From: Microcoleus sp.
GTDB lineage: Bacteria; Cyanobacteriota; Cyanobacteriia; Cyanobacteriales; Microcoleaceae
Assembly (NCBI GenBank): GCA_042408215.1
Contig: JAYFMW010000020.1
Span: forward strand, 64,001-128,000
Direction of reading: 5' to 3'
Length of the DNA stretch: 64,000 bases
Shown: piece after piece, positions 1-64,000 of the stretch
How positions within the stretch are numbered: position 1 is the stretch's first letter
How the letters are laid out: each line of letters begins with the position of its first letter
Program-made: the position numbers and the translations under genes
The notes under the pieces: generated by a model
Database searches by the model: none
What the model was told of the DNA's origin: nothing
Seen by the model: the letters and a program-made list of their open reading frames with translations, nothing else

Positions 1-542
1 CTGGGAAGAGTTCTTTGCTGCGGGCAATTGCGGGTTTGTGGGACTCAGGAACGGGCCGTTTGGTGCGGCCGGAACTCGGCGAAATGCTGTTTTTGCCGCA
101 GCGTCCTTATATGATTTTGGGTAGTTTGCGATCGCAACTCCTCTACCCCAACACCAGCAGCGAGGTGGACGAGGAAAAATTGCGCGCAGTTTTGACATTA
201 GTAAACTTAGCAGATTTGCCGGACAGATTGGGCGGTTTTGACGCAGATTTAGATTGGGCTGATGTTTTGTCTTTGGGAGAACAGCAGCGGCTGGCTTTTG
301 CCAGATTGTTGCTAACCCAACCGCGATACGCTATTTTGGATGAGGCGACAAGTGCTTTAGATTTGAAGAACGAGCAACATTTATACGAACAGTTACAAGC
401 AACTAAAACTACCTTTGTGAGTGTCGGCCACAGAACGAGTTTGTTGCAATATCACCAGCAGGTTTTGGAACTGTTGGGTGATGCGACTTGGCGGCTGGTT
501 TCGGTCGAAGAATATCGCGATCGCGCGAAGGTTTTTGCCTAA
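1..542 (+). CDS. ABC transporter ATP-binding/permease protein (YddA/ABCD-like), C-terminal part; 5' end lies outside the window
   Basis: FLPQRPY Q-loop, LSLGEQQR signature, ILDEATSALD Walker B, SVGHR H-loop. Confidence 0.85.
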   Translation, partial: GKSSLLRAIAGLWDSGTGRLVRPELGEMLFLPQRPYMILGSLRSQLLYPNTSSEVDEEKLRAVLTLVNLADLPDRLGGFDADLDWADVLSLGEQQRLAFARLLLTQPRYAILDEATSALDLKNEQHLYEQLQATKTTFVSVGHRTSLLQYHQQVLELLGDATWRLVSVEEYRDRAKVFA

Positions 543-731
543 TCTTGTAGGGGCCCAGAGTCCCGCAGCACTTTAAGTGTTGCGGGGTTCTAATCCACTT
601 CGGACTGCAAAAGCAAACTGAAAATTGCCAGTGGGAATTCCTAGCGGATTCCAACTCACCAGAAAGACGAGCGGGAAGCCCCTGACTTCAGGCATGGGGA
701 GGAACGCGGCTGCGACGACCGCCGCCTTGAA

Positions 732-2006
732 CTAAAATCCATAGGAATAACCATCCTTTTTGTGAATAGATTTGCAATATTTATGACTAATTCCCGCTAC
801 TCTTCCCGCCGTTGTGGCGATGTCGAACGAACCGGATGCGCGGCAAAGAATTCGTCCCACATAGGAGCCGACCTTCTTGCCTGCTGTGACGGTAGCGCTG
901 ACAATATCGCCGGTCTGAAAACCGAAATGGATTTGCTTTCTCGACTTGTGACGAATTGGGAAGCCAAACTTATCTGTGCCGCACATTTGTCGAGTACCGT
1001 GTCCTGCTGCCTTAATTAGCAGCGGTTGAGAAGTCAGCACTTTTAATTCTTCGACTTTGCCTACACAAGCAGCATCTAACCAGTGAGTTTTAGCTAAATT
1101 TAATCGAGTGCGGTTGAACTTTGTTAGACCACCACTGCCTGTAGAAACAAGCAAGCCAGTCATACGAAGTCGGTTAAATAACGCCCAGCGAGTTGAATTG
1201 ACTGCTGCTGCGTCTTTTAAAGACCGCTTTGCTTGAGATAGAATTCGCTTCAAAATTTCTGGCTTTTTGGAGAGGAATTGCTCAATATCTTGAGTTCCCT
1301 TCCGAGTATTACAATTTTCGCAAGCAAGGCAAAGATTAGAAATACGATTAGATCCGCCTTTGGCTTTGGGATGAATGTGTTCGACTTGTAGCGGTGTATC
1401 CGTAACTCCACAATACGCGCACTTCCTATCCCATTTATTCAACAAGTATTCGCGGATTTCGTAACCACATAAAACGCCTTGCTGGTACTCCAGTCCACTA
1501 ATTTCTGGATTTTCTCGTCGTTGTAAGTCGAATCGCACAAGTTCTTGAGCAATAGAACTAATGGGAGCGACTTTCATTAATCTAGTTACCCATGTCAGGA
1601 TTGTTTCGACACGATGTTGCAAGCTTGGAGCCAGCCATCCTTTAGGGCAAGTTCTATTTAGAAATCTAGCCTTTCGATAACGAGTATGGCGATTTCTCCT
1701 GCCTCTACGCAGTGAACGGCGAGACTCCAAACAGGCTTTAATTGATTGACCTCGGTGAGTTAGTTCTGCACCAAAGATTACGTTTTCTCCTTCGACTAAT
1801 GCAATGCCCGTGGTTTGGGAGCCAGGATCTATTTTAAGAGTGATGGGTTGTTGGGATACCGTTACCTCTACTTTGAGAATTAGCGTGAATGGATACCTTT
1901 TGAAAACAGCAGCTTTGCCAGTGGTTAGCAATTTACGAGCCATTCCTGGGCGGATTGGATTGAGCGGTCGTTTTTGGGTATCAAGTACAAAAACGAAATT
2001 AGACAT
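732..2006 (-). CDS. iscB: RNA-guided endonuclease IscB (RRXRR/HNH), about 424 aa
   Basis: PLNP (PLMP domain), RuvC-I IDPG, Arg-rich bridge helix RRSLRRGRRNR, HNH CAYC...EHIHPKAKGGSNRISNL..ACENCN, RuvC-III HWLDA. ATG at 2006 is preceded by GGAGG. Confidence 0.95.
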   Translation of the reverse strand: MSNFVFVLDTQKRPLNPIRPGMARKLLTTGKAAVFKRYPFTLILKVEVTVSQQPITLKIDPGSQTTGIALVEGENVIFGAELTHRGQSIKACLESRRSLRRGRRNRHTRYRKARFLNRTCPKGWLAPSLQHRVETILTWVTRLMKVAPISSIAQELVRFDLQRRENPEISGLEYQQGVLCGYEIREYLLNKWDRKCAYCGVTDTPLQVEHIHPKAKGGSNRISNLCLACENCNTRKGTQDIEQFLSKKPEILKRILSQAKRSLKDAAAVNSTRWALFNRLRMTGLLVSTGSGGLTKFNRTRLNLAKTHWLDAACVGKVEELKVLTSQPLLIKAAGHGTRQMCGTDKFGFPIRHKSRKQIHFGFQTGDIVSATVTAGKKVGSYVGRILCRASGSFDIATTAGRVAGISHKYCKSIHKKDGYSYGF

Positions 2007-2019
2007 AAAGTCCTCCATT

Positions 2020-2280
2020 GCTGGGTAAAGTTCGCTTCGCCGAATGTTTTCATGAGCTTGTCGTGCTCAAAAGCACTGGTCCTTAACCCCGTTACAGCCT
2101 GTTTAACTTCCGGCGATAGAGCGTACAAACTAGCGACGCATTCTGTAGGTATCGTGACCAAAGAAAACGTAGGACCAAGGGATGTCTGAGGCTGGTCGAT
2201 GCTTGCTGGCTTGCATCCCGCTCGGAACGAGCCGGACAGTCCCTACAAGCCCCTCGCCTTTAGGCGATGGGGTTCATGAC
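2020..2280 (-). ncRNA. omegaRNA (HEARO-type) scaffold of IscB
   Basis: Minus strand reads GTCATGAACCCC...GGGGCTTG...GACCAGCCT...CTACGTT...GTTAAACAG...CAGTG...AACATTCGGCGAAGCGAACTTTACC directly upstream of iscB. The motif order is typical of HEARO/omegaRNA. Confidence 0.85.
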
Positions 2281-2326
2281 ACAATATAATAGAAGGTAGA
2301 TTTTTAGTATAAGCGAGATTCCTACC

Positions 2327-3979
2327 TTGACTACTCAGATTCCTCAGAACTTTGTGCAAACGATCGCCAAAGAGCGCGCAGTCACAGATGCCGAGTTAGA
2401 AACTGTGTTTATGGCTCTCGACGGTCAAACTACGGCGAAAATCGCAACCAAGCTTGGGATTAGCGATATTGCGGTTCGCAAAAGACTCGGCGAGGTTTAC
2501 AAAAAATTTCAGATTGGGGGGAACGGTCCTGGAAAGTTGTCGGAATTGAGACATCAGTTACTGTTTTTATACCAAACCGAGTCGGGAGCGAGGGATTTTA
2601 TTCCCAGAGGTAGAGGAGTTTTATCCAAGATTGCGATCCTCTCCGAGGGCTTCGCTAACGGACACCGACAACAAGATTGGGGCGAAGCACCAGATGTTTC
2701 GGTTTTTTACGGACGGAATGAAGAATTAACTACTTTAAAACAGTGGATTGTATCAGATAATTGTCGGTTGGTGGCGCTACTGGGTTTGGCTGGCTGCGGC
2801 AAAACAACTCTCGCGGTGCAATTGGCCTCACAGATCAAGCATGAGTTTGATTTTGTGATTTGGCGCTCTTTGCGATCGACACCTTCTGCACAAGACTTTT
2901 TAACTAACTTAATTCAAGTTTTTTCCAACCAACAAAAACCCGATTTGCCGCTCGACCTCAACGGCAAAATATCCCGGCTGGTTGAGTATCTGCGTTTTTC
3001 CCGCTGTCTGCTGATTTTCGACGATTTTGAAGCAATTTTGCAGCCATCAGAGTTAGCGGGACACTACCGCGAAGGCTACGAGGGATATAGAGAGTTAATC
3101 CTGCGGCTCGCCGAGGTAAATCACCATAGCTGTTTGGTCCTAGTTAGTTCGGAAGAACCGACAGAATTGGCTTTGCTAACCGCCGAAAAAGTGCGCTGTT
3201 TAAAACCTGCTATTTCCCCGGAAATTGCGCGGTATATTTTCCAAGAAAAAGGTTTATCAGCTAAAGATAAAGATTGGAAAATATTGATGGCGCGGTACGG
3301 AGGAAATCTGTTAGCGTTGAAAATTGTGGCGGCAACGATTCACGATTTTTTCGAGGATAATGTCTTTAAGTTTTTGGAAGCAACGGCATTATTTATTGAT
3401 GAACGCATCAGTAATTTGCTCGCGCAGGAGTTCGATCGAATGTCGAGTGCGGAAACCGATATTGCCTACTGGTTGGCGATTGCTCAAAGTCCGATTTCCC
3501 TGGCGAAGTTGCGAGAGGATATGTTCATCAAGTCGTCGCTTTCAGATTTGCTAAAAAATCTGGATTCTTTAGGTCGTCGGTCGCTGATTGAAAAAATCCA
3601 GCCCGGGGAAACTGTTTTTATGCTTCAGCCTTTGATGGTGAAATATGTTAGCGACAGATTAGTATATCAGATTATATCTGAGGTTTTGGAGGCGATTAAT
3701 ACCCAAGGAATCGAAAAAATGCAGTTGTTGAAGACTCACAATTTTAGCACAAGTATTGCTAAAGGAAAACAAAGTAAAGAGCGTCGAAGTAATTCTATTT
3801 TAGAATTAGTTAAAAATCGCCTGCAAGTGTTGTTTCTCAAAACTACAGGTTTTGAAGAACCGCTAAATATCCTGACGAAAGTTGCCTCTGATATGGAGCA
3901 TAAATCGACCCTAGAGGTGGGATATGCTAGGGAAAATCTGGCGCAGATTATTGCCGAATTGACAAGTTATTGTAAGTAA
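2327..3979 (+). CDS. HTH + NB-ARC (STAND NTPase) protein without C-terminal WD40/TPR repeats
   Basis: N-terminal HTH (IATKLGISDIAVRKRLGEVY), DWGEAPDVSVFYGR, Walker A GLAGCGKTT, Walker B LLIFDDFE, GNLLALKI (GLPL-like). TTG start uncertain. Confidence 0.85.
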   Translation: MTTQIPQNFVQTIAKERAVTDAELETVFMALDGQTTAKIATKLGISDIAVRKRLGEVYKKFQIGGNGPGKLSELRHQLLFLYQTESGARDFIPRGRGVLSKIAILSEGFANGHRQQDWGEAPDVSVFYGRNEELTTLKQWIVSDNCRLVALLGLAGCGKTTLAVQLASQIKHEFDFVIWRSLRSTPSAQDFLTNLIQVFSNQQKPDLPLDLNGKISRLVEYLRFSRCLLIFDDFEAILQPSELAGHYREGYEGYRELILRLAEVNHHSCLVLVSSEEPTELALLTAEKVRCLKPAISPEIARYIFQEKGLSAKDKDWKILMARYGGNLLALKIVAATIHDFFEDNVFKFLEATALFIDERISNLLAQEFDRMSSAETDIAYWLAIAQSPISLAKLREDMFIKSSLSDLLKNLDSLGRRSLIEKIQPGETVFMLQPLMVKYVSDRLVYQIISEVLEAINTQGIEKMQLLKTHNFSTSIAKGKQSKERRSNSILELVKNRLQVLFLKTTGFEEPLNILTKVASDMEHKSTLEVGYARENLAQIIAELTSYCK

Positions 3980-3984
3980 TATCA

Positions 3985-4027
3985 TGGGCATAGGACATAG
4001 GGCATAGGGCATAGGGCATAGGGCATA
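3985..4027. repeat. Heptamer tandem repeat (GGGCATA)n
   Basis: About 6 copies directly visible. Confidence 0.9.
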
Positions 4028-4105
4028 CTATAGAACAACAAAAAAAGCGATCGCCCTTGATGACTGCGATCGCCCAATGCTCAACAAAAACAGAGTTTGA
4101 TAAAA

Positions 4106-5836
4106 TTATTTGAAAATGCCCAAAACTGATGCAGATTCAGACCCTGTAATTTTACCCAAAGCAGGCGCTCTTTGAGCCTGTGCAATTTGGGGAACCAAAA
4201 TTCCCTTCGCATAAATCCGAGGATTTTCCTGAGCAATTTGGATGTAAGATTGCCGGACTTCTGCGTTCACTGCGACAGTCTTTGCATCATAAACTTGCAT
4301 CGCCATCTTAGGATAGAAACCAATACCAACAATCGGTATCAAAAAGCAAAATGCGATCGCCACTTCGCGAGGTTGAGCATCGATAAACTTGGCATCCCCC
4401 GGCAAAACGCAACTATTACCGAAACAAACCGCTTCATCCAGATTATTTCTCTGATTCTGCAAATCTAAATCCTCGATGTCACAAGCCGCTGCGGCTCCAG
4501 AATTATAAAATAGCTGGCGCAGCATCGAGAGCAAATAAATCGGTGTCAAAATCACTCCAACCGCCGCCAGAAACACAATCACAGCGCGGAAAGAATCGCT
4601 GTAGATATCGCTAGTTGCCACACCCACAAATATGGAGAGTTCGCTAGCAAAACCACTCATACCAGGAAGTGCTAAGGAAGCCAGAGCGCCCGCCGTAAAC
4701 AAGGCAAACACTTTGGGCATAACTGTACCAATCTCGCCCATTTCATCCATAACCATTGTATGGGTGCGATCGTAAGTAACGCCAGCCAGAAAGAACAAAA
4801 CTGAGGCGATTAAACCGTGAGAAATCATTTGCAACAGAGCACCGTTGATTCCTAAGTCATTGAAAGAAGCAATACCGAGGAGCACGAATCCCATGTGAGA
4901 AATCGACGAATTCGCTAGGCGGCGCTTCATGTTCGTTTGGCCAAAGGAATTCAGCGCACCATAGATAATATTGACCACGCCGAGCACCACCATAATCGGT
5001 GCAAAGTAAACGTGTGCTTTGGGAAGAAGTTCCAAATTCAGACGAATCAAGCCGTATCCGCCCATTTTTAACAGCACACCGGCCAGAATCATCGACACGG
5101 GAGAAGATGCTTCGCCGTGCGCGTCAGGGAGCCAAGTGTGAAAGGGGAAAATAGCCAGTTTCACGCCGAAAGCAACCAGCAATCCTGCATAAAGCAGTAA
5201 TTCTAAACCCAGCGGGTAGTCTTTCAAGCCTAGTTCCACCATGTCGAAGGTGGGAGTACCTCCGCCGTAGAATGCCATTGCTAAAGCTGCGATTAAAATG
5301 AAAATTGAAGCGCCTGCGGTATAAATCAAGAATTTGGTAGCTGCGTAGCGGCGGTTTTGGCCGCCCCAAATCGAGATTAGCAGGTAAACCGGAATTAGTT
5401 CTAGTTCCCAGACAATGAACAGTAGCATGATGTCTTGGGCGACGAAGACTCCTATCTGTGCGGAGTACATCACCAGCATCAGGAAGTAGAAAAGTCGTGG
5501 TTTGCGATCGACTTCCCAGGCTGCAAAGATTGATAGCGTCGTCACCAATCCCGCCAACAGTACCAGCGGGACTGACAATCCGTCAACCGAAACAGACCAG
5601 TTGAGGCCTAAAGAAGGTATCCAGGGATATTGTTCTACGATTTGGAAAGTAGAGATGCTCGGATCGTAATGAGTCCAAAACACCCAGCACATTAATACAA
5701 AATCTGCAATTGCGACGCCTAGGGCATACCAGCGAATGGTTTTGCCATTTGTGTCAGGCAGAAAAGGGATGGCGACGGAAGCTACGAGGGGTAGTAGGAC
5801 AATCGCGGTCAGCCAAGGAAATTGATCCGCTATCAT
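4106..5836 (-). CDS. ndhD: NAD(P)H-quinone oxidoreductase subunit 4 (NdhD paralog)
   Basis: FPWLTAI N-terminus, [45 protein letters not shown]. Confidence 0.93.
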
Positions 5837-5976
5837 GGGGTGAGAATAAATATTTAGTGGGAGATGACTAAAATTATAATACTAAATTTAATAAAAACTT
5901 AAGATTTATTCATAATTGTTTATTATATCGAGATCAATACGGATTTACCAATCACGAATTGCTACAAAAGTCAATT

Positions 5977-6068
5977 GATTTGAGATTTGAGATTTGAGAT
6001 TTGAGATTCAGGACTTACGCACAACAAATATAGCGTTTTATAGGGGCAATCTCCCTGTGGTTGCCCCC
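5977..6068. repeat. (GATTTGA)n heptamer run, then a CAGGACTTACGCAC end motif and a TAGGGGCAA..TTGCCCC REP-like palindrome
   Basis: Directly visible; the same motif families recur elsewhere in the window. Confidence 0.7.
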
Positions 6069-6101
6069 GTCTGTGGTGATGTTGCGATCGCCAATCAGCC
6101 T

Positions 6102-6848
6102 TCAATCCGGCAAATCTGGATCAACTCCCAATTCGCGCAACTTAGCCGCCAATCGTTCTGCTCTTTGGTGTTCCTGCTGTGCTCTGTGGCGTTCCTGCTG
6201 TGCTTGCTCGGAACTCCACAACAACAAATTACCTGAATTATCCCACCAACGCAGCCAGTTCATGGTTTGTCCCAACCGTTCCCCAAACCAAATCCCCAGA
6301 TACAGTTCCAGTTGTGGAATCCACACCCGCCCCTGCTCATTTGCTGAGTGTAGAACATATCGTCCATCTTGCAAATAACGGACTTCTAAACTTCTATCGT
6401 AGGGGTCATAAGTGACATAAGTAGGAACTTGAAGAATCTGTTCATAAAAGTAGAATTTGCCATAGGGGGGAGTTGCTCTGAGTGATAATTCTCCTCCCTC
6501 GGCTTCTGAGAGAAACTCCATCGCGATCGCCACATTAGCACCATCAGTATTAGGAGTATAACTACGGCGAATTACCCCTTCGGGTAGAGGATGCACTTGA
6601 GGCACATAAAACCAGTCTGGAGCTTTGACAACAGTGTTTTTATTAACAGTTGCAACTAGCCCTAAATTAGAAGCAATTAGCATTTCTGGCTGAATATACC
6701 CGGCGGCTCCGAGTGCATCAGTCAGAGCAGCCGCCAGAGCGGGTTGTTGAGTATTTTCCACAGGATCGTCGGGTAATACGAAGTTAGCGGGTAGGGGTTC
6801 CCAAGTGACGGTTGGTTTGGCTTTGATATAAGGGGCTTCGAGTACCAT
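6102..6848 (-). CDS. Uma2 (DUF820) family putative endonuclease
   Basis: LPDDPVEN, KAPDWFYVP, RRSY, MEFLS, WLRWWD..GNLL, coiled-coil tail ending LRELGVDPD. Confidence 0.9.
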   Translation of the reverse strand: MVLEAPYIKAKPTVTWEPLPANFVLPDDPVENTQQPALAAALTDALGAAGYIQPEMLIASNLGLVATVNKNTVVKAPDWFYVPQVHPLPEGVIRRSYTPNTDGANVAIAMEFLSEAEGGELSLRATPPYGKFYFYEQILQVPTYVTYDPYDRSLEVRYLQDGRYVLHSANEQGRVWIPQLELYLGIWFGERLGQTMNWLRWWDNSGNLLLWSSEQAQQERHRAQQEHQRAERLAAKLRELGVDPDLPD

Positions 6849-6925
6849 TTTATTAACCTTCAACCAGAAATGTTTGTGTAAATTTGTCTATCTTAACTCA
6901 AGTTGCTAGTTTCTGGATGGGGATG

Positions 6926-6984
6926 GGGCGGGTCGATCTGATTTGTCGGTGGGTAGCAAAGATTTCGGCGAACCCGCCCCTACA
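6926..6984. repeat. REP-like inverted pair GGGGCGGGT...AACCCGCCCCTAC
   Basis: Inverted repeat; related copies lie at about 53985-54240. Confidence 0.7.
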
Positions 6985-7128
6985 ATTATTGATCTTCTTC
7001 CTGGGAATTGTCACTGGGATTTAAAACCTTGCCTAACATATTACCAATTAAGGGTAATTGGGCGATCGCCATTTTCATTAATTCTCAGAAAGTTTCATAA
7101 TCAGCCATTAAGCCAAACACTTTTGACT

Positions 7129-10100
7129 TTAAATCGATTTGTCTTCTCTTGCTTGCTTGTGACGGAAATATTCGCGGATGGCGTTAATACCTTGTTCTGC
7201 AATTTCAATTGGGGGATCTTCGAGGGGGTTGTTCGTTAAATCAAGTGCGGATAAATTGGTGAGACGGGTGATAGATTCTGGTACGCTTGTCAGTCCGTTG
7301 TTCCATAAAGCAAGTTGGGATAAATTGGTGAGACGGGAAATAGTTTCTGGTACGCTTGTCAGTCCGTTGTTCCATAAAGCAAGTCTGGATAAATTGGTGA
7401 GACGGGTGATTGATTCTGGTACGCTTGTCAGTTCGTTGTCACTTAAATCAAGTGTGGATAAATTGGTGAGGCGGGTGATAGTTTCTGGTACGCTTGTCAG
7501 TCCGTTTCCACCTAGATTAAGATAGGATAAATTGGAGAGACGGGTGATAGATTCTGGTACGCTCGTCAGTTGGTTGTAACTTAAAGAAAGTGCGGATAAA
7601 TTGGTGAGACGGGTGATAGATTCTGGTACGCTCGTCAGTTTGTTGTTCGTTAAATCAAGTGCGGATAAATTGGTGAGACGGGCGATAGATTCTGGTACGC
7701 TCGTCAGTTTGTTGTTACTTAAATTAAGTCTGGATAAATTGGAGAGACGGGAGATAGATTCTGGTACGCTTGTCAGTTGGTTACTATCTAAATTAAGATC
7801 GGATAAATTGGTGAGACGGGTGATAGATTCTGGTACGCTCGTCAGTTTGTTGCCATATAAAGAAAGTGCGGATAAATTGGTGAGATGGGAGATAGATTCT
7901 GGTACGCTCGTCAGTTGGTTCCAACTTAAATCAAGTGTGGATAAATTGGTGAGACGGGAGATAGATTCGGGTACGCTCGTCAGTTTGTTGCCATATAAAT
8001 TAAGATAGGATAAATTGGTGATACGGGTGATAGATTCTGGTACGCTCGTCAGTTTGTTGTTCGTTAAATCAAGTGTGGATAAATTGGTGAGACGGGTGAT
8101 AGATTCTGGTACGCTTGTCAGTTTGTTGAAACTTAAATTCAACTTTTCCAACCATTCCAACTCAAACACCTCGGTCGGAATTTCGGTTAATGAATTACTC
8201 CTCAAATCTAATTCAGTGAGGCGTTGTTCCTTGACTCGTTGAATTAATCGGAAATATTTACGAATCGCGTTAATACCTTGTTTTGCAATTTCAATTGGGG
8301 GATCTTCGAGGGGGTTGCTACCTAAATCAAGTGTGGATAAATTGGTCAGACAGGTGATAGATTTTGGTACGCTCGTCAGTTGGTTGTTACTTAAATCAAG
8401 TTTGGATAAATTGGTGAGACGGGTGATAGATTCTGGTACGCTCGTCAGTTGGTTACTACCTAAATAAAGTTCGGATAAATTGGTGAGATGGGAGATAGAT
8501 TCTGGTACGCTCGTCAGTTGGTTCCAACTTAAATCAAGTGTGGATAAATTGGTGAGACGGGTGATAGATTCTGGTACGCTCGTCAGTTGGTTGTCATATA
8601 AAGAAAGTGCGGATAAGTTGGTGAGATGGGAGATAGATTCTGGTACGCTCGTCAGTTTGTTGTTACTTAAATAAAGTTCGGATAAATTGGTGAGACGAGA
8701 GATAGATTCTGGTACGCTCGTCAGTTGGTTGTTACTTAAATCAAGTTCGGATAAATTGGTGAGACGGGTGATAGATTCTGGTACGCTAGTCAGTTGGTTT
8801 TCAACTAAATAAAGTTCGGATAAATTGGTGAGATGGGAGATAGATTCTGGTACGCTCGTCAGTTGGTTGCCGCTTAAATCAAGATAGGATAAATTGGTGA
8901 GACGGGTGATAGATTCTGGTACGCTAGTCAGTTGGTTGCCACTTAAAAAAAGTATGGATAAATTGGAGAGACGGGTGATAGATTCTGGTAGGCTCGTCAG
9001 TTGGTTGTCACTTAAAGAAAGTGCGGATAAATTGGTGAGACGGGTGATAGATTCTGGTAGGCTCGTCAGTTGGTTGCGAGTTAAATCAAGACCGGATAAA
9101 TTGGTGAGACGGGTGATAGATTCTGGTACGCTCGTCAGTTGGTTGCGAGTTAAATCAAGATAGGATAAATTGGTGAGACGGGTGATAGATTCTGGTACGC
9201 TAGTCAGTTGGTTTTCAACTAAATAAAGTTCAGATAAATTGGAGAGACGGGTGATAGATTCTGGTACGCTCGTCAGTTGGTTGTTGCTTAAATTCAACTT
9301 TTCCAACCATTCCAACTCAAACACCTCGGTCGGAATTTCGGTTAATGAATTACCGCTCAAATCCAATTCAGTGAGGCGTTGTTCCTTGACTCCTTGAATT
9401 AATCGGAAATATTTACGAATCGCCTTAATACCTTGTTTTGCAATTTCAATTGGGGGATCTTCGAGGGGGTTGCTACCTAAATCAAGTTTGAATAAATTGG
9501 TGAGACGGGTGATAGATTTTGGTACGCTCGTCAGTTGGTTGTTACTTAAATCAAGTTTGGATAAATTGGTGAGACAGGTGATAGATTTTGGTACGCTCGT
9601 CAGTTGGTTGTTACTTAAATCAAGTTTGGATAAATTGGTGAGACGGGTGATAGATTCTGGTACGCTTGTCAGTTGGTTACTACCTAAAAAAAGTGTGGAT
9701 AAATTGGTGAGACGGGTGATAGATTCTGGTACGCTTGTCAGTCCGTTTTCGCTTAAATCAAGTGTGGATAAATTGGTGAGACGGGTGATAGATTCTGGTA
9801 CGCTTGTCAGTTGGTTACTACCTAAAAAAAGTGTGGATAAATTGGTGAGACGGGTGATAGATTCTGGTACGCTTGTCAGTTGGTTACTACCTAAAAAAAG
9901 TGTGGATAAATTGGTGAGACGGGTGATAGATTCTGGTACGCTTGTCAGTTGGTTGCCCATTAAATAAAGATAGGATAAATTGGTGAGACGGGTGATAGAT
10001 TCTGGTACGCTTGTCAGTTGGTTGCTACCTAAATCAAGTGTGGATAAATTGGTGAGACGGGTGATAGATTCTGGTACGCTCGTCAGTTGGTTGTTATATA

Positions 10101-10788
10101 AATAAAGTTCGGATAAATTGGAGAGACGGGTGATAGATTCTGGTACGCTCGTCAGTTGGTTGCCACTTAAATTAAGTTCGGATAAATTGGTGAGACGGGT
10201 GATAGATTCTGGTACGCTCGTCTGTTGGTTGCCACTTAAATTAAGTATGGATAAATTGGTGAGATGGGAGATAGATTCTGGTACGCTCGTCAGTTGGTTG
10301 CGACTTAAATTAAGTATGGATAAATTGGTGAGATGGGAGATAGATTCTGGTACGCTCGTCAGTTGGTTGTTCGTTAAAAAAAGTTTGGATAAATTGGTGA
10401 GATGGGAGATAGATTCTGGTACGCTCGTCAGTTGGTTGTCACTTAAAAAAAGTTCGTATAAATTGGTGAGACGGGAGATAGCTTCTGGTACGCTTGTCAG
10501 TTCGTTGTCACTTAAATCAAGTGTGGATAAATTGGTGAGACGGGTGATAGATTCTGGTACGCTTGTCAGTTGGTTGCTACCTAAATCAAGTGTGGATAAC
10601 TTGGTGAGACGGGTGATAGATTCTGGTACGCTCGTCAGTTGGTTGCCACTTAAATTCAACGTTTCCAACCATTCCAACTCAAACACCTCGGTCGGAATTT
10701 CGGTTAATGAATTATTCATCAAATCTAATGCAGTGAAGCGGTGTTGCTTGACTTGTTGAATTTTTTGGCGAATTTCGTCTGTCATCAT
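7129..10788 (-). CDS. Leucine-rich repeat protein, 1219 aa, three capped LRR modules, no catalytic domain seen
   Basis: 44 x 23-aa LTSVPESITRLTNLSxLxLxxNx units in blocks of 17, 14 and 13, separated by LEDPPIEIAKQG...LTEIPTEVFELEWLE cap/linkers. Confidence 0.95.
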   Translation of the reverse strand: MMTDEIRQKIQQVKQHRFTALDLMNNSLTEIPTEVFELEWLETLNLSGNQLTSVPESITRLTKLSTLDLGSNQLTSVPESITRLTNLSTLDLSDNELTSVPEAISRLTNLYELFLSDNQLTSVPESISHLTNLSKLFLTNNQLTSVPESISHLTNLSILNLSRNQLTSVPESISHLTNLSILNLSGNQQTSVPESITRLTNLSELNLSGNQLTSVPESITRLSNLSELYLYNNQLTSVPESITRLTNLSTLDLGSNQLTSVPESITRLTNLSYLYLMGNQLTSVPESITRLTNLSTLFLGSNQLTSVPESITRLTNLSTLFLGSNQLTSVPESITRLTNLSTLDLSENGLTSVPESITRLTNLSTLFLGSNQLTSVPESITRLTNLSKLDLSNNQLTSVPKSITCLTNLSKLDLSNNQLTSVPKSITRLTNLFKLDLGSNPLEDPPIEIAKQGIKAIRKYFRLIQGVKEQRLTELDLSGNSLTEIPTEVFELEWLEKLNLSNNQLTSVPESITRLSNLSELYLVENQLTSVPESITRLTNLSYLDLTRNQLTSVPESITRLTNLSGLDLTRNQLTSLPESITRLTNLSALSLSDNQLTSLPESITRLSNLSILFLSGNQLTSVPESITRLTNLSYLDLSGNQLTSVPESISHLTNLSELYLVENQLTSVPESITRLTNLSELDLSNNQLTSVPESISRLTNLSELYLSNNKLTSVPESISHLTNLSALSLYDNQLTSVPESITRLTNLSTLDLSWNQLTSVPESISHLTNLSELYLGSNQLTSVPESITRLTNLSKLDLSNNQLTSVPKSITCLTNLSTLDLGSNPLEDPPIEIAKQGINAIRKYFRLIQRVKEQRLTELDLRSNSLTEIPTEVFELEWLEKLNLSFNKLTSVPESITRLTNLSTLDLTNNKLTSVPESITRITNLSYLNLYGNKLTSVPESISRLTNLSTLDLSWNQLTSVPESISHLTNLSALSLYGNKLTSVPESITRLTNLSDLNLDSNQLTSVPESISRLSNLSRLNLSNNKLTSVPESIARLTNLSALDLTNNKLTSVPESITRLTNLSALSLSYNQLTSVPESITRLSNLSYLNLGGNGLTSVPETITRLTNLSTLDLSDNELTSVPESITRLTNLSRLALWNNGLTSVPETISRLTNLSQLALWNNGLTSVPESITRLTNLSALDLTNNPLEDPPIEIAEQGINAIREYFRHKQAREDKSI

Positions 10789-10891
10789 TTTTCTGTCCCC
10801 AAATATCTTTAAATATTACACTAAATGGTAAATATCACCGATCGAGCTAAGATTGATCTTAACCCGCCCATACCCGAACTCAGACCCCTCC

Positions 10892-11692
10892 ATGACACCC
10901 GATGTTTCCCCCGGAGCCACTTCCGCCCCCGCCCCTCAAACAACACCCGAAGTCAGCCTCGATATGCAAGTCCGTCTTAAAACAGAAGATGGACAGCTAC
11001 TGCTGCTACTCCCCTCAGAAACTAACACCAGTGAAACACCAACAGCGGCGGCTTCCACTTGGACTGAACTTTGGCAACAGCTAAAAGTTAGGCTAAATGC
11101 AGGAGAAAGGTTTTGGCAGCCCAATGCCGAAGTACAATTGATGGCGAGCGATCGCCTTTTAGATATTCGTCAACTGCAAGACATCGCCGAAGCCCTATCG
11201 GAAGTCGAACTTCAACTAAAACGAGTCCATACCAACCGCCGTCAAACAGCCGTTGCCGCAGCCACCGTCGGCTATTGTGTAGAACAGCAGCCTCCTGTTT
11301 CAACCCTCACTAAAGCCCCCGCAGCCAAACCGCAATCCCTCGCGGAACCTTTATATTTGCAGATGACAGTGCGATCGGGCGTAGAAATTCGCCATCCGGG
11401 CACCGTCGTACTTTTGGGAGATGTCAATCCTGGCGGCGCAGTCATCGCCGGAGGCGATATCCTGATTTGGGGCCGTTTGCGAGGCGTCGTTCATGCTGGT
11501 GCTGGCGGCAACACCAAAAGCGTGATTATGACCTTGCAGATGGAACCGATGATGATTAGGATTGCTAAATATGTTGCCAGAGGCCCAGAAACCCCGCCCG
11601 CTCAGTTTTTCCCGGAAGTCGCCTACGTGACACCTCAAGGGATTCGGATTGGCAGAGCTTCTGATTTTGACAAAACGCAGTTGATGGGTTAG
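10892..11692 (+). CDS. minC: Septum site-determining protein MinC
   Basis: TVRSGVEIRHPGTVVLLGDVNPGG...WGRLRGVVHAGAGG; lies upstream of minD and minE. Confidence 0.93.
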   Translation: MTPDVSPGATSAPAPQTTPEVSLDMQVRLKTEDGQLLLLLPSETNTSETPTAAASTWTELWQQLKVRLNAGERFWQPNAEVQLMASDRLLDIRQLQDIAEALSEVELQLKRVHTNRRQTAVAAATVGYCVEQQPPVSTLTKAPAAKPQSLAEPLYLQMTVRSGVEIRHPGTVVLLGDVNPGGAVIAGGDILIWGRLRGVVHAGAGGNTKSVIMTLQMEPMMIRIAKYVARGPETPPAQFFPEVAYVTPQGIRIGRASDFDKTQLMG

Positions 11693-11699
11693 TGATGAT

Positions 11700-12014
11700 T
11701 GGTTAGTTGTTATTGGTTAGTTGTTATTGGTTAGTTGTTATTGGTTAGTTGTTATTTTAGTCCTGGACGCAACTGGCACACGACCATTGACTTGTAGGGT
11801 GCGTCAGACTTTCGTTATAGGACGAGGATCGAGGCTTTGGGATAGTAGAGCACCTTACTAATTGTGACACTTGGCCTTAGTCCTGTATTTGTTAGTTGTT
11901 ATTTTAGTCCTGGACGCATCAAAACCAAAGAAACCGGGTTTTTGCCGTTTTGCGGTCTGTAGCGCGTCTTATCGCCAAAAAACCCGGTTTCTGACCACCC
12001 GTGCGTAAGTCCTA
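11700..12014. repeat. (GGTTAGTTGTTATT)n run plus two tandem mini-cassettes with palindromic cargo ending in (GCGT)AAGTCCT-like motifs
   Basis: GTTAGTTGTTATTTTAGTCCTGGACGCA duplicated at about 11744 and 11891; AGAAACCGGGTTTTT...AAAAACCCGGTTTCT palindrome; GTGCGTAAGTCCTA at 12001. Confidence 0.7.
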
Positions 12015-12038
12015 TAAAATCTAAATCTAAAATCGCTT

Positions 12039-12845
12039 ATGGCTCGCATTATTGTTGTTACATCAGGGAAAGGCGGAGTTGGCAAAACCACCTCGACAGC
12101 CAATCTCGGCATGGCTTTAGCTAAGCGGGGGCGCAATGTTGCCGTGATTGATGCCGATTTCGGTCTCAGAAACTTAGACTTGCTGCTGGGCTTAGAAAAT
12201 CGCATTGTTTACACTGCACTCGAAGTGCTCGCAGGAGAGTGTCGCTTAGAGCAAGCTTTGGTGAAAGATAAGCGTCAGCCGCGTTTGGTACTGTTGCCGG
12301 CAGCCCAAACTCGGATGAAAGATGCCATTAGCGCTTCGCAAATGAAGCAACTGGTTGAGATGTTGAGCGGTAAGTACGACTATATTTTGATCGACTCTCC
12401 GGCGGGAATTGAACAAGGTTTTCAAAATGCGATCGCCCCGGCTCAAGAAGGTGTGATTGTCACTACTCCAGAAATCGCTGCTGTCAGAGATGCCGATCGA
12501 GTCATCGGCTTGCTGGAAGCCAACAACGTCAAGAAAATCAACCTAATCGTCAACCGGATCAGACCCGCAATGGTACTCGCCAATGATATGATGTCGGTGC
12601 AAGACGTGCGGGAAATTCTCGCCATACCGCTGCTGGGCGTAGTTCCTGATGACGAGCGCGTCATTGTTTCCACCAACCGAGGGGAACCATTAGTATTATC
12701 AGAAACACCTTCTTTGGCTGGAACAGCCTTCGACAATATTGCTCGCCGCTTGGAAGGGGAAAAAGTCGATTTTCTCGATCTAAATCCCCGTCCCGAAACC
12801 TTTTTTAGTCGCCTCCTCAAGTTTCTCAACACTAAAATTATCTGA
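12039..12845 (+). CDS. minD: Septum site-determining ATPase MinD
   Basis: SGKGGVGKTT, DFGLRNLDLLLGLENR, DSPAGIE, VRDADR, C-terminal amphipathic helix. Confidence 0.97.
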   Translation: MARIIVVTSGKGGVGKTTSTANLGMALAKRGRNVAVIDADFGLRNLDLLLGLENRIVYTALEVLAGECRLEQALVKDKRQPRLVLLPAAQTRMKDAISASQMKQLVEMLSGKYDYILIDSPAGIEQGFQNAIAPAQEGVIVTTPEIAAVRDADRVIGLLEANNVKKINLIVNRIRPAMVLANDMMSVQDVREILAIPLLGVVPDDERVIVSTNRGEPLVLSETPSLAGTAFDNIARRLEGEKVDFLDLNPRPETFFSRLLKFLNTKII

Positions 12846-12941
12846 TTTGTCTAGCCTGGATTTTCCCAAAGTTATAGCAACCGCCAAGACGGTTAGGATA
12901 TTCTTAATCGCTGAAGCCATTGCTATTATTCCTTTTTTGTA

Positions 12942-13015
12942 CCCTTGTTCCTTGTTCCTTGTTCCTTGTTCCTTGTTCCTTGTTCCTTGTTCCTTGTTCC
13001 TTCTTGCTTCTTCCT
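12942..13015. repeat. Heptamer tandem repeat (CCTTGTT)n
   Basis: About 8 perfect copies between minD and minE. Confidence 0.9.
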
Positions 13016-13064
13016 TCGGTTATAACTTTTTCTATGCCTAATCCTTGACAAATGAGTACAACCC

Positions 13065-13385
13065 ATGCTATATACACTTTTCGATCGCCTTTTCCCGTCC
13101 ACGTCTGACAACAGCCGCGATGAGGTCAAACGCCGCCTCAAACTGGTTCTCGCCCACGATCGGTCAGAACTCAGCCCAGAAATGGTTGAGTCGATGCGCC
13201 GAGAAATTCTGGAGGTGGTGTCTCGCTATGTGGAAATCGATACCATCGGGTCAGAGTTTTCGCTCTCCAGCGACCAGCGGTCTACAGCACTGATTGCAAA
13301 TCTCCCCATCCGGCGAGTTAGGCTCGATACAGTACCGGCAAATTTACCGGAGTATGTAGTCGAAAGTCTAGCGGATCAGGACTAA
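13065..13385 (+). CDS. minE: Cell division topological specificity factor MinE
   Basis: [43 protein letters not shown]. Confidence 0.95.
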
Positions 13386-14575
13386 TAATTCATCGCTCTT
13401 TCCAGAGGTGATTGTAACTGGAGTTCTAAAGGTCGATCGGGGCGAATTAGCATACCGGGTAAATCATTTTTTACTAATATTTTTTCGCCTATTTCAGCAG
13501 TGGCGCTCGGCCAAAGTACCCAACGACTGCCTTGGGGAAGAGTGCTTAAACTTGCAGACTCTTTGAGATCATATTGAGTCAGCCAAATAATCGGCAGTTT
13601 GGGCGGTTTCTCACTCTTCGACAAAATACTATCTTCCCCTGCATTAACTGCTGCTAAAGTTTCCAAAACTACCCGGTTCCCGGATACGAGTCCACTTCCA
13701 GCAGTCCAAAGTTTGACGTTTAACAGGCGCTTGCTAGCATAGAAGTATAGGGACGCAGCTACTGTCACGGCTCGTTCAAATTCCTTTGGCTGCCATGTCG
13801 CACCGCTGTCGAGAGCAATAATAATTTCTTGACCGCCGGCTGCAACTTCTAACTCCCGCACCCGCAGTTCACCGTAGCGGGCGCTGGTGCGCCAGTGAAT
13901 CAAACGGGTGGGGTCTCCGTGTCGGTAAGGTCTCAGGGTGCGAGTGAGTCCTTCGGTGGCATTTTGCGATCTCCTGCGATCGTACAATTGCGGACTGTCT
14001 TCTTGACCGATGCGATCGATCAAAGGACAAGTGCTCAACGGCAAAACCTGCGGGTAAACCACCGCCACCGCTTTCGCCGGCTGGCTGCGCCGACACCAAA
14101 ACAACCCCAAAGGTGCTCCTGTCTTCAAGTGTACCTCTTGCCAGCGATAGATGCCCCGCTGCTTGACTTCCAGGTAGTATATATCCCTGTAAATACTGGC
14201 GGGCGCGATGACCTCGATCGGGCGGAAAACCTGCTCTCCTAGTACAAATGGCAGAATGTCTCTGATTTGCAACAGGGTTTTAGGTTCGTGGGAGCGATTT
14301 TCGATTTCTAGTTCGATCGTAATTTGGTCGCCGGCACTCACCGGTTCGATCGGGCGACGACGGACTTCTAAGGATTCGAGCGATCGAGCCGGCAAAACCG
14401 CCGCTATTCCCAACAGCGCCAAACTCACTCCGCTGAGAAGGTACAGCCACCCAGCCATTGTATTAGCCGCAGAGCCAAAAAAGAAAACAGTCAGCCCGAC
14501 CAACAGCCCGCCCGCATAAGCAGGAGTTACAGCGCGAGTTTCGAGCCAGTCGGCAATTTTGTGACCGATGTTCAT
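13382..14575 (-). CDS. DUF58 domain-containing membrane protein
   Basis: N-terminal TM helices, [34 protein letters not shown]. Confidence 0.88.
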
Positions 14576-14656
14576 AAAAGTTGAAATTGTTAATTGCTGA
14601 ACTATCGCCTAAGAGAGAGAGAGAGACTAATTGCAAATTATTATAATTTAACTTAC

Positions 14657-16030
14657 ACCGCCGGGAAGTCCCCCGCTCTACCTGTACCCAGGTGAGCGGT
14701 GGGATGATAGGCCCGTCAACGTAGGTACGGAGTTGACCAAATCTTTTTTCAGTATTATGTAGTAATATATTCAGACCAGGAGGTGATCTTGAGTGCTACA
14801 TCAAGCTGTACAAGTCCGTCTGTATCCAACTGCATTGCAAGAAGCACTACTAGCCCAAACATTTGGATGTTCGCGTTGGTGGTGGAATTATGCCTTAAAT
14901 AAATCCATTCAGGTTTATCAAGATACGGGTAAAGGGCTGGGACAGGTAGCACTCAACGCCCTACTACCTAAGCTCAAAAAAGCCGAAGATACGCTGTGGT
15001 TAGCTAATTGTTACAGTCAAGTTTTACAAGCTACAACACTTAATTTAACCACTGCTTACAAAAACTTTTTTGAGCAACGTGCAGGTTTCCCTAAGTTTAA
15101 ATCTAAACATGGCAAACAGTCAATTCAATATCCTCAAAACGTCAAAATTGTTGATGGTAATGTCAAACTTCCTGGCAAGATTGGGATAGTCAAAGCCAAA
15201 ATACATAGACTAATTGAGGGGAAAATCAAGACTGTAACTATTAGTAAAACACCATCAGGCAAATATTTGGCATCTATCCTAACAGAAATTGAAGGGGAAA
15301 ATCAAAATGTTTCAGAAGGTAAGATTTACGGTATTGATTTAGGGTTAAAACACTTTGCTGTTGTCACTGATGGCGAAAATGTTTCTAAATACGATCATCC
15401 TAAACACCTTGCTAAACATGAGAAAAATCTCAAACGCAAACAGAAAAAATTAGCGCGTAAACACAAAGGGAGTAAATCCAGAAATAAATATCGTCAAGTT
15501 GTTGCCACATTGTACGAACGAGTTAGTAATTCCCGGCAAGATTTTCTACATAAACTTAGTCATAAGTTGGTCAGCGATAGCCAAGCTGTTATAGTAGAGA
15601 ATCTTAATGTCAAAGGCATGGTTCGTAATCATAAATTGGCGAAGGCAATATCTGATGCAGGATGGGGAACTTTCACAAATTTCTTGGCTTACAAACTAGA
15701 ACGAAAAGGCGCTAAGTTAGTTGAGATTGATAGATGGTTTCCCAGTTCCAAACTCTGTTCTAATTGTTTCTATCAAGTCAGTGAGATGCCATTAGATGTT
15801 CGTGAATGGACTTGTCCTAATTGTGGTACTGATCGTGACCGAGATGGAAACGCAGCTATCAATATTAGAGCAGAGGGGATCAGAATGCTAAAGACGGATG
15901 GTTCAGCCGTTTCTGCTGTAGGAGGGGATGTCAGACCCCATCTTGGGCGAAAGTCTAAGATGGGGCATTCGCCTGTGAGTACAGAAGCCGACACTGTACT
16001 TGGTACTCCAAGTCAGTGTGGGTAGTTCAC
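14657..16030 (+). mobile_element. IS200/IS605-family tnpB-only element (IS1341-like); left boundary approximate
   Basis: Left hairpin GAAG-TCCCCCGCTCTACCTG..CAGGTGAGCGGTGGGA at about 14665-14705; right end GAAGCCGACACTG...CAGTGTGGGTAGTTCAC (GAAG/TCAC pair). Confidence 0.8.
14793..16025 (+). CDS. tnpB: RNA-guided endonuclease TnpB, apparently intact
   Basis: VRLYPT HTH, FPKFKSK, RuvC GIDLG / IVENL / DRDGNAAIN, Zn finger CSNC..CPNC. GTG start preceded by AGGAGG. Confidence 0.95.
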   Translation: MLHQAVQVRLYPTALQEALLAQTFGCSRWWWNYALNKSIQVYQDTGKGLGQVALNALLPKLKKAEDTLWLANCYSQVLQATTLNLTTAYKNFFEQRAGFPKFKSKHGKQSIQYPQNVKIVDGNVKLPGKIGIVKAKIHRLIEGKIKTVTISKTPSGKYLASILTEIEGENQNVSEGKIYGIDLGLKHFAVVTDGENVSKYDHPKHLAKHEKNLKRKQKKLARKHKGSKSRNKYRQVVATLYERVSNSRQDFLHKLSHKLVSDSQAVIVENLNVKGMVRNHKLAKAISDAGWGTFTNFLAYKLERKGAKLVEIDRWFPSSKLCSNCFYQVSEMPLDVREWTCPNCGTDRDRDGNAAINIRAEGIRMLKTDGSAVSAVGGDVRPHLGRKSKMGHSPVSTEADTVLGTPSQCG

Positions 16031-16108
16031 CACCGAATTAGCTCTTAGCGATTAGATTGGAAATCTGCCATTTTTTAGCAAAAAATCTACATTGACCGGA
16101 GACAAAAA

Positions 16109-17374
16109 ATGAACCCCTTAAATAATCCTACACCCGTTAGACCAGACGCCCAAGCCCGCCGATCGCCACCGCCACCACCGCCCTTGGCTATCACTCCCCC
16201 ACCTCCTGCTCCCGCGCCCTCAGCCCCGCAGCCTCAAGAGACTCCCCTCAGTACGATCGAGCAAATGGTCAGAGATGCCCATAGCGCCGGAGCTTCCGAC
16301 ATTCACATTCGAGTCGGCCTTCTGCCTCGATTTCGGATTCGGGGCGTGATGCAAGTAGCCACCAGTCACCCCAAAGTAACACCAGAAATTTTTGAACATT
16401 ACTTGGCAGAAATTCTCACCCCCGAACAGCGAAAACAATTTGTAAGTAGCAAGGAATTGGATACAGCTATTTTTTACCCAGGCTTTGTGCGGTGTCGGCT
16501 AAACTGTTTTGATTCCCTCAACGGCGGCGCGATCGTATTGCGTTTGATCGGTTTGAACATACCTACTATCGACTCCTTGAGGTTGCCAGAAGTCCTCAAA
16601 AATATCATCCTGCGCTCCCAGGGATTAATATTAGTTACGGGGCCTACTGGTTCAGGAAAATCGACAACAGTGGCTGCGATGATCGACCACCTCAACCAGA
16701 TGGAGCAAAAGCACATAGTTACAATTGAAGACCCGATCGAATTCATTCACCCTTCTAAAAAATGTTTGGTCAGCCAGCGGGAAGTAGGCTTACACACCCA
16801 CGAATTTCAACAAGCTTTGCGGGCTGTTTTGCGGGAAGATCCCGATGTCATTCTGATTGGGGAAATGCGCGATCGTGTCACCATCAATACAGCTTTGCAA
16901 GCAGCTCAAACTGGTCACTTAGTCTTGGGAACTCTCCACACTCGCAGCGCCATTAACGCTATCAACCGGTTGTTGAATATGTACCCCCCTGAGGAACAGC
17001 AGGGGATGCGGATTCAAATCTGCGACTCTTTGGTGGCTGTAGTTGCACAACTTTTGCTACCAACAGTTGACAACCGTCGCGTCGCAGTTCACGACATTTT
17101 AGTTAATACGCCTGCTATGCACGATTACTTGATGAAAGGTGATGAGGACGAAGCTTTCCGGTTGATGGAACATGATACTTACGAAGGAATGCAGCTTATT
17201 AACCAGGCTCTCTATAAAGTTGTGCTTGAGGGGAGAGTTACGATCGAAGAAGCAGCGAAAGCTTCTCCCGACGCCAGCGATTTAGACCGTCGCTTGCGGA
17301 CAGGAGGCTACGATGCTGCGGATGCTCGCGACTTTAAAGGCAGCAAAAAAGAACGCAGCGTTAGTGCTAGGTAG
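16109..17374 (+). CDS. pilT: Type IV pilus retraction ATPase PilT (paralog with Pro-rich N-terminus)
   Basis: ASDIHI, GPTGSGKSTT, TIEDPIE, LREDPDVILIGEMRD, GHLVLGTLHT. Confidence 0.9.
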   Translation: MNPLNNPTPVRPDAQARRSPPPPPPLAITPPPPAPAPSAPQPQETPLSTIEQMVRDAHSAGASDIHIRVGLLPRFRIRGVMQVATSHPKVTPEIFEHYLAEILTPEQRKQFVSSKELDTAIFYPGFVRCRLNCFDSLNGGAIVLRLIGLNIPTIDSLRLPEVLKNIILRSQGLILVTGPTGSGKSTTVAAMIDHLNQMEQKHIVTIEDPIEFIHPSKKCLVSQREVGLHTHEFQQALRAVLREDPDVILIGEMRDRVTINTALQAAQTGHLVLGTLHTRSAINAINRLLNMYPPEEQQGMRIQICDSLVAVVAQLLLPTVDNRRVAVHDILVNTPAMHDYLMKGDEDEAFRLMEHDTYEGMQLINQALYKVVLEGRVTIEEAAKASPDASDLDRRLRTGGYDAADARDFKGSKKERSVSAR

Positions 17375-17387
17375 TAGCGCCAAACTG

Positions 17388-17417
17388 AAGGGTAGAGAAC
17401 ATCAGCCTCTACCCTTT
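17388..17417 (+). terminator. Putative terminator hairpin after pilT
   Basis: AAGGGTAGAG...CTCTACCCTTT stem. Confidence 0.5.
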
Positions 17418-17552
17418 GCCTTGTATGTTAATTTATGTGTGTTTTTAATTTATTTCGGTCGATCGCCCGCACGGAAAATCCCTTGTTTGATTTTTCGATT
17501 CTCCACCCTGGGGGTGCGACTACATCTGGCTGATTGTTAAGTTTGTTTGGGG

Positions 17553-18934
17553 TATTGTCCAGGACGTAAATTACCCAGACATTCTGGACTTTTTCCGACC
17601 CAGCTACGAGAACACATTTATAGTTGATTGACAAACCATAATACAAGCGTTAAACTGATATTAGCATTCGTTTTGACAGTTTATAAAATGCTGCTGGGTT
17701 TTAAAACCGAACTTAACCCCAACAATAAACAACGTACTTTGCTGGCTAAATCAGCAGGGGTAGCTAGATATGCTTACAATTGGGGTCTTCAAATTTTAAT
17801 TACCAGCTTAGAACATCATAAAACTCAACCAGAAAACCAAATTAAATTACCAACTGCCATAGATCTGAATAAGCGATTTACGGCTGAGGTAAAATCAGAA
17901 AACCCTTGGACTTATGAAGTGTCGAAAGGATGTCATAATTATGCTACCCGCCATGTTAGAGATGCTTTAAACAATTTCTTTAAACAACCAGAAAAGGGAT
18001 TTCCCAACTTCAAAAAGAAAGGATTTCACGATAGTTTTACTTGTGATGGTTCCACAATAGTCTGTTCTACTTGGGTAAAGATTCCTAATATTGGTAAGGT
18101 CAGAACTTTTGAAAAATTACCAGCTTTGGGAAAAGTTAAAAGTTTCACCATTAGTAAAAAAGCAGATAAGTGGTTTGTAAGTTTCAAGAGAGAAACACCG
18201 TCACAGCCAATGAGAGAACCAATCGAAGTTGTAGGTGTTGATCAGGGAATTAAATCACTAGCAACTTTAAGCAATGGTCAAGTTATCCCCAATATAAAAC
18301 CTCTGAAAGCGGCTCTAGGAAGACTTAGACAATTATCTCGGTCACTTAGTCGCCAGCAAAAAGGAACCGCATCTTATCAGGAAGCAAAGATTAAATTAGG
18401 ACGGTTTCATTCGCACGTTGCGAATATCAGAAAAGACTATCTGCACAAATTAACTACATGGCTGGCCAAAACTTTTGATGCGATCTGTATTGAAGATTTA
18501 AACGTTAAAGGGATGCTGAAAAACCCTAAATGAGCTTCGCGCTATAGCCGATTTAGGTTTGTTTGAATTCCGAAGACAGTTGGAATATAAATGCCAGTTG
18601 TATGGTTCACATTTAGTAATAGTTGACCGCTGGTATCCGTCTTCTAAATCATGTTCTAATTGTGGACATAAACAAGATTTGACTCTTGCTGATAGAGTAT
18701 ATAAGTGTGAAAACTGTGGTCATGTCCAAGATAGAGATGAAAATGCCGCCGTTAATTTAAAACACGAAGGTTTAAGAGTTTTAAAACTTTCCTTGTACAG
18801 CCCGTAGCTTACGGGCGATCGGCCTGTGGATGGGATCGGATTACTGACCGTGAGAAGCAGGAAGAAAACACTAAAACTATTTAATCTCCGGTTGGTCGGG
18901 GTTTATTTGGTTTTGGGTAAGTTTTTCAGAGCGG
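17553..18934 (+). mobile_element. Non-autonomous IS607-type element (tnpB only, no serine recombinase); left end approximate
   Basis: Right end GAAGCAGGAAG...GGGTAAGTTTTTCAGAGCGG as seen in IS607-like elements. TTACCCA and CCGACC motifs at the left recur inverted at the right. No IS605-type terminal hairpins. Confidence 0.6.
17688..18807 (+). pseudogene. tnpB: TnpB pseudogene (IS607-associated type)
   Basis: MLLGFKTEL.., GVDQGI, IEDLNV, then TGA at 18531-18533 plus a frame change; continues AIADLGLFEFRRQLEYK..CSNC..CENC..DRDENAA. Confidence 0.85.
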
Positions 18935-19305
18935 TTACTTTACATTAACTTTAAAAATCCGCGAAAACTCGTAGGTGATTGCAAAGAAATGGTAAAGATA
19001 GGTTTTGACTGTTGGCAACAGCCAGGAACTTGAGTTTATAATTGTAGAGACAAAATTATTACAAAAAAGGTTCCGACTCTACCAATCCCAAAAGTAAGCA
19101 GGTTGAAAAAGCACTTAATAAAACTACAAGTAGGCTGAATACAAGCATTAGTGGAGGAGCCGAGCGCCTGTCTTTCCGATTAAGTCGCTTTCAGTCTAAA
19201 AAATCCTGAAACCCAGCTAACTTTTTAAAGCTCCTATCCCTCTAAAATCTGTTTAACAACCCTGAAAAAGCAACCCGATCGCTATAAAATCAAGGAGAAA
19301 GTAAA

Positions 19306-20934
19306 GTGAAGAGTGCATTTAACCCCTCAGAAGTATTTGAATGTGCAAGCAAAGCGGAAATCATCGATCGCATCCAACAGCTAGTTCCCCCCGGCTCTGG
19401 CGAACCACAAAACCCTGAAATCCTGGCTGCTTTACAAACTTTGACCGCCCAGTTAATCGCAGCCTACAAAGCAGACGGGAAATTAGAAAACGATCCTTTT
19501 TGCGACGTGCGCGATCGCTCCGTGCACCTCTACACCACCGGAGTCAGCAGCAAACTCAAAGGAAAAACCATTCTAGTAACCGGCGGCGAAGGATGCGTCG
19601 GCAAATTCTTAATTGAAAAACTCCTCGAACTAGGCACAAATCAAATAATTTCCGCAGACAAAGCCCGATGTCACAACCCAGAAGAAACTCGCCCTGTTTA
19701 TAACCGAAAAGGTGCTGTTACCTTCTATGCCGCTGACATTCGCAACTTTGAGGCGCTGAAATACATATTTGAAGTAGAAAAGCCAGACATTGTTTTTCAC
19801 CTAGCAGCTCAACGCTCCCCCGGACTAGCTGAAATCAAAATCCGAGAAACAGTTACAACTAGCCTTATAGGCACCCAACACGTCATCCAACTCTGCGAAG
19901 AATACGGCGTAGAACACTGCATATTTTCTTCCACAGGCAAAACATCTAGATATTTTACCACCGAAGTTTACGCAGCTTCCAAAAAGTTTGCAGAATGGCA
20001 ATTTGCCAAAGCAGCTCAAGAAGGAAACGTCACTTACGGAATGGTTCGCTTTACTCATATGTTGGAAAACAGCTTGTTCTGCGAACAAATGTCCAACAAA
20101 GTACAGCAAGGTATGACTGTCAACGTTCACGCTCCCCACCGCTACGTCACCGCTCAAAATCTGGTCGAAGCCGTACATTTATTGCTGAACGCCCTAGTTT
20201 TGTCCGTTCCCGGAAAACTCAAATTTCTCATGGTGCGAAATCTCGGTTGGCCCACAGAAACACTGGAAGTAGCACTCTACAAAATTGTTGAGTCAGGCAA
20301 AAATCTGCCGATTTATTTTCAAGGACTTTTACCGGGATACGAAGAACCATTTTTCCTCGGACAGTTTGACTGGAGCAAACCTACAGAAATTCACCTCCTG
20401 ATTAATGCTCTCGAAGACCCTTTTAGAATTGTTGGCGATTCGGGCGATCTAGTGAGTGCAGAAGTGGCTCCTTTTTCTTTCCGGGTGTTAGATCGACAAG
20501 TGTCGCACCTGGAAAGCTTAATCAGCGATCGAGATTTCCCGGAAGCACAAATCAAACAAGTTCTTGTAGCAGCGAAAAAAGAAGTCATTGCTTCCTCTTT
20601 TTCCTGGAGTTCAGCCAAAGATTTGTTGAAAATTTTGCAGTGGGGAGTCCACCCGAAGAAATTACAAGGTTACGGAACTGACATCGCTGACTACAGCGAT
20701 ATTATCGAGCTACTTCTGCAAGGAATGTACGGCCGACTCGATCGAGAAGTGCTGCACAGTGCTGGAGTTACTGCTGATGAATTTGATGAGTTAGTTGAAA
20801 GTCTTTCAACAGTGGATTCTATTCGAGCGGAAGTAGGGTATTTGCGATCGGTATCCAGATATGTCAGAGAATTTACACCGTCACAGTTAACTCCCAAAAA
20901 ATCTGACCATTTTGCCCTCCGCGATGCAGCCTAG
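19306..20934 (+). CDS. Polysaccharide biosynthesis protein (CapD/extended SDR nucleotide-sugar epimerase-dehydratase-like)
   Basis: ILVTGGEGCVG Rossmann motif, PDIVFHLAA, YAASK; adjacent to a GT2 gene. Confidence 0.75.
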   Translation: MKSAFNPSEVFECASKAEIIDRIQQLVPPGSGEPQNPEILAALQTLTAQLIAAYKADGKLENDPFCDVRDRSVHLYTTGVSSKLKGKTILVTGGEGCVGKFLIEKLLELGTNQIISADKARCHNPEETRPVYNRKGAVTFYAADIRNFEALKYIFEVEKPDIVFHLAAQRSPGLAEIKIRETVTTSLIGTQHVIQLCEEYGVEHCIFSSTGKTSRYFTTEVYAASKKFAEWQFAKAAQEGNVTYGMVRFTHMLENSLFCEQMSNKVQQGMTVNVHAPHRYVTAQNLVEAVHLLLNALVLSVPGKLKFLMVRNLGWPTETLEVALYKIVESGKNLPIYFQGLLPGYEEPFFLGQFDWSKPTEIHLLINALEDPFRIVGDSGDLVSAEVAPFSFRVLDRQVSHLESLISDRDFPEAQIKQVLVAAKKEVIASSFSWSSAKDLLKILQWGVHPKKLQGYGTDIADYSDIIELLLQGMYGRLDREVLHSAGVTADEFDELVESLSTVDSIRAEVGYLRSVSRYVREFTPSQLTPKKSDHFALRDAA

Positions 20935-20999
20935 CATCATTTGCACTAAGGCCCAAAAAACCCGGTTTCTATCAATACAGCGTATCCCAGGTTTATGAA

Positions 21000-21028
21000 G
21001 TAGGGACACGGCAGTGCCGTGTCCCTAC
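21000..21028. repeat. REP-like palindrome GTAGGGACACGGCAGTGCCGTGTCCCTAC
   Basis: Near-perfect palindrome; further copies at about 60572, 60728/60983 (split) and 61071, and a half copy at about 52895. Confidence 0.85.
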
Positions 21029-21200
21029 GGGGATTGGAGGTGTAGGGTGCATCAATATATTGGCATTGGCAAAATCTACATGATATGCTACCTTGGATAG
21101 CGTGACTGAATCAGTTGCCAAGTACAATTTAATTAAACTATTTTGATTAGATTCTGCTCAGAACCGTAGGAAGTAAAAATAAAATTAAGGTACTAGAGTT

Positions 21201-22406
21201 GTGCAAAATAATCAGCTAGCGTTCCTATTTATAGATGTGATCCTATTGGCGATCGCCCTAATCCTTCTAATTCCCGTCGCAGTTCTATTTCTAGAATGCA
21301 CAGCCGCTTTATTGTCGCGTCACAACTCCACAGCCACAACTAAATTACCCCGTCCCAAAATAGCAGTTCTAATTCCCGCTTACAACGAAGCAGCAGGAAT
21401 TGCAGCCACAATATCCACAATAATGCCACAGCTAACACCGGACGATCGCCTGTTAGTGATTGCAGACAACTGCACCGACGCTACGGCAGAAATTGCCCGT
21501 AATTGTGGTGCAATCGCGATCGAACGCCAAGACACCGAACGCAAGGGCAAGGGATACGCCCTAGACTTCGGCTTAGAGTCGATCGCCTCAGACCCCCCAG
21601 AAGTAGTAATCATGGTTGACGCAGACTGTATCTGTCAACCAGACGCCTTAGAGACATTAGCCAGAGTTGCAGTGGCTTCAAAACGACCGGTGCAAGCAAC
21701 TTATTTAATGGAACAGCCACCCAATCCTACTCCCAAAGATTCCATTTCTGCCTTAGCATTTCTAGTAAAAAACTTAGTCCGGCCCAGCGGATTAAAACAG
21801 TTAGGATTCCCATCATTACTAACAGGAACCGGCATGGCCTTTCCCTGGTCAATAATTCGATCGGTTTCCCTAGCAAGCGGCAATATTGTTGAAGATATGC
21901 AAATGAGTTTGGATTTGGCGATCGCCGGACATCCAACCATATTCTGCCCCTGGGCCAGAGTCACCGGATGTTTACCACAACAGCAGCAAGCAGCCACAAG
22001 TCAAAGAACCCGATGGGAACACGGCCACATACAGACATTGTTAACCCAAACCCCCCGCCTTGCAACAGCTTCCCTACAGCAAAAACGATTTGACCTATTG
22101 GCGATCGCCCTCGACCTATCCGTCCCTCCCCTGTCACTTTTAGTCACCATTTGGATAGCAGCTTTCGCCGCCTCATTACTAGCAGCAACCCTCGGAACAT
22201 CCCCAATTCCAGCTATCATTTTAGCAATACAAGGAATACTGATTTTAGTTTCAATTGTCGGCGCTTGGGCAAAATTTGGTCGTGCCGATATTTCCGGTTC
22301 CACTCTGTTATCCGTACCCTTTTACATCCTCTGGAAAATCCCTTTATATCTGGGTTTTATCCTGAAGCGGCAAACCAAATGGGTACGCACAGAACGCGAT
22401 GTTTGA
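21201..22406 (+). CDS. Glycosyltransferase family 2, membrane-bound
   Basis: LIPAYNEA, ADNCTD, GKGYAL, VDAD, VEDM, QRTRW. Confidence 0.9.
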   Translation: MQNNQLAFLFIDVILLAIALILLIPVAVLFLECTAALLSRHNSTATTKLPRPKIAVLIPAYNEAAGIAATISTIMPQLTPDDRLLVIADNCTDATAEIARNCGAIAIERQDTERKGKGYALDFGLESIASDPPEVVIMVDADCICQPDALETLARVAVASKRPVQATYLMEQPPNPTPKDSISALAFLVKNLVRPSGLKQLGFPSLLTGTGMAFPWSIIRSVSLASGNIVEDMQMSLDLAIAGHPTIFCPWARVTGCLPQQQQAATSQRTRWEHGHIQTLLTQTPRLATASLQQKRFDLLAIALDLSVPPLSLLVTIWIAAFAASLLAATLGTSPIPAIILAIQGILILVSIVGAWAKFGRADISGSTLLSVPFYILWKIPLYLGFILKRQTKWVRTERDV

Positions 22407-22668
22407 TATCCAATCCGGTTGATTAACCGTCTTAAGTCATTCTGAGAAACGCGAAGAATCTCAGTCTCAGTCAAGGATTGATATCAAATCCGTTGGCATC
22501 GGAATGATTCATCTCTCTCCTCTCTTCCTCTGCGTCCTCTGCGCCCTCTGCGGTTAAATCAATCATAAACAAACCGTAAACGATATGAGATGCTTCACTG
22601 CGTTCAGCATGACAGGATCATTTACCAGGATTTGATATTATACAATAACGAATCAACCGGACACGATC
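22406..22668. repeat. Nested MITE/REP cluster
   Basis: Outer TCCGGTTGATT...AATCAACCGGA inverted pair; middle GTCATTCTGA..GAAGAATCTC / GAGATGCTTC..TCAGCATGAC pair; inner ~105-bp CTCTGCG-repeat element. Confidence 0.7.
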
Positions 22669-22686
22669 TAAAAATTTAAAAAAAGC

Positions 22687-25600
22687 TCACCGCTGCACCG
22701 GAATTTCAATTATAAACTCAGCCCCTTCACCCGGTGCGGAAACGCACATTAGCTTCCCGCCATGTTTCTCTACCACAATCTGATAACTGATACTCAGTCC
22801 TAAACCCGTACCTTGGCCCACATCTTTTGTAGTAAAGAAAGGGTCAAATATTCGCGATCGTACTTCCTCCGTCATCCCAGGGCCATTATCAGCAATACAA
22901 ATTCTCACAAAGTTTTTGTCCCATACCTCAGTCCGAATCTGAATTTTTGGCTCAAAGATTTGAGATAAAGGATTTTCTAATTTGGCAGCTTTTTCGTGAA
23001 GCCCAACTCCTAACTCTACTGCATATATCGCATTACTCAAAACATTCATAAACACCTGATTTAACCCAGAAGCATAACAATTTACCTTCGGTAGTTCACC
23101 ATAGTCTTTAATCACCTGAATTCCCGACCCATCTGCATTATTTTTCAACCTGTGCTGCAAAATTAACAGAGTAGATTCAATCCCAGAATGAACATCAACT
23201 GGTTTCATGTCAGCTTCATCAAGCCTTGAGAAATTCCGCAGCGACAGCACAATATTGCGGACACGCTCAACCCCAACCCGCATCGATTGCAGCAGTTTGG
23301 GCAAATCTTCTTGAATAAAACAGATGTCAATATCTTCTGTTTTAGCAACAATTTCAGGAGTCGGATTCGGGTAAGACTGCTGGTAAAGATCGATCAATCC
23401 CAGCAAATCCGAGCTATAATCGCTAGCGTGAATGACATTGCCATAAATGAAATTAATCGGATTATTAATTTCGTGAGCAACCCCCGCCACTAATTGCCCC
23501 AAAGAAGACATTTTTTCAGTTTGAATTAGTTGAGTCTGAGTCGATCGCAATTCGGACAAAGTAACTTCCAACTGTGTCGCTTTTTCCCTCAACTGCGCCT
23601 CCGAAGTCTTTAATTCCTGCGTGCGCTCTTCTACTCTCACCTCCAGCGTCCGCGAATAATCCTCCAACTGTTCCTTAGCCGCCGACAAATTAGCAACAAG
23701 TACCGCATTTTCCAGAGATATAGCCGCTTGGGAAGAAAGCATTTTTAAAACCTCCAATCTAGTGGTCGAAAACGCTTCAGAAGTTAAATTGTTTTCCAGA
23801 TAAAGAATGCCTACGAGTTTGCTTTGATTCAGAATCGGAGTACAAAGCGCCGAGCGCACTTTCTGCCTTTTAATATATGAATCCTGTGTAAATAAACCTT
23901 CCTTAGTAGCCTCACTTAAAACCACATCAGAGTGCGTCCTTTCCACATAATTAATCACCGTTATTGGCAAAACCGACCCAGGAGCCACTGTAGGACATTG
24001 CTCAACTTCAACATCCGCAGACTCCACAGAAGCTGCTGCTTGAATCACCAATTTTCCTTCTTTGGGCATCAACAGAAAACCTTTTTGTGCGCCCGCATTC
24101 TCGATCGCAATTTTAATTAACTTTTCTAACAACCTGTCCAGCACAATTTCACTAGCTAGCGCCTGAGATGCTTTCAAAACAGTTGTCAAGTCTAATAAAC
24201 TGCTGTGACTGCTACTTGTCGAAGTAGAATTAGTGCTAATAATAGTTCGATCTGCACTAGATTTTGCCGCCGATGCAGGGGGTAAAGACATCGGATACTC
24301 TGACTCCAAATGTTTAACCTTGGCGGTTGCTCCCCAATGAAGATAGCCGTAGTAAGCATCTATCAGATAAGTCTGAGCCACTTTATTTCGACCGTTAGCT
24401 AGATAAAATTCTGCCGCTAGTTCATTGGCTAGGGCTTCTTCGTGGATGTATTCATTCTCCGACGCTCCTTTCACCGCGCGATCGTAATAGAGAGCAGCTT
24501 TTTCATATTGTCCCAATACTCGCGCTTTCTCGGCCTCTATCAAGTCATATTTATGCTGATAATTTTCGGGACAGTTCACAGCCCAATGCTTCATTTTTTT
24601 CTGAAGCGAAGCAACTTTTTTTAAATATTTTTTCTGTTCAATTTTTGAAGCTGCGGGATACAAAGCTAAGAGTGCTAGAGAATAGTAAAAATTGTGAATG
24701 GGAACATACATCATGGCCATGACAGCCTCAGAGTAACTTGATGCTGTCAGGGCATATTCAGCAGATGTTGCATAATTTTTAAATAGATAATTCAGCCATG
24801 ATTTATACAAATCTACTACAAATAATACCAGATTATTTTTACTTTCCTTTAAAGCTGGCAACATAGTTTCTTCATTACATCTCTCGCCAACTAACAGGCA
24901 AGGATTAGCTGTTTTACCTTGCAAATTTAAGACAACTTGCGCCCCAACCTTACTATGGTTTATAATAAATTTATTCTTATAATTTAGCAGCATTTCGATA
25001 TATTGACTCTGTTTGATCTCCACGGAATCCAGAGATTCACCGCTCAACAATATATAATTGCTATAAAAACTAGCACAATAACAAGCATTGTTGATATCTC
25101 CCGTTTCTAACCCGCTCTGAATACCTTCAAGTAAACCGATAAGACTTTCCCTGACGTGTTCAGACCAGTGACGGATAAAACCATTGAAACTTAGCAAGAT
25201 TGGAGATTTGTGCGAGATGGTGTGGAATCGCTCTAAAAGTGTATTAGCTAGTTGACCGTATCGGTATCCAGCATCCATATCGCCTAAAACTGCACAGTGG
25301 ATCAGCCCATAAGTTCCATAGCCGAAACTAGACAGGGGCGCATTCCCGTACTTAAGAGAAAGAATAACCATTGTAAAGATAATCAATGGGTACATATTCG
25401 GTGCTACTATAAAACTAGCGGGAGCCATATTCGTTAAAATCCTAATAGCTGCGATTTGATTAGCATCAGTCATTGGCAGCAACTCAGCTAAATCCTCAAT
25501 CCGTTTGTTTCCCATAGCTAATTTTGTCCGTATTAGCTCTATCAAAATATTGAATTTATTAGGTTTCTGAGGGAGACCAACTCCCAGCATTTTCAAAGCT

Positions 25601-28446
25601 TCGATACCCATATCTATCGAAGCTTGTGATTGATTTTGATTGAAGTAAAAACTAATTTTTAGCTCATAAACTTGGACTTTTTCGAGTAATTTTTTGGCGC
25701 GGGCTATAATAACCTCTGATAGCTTGAACGCTCGCTCAAACTCGGTATTTATATAGGACGATTCCAGCGCTTCGGCATGGAGTTCCATAATTAAACTGTA
25801 GTGACTCTGCCAAGCTCGATCGGGCAAAAGTTCTATACCTGCATTAAAATATTTGAGCGCCGCTTCATAAGCAGCAGAACTCTTAGCTTTTTTGCCAGCT
25901 ATCAGATTAAAGTTAGCTAGTTCATTTCGCTGTTCCTCATTTGTGATGAATTCCACCCCGATATTGAGTTGGTTGACAATATCAAAGATATTTTCTGCTA
26001 TCTCCGATGCCGTAGGGGCGGTGCCCCCGTGCCCGCCCTTTTGCCCCGATGCCGTAGGGGCGGTGCCCCCGTGCCCGCCCTTGTGCCCCGATGCCGTAGG
26101 GGCGGTGCCCCCGTGCCCGCCCTCTAATAGCAGATACCCGATTTTTAAGTGAGTTTGTTTTTTCTGGGAGTCAGGGATGAGAGAATAGGTGGCTTGCTGT
26201 ACGCGATCGTGCAAAAACCTGTAAGCAATTGGGCGTTGCATAATTGCGGGATGATTTTGATTGTTTTGTGGGATGGGCGTCTCGCCCGTCCGATGTGTTT
26301 TCCGGGCAGGCGGGACACCACAAGCATCATCCTCAAATTGTGCAACGCCAGAAATTGAGCTCTTAGCCTGCCCTACACAAGATCGATCGAGAATCGCAAC
26401 TCCTTCTCCATCCCCTCGCCGCTGAGAGTCGCTTTCCTCAACCAGGGGAATCTTGTAAGCATCGCTCATGGGCAGAATTAAACCAAATTGCAGCGCCTCC
26501 CATAAATCAGCAGCAGTTTCTGAGGGAGATTTTTCCCTAACAATTGCCAAATTTTCTAAACTAAAACGGTTCCCCATACAAGCAGCTAACTTTAATACTT
26601 GCTGCGTCTCCTCCGGCAGTTTTTGAATATTCCGAGCAACTAATTCAACGACACTGTAATCTACAATGCCAGCGGCTTCAATTTCCAGGAGAGCCCACTG
26701 CCACGCACCAACAGTGAAATCAAAAGCTAACAGTTTTTCTGAGTGAATAGTTGAGAAAAGTTGAGTTATAAAAAATGGATTTCCGCCAGTATTCTTAAAA
26801 ATTAACTCTGCCAGGGACTTTAAGTTTTCGGTTTCATTACCCAAAGTATCCCGTACTAGCTCAGTAACACTGCTCAACTCTAAACATGAGAGCATAATCT
26901 GATGCACCTGAGCACCAGTTTGTTCAATTTTTTCGACAGTTTGAACTAACGGATGAGTCGAATTGACTTCGTTATCTCGATAGGCTCCTATCAGTAAAAA
27001 ATATCGGCTATCCAAGTCTGTTACCAGTTCCTGAATCAATTTCAAGGAAGCTAAATCCGCCCACTGTAAATCATCCAAAAACAGAACTAATGGGTGTTCT
27101 GCTTGGGTAAACACATTCATAAATTCTTTAAACAATCGATTAAAGCGATTTTGAGATTCTGTCGGCCCCACTTGGGGAACAGCAGGCTGCGAACCAATTA
27201 TTAGTTCGACAGCAGGGACAATATCAATAATAATTCCACCGTTTTGACCTAGCCTTGACAAAAGTTTTTCTTTCCAAATTGTTAACTCTTCTGAGCTGGT
27301 TGTTAATAACTGCTGTATCAATGACTCAAAGGCTTGAGTTATTGCAGCATAAGGAATATCCCGCTTAAACTGGTCAAACTTACCAGCAATAAAATAACCC
27401 CGCTGCCGTATAATTGGTTTGTGAACTTCACTGACAACTGAGGTTTTGCCGATGCCTGAGTAACCGCTCACCAACACCATCTCAGTTTTTCCAAAGCTGA
27501 CTCGATCGAAAGCTGCCATCAAATCAGCGACTTCTTTTGTGCGGCCGTAGAGTTTTTGGGGAATCAAAAATTGACCGGATTTGTCAAGTTTCCCCGGCCT
27601 GAAATTTTCTATTTTGCCAGTAGTTTGTAGCTGATTTAGACAAGTTTCCAGGTCTGCTTTTACTCCAAAGGCACTTTGATATCTGTCTTCGGCATTTTTA
27701 GCTAATAGTTTCATGACAATGGATGAAACTATCTGCGGGACTTCATTGTTTAGTTGATGGGGAGGAACTGGCATCACCGCAATGTGGCTGTGAATTAATT
27801 CTAGCGGGTCGGTGGAGTTAAAGGGCAACTCTCCTGTCAGCATTTCATAAAACGTGATGCCTAGAGAATACAAGTCAGTTCGGTAATCAAGGTCGCGGTT
27901 CATCCGACCAGTTTGCTCTGGGGATATATAGGCTAGAGTGCCTTCTAGCACGGCGGTATTGCTATTTTGGTGAACCTCTCTAGATAGGCGGGTTGCCATG
28001 CTAAAGTCGGTGATTTTTACTTGCTTAAAATCTGGGGTGACGATCATATTTGAGGGTTTAATATCTTTATGAATAATCTGGTTTTGATGCACTTTTCCGA
28101 TAGTTTGAGCCCCTTGAATAGCCAGGGTCAAAAACTTCTGAATTTGAATACTTTTACCCGCGAGATGTTGTCTGAGAGATTGACCTCCGCAATCTTCTAA
28201 TATCAGAGCGAAACTGTTTTTATATTTTTCTAAACTATAGGGTTTGATAATCCCTTCGATTTTGAGATTCGAGCTAATTTTGTATTCATGTCTCAGGCGG
28301 GTAATTTGTTCTATTGTGGGATACTCGCTATTGAGTGTTTTAATGATGACTGACGCTTGATTTGATTCTCTGACTGCGCGATAAATGATGGATTTCACAC
28401 CAAGTTGAACAACTTCTGTGATTTTGTAACCGGGAAGTGTATTCAT
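22687..28446 (-). CDS. Hybrid Ser/Thr kinase - AAA/STAND ATPase - GAF - histidine kinase (HstK-like)
   Basis: HKDIKPSN, YISPEQTGRMNR, GYSGIGKT, LFLDDLQWAD, GAF (YLENNL), HEINNP H-box, DNGPG and GTGLGLSI. Confidence 0.93.
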   Translation of the reverse strand: MNTLPGYKITEVVQLGVKSIIYRAVRESNQASVIIKTLNSEYPTIEQITRLRHEYKISSNLKIEGIIKPYSLEKYKNSFALILEDCGGQSLRQHLAGKSIQIQKFLTLAIQGAQTIGKVHQNQIIHKDIKPSNMIVTPDFKQVKITDFSMATRLSREVHQNSNTAVLEGTLAYISPEQTGRMNRDLDYRTDLYSLGITFYEMLTGELPFNSTDPLELIHSHIAVMPVPPHQLNNEVPQIVSSIVMKLLAKNAEDRYQSAFGVKADLETCLNQLQTTGKIENFRPGKLDKSGQFLIPQKLYGRTKEVADLMAAFDRVSFGKTEMVLVSGYSGIGKTSVVSEVHKPIIRQRGYFIAGKFDQFKRDIPYAAITQAFESLIQQLLTTSSEELTIWKEKLLSRLGQNGGIIIDIVPAVELIIGSQPAVPQVGPTESQNRFNRLFKEFMNVFTQAEHPLVLFLDDLQWADLASLKLIQELVTDLDSRYFLLIGAYRDNEVNSTHPLVQTVEKIEQTGAQVHQIMLSCLELSSVTELVRDTLGNETENLKSLAELIFKNTGGNPFFITQLFSTIHSEKLLAFDFTVGAWQWALLEIEAAGIVDYSVVELVARNIQKLPEETQQVLKLAACMGNRFSLENLAIVREKSPSETAADLWEALQFGLILPMSDAYKIPLVEESDSQRRGDGEGVAILDRSCVGQAKSSISGVAQFEDDACGVPPARKTHRTGETPIPQNNQNHPAIMQRPIAYRFLHDRVQQATYSLIPDSQKKQTHLKIGYLLLEGGHGGTAPTASGHKGGHGGTAPTASGQKGGHGGTAPTASEIAENIFDIVNQLNIGVEFITNEEQRNELANFNLIAGKKAKSSAAYEAALKYFNAGIELLPDRAWQSHYSLIMELHAEALESSYINTEFERAFKLSEVIIARAKKLLEKVQVYELKISFYFNQNQSQASIDMGIEALKMLGVGLPQKPNKFNILIELIRTKLAMGNKRIEDLAELLPMTDANQIAAIRILTNMAPASFIVAPNMYPLIIFTMVILSLKYGNAPLSSFGYGTYGLIHCAVLGDMDAGYRYGQLANTLLERFHTISHKSPILLSFNGFIRHWSEHVRESLIGLLEGIQSGLETGDINNACYCASFYSNYILLSGESLDSVEIKQSQYIEMLLNYKNKFIINHSKVGAQVVLNLQGKTANPCLLVGERCNEETMLPALKESKNNLVLFVVDLYKSWLNYLFKNYATSAEYALTASSYSEAVMAMMYVPIHNFYYSLALLALYPAASKIEQKKYLKKVASLQKKMKHWAVNCPENYQHKYDLIEAEKARVLGQYEKAALYYDRAVKGASENEYIHEEALANELAAEFYLANGRNKVAQTYLIDAYYGYLHWGATAKVKHLESEYPMSLPPASAAKSSADRTIISTNSTSTSSSHSSLLDLTTVLKASQALASEIVLDRLLEKLIKIAIENAGAQKGFLLMPKEGKLVIQAAASVESADVEVEQCPTVAPGSVLPITVINYVERTHSDVVLSEATKEGLFTQDSYIKRQKVRSALCTPILNQSKLVGILYLENNLTSEAFSTTRLEVLKMLSSQAAISLENAVLVANLSAAKEQLEDYSRTLEVRVEERTQELKTSEAQLREKATQLEVTLSELRSTQTQLIQTEKMSSLGQLVAGVAHEINNPINFIYGNVIHASDYSSDLLGLIDLYQQSYPNPTPEIVAKTEDIDICFIQEDLPKLLQSMRVGVERVRNIVLSLRNFSRLDEADMKPVDVHSGIESTLLILQHRLKNNADGSGIQVIKDYGELPKVNCYASGLNQVFMNVLSNAIYAVELGVGLHEKAAKLENPLSQIFEPKIQIRTEVWDKNFVRICIADNGPGMTEEVRSRIFDPFFTTKDVGQGTGLGLSISYQIVVEKHGGKLMCVSAPGEGAEFIIEIPVQR

Positions 28447-28916
28447 GGTTTTTATTCTGTGACTAAGTGTTGGGTTAACATCGCCCTTGATGTCGGGGGG
28501 CGGGCGGACGGTACTTAATTATTTTTAGTAGTTTATATAACTTTCGATACATGAAAAGTTAAGTAATTACTCGGTGTTTTTCGAGGTAAGTAGATGCGTA
28601 AAGGTTTAGAGGGTGTGAACTGGCTGACCACAGCACCTCTGGTTGGATCTCCCGCTGAGATTTGCGGTATGACACTTCACGCAGTTGAGCATTACATTTT
28701 GACATTGTAACAAAGTCAGTGATGCCGATCGCACAGGCTTGCCAACACATCCACATCAAATCAAGATTGAGTTTCTGACTCTGCGAGCTCTGCGCCCTAG
28801 AAGAGTTAAATCATTCCGATACAACCGGAATTGATATGACTGGCAAAAATCCGCATTAATTTAGGAAAACACAAAAAATCAGAAGCTGGAAAATTCCAAA
28901 TTCTGATTTTTACTAA

Positions 28917-28988
28917 CTCCCCGGGTAGGATTTGAACCTACGACCAATCGGTTAACAGCCGACCGCTCTGCCACTGAGCTACCGAGGA
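28917..28988 (-). tRNA. trnN: tRNA-Asn (GTT), CCA not encoded
   Basis: TCCTCGGTAGCTCAGTGGCAGAGCGGTCGGCTGTTAACCGATTGGTCGTAGGTTCAAATCCTACCCGGGGAG folds into a cloverleaf. Confidence 0.97.
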
Positions 28989-29097
28989 TTGGGGCTTTTT
29001 GATTGCCACATTTACTAATAGTAACAGCAACATACTGAATTTGGCAAGGCCTGCAAGCAAACTTTTTTTTAGTCATACAGAAAGGGGGTTTCAGGAG

Positions 29098-29652
29098 TTA
29101 ATGCAGCCCCATTCTCAGTTTAGCGAGGCGCTGTTGGGATTCAGGATCGAGAGAACTGGCGAGAAAGCGACTGGAAGTTTGTTTGCGGGATTTGTGCAGG
29201 CGCTCGCTGCGGCGGGCTGTGGATTCGACATCAGCAGCCAGTTGATCGGCAGACATCCATTCGGCACCGTAGCCGACGACGGTTAATTGCTGCGCTCGGT
29301 CTGAGGTAGCGACAATCATGCGGCCTTTTCCCGATCGCGATCGCAATTCATAGCGCAAACTAGCACAAGATTTTTCAATATAAGTATCTGCTGTCTGACC
29401 GAAGTCAGTGTAGTGCACCGATAAATGTTTAGTAATAATTTCTTTAACGCTGGGGGTATCTCGGTAGTGCGCGTCAAACACCAGTCGAGCCTCAAAATCT
29501 TGAACAGCGCTGTAGTTAACTAAAACCTCTATTAACTCACGGCGAGCTGTTTCGAGTTGGTCCCGATCGCGCTTTTCTCGGAGTCGAGGCCAAAGCCCAA
29601 TCATGTTATAGCCGTCTACAAGTAAAACTGCTTGCGATACATAGGGTGACAT
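29098..29652 (-). CDS. NYN domain ribonuclease (YacP/Rae1-like)
   Basis: LLVDGYNMI, VFDA, QTADTYIE, VATSD. Confidence 0.9.
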   Translation of the reverse strand: MSPYVSQAVLLVDGYNMIGLWPRLREKRDRDQLETARRELIEVLVNYSAVQDFEARLVFDAHYRDTPSVKEIITKHLSVHYTDFGQTADTYIEKSCASLRYELRSRSGKGRMIVATSDRAQQLTVVGYGAEWMSADQLAADVESTARRSERLHKSRKQTSSRFLASSLDPESQQRLAKLRMGLH

Positions 29653-29763
29653 GGTTCAAGGCTGAATGGCTCCAGCATATATAGGACATTATTTGTTTAA
29701 ACATCAAAGCTTTTGTTGAATTTTATTACAAATGGATGTCTAGTATCAAGTCCGGTTGAGTAC

Positions 29764-29850
29764 GGGCCTGGGGCCTGGGGCCTGGGGCCTGGGGCCTGGC
29801 GGCCTGGGGCCTGGGGCCTGGGGCCTGGGGCCTGGGGCATGGGGCATGGC
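29764..29850. repeat. Heptamer tandem repeat (GGGGCCT)n
   Basis: About 11-12 copies, followed by a CCCCCTAAATCCC..GGGGATTTGGGGG palindrome at about 29864-29900. Confidence 0.9.
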
Positions 29851-29931
29851 GGCAAAAAATCAACCCCCTAAATCCCGTGGCCAAGGGGGGATTTGGGGGG
29901 TAAATGTTGTACTAGGGAGCAATTTGCGGGC

Positions 29932-30771
29932 CTATTCGGCAGATTCGATGGATACGGGCGATCGTACAACAGCCGGCAGCGAAATTTTCTCAACCGCAGG
30001 AGTACAGCCCAGCCACTGCACAGACAATTCGGCAAACTGCTGTGGAGGGCCGCTCACACAAAAGCGAGTCGGCAGCGCAGTACCAGCATTCCGCAGCCCC
30101 AAAAGCTCCAACTCTTGAGCAGCAGCAGCCACCACCCGCACAGCAGGATCGATCGACTGCACCCCAACAGGCAAAAGCGATCGCAACACCGGAGCCAATA
30201 GCGGATAATGAGTGCAGCCGTAAATCAGCGTATCAATCCGCTGCTGAATCAAAGGAGCCAAATATTCCCGCGCCACCTCATAAGTGTAAGGATCATAAAT
30301 GCGGTTTTGCTCAATCAGCGGGACAAAAGCCGGACAGCTAACCTGCCAAACCAGGCAAGAATTATCCATTTCCCAAATCGCATTGCGATAAGCATTACTA
30401 GCAGCCGTAGCAGGCGTGGCGATGACTCCGATCCGCTTCCCTTGATGCACCGCAGCCTGGGCCCCCGGCAGAATAACTCCCAGCACCGGAATATCAAACT
30501 CAGCCTGCACCATCTCCATCGCCAAAGCAGAACTGGTGTTGCAGGCCATAATCACCATTTTGACATCCTGTTCCACCAGCCAAGCCATGATTTCGCGGAC
30601 AAACTGCACAATTTCCGCTGCAGAGCGAGTGCCGTAAGGTAGTCTCGCCGTATCTCCAAAATAAAGTATCGATTCCTTAGGCAATTGTCGGTACAACTCC
30701 CTCAAAACAGTCAAACCACCCACACCGCTATCAAAAATACCGATTCTTTGTTGTCCTGAGTCTGTTGTCAT
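29932..30771 (-). CDS. murI: Glutamate racemase
   Basis: IGIFDSGVGGLTV, PYG, MACNTSS, YGCTHYP. Confidence 0.96.
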   Translation of the reverse strand: MTTDSGQQRIGIFDSGVGGLTVLRELYRQLPKESILYFGDTARLPYGTRSAAEIVQFVREIMAWLVEQDVKMVIMACNTSSALAMEMVQAEFDIPVLGVILPGAQAAVHQGKRIGVIATPATAASNAYRNAIWEMDNSCLVWQVSCPAFVPLIEQNRIYDPYTYEVAREYLAPLIQQRIDTLIYGCTHYPLLAPVLRSLLPVGVQSIDPAVRVVAAAAQELELLGLRNAGTALPTRFCVSGPPQQFAELSVQWLGCTPAVEKISLPAVVRSPVSIESAE

Positions 30772-30788
30772 TTGTTAATTGTTTGTTA

Positions 30789-30946
30789 GTTGACTGTTGA
30801 CTGTTCACTGTTCACTGTTCACGGTTGACTGTTGACTGTTGACTGTTCACTGTTGGCTGTTCACTGTTCACTGTTGTCATTAGTTACCGATGCCCAATGC
30901 CCAATGCCCGATGCCCAATGCCCAATGCCCGATGCCCAATGCCCGA
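30789..30946. repeat. Heptamer runs (GTTSACT)n and (TGCCCRA)n
   Basis: Directly visible between amiC and murI. Confidence 0.9.
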
Positions 30947-30949
30947 ATA

Positions 30950-32428
30950 TTACCTTTGCTGAAGGTACAACAAAATGCCACGGGCGATCGAAGCCGCCAT
31001 TTGACTGCGGTAAGCTGGATCGGAAAGCCTCGCAGCATCCTCAGCACCCGTCACAAAACCCACCTCCAGCAAAACAGAAGGCATAGTAGTCTTCCTCAAA
31101 ACGTAAAATCTAGCCTGACGCACCCGGCGGTCATCCGCCCCCGTCCCCTGTAAAATACTGCCGTGAATAGTCCTCGCCAAATCTAGTCCATTATCGAAAT
31201 AATACGTCTCAATCCCGTTCACATCGGGCCTGCTCATATTAATCGCATTAGCGTGAATGCTGACGAACAAAGTAGCATTCAACCGCTGGGCCAGAGAAAC
31301 TCTTGGTTCCAGGTCGATCTCGCTGTCGTCATTTCTACTCATCACTGCTTGGACTCCCTGCTGTTCCAGCAGTCTCGCCACCTGAAACGAGATATCTAAA
31401 ACAATGTCTTTCTCCTGAATCCCCCCAATCCCGACGGCACCAGGATCGCGGCCGCCGTGGCCAGGATCGATGACAACCACTGAGCGGCTGTTAGAAACTT
31501 GGGGCAAATCGCCCCCTCCGGCAGTTCTTCTCGGCAAAGGCACCGGATTGGGAGTTCGATCGAGTGGTGGCGGCACGCTAACAGAGGAGGGTATAGGAGG
31601 GTCTACCGTCAGGCGGCGAGGGGTGGCTGACTGCCTTGCGCCCGCAGGCTGTAGGGAAATACCGCCCAAACTACTCAAAGAAGCCCGCCACTGTGTGTTA
31701 GAACTATTCATCCGCAAAGTCACGCGGATCATGGGCGGATCCGTTGGTAGTTGCCGGACTTCAATCCGTTCAACGCCGTGCTTGCCGTTAGTCTGAGGCT
31801 GTTGACTGAAACGGCCAGGAGCGATAGTCGCCCCTTCAATATCCAGCGTGGCGATGTCAAGAGCCCGACTTTGTTGAAAGTTAATTTGCGGGCGGCCGCC
31901 TGTGGTGCGGATCAAAAAACCGTCTCCCGTCACCTGAACGTTCTGAACTACAGTGGTCTCCACAGAAGGCTCAGATGGTGCTAAAGGCTCAACCGACAAC
32001 CTCTCCGCGTCGGGTTCTGAACTGGGATTGGGATTTTCGGCTCGCACTGGTGTTGGCAAATCCACTGTCCACTCGCTGGGAGAAATACCCCGGAATTTTA
32101 CTTGAGCAGGGTCGATCGTAAACCCGTCTTTCAACTCAACTACAATTCTGGTTGTATCGTCGTCAAACTGCCCTAAACGCACTGATTCGATCGCCCCTGA
32201 GAAGGGCTGATTTACGGACTGACGGTCCAGACTCGTCCCCGGTAAATCGATCACCAACCGCGTCGGGTTGAAGATCAGTTGAGCCTTGGGTTGCACTCCC
32301 CCGTCCGTTCTAATGTACAGCCGGTTCTGTGAAGCATCAAACCGCCAAGATTGCAGTCTCGCTGCTTCGGCGGCTCCGGTGAGCAAAAATACACCGAAGA
32401 AACTGGATAGTAGCCAGTGGAATTTCAC
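30950..32428 (-). CDS. amiC: N-acetylmuramoyl-L-alanine amidase with AMIN domains
   Basis: Signal peptide, AMIN (PTRLVIDLPG), VIDPGHGG, QEKD, FVSIHAN, LLEVGF; amiC-murI synteny. Confidence 0.92.
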   Translation of the reverse strand: MKFHWLLSSFFGVFLLTGAAEAARLQSWRFDASQNRLYIRTDGGVQPKAQLIFNPTRLVIDLPGTSLDRQSVNQPFSGAIESVRLGQFDDDTTRIVVELKDGFTIDPAQVKFRGISPSEWTVDLPTPVRAENPNPSSEPDAERLSVEPLAPSEPSVETTVVQNVQVTGDGFLIRTTGGRPQINFQQSRALDIATLDIEGATIAPGRFSQQPQTNGKHGVERIEVRQLPTDPPMIRVTLRMNSSNTQWRASLSSLGGISLQPAGARQSATPRRLTVDPPIPSSVSVPPPLDRTPNPVPLPRRTAGGGDLPQVSNSRSVVVIDPGHGGRDPGAVGIGGIQEKDIVLDISFQVARLLEQQGVQAVMSRNDDSEIDLEPRVSLAQRLNATLFVSIHANAINMSRPDVNGIETYYFDNGLDLARTIHGSILQGTGADDRRVRQARFYVLRKTTMPSVLLEVGFVTGAEDAARLSDPAYRSQMAASIARGILLYLQQR

Positions 32429-32949
32429 GACAGTTTTTCCTCGTTTGCGTTGCTACCAAAAGCCTCGGTTGGCGGTTTTTTGTGCCCTTCTGCCCTCAGC
32501 AGTTAGCCGAAAGACTAAAGGGCGATCGCCGACCTCAGTTTTTGGCTAAATTGACTTTTTTATACCTCAACAGACTCACAAATGCCAGAATCTGGCGAAT
32601 ATTCGCTCTCTCAAAGGAGCGCCGCCGATCGGCCCAAAGTTGATTGAAAGATTGCCGGTACAAGGGAACATATTTATTTTTGGCTGCAAGAAACCAACTG
32701 TTTCTTGCAGCTCGAAGGTAGAAGTTAGAAGGTAGAATTTTACTGTTATTCAAGGGAGCAGTTTCAGGCATCGGACGAGATCGAGATACTTGACTCAGTG
32801 AAATAGAATACCACCGGCTGGGATCGAGTTTTCAGAACTTTTGACGATCGCTCTTGAGATGATATCGCCTGTAAGCTGATTTTACTGCCAGTGTCTTGCC
32901 ATTGAACAGGGAGAGGAGCCGAGACAGAGAGTGGGAGAATAGCTCGCTG

Positions 32950-33248
32950 AGCTCGCTGAGTTGGGGAGAGGGGGAGAGTGGGGGAGCGGGAGATGGGGAG
33001 ATAGGGAGAGCGGGAAAATATTCCTTGTTCCTTGTTCCTTCTTCCTTGTTCCTTGTTCCTTGTTCCTTCTTCCTTCTTCCTTCTTCCTTCAATCCGTAAC
33101 ACATCCGTTACATCCGTGGAGCGAATCCGTTGCTCTTCTTCCTTCTTCCTTCAATCCGTTACATCCGTTACATCCGTTACATCCGTGGAGCGAATCCGTT
33201 GCTCTTCTTCCTTCTTCCTTCAACATCTGACTACTGACTAATGACTAA
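32950..33248. repeat. Mixed short tandem repeats and a ~60-70 bp direct duplication (TTCCTTCAATCCGT..ACATCCGTGGAGCGAATCCGTTGCTC x2)
   Basis: Directly visible. Confidence 0.8.
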
Positions 33249-34235
33249 TGCCCTGATTGCAAACTTCCGGGCTATCCAGTTCAAAATTTCTTGATTTACT
33301 TGTTCGGGGCATTCATCCTGGGGACAGTGACCCGCATCATCTAGCTCAACTAACTCTACATAATTGGGGTTGCATTCGACAAATTGGTGAGGTCGGGCGA
33401 ACCGAGGGGGAATCATCCGGTCTTGGCGACCCCAAATTAACAGCATCGGAATTGTTAAATTTCGTAACACAGTCTTGACACCGGGACTGAATTGTGAACT
33501 ACCCACAGCTTTAAATAAAGCGCAGAAGGCTCTGGCCGCACCTCGATCGCCCGCCGGGCCGGAGAGAATGTCCACTAATTCGTCGGTAACGGCTTCGGGG
33601 CTGGAGTAGGCAAAAGCAGCCCAACGGCGGACAAAAGAGGGTTTGCGGACAAGGTAGAACAGAGGCCTCAGTATTAGGGGCGAAACAAAGATGCTTTCAA
33701 CAGCTTCGATCGCGGGTAACAGCCACCCCGGCACCGCCTCGGCTCGCACAGAGGGGTCTGGGAGGCTAATCATGACTATACCTGCTACCATGTCCGGGTG
33801 AGCGGCGGCGGCGGCCAGACAAATCAGGGAGCCGATCGAGTTTCCAGCCAAAACCACAGGCTTTCTGATAAAAGTCAGCCAAAAGTCATAAACTTGAGCG
33901 ACCCACACAGACACATCGTAGTTAAGCGGAGCTTTTTGGGAAGCTCCAAAGCCCAACAAATCCAGCGCGTAAACAGTGTGGAACTCGGCGAGGACAGGGA
34001 GATTTTGTCGCCAATGGCCGATCGAAGCCCCAAACCCGTGCAGTAAAATTATCGGCGTTGTCGGTTGTGGAGAGTCAATTTCTTGGGTGGCGGAATCCTC
34101 AATTGCGATCGAGCCTTGATTGTGTGGCTCTTGGGAACCAGAGGGACGCAAATAAGTGTAGCGAGTTTGCCAACCCCGCCAAACCCAGTCTCGTTGAGTA
34201 CCAATCCGTTGATGCCAGTGAAGAGAATTTGTCAA
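33231..34235 (-). CDS. Alpha/beta fold hydrolase
   Basis: LLHGFGAS, DLLGFG, GNSIG nucleophile elbow, WGRQD, AGHCPQDE. Confidence 0.9.
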   Translation of the reverse strand: MTNSLHWHQRIGTQRDWVWRGWQTRYTYLRPSGSQEPHNQGSIAIEDSATQEIDSPQPTTPIILLHGFGASIGHWRQNLPVLAEFHTVYALDLLGFGASQKAPLNYDVSVWVAQVYDFWLTFIRKPVVLAGNSIGSLICLAAAAAHPDMVAGIVMISLPDPSVRAEAVPGWLLPAIEAVESIFVSPLILRPLFYLVRKPSFVRRWAAFAYSSPEAVTDELVDILSGPAGDRGAARAFCALFKAVGSSQFSPGVKTVLRNLTIPMLLIWGRQDRMIPPRFARPHQFVECNPNYVELVELDDAGHCPQDECPEQVNQEILNWIARKFAIRALVISQ

Positions 34236-34482
34236 TTTTGTCTACTCTCGCAACATAAATTTACAATCAACAATACTCATTGTACATGGCAGTAAAATAA
34301 AACTAAGCAGAAACTGAGCCTGACTAAATGCTTTTGCATAGTAAGCGAATTCTTGTAAAGTCGGGGAATATAGGGGTAGAAATTGGTACTATGTAATAGG
34401 ATAGGCTACCGTTTAAACCCACCGCGGTCGCATCGAACTTCTCAAAAAGTTTCTTCGTCAAGCGTAACGGCTGTGCCCCCAA

Positions 34483-34575
34483 CACTTCGACACTTCGACT
34501 ACGCGAGCGTGCGATGGTTGGTGAGCGTAGTCGAACACTTCGACTACGCGAGCGTGCGACGCCGCGCTTCGCTCT
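34483..34575. repeat. ACACTTCGACTACGCGAGCGTGC repeat (2 copies; third copy at about 54095)
   Basis: Identical 20+ bp motif at three loci. Confidence 0.75.
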
Positions 34576-34770
34576 GTTACCGTCTTACGCGCTTTCAATA
34601 TTTTGTTGAAAGCTTTGAGAGATACCTCCCTATCGGTCAAGCTAAAAGCGATGCCCGATCTGCCATACACAGTAAATTTGGGTAAATTCCTAGATTTGCC
34701 CCTTTAAATGTATCTGAGTAGAATGGCAAGTATAATGTTAACCCCTAGCCTGCTTCGTAACATCCTTTAA

Positions 34771-34805
34771 GAATCCCCGCGCGTTCACGCCGAGGAGTAC
34801 GTCAA
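34771..34805 (+). mobile_element. Solo IS200/IS605-type right end (guide-hairpin-cleavage site)
   Basis: GAAT-CCCCGCGCGTTCACGCCGAGGAG-TACG-TCAA. GAAT/TCAA is the IS608 right-end pair. Confidence 0.6.
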
Positions 34806-34830
34806 TAAACTACTGCTTACACAACAATTC

Positions 34831-35367
34831 ATGCCTGTGATTGAAAGAAGACAAAATCGTAACCTCCCCCAGATTAATGAAAATATTCGATACCCCAAAA
34901 TCCGGGTCATCGATACCGACGGCGCACAACTGGGGATATTGACACCATCAGAAGCACTGCGCCTCGCTGAGGAAAAAGAACTAGACTTGGTACTTGTCAG
35001 CGACAAAGCTGACCCGCCCGTATGTCGGGTGATGGACTACGGGAAGTATAAATTCGAGCAAGAGAAAAAAGCGCGAGAAGCAAAGCGGAAGCAGCACACT
35101 GCTGACGTGAAGGAAGTGAAGATGCGCTACAAAATTGAAGAACACGACTATCAAGTGCGCCTCAAACTAGCAGACCGCTTTATCAAGTCTGGGGACAAAG
35201 TAAAAGCTACGATCATGTTCAGAGGTCGGGAAATCCAACACAGCAACCTAGCAGAGGACTTGCTCAAGCGCATGGCCACGGATTTGCAGGAAATAGCAGA
35301 AGTGCAGCAAGCTCCGAAAAAAGAGGGACGGAGTATGATGATGCTGCTGTCGCCGAAGAAAGTATAG
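34831..35367 (+). CDS. infC: Translation initiation factor IF-3
   Basis: INENIR..IRVI, LDLVLVS...[31 protein letters not shown]. Confidence 0.97.
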
Positions 35368-35766
35368 ATCGATAGTCATTGGCGATCGGTCATCAGTAAT
35401 TAGTCATACACTGGTGACTGATGGCTGATGGCTTCCGCACGGAAGTGGCGTTAAAAGCAATCAAGCGCCACCTCCCAGAGGCTAGGCTTAATCTTAAAAG
35501 CCTAGAACAGTAATGCTTTAGGTGTGCAATCAAACTAGAACGGTGTTTAGTTACTACCACGAAAGATTGTACGAGGCTTGGGTAAACTGCCTAAAAATTC
35601 CTACCTGACTACGCTCTATTTGGCCGTGGCTCGTCCCACAAACTGAAGGAAGCGACTACAGAGGAGTTGAAAAAGTGAACTTTAGGTGGAATGTTGTGAT
35701 TTATTCCAATTCACTCCGACTATAGGTTACTCAGGAATAAGCTACCACACAGGAAATCAACGCTGC

Positions 35767-38700
35767 ATGGAAAATTTTCAAATCAGCGGTTCAGCGGGAG
35801 TAAGACAAGGGATGCTCCGATCGCTCAACCTGCGATCGGAAGAAGTAGAACGAACCGTACTGATGTTCCTCGTCTACACTCTAACCTCCGTAGGGCTGAT
35901 CTGGCTGGAGCTCAGCACAGTAGGTCTGTTTCTAGACGAATACGGTGCCGAAAAAATGCCCTGGATTTACATCGCCAGCGCCTTCATCGGTTCCGGTTTA
36001 GGCTTTGTCTACTCCTGGCTGCAAAAAATCCTGCCATTGCGGCGCGTCATCGTCGTTGTTCTGGCCATGATGTCGGTACCGCTATTCCTGTTTCGATTCG
36101 GCATCGGCTACGAGGATACCAAGATAGCTGGCATCAGCATCGCCTTCATTACGATATTCATGATGTGGCTGTGGGTGGAAGCTTGCTATGTGCTCAATGA
36201 CCTCAACACTTCCATCACTTCCAACCAACTTTTCAACATCAGAGAAATCAAGCGCACCTATCCCCTAGTCAGCAGCGGCTATTTGGTGGCTGGAGTAGTC
36301 AGCGGATTTTCTCTGCCGATATTGCTACACGTAGTCGGACTCAAAAACGTGACCCTGATATCGGGGTTAATGGTTGCTACAGGCTCGGTATTGCTGTACT
36401 ACCTCACGGAAAAATACCGCCAAGCATTCCCGGAAACAGCCCACTGGACTGATGATGAGGATGACGACAATCAAGAATTTACCGCCCGCAAAGTTACAGG
36501 CCCGCTGCAAAAATACGCCGTACCTCTAGTCAGCTTCTTCGTCCTCGCAGAAGTCCTCTACGTCCTAATAGATTTCCAATTCTACAGCCAGCTAGAATAC
36601 CAAAACGCGGGGGAGGGAGTGAGCGTAGCTAGTAAGATTGCTAGCTTTCTGGGCATTTACGAAGGCATTCAAGGCTTGTTTCAAGTTGGTACTCAGTGGT
36701 TCGCCTCCAGCCGCTTGGTAGAAAGAATCGGAGTATTTGTGACAGCGATGATTCTGCCGGCGGGGATAGCGATACTCGGAGTGCTGACGCTGGGATCGTC
36801 TCTGGGCCAGTTAGTACCAGTTTTCATCGGACTGGTATTTCTGAGATTTTTAGACGAACTGCTGCACTACACGCTGTTGGAAACTGTGAGCCCGGTTTTG
36901 TTCCAACCTATCCCGGACAATATTCGATCGGGAATCCAAACACTCGTTAACGGTGTGGGGGAACCTTTGTCCTGCGGAGTGACAGGAGTCGGTATCCTGA
37001 TTCTGCTGTGGGTGACAAACTACATACTCCCTCATGAAAGCGAAAGTCAATTTCATGACCAGCAAAGCTTGGTATTCATCGGCATCATCGTTCTGTTGTC
37101 GCTGGTGTGGCTGTTCGTGGTCTGGCTGATCAGATCGCAATACGTGGGTTTGTTGGTCAAAAGTGCCGAACGCGGCCGCTTGGGTGTCAGTGATGTAGAC
37201 CTGAAGGCCTTGAAACGGGCGGTAGTCGAAACTCTGGAACAGCCGGGAGGGGAAGATGATAAGCGCTCTTGTATAGAATTGCTGACCCAAATTGACCCCA
37301 AAAATGTGGGAGAAGTTTTGGCTCCCATCCTGGAAGGGTTGCCCCCAGCCTTGCAGCGCCAAAGCCTGGAAACTATGCTCCAACACCCGAACCCTGCTTA
37401 TTTGGCAACTGTTCGTAAGCTGAGCGAGCAATCCCTGCCCCCTGAAGTGCTGGCTTTGGCCCTGCGCTATATCTGGCTGACAGATTCAGAACCGGCGGTA
37501 GACAATCTGCGGCCTTATTTGCAGCCGACTGTAGACCCGGTAGTGCGTGGCACGGCGGCTGCTTTAATTATGAGAAGGGGCGATCGCCTGCAAAAGGCAG
37601 AAGCTACTAACACCCTGCGACAAATGCTGACCCACAAGCAAGAGCGGGAACGAGTCATGGGTACGCGGGCTCTGGGAGAGGCTGACTACCTCCAAGGACT
37701 GCGGCTGCATATACCCAATCTGTTGCAAGATGAGTCTCTGCGTGTGCGGTGCGCTCTGTTGGACGTGATTTCTTCTACTCATTCGGAAGAATATTACCCT
37801 TCCCTGGTGCGCGGACTTGGTTACAAATCGACGAGAGAATCTGCTTTGGGGGCGATCGTCAAACTTCACAACGACGCGATTCCCCTGCTCGTCCACTTAG
37901 CAGAGGATATCCACAAATCGGATTTAGTCAGGTTGCAGGCCTGGATAGCTTTGGGTCAAATCGGTACTGTAGAGGCGATCGACATTCTGGTAGGTAATTT
38001 AATCACTGCTTGGGGAACTACCAGGCGCAATATCCTCCGCATCCTCTTGAAAATGCCCTCAGAAGTGGGCATAGAAGGCGTTCTAGACCGTATTGGTCGC
38101 AGCGGGGTCGAAACTCTCATCGAACAGGAGTTAATGTTTATCGGTCAAATTTACGCAGGTATGGTGGATTTGTCTCCGGTAACAACCTACGGCAATTTTC
38201 AAGCGGTCGATTCAATCAGCCCTGGGGAACCTGCTTCGGATACGGCTCAATTGTTACAGCGGGCACTGGCGGGGTTAGAATCTGACGCTACAGATCGGTG
38301 TTTCTTGCTGATGAAGTTTCTTTACCCGCTGGACACTGTGCAAGCGGCGGCTTTTAATATCGCTTCGGGTCAACCTTCTTTGGTTGCTAGGGGATTGGAA
38401 ATTTTAGACAATACTGTTGATATCGCGAGTAAGCGATCGCTCATCAACCTATTGGATCAGCACTCGGAAAGAGAAAAACTGAGTAACCTCTCGGAATTGA
38501 TGGTGTACAAACCTCTAGCCCCTAGCGATCGTTTGCGCCGTTTGCTAGAATTGCGCCACTTCCTGTCAGATTGGGCATTGGCGTGCTGCTTTCATCTGGC
38601 TAGGGAAGCCCGCTGGAGTCTCACGGCTCAACAAACTCTCGTCTGTCTGCGACACCCGATGGGTTTTGTCCGCGAAGCAGTGTTAGCCTATTTGAAAATA

Positions 38701-38817
38701 GCCTCGCCTCGGGCTTTGGTCGAATTGCTGCCCAGGTTGCAAAATGACCCGGATCACTTGGTATCAGCTCAAGTTGAACAGATGATGGCAGAGTTGGGTA
38801 CTGGGGGAAGAAGGTAA
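35767..38817 (+). CDS. MFS/NTT-like membrane transporter fused to HEAT repeats
   Basis: About 12 TM segments (FNIREIKRTYP), followed by helical repeats (DPVVRGTAA, DESLRVR, VREAVL). Confidence 0.8.
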   Translation: MENFQISGSAGVRQGMLRSLNLRSEEVERTVLMFLVYTLTSVGLIWLELSTVGLFLDEYGAEKMPWIYIASAFIGSGLGFVYSWLQKILPLRRVIVVVLAMMSVPLFLFRFGIGYEDTKIAGISIAFITIFMMWLWVEACYVLNDLNTSITSNQLFNIREIKRTYPLVSSGYLVAGVVSGFSLPILLHVVGLKNVTLISGLMVATGSVLLYYLTEKYRQAFPETAHWTDDEDDDNQEFTARKVTGPLQKYAVPLVSFFVLAEVLYVLIDFQFYSQLEYQNAGEGVSVASKIASFLGIYEGIQGLFQVGTQWFASSRLVERIGVFVTAMILPAGIAILGVLTLGSSLGQLVPVFIGLVFLRFLDELLHYTLLETVSPVLFQPIPDNIRSGIQTLVNGVGEPLSCGVTGVGILILLWVTNYILPHESESQFHDQQSLVFIGIIVLLSLVWLFVVWLIRSQYVGLLVKSAERGRLGVSDVDLKALKRAVVETLEQPGGEDDKRSCIELLTQIDPKNVGEVLAPILEGLPPALQRQSLETMLQHPNPAYLATVRKLSEQSLPPEVLALALRYIWLTDSEPAVDNLRPYLQPTVDPVVRGTAAALIMRRGDRLQKAEATNTLRQMLTHKQERERVMGTRALGEADYLQGLRLHIPNLLQDESLRVRCALLDVISSTHSEEYYPSLVRGLGYKSTRESALGAIVKLHNDAIPLLVHLAEDIHKSDLVRLQAWIALGQIGTVEAIDILVGNLITAWGTTRRNILRILLKMPSEVGIEGVLDRIGRSGVETLIEQELMFIGQIYAGMVDLSPVTTYGNFQAVDSISPGEPASDTAQLLQRALAGLESDATDRCFLLMKFLYPLDTVQAAAFNIASGQPSLVARGLEILDNTVDIASKRSLINLLDQHSEREKLSNLSELMVYKPLAPSDRLRRLLELRHFLSDWALACCFHLAREARWSLTAQQTLVCLRHPMGFVREAVLAYLKIASPRALVELLPRLQNDPDHLVSAQVEQMMAELGTGGRR

Positions 38818-38990
38818 TATTAGTCATTAGTCATTAGTCATTAGTCATTAGTCATTAGTTAGTTGTTAATTGTTAGTTGGCAGTTGTTAGTTGGCAGTTG
38901 TTAGTTGTCAGTTGTTAGTTGTCAGTCAACAGTTAACAGTTAACGGTCAACAGTTAACAGTCACACAGTCAACAGTCAACAGTCAACAGT
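38818..38990. repeat. Heptamer runs (TTAGTCA)n, (GTTAGTT/GKCAGTT)n, (CAACAGT)n
   Basis: Directly visible; partly self-complementary. Confidence 0.9.
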
Positions 38991-39047
38991 TTCTATTCCC
39001 CTTCCCCTTCCCATTTTTCAGTTTAAATTAATCACTGCACGCTTATT

Positions 39048-39524
39048 ATGTTAACCAGCGTCGAACGCCTATTATTTGTCAGGGCGGTTCCGATTTTTAA
39101 GGAACTGCGGGATGATTTTCTCGTGCGTCTAGCATCGGTAATGGATGAACTTTCGTTTCCTTCTAAACATACAATTTTTACGGAAGGACAGGAAGGTCGA
39201 TCGCTCTATATTTTGGTATCGGGAACGGTGCGGGTTCATATTGGCGATCGGGATTTGGCGCAGTTGAAAGCGGGTGCTTGTTTTGGCGAAATGTCGCTGT
39301 TTGATGCGGAACCTCGCTCGGCTTCTATTACTACTCTTGAACAATGCGAGTGTTTGATGCTGACTCAAATGCAACTCTACGATGCTATTGATGAAACACC
39401 GGGAATTGCTGTTAATATTATTCGCTTGCTGTCACGGCGCATTCGCGAATTAAATCAAAAGTTGAATGCTAAAGAAGCGGTTCAGTTGCTGCCAGATGCT
39501 GCTAAAGTTGTTGAAATGCGATGA
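39048..39524 (+). CDS. Stand-alone cyclic nucleotide-binding domain protein
   Basis: IFTEGQEGRSLYILVSGTVRV, FGEMSLFDAEPRSAS phosphate-binding cassette; no HTH. Confidence 0.9.
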   Translation: MLTSVERLLFVRAVPIFKELRDDFLVRLASVMDELSFPSKHTIFTEGQEGRSLYILVSGTVRVHIGDRDLAQLKAGACFGEMSLFDAEPRSASITTLEQCECLMLTQMQLYDAIDETPGIAVNIIRLLSRRIRELNQKLNAKEAVQLLPDAAKVVEMR

Positions 39525-39584
39525 AAAGTGGGAATGGGGCATTGGGCATTGGGCATTGGGCCTTGGGCCTTGTGTCTCAAGAGA

Positions 39585-39657
39585 TAGGAACTTACGCACA
39601 ACTTTTAAATGTAAGGTCGCAGTGCTCACCTTACTACTATTGGTTTCGTAAGTCCTA
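39585..39657. repeat. Mini-element bounded by TAGGAACTTACG...CGTAAGTCCTA inverted ends
   Basis: Inverted termini enclose an internal GTAAGGT..ACCTTAC palindrome. Confidence 0.7.
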
Positions 39658-39665
39658 AAACAATG

Positions 39666-39700
39666 AAAAACCCGGTTTATTATTGAATAAACCGGGTTTT
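39666..39700. terminator. Bidirectional terminator-like hairpin / repeat
   Basis: AAAACCCGGTTTATT..AATAAACCGGGTTTT between convergent genes. Confidence 0.6.
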
Positions 39701-39730
39701 GGAAATCGATGATGAAGAGCGATTTACTGT

Positions 39731-40075
39731 CTAGAACAGGCGGAAAATAAAAGGGTAGCGGTAAGGTTGGTTGGGTTCTTTTAAAATGTGGAGAATCGCA
39801 AAAATTGTCAGTCCCCAATGTAGCAGATAACCTATTGGTGCTAGGATAAAGCCAGCCAAGCCGAAAGTCACGACAGTTAAGACTAGAATAATGGTGCTGT
39901 ACAGCCAGACATTAAAGTGAAAATTGATGGCTTCTGTGGCATTATCTTTGACAACGGGGTCATCGGATACTAATAATACGGCGATCGGCACGCCGATGGA
40001 CAACCCTAATGTACTCAAAAAAATAGCCCCGTGGCACAGGAGTGATAGCAGCTTCCGCTTGTCTGAGTCGTACAT
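39731..40075 (-). CDS. DUF4870-like small membrane protein
   Basis: LLSLLCHG, VKDNATEAINFH, PYRYPFIFRL. Confidence 0.8.
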   Translation of the reverse strand: MYDSDKRKLLSLLCHGAIFLSTLGLSIGVPIAVLLVSDDPVVKDNATEAINFHFNVWLYSTIILVLTVVTFGLAGFILAPIGYLLHWGLTIFAILHILKEPNQPYRYPFIFRLF

Positions 40076-40263
40076 ATTACTTTTCTCTTGACTTTATGAT
40101 AACTTTACCTTTAATAACTAATTTAGCACAGGCTATAATGGCGATCGGGTGATGATTCCCCTACCTGATTTGCGATCGCCTCGATCAATTTGGTCACAAC
40201 CCCCGGACTGAGCCGTGGGAACAATCTAAAATCTAAAATCTAAAATCTAAAATCTAAAATCGG

Positions 40264-41892
40264 ATGACCACAGAACTTGAAACTGAACTGCAAACTGCTG
40301 TTGAGCGCCGACGCAACTTTGCCATTATCTCACACCCCGACGCGGGTAAAACTACTCTGACAGAAAAGTTGCTGCTTTACGGAGGTGCTATTCATGAAGC
40401 AGGTTCTGTGAAAGCGCGGCGAGCTCAGCGACACGCTACATCCGACTGGATGGAAATGGAACAGCAGCGGGGAATTTCTATTACTTCTACTGTATTGCAG
40501 TTTGAGTATAAAAAATATCACATTAATTTGCTCGATACTCCGGGACACCAAGATTTTAGCGAAGATACTTATCGGACTCTGGCGGCGGCTGATAATGCGG
40601 TGATGTTGGAGGATGCTGCTAAGGGGTTGGAACCGCAAACTCGGAAGTTGTTTGAAGTTTGTAAGCTGCGAAGTTTGCCGATATTTACGTTCTTTAATAA
40701 GCTCGATCGCCCTAGCAGAGAACCTTTGGATTTGTTGGACGAAATTGAGCGGGAATTGGGGTTGCAGACTTATCCGGTAAATTGGCCCATCGGTACGGGC
40801 GATCGCTTTAAAGGTGTTTTCGATCGCCGTCAACGTAAAATTCACTTATTCGAGCGCAGTCAACATGGTTCCCGCGCTGCTGTCGATACGGCGATCGAAT
40901 TGGGCGATCCGCGCCTTGAGAAACTTTTGGAGCCCGATCTTTACGATCAATTTAAAGATGATTTGGAACTGCTAGATGAATTAGGGGATGAACTAGATTT
41001 AGACTTAGTTGCTGCTGGGAAAATGACGCCTGTTTTCTTTGGTAGCGCCATGAGTAATTTTGGGGTTGAGCTGTTTTTAGATGCGTTTTTAGACTATGCT
41101 CTTAAACCGATCGCCCGCAAAAGCAGTGTTGGAGAACTTCCGCCAACCTATGAAGATTTTACCGGGTTTGTGTTTAAGTTGCAAGCGAATATGGACCCAA
41201 GACATCGCGATCGGGTTGCCTTTATTCGGGTTTGTACGGGTAAGTTTGAAAAGGACATGAATGTGACTCACGCTCGCACGGGTAAAACGGTGCGTTTGTC
41301 AAGACCTCAAAAATTATTTGCTCAGGATCGAGAGTCGATCGAGGTTGCTTATCCGGGTGATGTGATTGGTTTGAATAATCCGGGAGTTTTTGCGATCGGC
41401 GATACGATTTATACTGGTCAAAAACTGGAATATGAAGGGATTCCCTGTTTTTCGCCGGAACTTTTTGCTTATTTGAGAAATCCCAATCCTTCTAAATTTA
41501 AGCAGTTCCGCAAAGGTGTTTCTGAGTTGCAGGAAGAAGGCGCTGTGCAAATTATGTATTCGGTGGATGAGTCGAAACGGGAGCCAATTTTGGCGGCTGT
41601 GGGACAGTTGCAATTTGAGGTGGTGCAGTTTAGAATGCAGTCAGAATATAATGTGGAAACCCTGATTGATATGTTACCTTATAGTGTAGCTCGCTGGGTT
41701 GATGGCGGTTGGGATGCGCTGGTAAAAGTTGGGCGGCTGTTTAATACGGTGACGGTTAAAGATAGTTGGGGAAGACCAGTTTTGCTGTTTAGAAATGAGT
41801 GGAATTGTCACCAGGTGGAAGGTGAACATCCTGTGTTGAAACTTAACTCGATCGCCCCGGTGGTTTCTGGTTTGGAAATTAGCGCTAATTGA
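40264..41892 (+). CDS. prfC: Peptide chain release factor 3
   Basis: [61 protein letters not shown]. Confidence 0.98.
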
Positions 41893-41901
41893 GGTAAAGC
41901 T

Positions 41902-42090
41902 ATGACTTTTGCTCCTGATATCACAACCGAAATTACTCATCTCCCGGAGCATACTGAACTCCCAGAAACAGATGGTTCTTTTGTGAAAAATTTTCAGGAG
42001 CATCCTCAAAGTTTTCTATTAACTGATTCCCTCGAACCAGTCCTGCAAAAGCTCCATCCAGAATGCGATCTTGTTTACGGTTGTTTCTGA
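41902..42090 (+). pseudogene. Truncated duplicate of the downstream Uma2 gene
   Basis: 41890-42062 is nearly identical to 42241-42414, then replaced by a repeat element. Confidence 0.85.
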
Positions 42091-42253
42091 ATGATTGAAC
42101 CGCAGAGAGCGCCAGAGGGCGCTGAGTCAGATCCGAGAGAGATGAAGAATTCTGCTCCCAACAGATTTGCTCTGATTATGCTATTGGTCAGGATTATTGA
42201 ACCTGAAGTATAATTGTTGAAAAAGTAGGGTAGGCACCAATTGAGGTAGAGCT

Positions 42254-43027
42254 ATGACTTTTGCTCCTGATATCACAACCGAAATTATCCGTCTACCGGA
42301 TCATACTGAACTCCCAGAAACAGATGGTACTTTTGTGAAAAATTTTCAGGAGCATCCTCAAAGCGTTCTATTAACTGATTCCCTCGAACCAGTCCTGCAA
42401 AACCTTCATCCAGAAGGTGATTATGCTATAGGTCAGGATTGTGGCATTTATTGGCGTTTGACAGAGCCTTTAGAACGTGGTGCTGAATGCCCAGATTGGT
42501 TTTATGTGCCTAATGTGCCGCCCACTATTGATGGTAAAGTGCGACGTTCTTATGTGTTGTGGCAAGAATTTATAGCGCCGCTAATTGTCTTAGAATTTGT
42601 ATCGGGAGATGGTTCGGAGGAAAGAGATAAAACTCCTGTATTTGTTTCTGAACAAGAGGGGAGAGCAAAGCCTGGTAAATTTTGGATTTATGAAAATGCG
42701 ATCCGCACTCCTTTTTATGGAATTTATGAAGTGAGTAAAGCTAGTATTGAGCTTTATCATTTAGTGGATGGACAATATCAGTTATTACCGGCTAATGAGC
42801 GTGGTCATTATCCAATTCCAGCTTTGGGAGTGGAGTTGGGAATTTGGCCAGGAGTTTATCAGAATGCGGAATTGGCTTGGTTGCGCTGGTGGGATTCTGA
42901 TGGTAATTTGTTGTTGACTGGTTGGGAAATGACAAAGTTATCAGAAGTGCGTTTAGAACAGGAACGTGCAAAATCTGAGCGGTTGGCTGAGCAATTACGA
43001 GCGGCAGGAATTGAACCCGATCTATAA
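42254..43027 (+). CDS. Uma2 (DUF820) family putative endonuclease
   Basis: LPETDG, PDWFYVP, RRSYVLW, LEFVSGDG, WLRWWD. Confidence 0.9.
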   Translation: MTFAPDITTEIIRLPDHTELPETDGTFVKNFQEHPQSVLLTDSLEPVLQNLHPEGDYAIGQDCGIYWRLTEPLERGAECPDWFYVPNVPPTIDGKVRRSYVLWQEFIAPLIVLEFVSGDGSEERDKTPVFVSEQEGRAKPGKFWIYENAIRTPFYGIYEVSKASIELYHLVDGQYQLLPANERGHYPIPALGVELGIWPGVYQNAELAWLRWWDSDGNLLLTGWEMTKLSEVRLEQERAKSERLAEQLRAAGIEPDL

Positions 43028-43159
43028 ATTAAGAGGGACTATGGCAAAAAAAGGCTTTGAGATTCTTCGCTTTGCTGAGAATGACGTAATTACATTGAAA
43101 TCCGTAAGTCATATTAAGGCTTAGGCTAAGTTAGACAAGATGCGATCGCCAGAAAAGTC

Positions 43160-45823
43160 ATGGTATCACCACCTAATCCAAATCAATCGGGTTTATCTGT
43201 GAAACAGTCTCTAGAGGCTGGAATAGCCGCTTTGAAAGGGCGGGATTACGATCGGGCGATCGCCCTTTTAGAATCTGTCGCTGAAACCGCCGCCCAGCCA
43301 CTGAGTACGCGGGCGCAGATGGGATTGGTGGCTGCATACAAAGCAACTGGTAATCTTAAAGGGTCGATCGCCCTGTGCACTTCCCTCACCAAACATCCCA
43401 ACACACAAGTCAAAACTTGGGCCGATCGCACATTAACAGAATTGAGCGATCGTCGTCCCCCAAAACCACCGGAGAATCAAGGAAAAATCCCAGAAATTCC
43501 CCCAGAAACCGGCTTAGTCGCCCCTTTGGAGCGCATAATTGTTGGCACTGAACCGCCTAAAATACCGCCCTCAGTCGATAAACCCTCAGTAGACCATAAA
43601 ACAGAATTTTTGGCTTTTGAACCGACTGTAGGGCAAATAAAGGCTAAATCGAAAGATGTTTTGCCACCACCTCCACCCCCCAAACCGCCAACTTTTAAGA
43701 CTTCCGAACCGGAAAAATCAACAGCAACCACGCCCGACACAGCAATTAGCACAGAAATTAGCGACGCAAAAAGAGCCGATTCCCCAACAGATATCCCTCC
43801 ATTGAGCAGTGCAGATTCCTACCAACTGACTTGGCGCAATCAGGGGCGCGCTCAGAATTGGCGATCGCTCAAACCGCTGAAGTTGGCGGGTTTTCGGCTA
43901 GAAGCGATCGCCTGTACGATCGCCCTATTTTTGGTAGCGCGGTTTATTTGGCAATTCCTGCTCACAACCGCTAATTCTGTGTTGCTTCAGTTTTACATCT
44001 TCACGAGACTGCCTTTTTTCGCACCAATTCAGCTTTTTTACCAGGATCAGACTCAGTTTCTCCAAATTGTGTTTGTGTTGCTGTTGGCTTTCTCTCCGTG
44101 GCTGACAGACTTACTGCTGAAACTGTTTTGCGGTATCGAACCGCTGAAGGCGACGGTTTTATTGACTCACAGCAAAGAAGCTAGTCGGGTAGTGCGAAGT
44201 TTTTGTCACAAACAAGGTATACCCGCGCCGATTCTGAAAGTTTTGCCGATCGATGTACCTGTAGCTTTAAGTTACGGCTGTTTACCACGATTTGCTCGGA
44301 TTGTGGTGAGTCAGGGGCTGTTGGATCAATTGACGGAAGATGAAATTGCGACTATTTTGGCGCGGGAATTGGGGCACATCGCCCACTGGGATTTTGCGCC
44401 GATGTCGCTGGCGGTTTTGGTAATTCAGATTCCTTACCTGATTTATTCCCAGGTGGCGCACTGGGAGGAGCGGATTTCTGGTTTAATTAAGATCGAGTTT
44501 TTCCGTCATGTGGTGAATTTTTTGGCGGCTGGGATTTCGGCCTTTTGTTACGGGATTTATAAGTTGCTGAGATGGCCGATGTTGTGGCTGTCGCGCCGCC
44601 GCGCATATTTTAGCGATCGCGCCGCTGCGGAAATTACGGGGAATCCGAATGGTTTGACGCGGGCTCTGGCTAAAATTGCGATCGGAATAGCGAGCAATAT
44701 CGAGCAACAGCAACAAACTAGCTTTTTCCTCGAAGGTTTCGATCTGCTGCTACCTGTGGGTGTCGCGCAAGCTGTAACCCTTGGTTCTGCTGCTTTACAC
44801 GCGCCTCTGGAACAGATTTTGCTGTGGGATGTCAGCAATCCTTACCGCAATTGGTTGACGGTTAACAGCACACATCCTTTAATGGGTGAGCGTTTGAAGT
44901 TGTTGGCTCTTTACGCTCAATTCTGGAAACTCGAAACTGAGCTAGATTTGGCGAGTCTGGGAACGCAGGAGCCCAGTAAGGGTAAATTCCTCATTTCTCA
45001 CCTTTTTAACTCAAAATTTTGGGCGGACAGGAAATTCTGGGCGGATCGGAAATTTTGGGCGGATCGGAAATTCTGGGCTGACAGGAAATTCTGGGCTGAC
45101 AGGAAATTCTGGGCTGACAGGAAATTCTGGGCGGGTAGAAAATTCTGGGCGGGCACGGGGGCACCGCCCCTACTGTTACAAGGTGCGCCTTTTTTTGGGA
45201 TTCCGATGAGTTTGGCGATGGTGGGGGTGCTGTGGCTGATTGGGGGGATGTTTTCGATGACGAATATCTGGCGACTGGATTGGCTTTGGGGCGATCGATC
45301 TATTGTTTGGGGCTGTTTGCCGATCGGGTTTAGTATTGGTACTTTGATGCGGATTAATTATTTCTTCCCTGACCTTAAACCTGGAAAGCTTGCTGAACCG
45401 AGTTTACCTCAAATTTTGTCAAATCTCCCGACAATACCGCTGGATGCTCAACCGGTGCGGCTCTCAGGGCAACTTTTGGGTCGATCGGGTATGGCTAATT
45501 GGCTGGGACAGGATTTGATTTTGCAGACGGCGACGGGCTTAGTGAAGTTACATTATGTTTCAAGGTTTGGCCCGATCGGCTCTTTGTGGCCGTTTTTGAT
45601 CCAAGAGACTACTCGCCCTAGCGATTTGGTGGGTAGCTGTTTTCCAAGAGGGGTGGTGGCGACGGGCTGGCTGCGACGGGGTGCTACTGTGGCGATCGAT
45701 CTTGAAACCCTCCGCAGTCAAGGCGGCATTGTCAGCAACAGCGGACATCCCATCTGGTCTGCAATTTTAGCTTTTGCTGCCGCCTTTTGGGGAGCATACA
45801 TCATTTTCCTGGGCGGGAGGTAA
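43160..45823 (+). CDS. M48/HtpX-like membrane protein with N-terminal TPR-like and Pro-rich region; degenerate Zn motif
   Basis: VSQGLL..LTEDEIATILARELGH, SRRR..SDRAA, NPNGLTRAL, THPLMGERL. Confidence 0.8.
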   Translation: MVSPPNPNQSGLSVKQSLEAGIAALKGRDYDRAIALLESVAETAAQPLSTRAQMGLVAAYKATGNLKGSIALCTSLTKHPNTQVKTWADRTLTELSDRRPPKPPENQGKIPEIPPETGLVAPLERIIVGTEPPKIPPSVDKPSVDHKTEFLAFEPTVGQIKAKSKDVLPPPPPPKPPTFKTSEPEKSTATTPDTAISTEISDAKRADSPTDIPPLSSADSYQLTWRNQGRAQNWRSLKPLKLAGFRLEAIACTIALFLVARFIWQFLLTTANSVLLQFYIFTRLPFFAPIQLFYQDQTQFLQIVFVLLLAFSPWLTDLLLKLFCGIEPLKATVLLTHSKEASRVVRSFCHKQGIPAPILKVLPIDVPVALSYGCLPRFARIVVSQGLLDQLTEDEIATILARELGHIAHWDFAPMSLAVLVIQIPYLIYSQVAHWEERISGLIKIEFFRHVVNFLAAGISAFCYGIYKLLRWPMLWLSRRRAYFSDRAAAEITGNPNGLTRALAKIAIGIASNIEQQQQTSFFLEGFDLLLPVGVAQAVTLGSAALHAPLEQILLWDVSNPYRNWLTVNSTHPLMGERLKLLALYAQFWKLETELDLASLGTQEPSKGKFLISHLFNSKFWADRKFWADRKFWADRKFWADRKFWADRKFWADRKFWAGRKFWAGTGAPPLLLQGAPFFGIPMSLAMVGVLWLIGGMFSMTNIWRLDWLWGDRSIVWGCLPIGFSIGTLMRINYFFPDLKPGKLAEPSLPQILSNLPTIPLDAQPVRLSGQLLGRSGMANWLGQDLILQTATGLVKLHYVSRFGPIGSLWPFLIQETTRPSDLVGSCFPRGVVATGWLRRGATVAIDLETLRSQGGIVSNSGHPIWSAILAFAAAFWGAYIIFLGGR

Positions 45824-46439
45824 GGAAGAAGTCATTAGTCAGTAGTCAGTAGTCATTAGTTAGAAGGATGAAAGATGAAATCATATTCTCCCCAACTCAC
45901 GCACTCTCACCCAGGCTGTGATACCTTTAAACAATGGTCGAACGCGGACTGGCCCGATTCTTGGGATATGAGGGTAAGTAAATAGTCCTCAGCATTAGGA
46001 GCGAGGTAAAGTTACTGGCTAAAAAATGTTTTAGAAGAGGTTAGCGATTTTATCCCTTGTTGTATTAAACTGAATACTGGTATCCGATCGCCTGAAATTG
46101 ACATCCTTGGAAATAAATTTCTACATTGCTGGCTATAAACATTCTGAATCAAAACCGGAAGCAAGTAACACAGAATAGCCAATAGCCTCAACATTTGAGT
46201 GATGACTAAAAGTTTACACAACAACTTGAGATTTAACAGCTCTCTGCATAGGCGGTTAAGTTCCGGCATTGCGAGAGTAAATCATCTTTTGTGCAAAGGT
46301 GAGGGGATCTGTCAAGGTTGGTCGGAGGAACGCGGAATTTCTGCGGTTGTGTTGTCTTGACCTGCGGTCAATATTCAGTTGACTTCAGGTAATGCTGTTC
46401 GATCGAACTAATTAGAATTCAAGTCTGGAGGAATCTTTC

Positions 46440-46982
46440 ATGTCTATTCGTTTATATGTGGGTAATCTACCGAAGGAACTCGATCGCCAAGAATTGCAAG
46501 AAGTTTTTGCACCGGAGGGCGAATCGGTAACAACAAAGGTAATTACCGATCGCAAAACTGGTAAATGTAGAGGATTTGGTTTCGTGACGGTGCTCACGGA
46601 CGAACAAGCCGATCAAGTTATTGAGAAATATAATGGCTTGATGTTCAAAGAAAACCCCCTAAAGATAGAGAAGGCGCTACCTCGCTCTAAGGGTAAATCG
46701 GAGAAGGGTGAAGGCGAAGAGCAGCATTCACCTGCGGCACCGCAGTTGGCTTCGGCGTCGCCGTCGCAGCCTGCGCCGCAGCCGCGCTCGGCTCCCCCTA
46801 CCCAAGGTGGAGGCGGCTCTGGTAAAAGCAATCGTCGTCGCGACAACAACAAGTCTCGTCGCAATCCAGCAGCAGCAACTTCGTCGAGCACTGATTCTGG
46901 CTCGGTACAGCCAGATCCGCGCTGGGCGAGCGCTCTGGAAGAGCTCAAGCAAAGGTTACAGGAAGCTCAGGCTACTAACTAG
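46440..46982 (+). CDS. RRM RNA-binding protein, RbpG/Rbp3 type
   Basis: RNP2 LYVGNL, RNP1 RGFGFV, long C-terminal tail with PDPRWA. Confidence 0.9.
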   Translation: MSIRLYVGNLPKELDRQELQEVFAPEGESVTTKVITDRKTGKCRGFGFVTVLTDEQADQVIEKYNGLMFKENPLKIEKALPRSKGKSEKGEGEEQHSPAAPQLASASPSQPAPQPRSAPPTQGGGGSGKSNRRRDNNKSRRNPAAATSSSTDSGSVQPDPRWASALEELKQRLQEAQATN

Positions 46983-47020
46983 GAATGTCGATCGAGTTTG
47001 GTTGACTGAATATATCTGGA

Positions 47021-47069
47021 AGTGCGATCGAAAAGGGGGAAAAATCTCTTTTTCGATCGCACTATTTTT
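47021..47069 (+). terminator. Intrinsic terminator
   Basis: AGTGCGATCGAAAAG...TTTTCGATCGCACT stem followed by a T-run. Confidence 0.75.
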
Positions 47070-47207
47070 CTGTAAGTATGTTAGTTACCTTAAGAGGTTT
47101 TCTCCGGGGCGGGTTTAACAATAAATCGAAAGATTGAAGTCAAATGTTTCAGAATTAGGAATCGGTAAACTCGCAGGTTGAAAAATAATTTTCGGCGGAG
47201 TTGATGC

Positions 47208-47630
47208 TCATACAACAGTTAAATTGTCAGCCGATGGCTGTCGAGAAATAAGGTGATCTGCTTCGGCTCCGGCTAGGGTGTTAACTGACAGGCTGTAAGG
47301 AACTTCTAGGGAGATAATTGTTTCGTTGTTACGCAGCCAATTTAATTGGGTATCTCCCGTTGTAGCAGTTGGGCTAATAGAGGTTTTAGCTCCCAATAAA
47401 TCGCCAATTAAAAAAGATAAATCCTGTTGGGGATTTGGGCTGACAGCAGGTGCGGGTACGATCGCACTTGCAGGCGCAGGAACGATCGCGATCGAACTTG
47501 CAGGTGCTGGCTGAATTTGAGCTACAGGCAGGGTTTCAGAGGCTTGAGGGGCTGTCAAAGCAGGATTTGGCGCGATCCGAAGGTTGGGGGCGATCGCAGG
47601 TTGAGAGGCGAGGAAGGAGGTGCGGGGGCA
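47208..47630 (-). pseudogene. Possible remnant of a Pro/Ala-rich secreted-protein gene
   Basis: Open frame with APAPAS repeats but no convincing start; its 5' part runs into a CGCAGATG-type repeat. Confidence 0.3.
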
Positions 47631-47717
47631 GGAATATAAATGAACGCAGATGAAATTCCATCTGCTTTCATCTGCGTTTATCTGCTTAATATCTGCGGTA
47701 AAAAACTCCCAATCCAA

Positions 47718-49787
47718 CTACTTCGCCGCAGGTAAAGACAACTGAGGCGAAGCTTTAGGATACTTTCCATTCCCGGAAATCACAGCCGGTTCCTGGGAAA
47801 GCAAAAACTCACGAATTAGTCGAGTTACTGCTCTTTGAGCTAAACCGCCGACTACTTGCTGGCCCATATTCTGCACTTCTGGTTTCACCAACAACTGCGG
47901 AAGTAGCTGTAATACTTTCATCCCGTCAAAACCGGGAGTTGATTGCAAAATATCCCAAATCCGTTTGATGTGTTCTAAGTTTTTTTGTTCAGTTGGTGAA
48001 ACCACAGGTTGATTTGCTTTGACTCCAAACCATTCGCCCACGACTGCTTTGGCGTTAGCAAAGGCATTGTTGGAAAGTGTGTCGAGACTTTTGACTAATT
48101 CAGTGACAATGCGATCGCGAATAAAATCTCCTCTTTCAGAAAATAAATACTCTAACGCTTGGTTCAGGATTTTGCTGACATCGTAATCGTCGCTATCGCG
48201 GGCATTGTTGAGCAAGTTTTCTAAGCGGTTCCAGCGGAATTCTCCCTGTTTGAACAACAACTCTTGCAGGGATGCTCTCAATTCTGGTGCGGGGTCGCTC
48301 AACAGCCGTTTTGCAACGTAAGGATAGGCTTTGCTCAACACTTTAAATTCGGGGTCAACGTTAATTGCAATCCCTTCTAAGGTGACGAGCGATCGAATAA
48401 TCAAAGCATAGTAGGCTGGAACTCGGAAAGGATATTCGTACATCACCGCCGAGAGTTCGTCAGTAATGCTTTTGAAATTGAGTTCGGCAACGCTAGCACC
48501 CAAAGCATTGTTAAACACTCCAGCCAAGGCCGGAATAATTGGTGTCAAATCGGTGTCTGGTGTTAAAAATTCCAACTTGACATAATCTTTTGCTAAACCT
48601 TCAAAGTCGCGGTTCACCAAATGCACTACAGCTTCTAATAAGCCGTATCGCTGATAAGGTTTCACTTCGCTCATCATTCCGAAATCGAGATAAGCTAATT
48701 GACCGTCAGGAGTTGCCAAAAGATTGCCTGGATGGGGGTCTGCGTGAAAAAAACCATGTTCTAGGAGTTGTCTGAGAGAACACTGCACCCCCACTTCAAT
48801 TAAGTAAGGAGCGTCTATTCCTTGAGCCTTGACAGCTTCTAAATTAGTGAGTTTGACGCCGGTGATCCACTCCATTGTTAAGACGCGGCGGCGGGTATAT
48901 TCCCAGTAGATGCTGGGAACGTAAATGTCTTTGATGTAGCCGTATAGTTCGGCAAACCGTTCGGCATTTTGACCTTCGTGGGTGTAGTCCATTTCTTCGT
49001 AAATTCGCTCGCCCAATTCGTCCATAATTCCTGCGAGGTCGCTGCGAATTATTTTGAAGGTGTTTTGTGCCCAAAGTGCGACGCGCCGCAGGATGTAGAT
49101 GTCTAAACCAATGTTTTCGGCTAAGCCTGGTCGCTGGACTTTGATTGCGACTGTTTCTCCGGTTTTGAGTTTGCCTTTGTAGACTTGTCCGAGAGATGCT
49201 GCTGCGATCGGATCTGGGCTAATTTCTGCGTAGATTTCGTGAGGATGGGCACCCAATTCTTCTTGGATAAATTGATAGGCTACTTCGTTGGGAAAGGCTG
49301 GCAATTGGTCTTGCAGCGTTGTTAGTTCTTCTAAATATACTGGCGGTACTAAGTCGGGCCTGGTTGAGAGTGCTTGTCCGATTTTGATGAAAGCGGGGCC
49401 GAGTTCGCTGAGAATTTCTCGCAGTCGGGCGGCGCGACGCTTTTCGTTGGTGGCGGTGCGGCCTGTTTTGCCGTCGAACCACAAACTGAAGGCAAAGCCG
49501 AAAAATGTCCAAACAACGCTCAGCAGCCTTCCCCAGACTTGTAGAGGCCGATTTCGGTACTGGGCTGCGATCGCCACTGGATCGTACCGAACAGCATCTC
49601 CAGCCAACTCGAAAGCTATGTCTTTGGCTGATTTGAGGACTTCGGAAGTTACGGCTTCTGTCTCTACGGCTATTGGTACTGCTTGCAGGGGAATTGTGTT
49701 TGCATCTTTGAGATTGCCGAGTACAGCCTGAGTCCCTGAATTTGCATAAGTTTGCGGGGAGGCTGGCGATACAGTCTTGACATTCAT
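47718..49787 (-). CDS. ABC1/UbiB/AarF family atypical kinase
   Basis: LGPAFIKIGQALSTRPD, AAASLGQVY, AIKVQRP, FFHADPHPGN, YLDFGMM. Confidence 0.95.
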   Translation of the reverse strand: MNVKTVSPASPQTYANSGTQAVLGNLKDANTIPLQAVPIAVETEAVTSEVLKSAKDIAFELAGDAVRYDPVAIAAQYRNRPLQVWGRLLSVVWTFFGFAFSLWFDGKTGRTATNEKRRAARLREILSELGPAFIKIGQALSTRPDLVPPVYLEELTTLQDQLPAFPNEVAYQFIQEELGAHPHEIYAEISPDPIAAASLGQVYKGKLKTGETVAIKVQRPGLAENIGLDIYILRRVALWAQNTFKIIRSDLAGIMDELGERIYEEMDYTHEGQNAERFAELYGYIKDIYVPSIYWEYTRRRVLTMEWITGVKLTNLEAVKAQGIDAPYLIEVGVQCSLRQLLEHGFFHADPHPGNLLATPDGQLAYLDFGMMSEVKPYQRYGLLEAVVHLVNRDFEGLAKDYVKLEFLTPDTDLTPIIPALAGVFNNALGASVAELNFKSITDELSAVMYEYPFRVPAYYALIIRSLVTLEGIAINVDPEFKVLSKAYPYVAKRLLSDPAPELRASLQELLFKQGEFRWNRLENLLNNARDSDDYDVSKILNQALEYLFSERGDFIRDRIVTELVKSLDTLSNNAFANAKAVVGEWFGVKANQPVVSPTEQKNLEHIKRIWDILQSTPGFDGMKVLQLLPQLLVKPEVQNMGQQVVGGLAQRAVTRLIREFLLSQEPAVISGNGKYPKASPQLSLPAAK

Positions 49788-49968
49788 AAATCAGACCTAG
49801 TGGGAAGCATTGTAAATATATTGTAACAATTTAGGGAAGAAGGGGCACAACACTGATTCGGACACGGATACACGGATGGATTTAGATCGTTCGGCGGTTG
49901 AAACCGCTTCTTGTCAAACAAAGTCCGCCTCCGCGGACTAAGAAATAGAAGTTTCAGGCGTTGCTAAT

Positions 49969-50391
49969 TTACTCGTCGCTGGAAAACAGGAGTCGATCGC
50001 AAATCTGTGACAATTGCAATTTGGTACTGACGGGCGATCGAGGTTGGGGCATTTCGGTATCGGGCCAGTGGGCTAAGTCGTTACAGGGACAGAACTCCGG
50101 GGGCATTCCCAAATCGCGGAACGGTACCGGCATCGCACAGCGGGCGCAGGGACTGATGTCCCAAGCTGGTGTCAGTAGTTGGGCTATGGTTTCGTTTGTG
50201 CCTTCCAGGTAACAGTCTCCGCTTTCGGGAGAGAGCATTTTTTGCCAGCTTTCTTCAAATTCGCTGCTGTAGCGATCGCCCGCAATTACTGGTTTGGGCA
50301 GCAGTGCTTCGGCACCGTTGCTAATTAATACTTTTTTACCTAGTTGAAACCAGTAAGCAATATATTTTCTCACTTGATGCTCAGATGCCAT
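49969..50391 (-). CDS. Hypothetical protein with CxxC motif
   Basis: ATG start, YIAYWFQLGK, CYLEGT, CARCAMP; protein-like composition. Confidence 0.7.
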   Translation of the reverse strand: MASEHQVRKYIAYWFQLGKKVLISNGAEALLPKPVIAGDRYSSEFEESWQKMLSPESGDCYLEGTNETIAQLLTPAWDISPCARCAMPVPFRDLGMPPEFCPCNDLAHWPDTEMPQPRSPVSTKLQLSQICDRLLFSSDE

Positions 50392-50793
50392 AACTTTTCT
50401 TCAACCCTTCAACCATTTTTTTATTTGAGACTTTCAAGCTTGAATTTTTACCTAGTCAATCTCGGATACAAACTCCTCCTTAAGAGGGATGTATCGAAAC
50501 AAAATATCGATTCTGCACCGGAATTTAGAGAGATAAAATTCTGGATTCTGGAGCAGTGTCTGATGATGAAAGGATGACTCTTTCTCAGGAGAGATTTGAT
50601 TGTTTACATTCTTTCACGATCGGGCTATTTACCCTCTCAAATTGTGGTGTTGGCTGCCCGATCGATATTTTTAAAAGGGCAAATTATGTACTGTTGAGTT
50701 TTCTGTCACTGCTTAGATTATACCTGATTTTGAGATCATTTTTTAGAGTTGCCAACTTAGATTTTCTTTCTTGTCGATCGCCCAGCAGGGCTA

Positions 50794-51339
50794 TTATTTT
50801 TTAGCTGGGAGCGGTGTACCCAGAGCCGTGAGATTCAAGGCGTAGCCCCCGGTGGCGAGATAAACACGATCGGCGATCGCCCCGATGTGGCGGACAAGAG
50901 TGCCGAGGCGATCGCGAAACAGCCGTCCCGCCGGATAAGCAGGCACTACTCCCCATCCGGTTTCCTCTCCTACCAAAATTACATCGGCCATCGCCACCTT
51001 CAAACTAGCGAGCAAATCTTGCTGTGTCTGTTCCCAAACAGCCGCTTCTTGTTCCAAAAGATTTGCCGTCCAAGTTCCCACCGAATCAATTAACAAGCAA
51101 TTTGAGCGATCGGCCGATCGCACAACTGCTGACAAGTCGATCGGCACTTCCAGAGTTTTCCAATCAGCCGGACGGCGATTTTTGTGAAGTTCGAGGCGAC
51201 TTTGCCATTCCAAATCGCTTGGGTCAACCTCGCCTGTAGCCACATAAATTACTGGTTTTCCCGAATCAGCAGCCATAGTTTCGGCCAATTCACTTTTGCC
51301 AGACCTGGCCGGCCCGGTCACTAAGATTATTTTAGTCAT
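50794..51339 (-). CDS. cobU: Adenosylcobinamide kinase / phosphate guanylyltransferase
   Basis: LVTGPARSGKS, YVAT, H..RRP..W, EETGWGVVP, RLFRD.LG. Confidence 0.93.
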   Translation of the reverse strand: MTKIILVTGPARSGKSELAETMAADSGKPVIYVATGEVDPSDLEWQSRLELHKNRRPADWKTLEVPIDLSAVVRSADRSNCLLIDSVGTWTANLLEQEAAVWEQTQQDLLASLKVAMADVILVGEETGWGVVPAYPAGRLFRDRLGTLVRHIGAIADRVYLATGGYALNLTALGTPLPAKK

Positions 51340-51683
51340 TTGTTGTGGGTTATTTGTTGTGGGTTATGTTGTTGGATTGGCGTTATTGGTTATTCGTTAT
51401 TTGAAAAACGAAAAACTCCCTATCCGTGTAAATGATTTTTCAGGGATAATAGCATTGATGGGACAATATCAGAGTCAGTCGATCGAGCTTCCCAGCATAG
51501 CCGTTTTCCAGCACATGAGGTGCGCCCTTACTAATTCGCAATTCAGGGAGAAGAAGGAAGAAACAGAAACTATTCCCGATGCTCGATGCTATAAAGGCCC
51601 GATGCCCGATGCCCAATGCCCGATGCCCAATGCCCGATGCCCAGGATCGATCGAACTCCCCAGTATTTCCCAAGCTGTCAATT

Positions 51684-52652
51684 ATGCCAAAACCCCAGAT
51701 ATCAGCAATAATTTGTACCCACAATCGTCACAGCTATCTAGGCGCTGCGATCGACAGCTTGCTAGTACAGGATTTTCCCGACAACTTTGAAGTAGTCGTA
51801 GTGGATAACGCTTCTAGCGATTATGCCAGCCCCGACAGCTCAAAAACGCGCACCCGCCAAGTAGTAGAAGCAAGACTCTCCAACCCCCGCCTCAAATACA
51901 TCTGGGAACCCGAACTCGGTTTGTCAGTAGCCCGGAACACCGGCGCGAGAGTTGCAGAAAGCGAAATTTTAGCCTATCTCGATGACGATGCTGTGGCTGA
52001 GTCCAATTGGCTCAGGGTGCTGCACAGCGCCTATCAAAGCCATCAAAAACTGGCCGTAGCCGGTGGTAAAGTCAATTTGCTCTGGCCTTCTGGAGGGGGC
52101 CCTCCCGACTGGCTTTCCCCCGGATTGGCCGAGAATTTGGGCGCCTACGATTTAGGGGAAAGTTGGGTGTACATAACCACTGCTGGATTGACTCCCAGAG
52201 GTGTAAACTACTCAATCCGGCGCACTTTTCTTGAACAAATTGGCGGTTTCGATGTCAAACTCGGTAGAGTCGGCAAAAAATTGTTGTCCAATGAAGAGTT
52301 GCATACCACAGAATTAGCTTTAGAGCTAGGTTGGCAAGTAGTTTATCTGCCCGAAGCCCTGGTGCTTCACAATGTCGCTCCCGAACGCCTTAACAAAGGG
52401 TGGTTTGTAGAGCGCGGGTGGTGGCAAGGTATCAGTGAGTGTTACCGGGAACAATTGTGCGATCGAGCCGGTATTGTTCAGCTTTGGCATGGGGGTGAAA
52501 GAATGTTTAGGGGTGTCTACAAATCTTTTAAATACATTAGAGATCCAGCGCTGCGCTTTGAAAACTTGGTTTTTGCTTGGGGTCAAATTGGTTATTTGAG
52601 TGCAGCCGTCCGCGGCCTGATTTTTCCACCGAAATCAACCCGCAGGCATTAG
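51684..52652 (+). CDS. Glycosyltransferase family 2
   Basis: ISAIICTHNR, VVDNAS, GLSVARNTG, YLDDDA. The upstream ORF extension is a (TGCCCRA)n repeat, so the ATG at 51684 is preferred. Confidence 0.9.
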   Translation: MPKPQISAIICTHNRHSYLGAAIDSLLVQDFPDNFEVVVVDNASSDYASPDSSKTRTRQVVEARLSNPRLKYIWEPELGLSVARNTGARVAESEILAYLDDDAVAESNWLRVLHSAYQSHQKLAVAGGKVNLLWPSGGGPPDWLSPGLAENLGAYDLGESWVYITTAGLTPRGVNYSIRRTFLEQIGGFDVKLGRVGKKLLSNEELHTTELALELGWQVVYLPEALVLHNVAPERLNKGWFVERGWWQGISECYREQLCDRAGIVQLWHGGERMFRGVYKSFKYIRDPALRFENLVFAWGQIGYLSAAVRGLIFPPKSTRRH

Positions 52653-52662
52653 GCTATAGGCG

Positions 52663-52891
52663 CATTGGTGTTAACTTAACGTCAAACTCAGTCACAGAAT
52701 ACTTGTTTGACTATTAAGCCCAGATCCCCCCCATTCTTGCCCCCTAGTCAACCCTACTCCCCTTCAGAAGGGGAGTAGGGGGTGAGAGAGGAAGCCTCTT
52801 TAAGTCCCCCTTCTTAAGGGGGATTTAGGGGGATCTAGACTTAGGTAAAAGCGAGATTTATCAAGGGTTTCAGTCTTAAGTTGACACTACG
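52663..52891. mobile_element. MITE copy 1 (about 229 bp)
   Basis: Ends CATTGGTGTTAACTTAA...TTAAGTTGACACTACG; homologous along its length to 60746-60982 in the opposite orientation. Confidence 0.8.
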
Positions 52892-52978
52892 AAAGGCAGT
52901 ACCGTGTCCCTACCGGACATCTATCGTACATACTTCATCCAAAACAACTCGACCGCATTCAGGTTCAAGCACTCGATT

Positions 52979-53935
52979 ATGACCTCTAGTTCATCCAAGA
53001 TTCCAGTTTCAGTTCTCATTCCGGCCAAAGACGAAGAACTTAATCTACCTGCGTGTCTGGCGAGCATTACCAGGGCGGATGAAATTTTTCTGGTAGATTC
53101 CCAAAGTAGCGATCGCACAGTAGAAATCGCCCTAAATAGTGGCGCAAAAGTAGTGCAATTCTACTTCAATAACCGCTGGCCAAAAAAGAAAAATTGGTCA
53201 TTGGATAACCTGCCATTTCGTAACGAATGGGTGTTAATTGTCGATTGCGACGAGCGGATTCCCCCAGAACTTTGGGACGAAATTGCCCAAGTCATCCAAA
53301 ACCCCAATTTTGAGGGCTACTACCTCAACCGCAAAGTCTTCTTTTTAGGTAAGTGGCTGCGTTACGGAGGCAGATATCCCGACTGGAACTTGCGTTTATT
53401 CAAGCATCAAAAAGGTCGTTACGAAAATCTCGGAACTGAATCCGTCCCCAATACCGGTGACAACGAAGTACACGAACACGTCATTTTAGCCGGTCAAGTT
53501 GGATACTTAAAAAATGACATGATCCACGAGGATTACCGCGATTTATTTCATTGGATAGAGCGCCACAACCGCTATTCTAATTGGGACGCTCGCGTTTATT
53601 ACAATATTATTGAAGGGCGCGACGACAGCGGCACTATTGGTGCAAACTTATTTGGAGATGCAGTGCAGCGTAAGCGATTTCTCAAAAAAGTTTGGGTGCG
53701 GCTGCCTTTTAAACCACTGCTCAGATTTATTTTATTTTACTTCATTCAGCTCGGCTTTTTGGATGGAAAAGCTGGCTATATTTATGCAAGGCTATTGAGT
53801 CAGTACGAGTATCAAATTAATGCAAAACTTTACGAATTGCGCTGTTGTGGCGGTCAGTTGAATGTGGCAGAATCTGAGCCTACTTTGTCGCCACCAGTAG
53901 TTAGAACTCAGGAGAGTGAAGTTAAATCGCCGTGA
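52979..53935 (+). CDS. Glycosyltransferase family 2
   Basis: VSVLIPAKDEE, VDSQSSDRT, VDCDE, EVHEH, RHNRYS, LGFLDG. Confidence 0.9.
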   Translation: MTSSSSKIPVSVLIPAKDEELNLPACLASITRADEIFLVDSQSSDRTVEIALNSGAKVVQFYFNNRWPKKKNWSLDNLPFRNEWVLIVDCDERIPPELWDEIAQVIQNPNFEGYYLNRKVFFLGKWLRYGGRYPDWNLRLFKHQKGRYENLGTESVPNTGDNEVHEHVILAGQVGYLKNDMIHEDYRDLFHWIERHNRYSNWDARVYYNIIEGRDDSGTIGANLFGDAVQRKRFLKKVWVRLPFKPLLRFILFYFIQLGFLDGKAGYIYARLLSQYEYQINAKLYELRCCGGQLNVAESEPTLSPPVVRTQESEVKSP

Positions 53936-54257
53936 GATTTTGCACGGAGAACATACTTTTTTATAATTAATAATCCCAAATCCTGTACGGGCGGGTTCAC
54001 CAGTAATATCATGTCCGGTGAATTGACCATAATTCCTGTAGGGGCGGGTTTCACCAACAATCTCGGCCTAATACCCATAATATAGTAGACTTCGACACTT
54101 CGACTACGCGAGCGTGCAACGCTACGCTCAGTAACCCGCCCCCACCCAACGGTCAATCACAATCTACCTCTTTCTAGATACAAGGGGCGGGTTTCATCAA
54201 AAATATTTGAAGCTAGCCCAGGGATAAATAAACCCGCCCCGCCTTTTCTTGATTTCC

Positions 54258-54458
54258 TTAAATCAGCCGGAAATTAGCAGATATTATCAAATTTGCACTC
54301 ACTCCAACCATAACACATAACTGCTCCCATGTCAAGAGGTTTTTGATAATTGTTCCCTGAGTATTTTGAGTTATTTCTAACTGGCTAAAGCTCAAACCTC
54401 CGGTTAGTGCGATCAAATCTTGACCGATCGCAAAATCAGCGATAACATCAAATCCTTT
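54258..54458 (-). pseudogene. Orphan C-terminal fragment of an RTX-like secreted protein
   Basis: FDVIADFAIGQDLIALTGGLSFSQL...ANF resembles the upstream gene's terminal DVITDF..DQIKL..FSQL module. Its 5' side abuts a palindromic mini-element at about 54459-54626. Confidence 0.6.
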
Positions 54459-54652
54459 ATACCAGTTTTTTATGAGGCCCCGTAGAATCTGATCCCCCCT
54501 AACCCCCCTTAATAAGGGGGGAACAAGATTCTGCTCTTTCGTCACCCCCTACTCACACCCTACTCCCTTATTAAGGGGGATGCGAGGGGGATCGAGATAT
54601 ATGCAACGACCCATTAAATTGGTATTAGCGTATAGTGTCTTCCCCAGCAATC

Positions 54653-57600
54653 TTACAAGAAAGAGCTACTATTAAGAGCAGTTTGATTCACATTATAAAC
54701 CACTCCCAAGTAGTCATTCCCCGATTTAATCGCCGTTGAAGCTACAGCCGTCGCACCATCTAAGATGATATTAACTGACTCAAAAGTTAGTTGACTGAAA
54801 GTGGCACCAATCAACTTGATTTGATCGTCGGAAGTGAAGTCAGTAATCACATCAGCTCGATCGGGATTATTGGCGATATATTCTAAGACAAAGTTATCAT
54901 TCCCTGCGCCACCTGTGAGCAGATCGAAACCTCGATCGCCATTCAGGATATCATTGCCCGCGCCACCTAATAAGACATCATCTTGCTTACCACCGCGCAG
55001 GGTATCATTACCATCGCCACCAGTGAGACTATCATTGTCATTATTTCCAGTTAAAAAGTCGTTATCAATACCGCCATCGATCGAGTCGGAACCTTTGCCG
55101 CCAAATAGTTGATCGTCGCCACCTAAGCCTACCAAATAATCTTCTCCTTGATTACCAAAATAGGTATTTGGTAATTCTGAACCTGTTAAGGAGTCGTTAC
55201 CAGAAAGAGCAAATATGGTTAAACCTAATGCTTCTGGTGGGATGCTGGTATCTATGCTATCTGTTAGTAAGTAAACATCACCTAATAGGGTATTTTCTGG
55301 TAAACCCGATGGAATGTTACTTGATACCGATGGTTTTGGTATAGCGATCGCTATTTTTACATCTGTTGGCGTTGGCGTTGGCGTTGGCGTTGGCGTTGGC
55401 GTTGGCGTTGGTGTCGGTATTACCAATGGAATTGGTATCGGCTTCGGTGTTACAGATGTTGGTGTTACAGGCGTTGGTGTTACAGGTGTTGGTGTTACAG
55501 GTGTTGGTGTTACAGGTGTTGGTGTTACAGGTGTTGGTGTTACAGGTGTTGGTGTTACAGGTGTTGGTGTCAGTATGACTGGGGTATTAGCAGCAGTCAA
55601 AATTTGTCGATCTAACGCAGTACCTGTGTTTTCTGCAACTAGAGAATCAAGGGTTTTTTGACCGGCACCAAAGGCCTTAAAGTCTTGAGTTGTTTCACCT
55701 AAAGCAACTTTTTGAATTACTGCTACTTGTTTTTGCAGTTGTGTAGGATCGGTATTAGTAGCGATCGCCTCTACAATACGTTGATTAGATGCTGCTATTA
55801 CCTGCGCTATGGCGGGTGCGGCCACTAATACCTCTTGGGTGTTAAAATTAGGATCGATCGCCTTCACCCGATCTGCTACCTTTTCCACTAAGGCCGCTAC
55901 TTGTTCAGATTTGGTTAAATCTAATGATACTCCGGTTTGGATGACATCTGCGATCGCACTCACTATTTGCTTAACAGCATCACCCACAGAAATATTACTT
56001 GCGCCTTCAATTAATCCCGCAGTTTGAGCGATCAAGTTTTGGGTTTCAGTCATCGCGCTTAATACCGATTTACCACCGGGTTGTTCGCCTTTAGTCGCCG
56101 CGATCGGATCGACATAATTAATCGCGATATCGCTAGGAATACCAAAAGTGCTAGTGACTTTGCTATTAGCTTCATCAACAGTTAAACCGCGATCGACCAT
56201 TTCCGCCAAGATAGTAGTCAGTAAAGTAATTACTTGTCCATCTGGTGTCGCTTTTAGCGGAGTTTCTAGGGGTAAACCCGTACCGATATCGACCCCGCCA
56301 AAAGCGACTAAATTACCTTCACTGGGATCGAGTTTGCCATTACTATTAGTGTCAAAAGTGCTAAAATCAACATCAAAAGCAAATGCGCCTTTACTGTCAG
56401 TTATCCCTTTGGGTTCGTTCGGATCGATGATGCCATTTTTGTTAGCATCAAAGAAGACATTAGCACCGGCAATATAGTCGTCAATCACGAAACCCGTGCA
56501 GTTCCAGCCTACAAGATTCAATAACTCACTGACACTCTTGCCATTATTATCAGTACCTTTCACTTCTACCCATTGGGGTAAAGATAAATTACTTCCTGGT
56601 ACTTGACTGAGAGTGCGAGTAATGGGGTCAAATTTTAGGGAAGCATTAGGTCCGTCAAATATTTCTGGAATAGTAGTTACGGAAGCATTGTCTGTTTTCC
56701 GCTTGTATTGACCCCCATTTCCGCCTTGCGTCCAGATATAATCTTGTCCATAGTCAACAGAATTATTGTCTAGGGCGGTGACTGTATAGGTAATAGTATC
56801 GCCTGGATTTGGATCGATAAATGTGTCAGGCGCAAACTTAAAAGCGGTATTGCTAGAAAATCCACTAGCAGCACTTTGAGTCCATACTGGGTTATAGACG
56901 ATCGGCGCTTGATTGTTAAGAGTTGGTGTAGGCGTTGGAGTTGGAGTTGTTGGTGTTGGCTCTACAGGCGTTGGCGTTGGCGTTACGGGTGTTGGTGTTG
57001 GCGTTACGGGTGTTGGTGTTGGAGTTACGGGTGTTGGCGTTGGCGTTACGGGTGTTGGCGTTGGCGTTGGTGTTGGAGTTACGGGCGTTGGCGTGGGTGC
57101 AGGAATATTAACCACAATATTCCCTAAACTGCCAGCGGCCACAAAATTCCCTAATGTATTCTTAACTTCAGTACCTTGTAAATCTACTGTGTAAGTCCCA
57201 TTATCCGTATTATCCCAAGTTCCACCAGGCGGCGTAAATGAATAAGTTACAAGACGCGGTGTACCATTACTATTATCAACACTGACTTTTGTGACGGGAA
57301 TATTGCCATTAATTTTGATATCGCGATCGTCAATGGTAGTAACATCAATTCCCGTATTATCAGTATAATTTACGAACAATTGTTGAACTGTGTCGCCTGC
57401 TGTAGTAATATTACCAACTTGCGTTAAACCAGCAGTTGGTAACGTAACATCATAAGTCCGTGTGAGTTGAGTCGCCGCGGTATTATTATTACCCGCAGTA
57501 TCAGTTGCTTTAGCCGCCGGAATATCAACTGTGACATTACCATTCGCAGTGGGAGTCACATCAAAAGTGTAGGTTTTCGCATCAACTGTGACCAAGTTAC

Positions 57601-60040
57601 CGACAGCAGCATTGGCTACGGTGATATCAGTATTATCAAAGCCGATGACATTTTCATTAAAGGTAGCAGTGACGCTAAATAAACCGTTAACTGTTGCTGC
57701 TGAAGTGGATGTTAAAGTAACAGTTGGTGCAACGGTATCAATAACTATGGCTTTGCTACCGCCGAGGGAGTTAGCTGAGGCTAAGGCGGGAAGAGTTAAA
57801 ACAGCATCCACAGCCAAATTATCTTGAATTGTGCCGCCGTTAAGGGTGAGGGCAGTTGTGGTGAGGTATTCTAAGTCAGCAGATGTGTCTCCTGCTTGCA
57901 CTACATAGTTGAAAGTGAGTGCAGTACCGCCACTACCACTGGTATATGTGGCAAATTTGTCAGTTGTGCCTGTTTCTAATTGCAGTTGGGGTGTGCCACC
58001 TGTGGTATCTACGGTGACAGCAGCATCAAAGGTGACGGTGATGGCGATGGTGGAACCTACACCGTAGCTGCCGTCAGGGGTGGTGGCGGTGACAGCAGTA
58101 ACTTTGGGGATAGTACCATTGAGGAGGATGGAGGCTGTACTGTCGCTCATATTTGCCACAGCTAAGTCGGGTTTCCCGTCGCCGTTGATGTCCCCGATGC
58201 TGACGGATTGGGGCTGAGTGCCAGTTGTGAAGTCAACTTTGGGGGCGAAAGTGGGGGTAGCGGCGTTGGTGGCGGTGGTGTTCAGCAGGATGGAAGCGCT
58301 GTTGCTGCCTGCGTTCACCACAGCTAAGTCAGGTTTCCCGTCGCCGTTGATGTCCCCGATGCTGACGAATTTGGGGCTACTGCCAGTAGTGAAGTCTATA
58401 TTGGTGGCGAAAGTGGGGGTGGTGGCTCCGGTGGCGGTGGTGTTCAGCAGAATGGAAGCGCTATTTCTGATGGGGCTCGCCACAGCTAAGTCAGGTTTGC
58501 CGTCGCCGTTGATGTCCCCAATGCTGACGGAGTTGGGGATATCGCCAGTATTGAAGTCAACTTTGGGGGCGAAAGTGGGGGTGGCGGCTTGGTGGCGGTG
58601 GTGTTGAGCAGGATGGAGGCGCTGTTGCTGACGAGTTCGCCACAGCTAAGTCAGGTTTGCCGTCGCCGTTGATGTCCCCGATGCTGACGGATTGGGGGCT
58701 AGTGCCAGTTGTGAAGTCAACTTTGGTGGCGAAAGTGGGGGTGGTGGCTCCGGTGGCGGTGGTGTTCAGCAGAATGGAGGCGCTGTTGCTGCCGATGTTC
58801 GCCACAGCTAAGTCAGGTTTGCCGTCGCCGTTGATGTCCCCAATGCTGACGGAGTTGGGGATATCGCCAGTAGTGAAGTCAACTTTGGTGGCGAAAGTGG
58901 GGGTGGTGGCATTGGTGGCGGTGGTGTTCAGCAGGATGGAAGCGCTGATGCTGACGTTCGCCACAGCTAAGTCAGGTTTGCCGTCGCCGTTGATGTCCCC
59001 GATGCTGACGGAGTTGGGGCTAATGCCAGTAGGGAAGTCAACTTTGGTGGCGAAAGTGGGGGTGGTGGCGTTGGATGCGGTGGTGTTCAGCAGGATGGAG
59101 GCGGTGTCGCTGCTGCTGTTTGCCACAGCTAAGTCAGGTTTTCCGTCGCCGTTGAAGTCGCCGATACTGACGAAGTTGGGGGTAAGGCCAGTAGGGAAGT
59201 CAACCTTGGTGGCGAAAGTGGGAGTGGTGGCTCCGGTGGCTGTGGTGTTCAGCAGGATGGAGGCGCTGGTGCTGCCCTGGTTCGCCACTGCTAAGTCCGG
59301 TTTTCCGTCGCCGTTGATGTCGCCGATGCTGACGGAGTAGGGGTTACTGCCAGTTGCGAAGTCAACTTTGGGGGCGAAAGTGGGGGTGGTGGCGACCGTG
59401 GCGGTAGTGTTGAGCAGGATGGAGGCGGTGCTGCCGTAGTTCGCCACAGCTAAGTCCGGTTTGCCGTCGCCGTTGATGTCCCCGATGCTGACGGATTGGG
59501 GGTAGTGCCAGTTGTGAAGTCAACTTTAGGGGCGAAGCCTAGTACGCCACTGTAGGTTTTGAGGGCCTTGGCGTTAAATGGTACTGTTGCTTCTATCGGA
59601 CCTGTTTTTACTTCTAAGTTCCAGTCTCCTCCTAATTCAGCGCTGCCGGTGAGGTTAGCTGAGGCGGCGATGTCTGCACCAGTGATTTCACTTAGTCGCT
59701 TGAGGAAGTTTTGGCCGGTTTCTCCTGCGGCTACTTCGCATCCATATAATAGGATGTCGGCGTTTTGGGTGAGGGCTTTTCCCCACTGTTTTAGCTTGGT
59801 GTTAAAATTTTCTAGGTTATTACTATTGAGTGCTTCTGTGCCGAGTGTTACACTGCCTGGGCTGCCGTGAGAAAGGATATGAATTGCTTTAATATCTTTT
59901 TGATTAGCCAAGGCGTTAGTAATTTGTTCGATCGCGCTCAAATTTTCATTTAAAATGAAAATTTGAGCGCGATCGGCGTTATAAATTAGACTTTGATAGT
60001 CCTGTACAGAGGAGTCTACGAAAATTATTTGCTTTTTCAC
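54653..60040 (-). pseudogene. Large secreted protein: DUF4347 + 9 FG-GAP/VCBS repeats + Ig-like + PT repeats + RTX Ca-binding; three 1-bp deletions (real or assembly errors)
   Basis: IHILSHG..DILLYGC..GGDWNLE; IGDINGDGKPDLAVAN x9; TPTP tracts; GGxGND repeats. Frames join at about 59502, 58634 and 58590. Confidence 0.85.
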
Positions 60041-60149
60041 GGTATATCACCTGGTAGTTTTGGTTGAGTCTTGGATATGAATACCCGTCAAAAATCTATG
60101 CTTCTTTTGATTTCGCTACGATCGCACTAGGGCGGCTATTTGTTGGCTA

Positions 60150-60430
60150 TATCCCAAAAAAACGGCGCTCAAATCGAAGATGATTTCTTTGTCAACTTGC
60201 GGGTGGTAATAGGCAGAAAATATACTCAGAATTAGCGATCGTTTTTGTGCAGGGGAAATAAACACGGAACACTCATTGTCTTCGCTCATAGCTGACAATA
60301 TTCCATCGACTTGCGCCCCGCACTGGGAGCGTCATAGCCGCGTGAAAACGGGGGTTTTGGCGCAATAAAGCGGCCAGTAAAGTAGAGCCTGAGCGTGGTA
60401 GTCCTGAGATGAAGTGGGCTTTCACTGGCC
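60150..60430 (-). pseudogene. Sulfotransferase family 5' remnant (frameshifted, truncated)
   Basis: HFISGLPRSGSTLLAALLRQNP (PAPS-binding motif), continuing in another frame as NECSVFI...IFSAYY...IIFD. Confidence 0.7.
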
Positions 60431-60745
60431 TCGCGTTACAATGCGTTTGTATAAATTGTATGCGATTTAAATGTATCATACTAAGGGCAGATTTTTTGAG
60501 ATTATATGTTTATTTAATATTTCTTAACACAACCTCAAGGTTTACGATATCTTTATAATCTAGACATGGTGAGTAGGGACACGGCACTGCCGTGTCCCTA
60601 CTTGCGATTTCTAGATTGTGTAACACAGTTTTGGATGCACTGCGACTAAAGAAACCGGGTTTTTCATCGAATCTACGGGCTGCAACGAAGTCTTTTCGTA
60701 AAAAACCCGGTTTCTGGACCCCCATCCTAGGGACACGGCAGTGCC

Positions 60746-60982
60746 CATTAGTGTCAACTCCTGAGACCCTTGAGAAATCTGGGTTTTACGCCAAGTCTAG
60801 ATCCCCCTAAATCCCCCTTAAGAAGGGGGACTTTGAGAAGACTCCTGTCCCACACCCCCTACTCCCCTACTCCCCTTCTTAAGGGGAGTAGGGGTTGAGT
60901 AGGGGGCAAGAAGACGGGGGATCTGGCCTGAATAGTCAAACAGCAGTCTCTGACTGGGTTTAACGTTAAGTTGACACCAATG
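60746..60982. mobile_element. MITE copy 2 (237 bp) with 9-bp target duplication
   Basis: GGCAGTGCC|CATTAGTGTCAACT...AGTTGACACCAATG|GGCAGTGCC. Confidence 0.88.
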
Positions 60983-61159
60983 GGCAGTGCCGTTTCCCTA
61001 CTTGGGAATTTTTACCGCAGATGATAGCGGATGTACGCGGATTAACGCGGATGAAATACAGCAGACGGCTGTAGGGACACGGCATTGCCGTGTCCCTACT
61101 TGGGAATTTTTACCGCAGATATCGGCGGATGTACGCAGATGTACGCAGATGAAGAGATG

Positions 61160-62011
61160 TTATTTGATGAGTTCTTCTAGGGATGGAAAAAGCAATTTTT
61201 CGGCGCTCACTTTTTGGCAGTCGCAAGGTTGTTGAGTTGCGGATATTTCTGATACTTTTCCTAGCAGCAATTGGATGCTTTCTATTAGCAATGGTAGGGT
61301 TAATAAAATTATTGATGCTGATACTAGCAAGCTAATTAAGCCGTCAGCCCAATTCCAGTGCAGCCACGCTACGGCGATCGCAGCTAAAATTACTCCAACT
61401 GACGAAAATATGTCGGCAACTGCGTGCAGAAAGGCGCTTTTGAGATTTAAGTCGCCGTGACAGCAGGAATGCAAGCAAAAAGCATTGATTGAGTTGATGC
61501 TTAAACCAGCAATTGCGGTAATTAACATCGGGAACCCTTCTACTTCGGGGGTTGGGGATTGCAAACGGGCGATCGACTCGGCGGCTATCCAAAGGGCGAT
61601 CGCTACTAAACTGATACTATTAACTAAAGCGGCAATGATTTCTGGGCGGGCGGGAATTGGCGATTGTGCGATCGCACAATCTACGGGTTTACTTCTTTTT
61701 CGTGATGAGTACCAAGTGGCTGTCAAAGTTATTGCTAAAGCTGCTACATCTGAAAAAACGTGACCCGCATCTGCTAAGAGGGACAAACTATGAGAAGTCA
61801 TTGCAGCGATTAACTCTGCTACAAAAAAGCTGCTAAGCAGTACCAAAGCTGTTTGTAAAAGTCGCACTTTGGGAATTCTGGGATTGGGATTCTCGCATTG
61901 TACGCGCGGCGAAGCTATCCCGTAGGGAATCGCCTTGGCGTTTTCAGAGTTGAAATTGTCCCTAACTGGAAATGTCATGCAGCAGTCCTTAAGGTTAAAC
62001 TCGATTTTCAA
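61160..62011 (-). CDS. Cation diffusion facilitator (CzcD/ZitB-like); start uncertain
   Basis: HSLSLLADAGHVFSD, EIIAALVN, LNLKSAFLHAVAD. Confidence 0.88.
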   Translation of the reverse strand: MKIEFNLKDCCMTFPVRDNFNSENAKAIPYGIASPRVQCENPNPRIPKVRLLQTALVLLSSFFVAELIAAMTSHSLSLLADAGHVFSDVAALAITLTATWYSSRKRSKPVDCAIAQSPIPARPEIIAALVNSISLVAIALWIAAESIARLQSPTPEVEGFPMLITAIAGLSINSINAFCLHSCCHGDLNLKSAFLHAVADIFSSVGVILAAIAVAWLHWNWADGLISLLVSASIILLTLPLLIESIQLLLGKVSEISATQQPCDCQKVSAEKLLFPSLEELIK

Positions 62012-62033
62012 TTAAACATTAAATCAACTATCA

Positions 62034-62711
62034 ATGACCGATTATATACCAACTCCGAATCAGGAACCGCAAAAGCCGATCGCCAATTCCCCAAATCCTG
62101 AAATCAATTATCATCCCATTGGCGACAACCAGGCAAATACTTTAACAGGGGAATCTTTGGTTGATTTGCGCCGGTACGATCGATCAAAGTTCGATCGGGG
62201 AAGGCCTGGTTGGCTAATTTTGCTTTGGTGGTTGGTACAGGCGATCGCATTTCCTCTCACTCCACACCCTGTTAACGGCATCAGAAGGTGGCTGTTGCGC
62301 CTATTTGGAGCAAAAATAGGTTTTGGTGTGATTATTCGCCCTACGGCTCGTTTTACCTATCCTTGGAAAATTGAAATCGGCGATTATAGTTGGATCGGAG
62401 ATGATGTGGTTTTGTACAGTCTCGATCGAATTGCGATCGGCAAAAACTGTGTAATTTCTCAAAAAAGTTATCTCTGCACCGGCACTCACGATCCTCAAGA
62501 CTCAGCCTTTGGCTTAATCACAGCATCTGTTACTATTAATAATGGGGTTTGGATTGCGGCCGATTGTTTCATTGGCCCTGGTGTCGAAATCGGTGCTAAC
62601 GCTTTAATTGGAGCTCGTAGCAGCGTCTTTAAAAATATGCCAGCTAGCTTTGTTTGCATGGGAAATCCCTGTCGTGCGCGCTATCCCAGAGAAATCCATA
62701 AAAGTTTGTAG
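62034..62711 (+). CDS. WcaF-family polysaccharide acetyltransferase
   Basis: LLRLFGAKIG, YPWKIEIGDYSWIGD, YLCTGTHD, hexapeptide repeats, GNPC. Confidence 0.9.
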   Translation: MTDYIPTPNQEPQKPIANSPNPEINYHPIGDNQANTLTGESLVDLRRYDRSKFDRGRPGWLILLWWLVQAIAFPLTPHPVNGIRRWLLRLFGAKIGFGVIIRPTARFTYPWKIEIGDYSWIGDDVVLYSLDRIAIGKNCVISQKSYLCTGTHDPQDSAFGLITASVTINNGVWIAADCFIGPGVEIGANALIGARSSVFKNMPASFVCMGNPCRARYPREIHKSL

Positions 62712-62795
62712 TACAGAATAACCAGAACTTTTTTAACCTAATAAATGTCGCGCAAGTATGCTATAATTAACTTATAAAAAATTAGCTTAATTTCT

Positions 62796-63957
62796 ATGAC
62801 GCGATTTATTCACGATCGCTTTGCCAAAGAATTTCTGGAAGAACTACTGTCCCCGATCGGCCAGGTTAATATCGGTCGCGATGTGACTTCCGAAGTCCGA
62901 GAAATTGATGTTTACTTCACTCCAAGCACCGCAATTCCCTCCTACTCAGCCAGCCTGGGATTGTTGGGAAAAATGGCAAGCACAACTGCAATTTTTGAAC
63001 CGTTTCGCAATCCGGCTAACGTCAGCGAAATTTGTAGCTGTCTGGGTAAGTTATTGGATGTGCGAGGTGAATTGGAGCGACAATCTAGAAGAGAAAATAC
63101 TCGCTATGATGACGCTCAGTTCCCCAGACTGTGGATTTTGATGCCCACAGCATCGAAAGCATTGGTAGATAGCTTTAATGCGATACCAGATACCCAGAAT
63201 TGGATGCAGGGAATTTATTTTTTGGGGGAATCTTTGCGAACTGCGATCGTCGCGATTCACCAATTGCCAGAAACTCCAGAAACCCTGTGGTTGAGGATTT
63301 TGGGCAAAGGGGGCGTGCAGCAAAGGGCGATCGCCCAATTGAGCGCTTTAGCAACGGATGATCCGTTGCGGATAATTGCGCTAGAATTGTTGTATCGCCT
63401 ACAGTCACATTTAGTAGCCGATACCCCACAGGAAATTGAGCCAGAAGAGCGGGAGTTAATTATGGCGATCGCACCACTTTTTCAACAACAAATACAAGCT
63501 GCACAGCAACAAGCTAGAGAAGAAGGACTAGAACAAGGGCTAGAACGAGGACTAGAACGAGGACTAGAACAAGGACTAGAACAGGGACTAGAACGAGGTA
63601 GACAAGAACAACAGCGCTTAATTTTAGAAAATTTTCTGCGAGTTCGCTTTGGAGAATTAACCCCAAAAATGACAGTTTTTCTTGGCTCGAATATCCAAGT
63701 TGCTTGCGGCGGAATTTACCGTTTTGTTGCTGGCAATATCCATGCTAAATGTCGATGAAGCTGGGCGGGAACAAGCGGTGAAGTTGTTAGCTGAAAGTGT
63801 CTGGAAAATGTCCGTTACTAACTTGGAGGATCTTCGGCCGCTGGCCATGACTAATTTATTGGCATTGCCTGTGGCAGAATTGACTTTGTTTGTGGAACAA
63901 CTGCCGCACTTATCGGATGCTGAATTGAGGGAAAGGTTAGGGAAAATCCCTGAATAA
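62796..63957 (+). CDS. Cyanobacterial Rpn/DUF4351-like (PD-(D/E)XK) protein; probable +1 frameshift near 63678
   Basis: HDRFAK, REIDVYF, FEPFRN, TPETLWLRILG, (GLEQ/GLER)n. An overlapping frame at 63682-63957 continues the protein. Confidence 0.7.
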
Positions 63958-64000
63958 AAGCTGTTTGATTAGCTAATAAAAAACAGAAAACTCAGATACC

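What the first reader, a model, noticed from the sequence alone, without database searches (positions are those of the whole stretch)
7129..10788. Triple-solenoid LRR protein with a fixed 69-bp scaffold and hypervariable binding face: candidate variable receptor
Seen: 44 units of 69 bp in blocks of 17, 14 and 13, each with its own N-cap and C-cap (50+63+63+31+44x23 = 1219 aa). The DNA scaffold is nearly invariant even at synonymous sites. The x positions of xLxLxxN take many states (T/E/K/I/Y/A/G/R/D/Q; D/F/N/Y/S/A; GS/SD/TN/SR/YN/MG/VE/TR/SW/YG/WN). Identical variants recur at non-adjacent positions (ELYLVEN, TLDLSWN, TLDLSDNE). Known: these positions form the concave ligand-binding face of LRRs. 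Inference: unit shuffling or gene conversion generates recognition diversity, as in VLR- or TALE-like arrays, in a protein with no signal peptide and no enzyme domain. A role in phage or parasite sensing is possible.
Basis: partly seen in the sequence, partly recalled or inferred. Interest (0 to 1): 0.75.

Follow-up and report, generated by a model that had tools for sequence, protein, structure and literature searches.

The report
Triple LRR relic of Roco receptor
A filamentous cyanobacterium carries the repeat-built binding part of an LRRK2-like receptor that has lost its GTPase switch, been tripled into one protein, and differs between close relatives by reshuffled repeats, so it likely works as a stand-alone variable binder, possibly a decoy for invader proteins.

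Summary
In detail: one intact 1219-aa gene with 44 69-bp LRR units in blocks of 17/14/13, a near-fixed scaffold and variation concentrated at five codons per unit. It descends from an LRR-Roc-COR-membrane-tail (Roco/AP-GTPase) gene. A close relative (G005) has the full Roco at the same minC-ndhD site. In the window, about 1.5 kb of Roc-COR is deleted and a frameshifted tail relic follows the stop. A near-conspecific allele (L115, minC 98%) has 17/15/13 units; 77 of 82 codon differences are codons found elsewhere in this array (null 19), which points to recombination within the array. There are no donor cassettes and no DGR signature, so it is not a VLR-type programmed system. Core and cap residues are under purifying selection, and the triple allele has crossed between species (G011). 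The scaffold/face pattern is common in prokaryotic Roco LRRs (44 of 90 scored, query included) and this scan noted it before on other DNA. The new part is the effector-less, tripled, mobile form. Ligand, expression and defence role are untested; a slowly decaying relic remains possible.

The parts
7129..10788 (-). LRR-only gene, 1219 aa, three capped LRR solenoids in one chain, derived from a Roco gene
10669..10788 (-). N-cap of module 1 (aa 1-40), the same N-cap as the intact Roco relatives
9496..10668 (-). Module 1: 17 LRR units
9307..9495 (-). Junction 1 (63 aa): C-cap fused to a new N-cap; predicted linking helix 454-470, low confidence at 445-447
8341..9306 (-). Module 2: 14 LRR units
8152..8340 (-). 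Junction 2 (63 aa), 7 of 189 nt different from junction 1
7255..8151 (-). Module 3: 13 LRR units
7129..7254 (-). Final C-cap and stop; in Roco relatives the Roc domain follows directly
7099..7145 (-). Deletion scar: start of the Roco C-terminal tail joined to the C-cap after loss of about 1.5 kb of Roc-COR; one extra base here creates the stop
   Evidence: (81% to G005 and L113 Roco DNA)
6957..7098 (-). Pseudogenised end of the Roco tail, after a second deletion of about 150 bp that removed the hydrophobic stretch
   Evidence: tblastn 78%, E 8e-14; 96.5% DNA identity to G005
6102..6863 (-). Uma2-family gene, a variable neighbour in the slot
10853..11692 (+). minC, divergent flank of the slot; its 5' end holds the inferred transfer breakpoint in G011
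4106..5836 (-). NdhD-like subunit gene (name from the Pfam hit and recall), the other conserved flank

Best explanation
The gene is the LRR part of a cyanobacterial Roco (AP-GTPase) receptor that lost Roc-COR and its membrane tail by deletion and was tripled into one chain, and it likely acts as a stand-alone cytoplasmic binder that holds and blocks a variable foreign protein instead of signalling. Shown by sequence: (1) descent from LRR-Roc-COR-tail at the minC-ndhD site, with the scar still present; (2) whole-solenoid duplication giving three capped modules; (3) alleles that differ in unit number and in tracts built from codons already in the array; (4) amino-acid change concentrated at five face codons while core and caps are conserved; (5) near-identical triple alleles in two species whose flanking genes differ by 11-15%. 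Inferred: ordinary homologous recombination or slippage among near-identical units makes the variants and selection keeps them. Predicted: three solenoids on flexible helical links, each with its own concave face, which would give breadth or avidity. Inferred and untested: the ligand is a phage or other invader protein, and binding alone neutralises it.
For: Roco at the same site in G005. Scar and relic. 77 of 82 codon differences to L115 exist elsewhere in the array against a matched null of 18.9 +/- 3.7; the reverse is 67 of 82 vs 21.4, G011 98 of 116 vs 26.0, the paralog pair 30 of 36 vs 6.2. 21 of the 82 are multi-nucleotide. Association between variable codons is mostly confined to near neighbours. 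L115 pairs show 50 nonsynonymous and 1 synonymous change at face codons, 22 and 9 in the scaffold. Core positions have 4 nonsynonymous vs 9 synonymous distinct variants over 144 units, ratio 0.18; cap pN/pS averages 0.17 over 21 non-independent pairs of 7 LRR-only genes. Intact frames in G000, L115, G011 and G047. G011 caps differ at 15 of 594 nt while minC/minD/minE/ndhD are 85-89% identical; the minC tree separates G011 from G000/L115 (100/100) and the cap tree joins L115 with G011 (96/90). Model: pLDDT 88, strands at unit positions 3-5. G000 has no COR match. The parent family is proposed as a counter-invader system with rapidly evolving LRRs (PMC8195603 section 15).
Against: No ligand, expression or phenotype data. 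The PADLOC scan gave only one weak hit with no passing stretch. The gene family matched in only 10 of 79 genus genomes. Several copies are broken (G000 paralog, G071, G065) and 104-115-aa single-unit forms exist. Face diversity may be inherited from the Roco ancestor: four Planktothrix agardhii Rocos show the same pattern. Non-core scaffold positions show a variant ratio near 1 (0.96). The null for donor codons does not model selection for allowed residues. L115 is a metagenome assembly and could be chimeric. Cap-based selection estimates rest on 111 nt and include time before Roc-COR loss for some pairs.
Confidence: 0.5

Rival explanations
1. A slowly decaying relic: after Roc-COR loss the stub has little function, and slippage and conversion keep reshuffling variants that were selected while it was a receptor.
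For: Repeated Roc-COR loss by different routes (scar type, stop right after the C-cap in G000p/L116 and L119, internal deletion in G056). Broken and minimal copies. Patchy presence. At least half of Ectocarpus ROCO loci are disrupted (PMC3341825 section 14).
Against: Core ratio 0.18 and cap pN/pS 0.17; four long intact alleles; the same stop scar kept in species whose minC differs by 11-14%; growth to three modules and cross-species transfer.
Confidence: 0.22
2. A sensor acting in trans: ligand binding is passed to a separate switch or effector protein encoded elsewhere, like a sensor-helper pair.
For: C-caps that would meet Roc are conserved and tripled. G011 and G047 have other Roc-COR genes. 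A repeat-less HTH-NB-ARC gene lies 3 kb away.
Against: G000 has no COR match and only one Roc fragment. The NB-ARC gene is also present in relatives with no LRR at the site (G072, G065).
Confidence: 0.14
3. A non-defence binder, for example for kin or symbiont discrimination or for a host protein.
For: Structurally closest by target TM-score are Leptospira LRR proteins (4u08, TMt 0.82), whose roles I recall as host-protein binding.
Against: No signal peptide; rapid change of the face between strains does not fit a fixed host partner.
Confidence: 0.08
4. A reservoir of variable units that donates to intact Roco alleles at the same site in the population, or a programmed VLR/DGR-type diversifier.
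For: Full Roco (G005) and LRR-only alleles share the site and flanks; alleles move between species.
Against: No intact Roco in G000; no cassettes outside the two genes (0 of 56 and 0 of 59 motif hits); 0 identical units between main gene and paralog; scaffold third-position A sites differ in 1 of 205 cells.
Confidence: 0.06

Closest known systems
Prokaryotic AP-GTPase/Roco (LRR-Roc-COR-effector) counter-invader proteins, Kaur et al. 2021, PMC8195603
   Same: Direct ancestor: same N-cap, unit and C-cap as Planktothrix agardhii Rocos (P0030 80% identity); rapidly evolving LRRs; the paper's supplement lists Planktothrix and Microcoleus members.
   Different: Roc, COR and the C-terminal tail are gone, and three capped solenoids are fused.
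Podospora HNWD/NWD NLRs and fungal high-internal-conservation repeats, PMC4986451
   Same: Works alike: near-identical repeats, shuffling, repeat-number polymorphism, selection at a few interface positions per repeat (passages).
   Different: Bacterial, LRR rather than WD/TPR/ANK, no NTPase or death effector; no identical units shared between the two paralogs here.
Ectocarpus ROCO LRR arrays, PMC3341825 and PMC11378527
   Same: Roco LRRs with shuffled units and selected sites on the concave face.
   Different: There each unit is an exon; here units are contiguous 69-bp repeats and the GTPase is lost.
[quoted passage not shown]
   Same: Capped LRR solenoid with a variable concave face.
   Different: No incomplete germline gene or dispersed donor cassettes; variation is seen between strains, not shown within a clone.
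Leptospira LRR proteins LIC11098, LIC10831, LIC12759
   Same: 23-residue LRR fold; best target-normalised structural matches listed (TMt 0.78-0.82; sequence hits).
   Different: Single solenoids of a pathogen; no evidence here of shared origin from a Roco deletion.

Membership tests
Roco / AP-GTPase proteins | Roc GTPase followed by COR | tested here: not met
   Pfam finds neither over cut-off; no COR-A in the genome; deletion scar
Roco / AP-GTPase proteins | N-terminal LRR solenoid with the family's N-cap and C-cap | tested here: met
   Caps near-identical to G005, L113, L122 and P0030 Rocos
Roco / AP-GTPase proteins | C-terminal effector domain | tested here: not met
   Only a frameshifted, internally deleted relic of the tail remains
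HNWD-type concertedly evolving repeat receptor (mode of evolution) | Repeats over about 85% internally identical | tested here: met
   Scaffold consensus identity 0.92
HNWD-type concertedly evolving repeat receptor (mode of evolution) | Repeat number and order polymorphism by shuffling | tested here: met
   17/14/13 vs 17/15/13 vs 15/14/13; donor-codon test
HNWD-type concertedly evolving repeat receptor (mode of evolution) | Positive selection at interface positions | tested here: inconclusive
   pN > pS at face codons by counting; no recombination-aware codon model was run
HNWD-type concertedly evolving repeat receptor (mode of evolution) | NTPase and cell-death effector in the same chain | tested here: not met
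VLR-type programmed assembly | Dispersed donor LRR cassettes and an incomplete germline gene | tested here: not met
   No scaffold or face motif hits outside the two genes
VLR-type programmed assembly | Cell-to-cell diversity within a clone | not testable with these tools
   Only contigs were served for the 8 runs laid
Diversity-generating retroelement target | Adenine-specific mutagenesis | tested here: not met
   Scaffold third-position A sites differ in 1 of 205 cells
Diversity-generating retroelement target | Template repeat and DGR reverse transcriptase | tested here: not met
   No template copy; 4 RT hits, none on the gene's contig; one read and group II intron-like, the other three not read
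TALE-like DNA-binding arrays | Helical 33-35-aa repeats with a two-residue base code (recalled) | tested here: not met
   23-aa beta-alpha LRR fold

The most novel reading that the evidence does not exclude
Microcoleaceae turn Roco receptors into effector-free, multivalent 'intracellular antibodies': LRR solenoids that are cut from their GTPase, chained together, re-diversified by intragenic recombination and traded between species, and that neutralise phage or other invader proteins by binding alone.
Probability: 0.3. Interest if true: 0.8.

Novelty: new variant of a known kind. Interest (0 to 1): 0.5.

Why it matters
Little is known of what bacterial Roco proteins do (PMC6337361 passage). 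A naturally switch-less, soluble version with several sequenced alleles lets the ligand question be tested directly: express it, pull down, swap units. If it protects by binding alone, it would be a bacterial variable-binder defence without an effector, and a natural library of LRR binders on one fixed scaffold. If it is a relic, it is a clear record of how such receptors are lost.

Tried and rejected
DGR mutagenesis and silent donor cassettes: rejected. Gross mis-assembly: unlikely given shared tracts and junctions, but whole-array order is unconfirmed. NCBIfam XopAE/XopAC/XopL scores over cut-off are sums of many LRR stretches covering only part of each model and were rejected as names. PADLOC gave no meaningful hit. 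The promoter scan listed no consensus site upstream of the gene on the minus strand. Fold search gave only generic LRRs. The cap tblastn used a wrong frame and was ignored. The cap tree (150 nt, 14 of 20 sources; 6 skipped for lacking one cap motif or the gene) is too weak to order the Roc-COR losses. No complex prediction was run, as there is no candidate partner. Eight paper searches showed no description of Roc-COR-less fused LRR genes in cyanobacteria; the library is incomplete.
Full report
Observation. The ORF at 7129-10788 (-) is intact and 1219 aa long. It has 44 full 69-bp units in blocks of 17, 14 and 13, separated by two 63-aa junctions. Variation is concentrated at unit positions 3, 5, 7, 8 and 10 (10, 6, 8, 8 and 4 residue states), with lesser variation at helix positions 19, 20 and 22. 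Scaffold third positions differ in 24 of 738 cells. The 44 units show 36 distinct five-residue face strings. Pfam finds only LRR families over cut-off. An AlphaFold model of residues 1-1200 (8-sequence alignment, pLDDT 88.1, pTM 0.46) gives three solenoids with strands at unit positions 3-5 and low-confidence helical links. That these positions form the concave binding face is established LRR knowledge, also stated in PMC3341825 section 23.

Host and site. The gene lies between minC and an NdhD-like gene in a 7.36-Mb, 30-contig genome. Named records with the same 33-nt scaffold are Oscillatoriales/Microcoleaceae, so the host is likely a Microcoleus-like filamentous cyanobacterium (inference). 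The DNA of module 3 matched in 10 of 79 genus genomes (only 5 candidates were scored per genome and repeats assemble poorly). Of the 30 minC loci fetched out of 77 hits, 6 had the LRR gene upstream, 19 an ADP-ribosylglycohydrolase gene, 3 neither and 2 were too short.

Origin. G005, whose minC is 96% identical, has LRR-Roc-COR plus a hydrophobic tail at this site, in a gapped assembly. Intact relatives L113, L122 and P0030 have the same layout (Pfam on L113). In the window the last C-cap joins the start of that tail (7099-7145), about 1.5 kb of Roc-COR is missing, one extra base creates the stop, about 150 bp more are missing, and the tail's end survives at 6957-7098. The same scar ends the LRR genes of L115, G011, G047, G071, G066, G059, G004 and L121. 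Other routes to the same result are seen in the paralog (stop right after the C-cap in G000:C11 and L116; internal deletion in G056) and in L119. G000 has no COR match and one Roc fragment, whereas 56 of 79 genus genomes match the G005 Roc-COR query. Module number at the site is one (G059, G004), two (G047; degraded in G066 and G071) or three (G000, L115, G011).

How it varies. L115 is near-conspecific (minC 98.0% over 661 nt) and has 17/15/13 units. Of 43 aligned unit pairs 20 are identical in DNA, with exact tracts up to 501 nt; the others differ in runs. Of 82 codon differences, 77 are codons present at the same unit position elsewhere in the G000 array, against 18.9 +/- 3.7 for a null matched by position and nucleotide distance; 21 are multi-nucleotide. 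The same holds for G011 (98 of 116 vs 26.0) and for the paralog pair (30 of 36 vs 6.2). 137 of 210 site pairs are incompatible with one tree, 5 of 28 among scaffold sites, and association between variable codons is mostly between near neighbours. This fits slippage and gene conversion inside the array. Caveats: the null ignores selection for allowed residues, the unit alignment may pair non-orthologous units, and L115 could be a mixed-strain assembly. Five L115 units absent from G000 are identical to G011 units, which supports them as real. Programmed routes fail: no donor copies outside the two genes, and synonymous adenines are fixed (1 of 205 cells).

Selection. Among 37 distinct units, face codons have pN 0.467 and pS 0.208; the scaffold has 0.041 and 0.069. 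Across four LRR-only alleles (144 units) core positions carry 4 nonsynonymous and 9 synonymous distinct variants (ratio 0.18), other scaffold positions 22 and 8 (ratio 0.96). These are counts, not a recombination-aware test. G011's caps and junctions differ from G000 at 15 of 594 nt while its minC, minD, minE and ndhD are 85-89% identical, and identity falls off inside the 5' part of minC and about 70 nt past the stop. Trees agree. The triple allele therefore moved between species by recombination at this site; direction is not established.

How general. Of the best 120 homologs, 89 had enough tandem units to score, plus the query. 48 of these 90 have scaffold identity of 0.85 or more, 44 of those have face identity of 0.6 or less, and 36 of the 44 carry a Roc-like P-loop motif (the ranking favours homogeneous arrays). 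Only the query had more than one C-cap motif, by a strict pattern, among the 90. Four P. agardhii Rocos are 98-99% identical after the LRRs but carry 10-14 differently ordered units. So the variable face is a property of the parent family. A search with the junction among shorter proteins gave 16 hits; the 9 that I read were single-module forms or fragments.

Literature. PMC8195603 (passages, all of section 15, keyword search of 12 of 13 supplement files) describes prokaryotic AP-GTPase+COR proteins with rapidly evolving LRRs as predicted counter-invader systems. I did not read its tables through, so LRR-only entries there may have been missed. PMC4986451 (passages) describes the same evolutionary mode in fungal NLRs. 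PMC3341825 (abstract, sections 14 and 23) and PMC11378527 (passages) describe it for brown-algal ROCOs. PMC6337361 (passages) says little is known of bacterial Roco function. PMC7159879 (passages) added only context. Eight searches showed no account of this switch-less fused form. Two earlier scan notes on other genomes report shuffling LRRs on intact cyanobacterial Rocos; I saw them after reaching that reading.

Mechanism and verdict. The structure and history are shown by sequence with high confidence. Function is inferred: a cytoplasmic, multivalent, variable binder without an output domain, most likely blocking a foreign protein by binding (0.5). Rivals are a decaying relic (0.22), a trans-acting sensor (0.14), a non-defence binder (0.08) and a unit reservoir or programmed system (0.06). 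It is not a Roco by definition, since Roc-COR is absent, and not a VLR, DGR target or TALE. It works like HNWD-type repeat receptors in how it varies. Class: new variant of a known kind; interest 0.5.

Noticed in passing
G000:C11:31723-33140 (L022) and L116:3556-4989: A paralogous single-module LRR gene. In G000 it is frameshifted near the last unit; the L116 allele is intact. Both have a stop where the Roc domain would begin. The G056 counterpart (L110) keeps the Roc start and tail but lacks the middle.
   Followed up: partly
G000:C6:591586-592518 and C8:27144-27506: A third, more distant LRR-only gene (311-aa frame) and an isolated Roc fragment beside a roughly 1.8-kb tandem repeat; this genome seems to have lost all its Roc-COR units.
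   Followed up: partly
window 2327-3979: HTH plus NB-ARC protein with no repeat domain found by Pfam; present in relatives with or without the LRR gene.
   Followed up: partly
loci L027-L054, upstream of minC: An ADP-ribosylglycohydrolase gene occupies the same site in 19 of 30 loci; in G059 and G004 it sits directly before a short LRR gene.
   Followed up: partly
proteins P0123-P0128: 104-115-aa forms with N-cap, one LRR unit and C-cap (could be real contractions or collapsed assemblies), and one LRR-Uma2 fusion (P0127).
   Followed up: no
L119:5143-7089: A long LRR-only gene at a different site, with a stop immediately after the C-cap: an apparently independent loss of Roc-COR.
   Followed up: partly
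window 58155-59536: Array of 162-bp repeats (8.6 copies) running across the ORF 54653-58483 and split frames 58557-59447 and 59450-60040; other short repeats at 55365-57099.
   Followed up: no
window 732-2018, 14793-16025, 17628-18533: An RRXRR-HNH (IscB-like) gene and two IS605 OrfB (TnpB-like) genes; IscB-like DNA also lies just downstream of the LRR gene in L115.
   Followed up: no
P0001 in NCBIfam: Scores over the cut-offs for XopAE, XopAC and XopL arise from summed LRR hits and could cause a false effector annotation.
   Followed up: yes
G000:C30:81834-83562: A frameshifted reverse transcriptase with a C-terminal HNH, group II intron-like.
   Followed up: no
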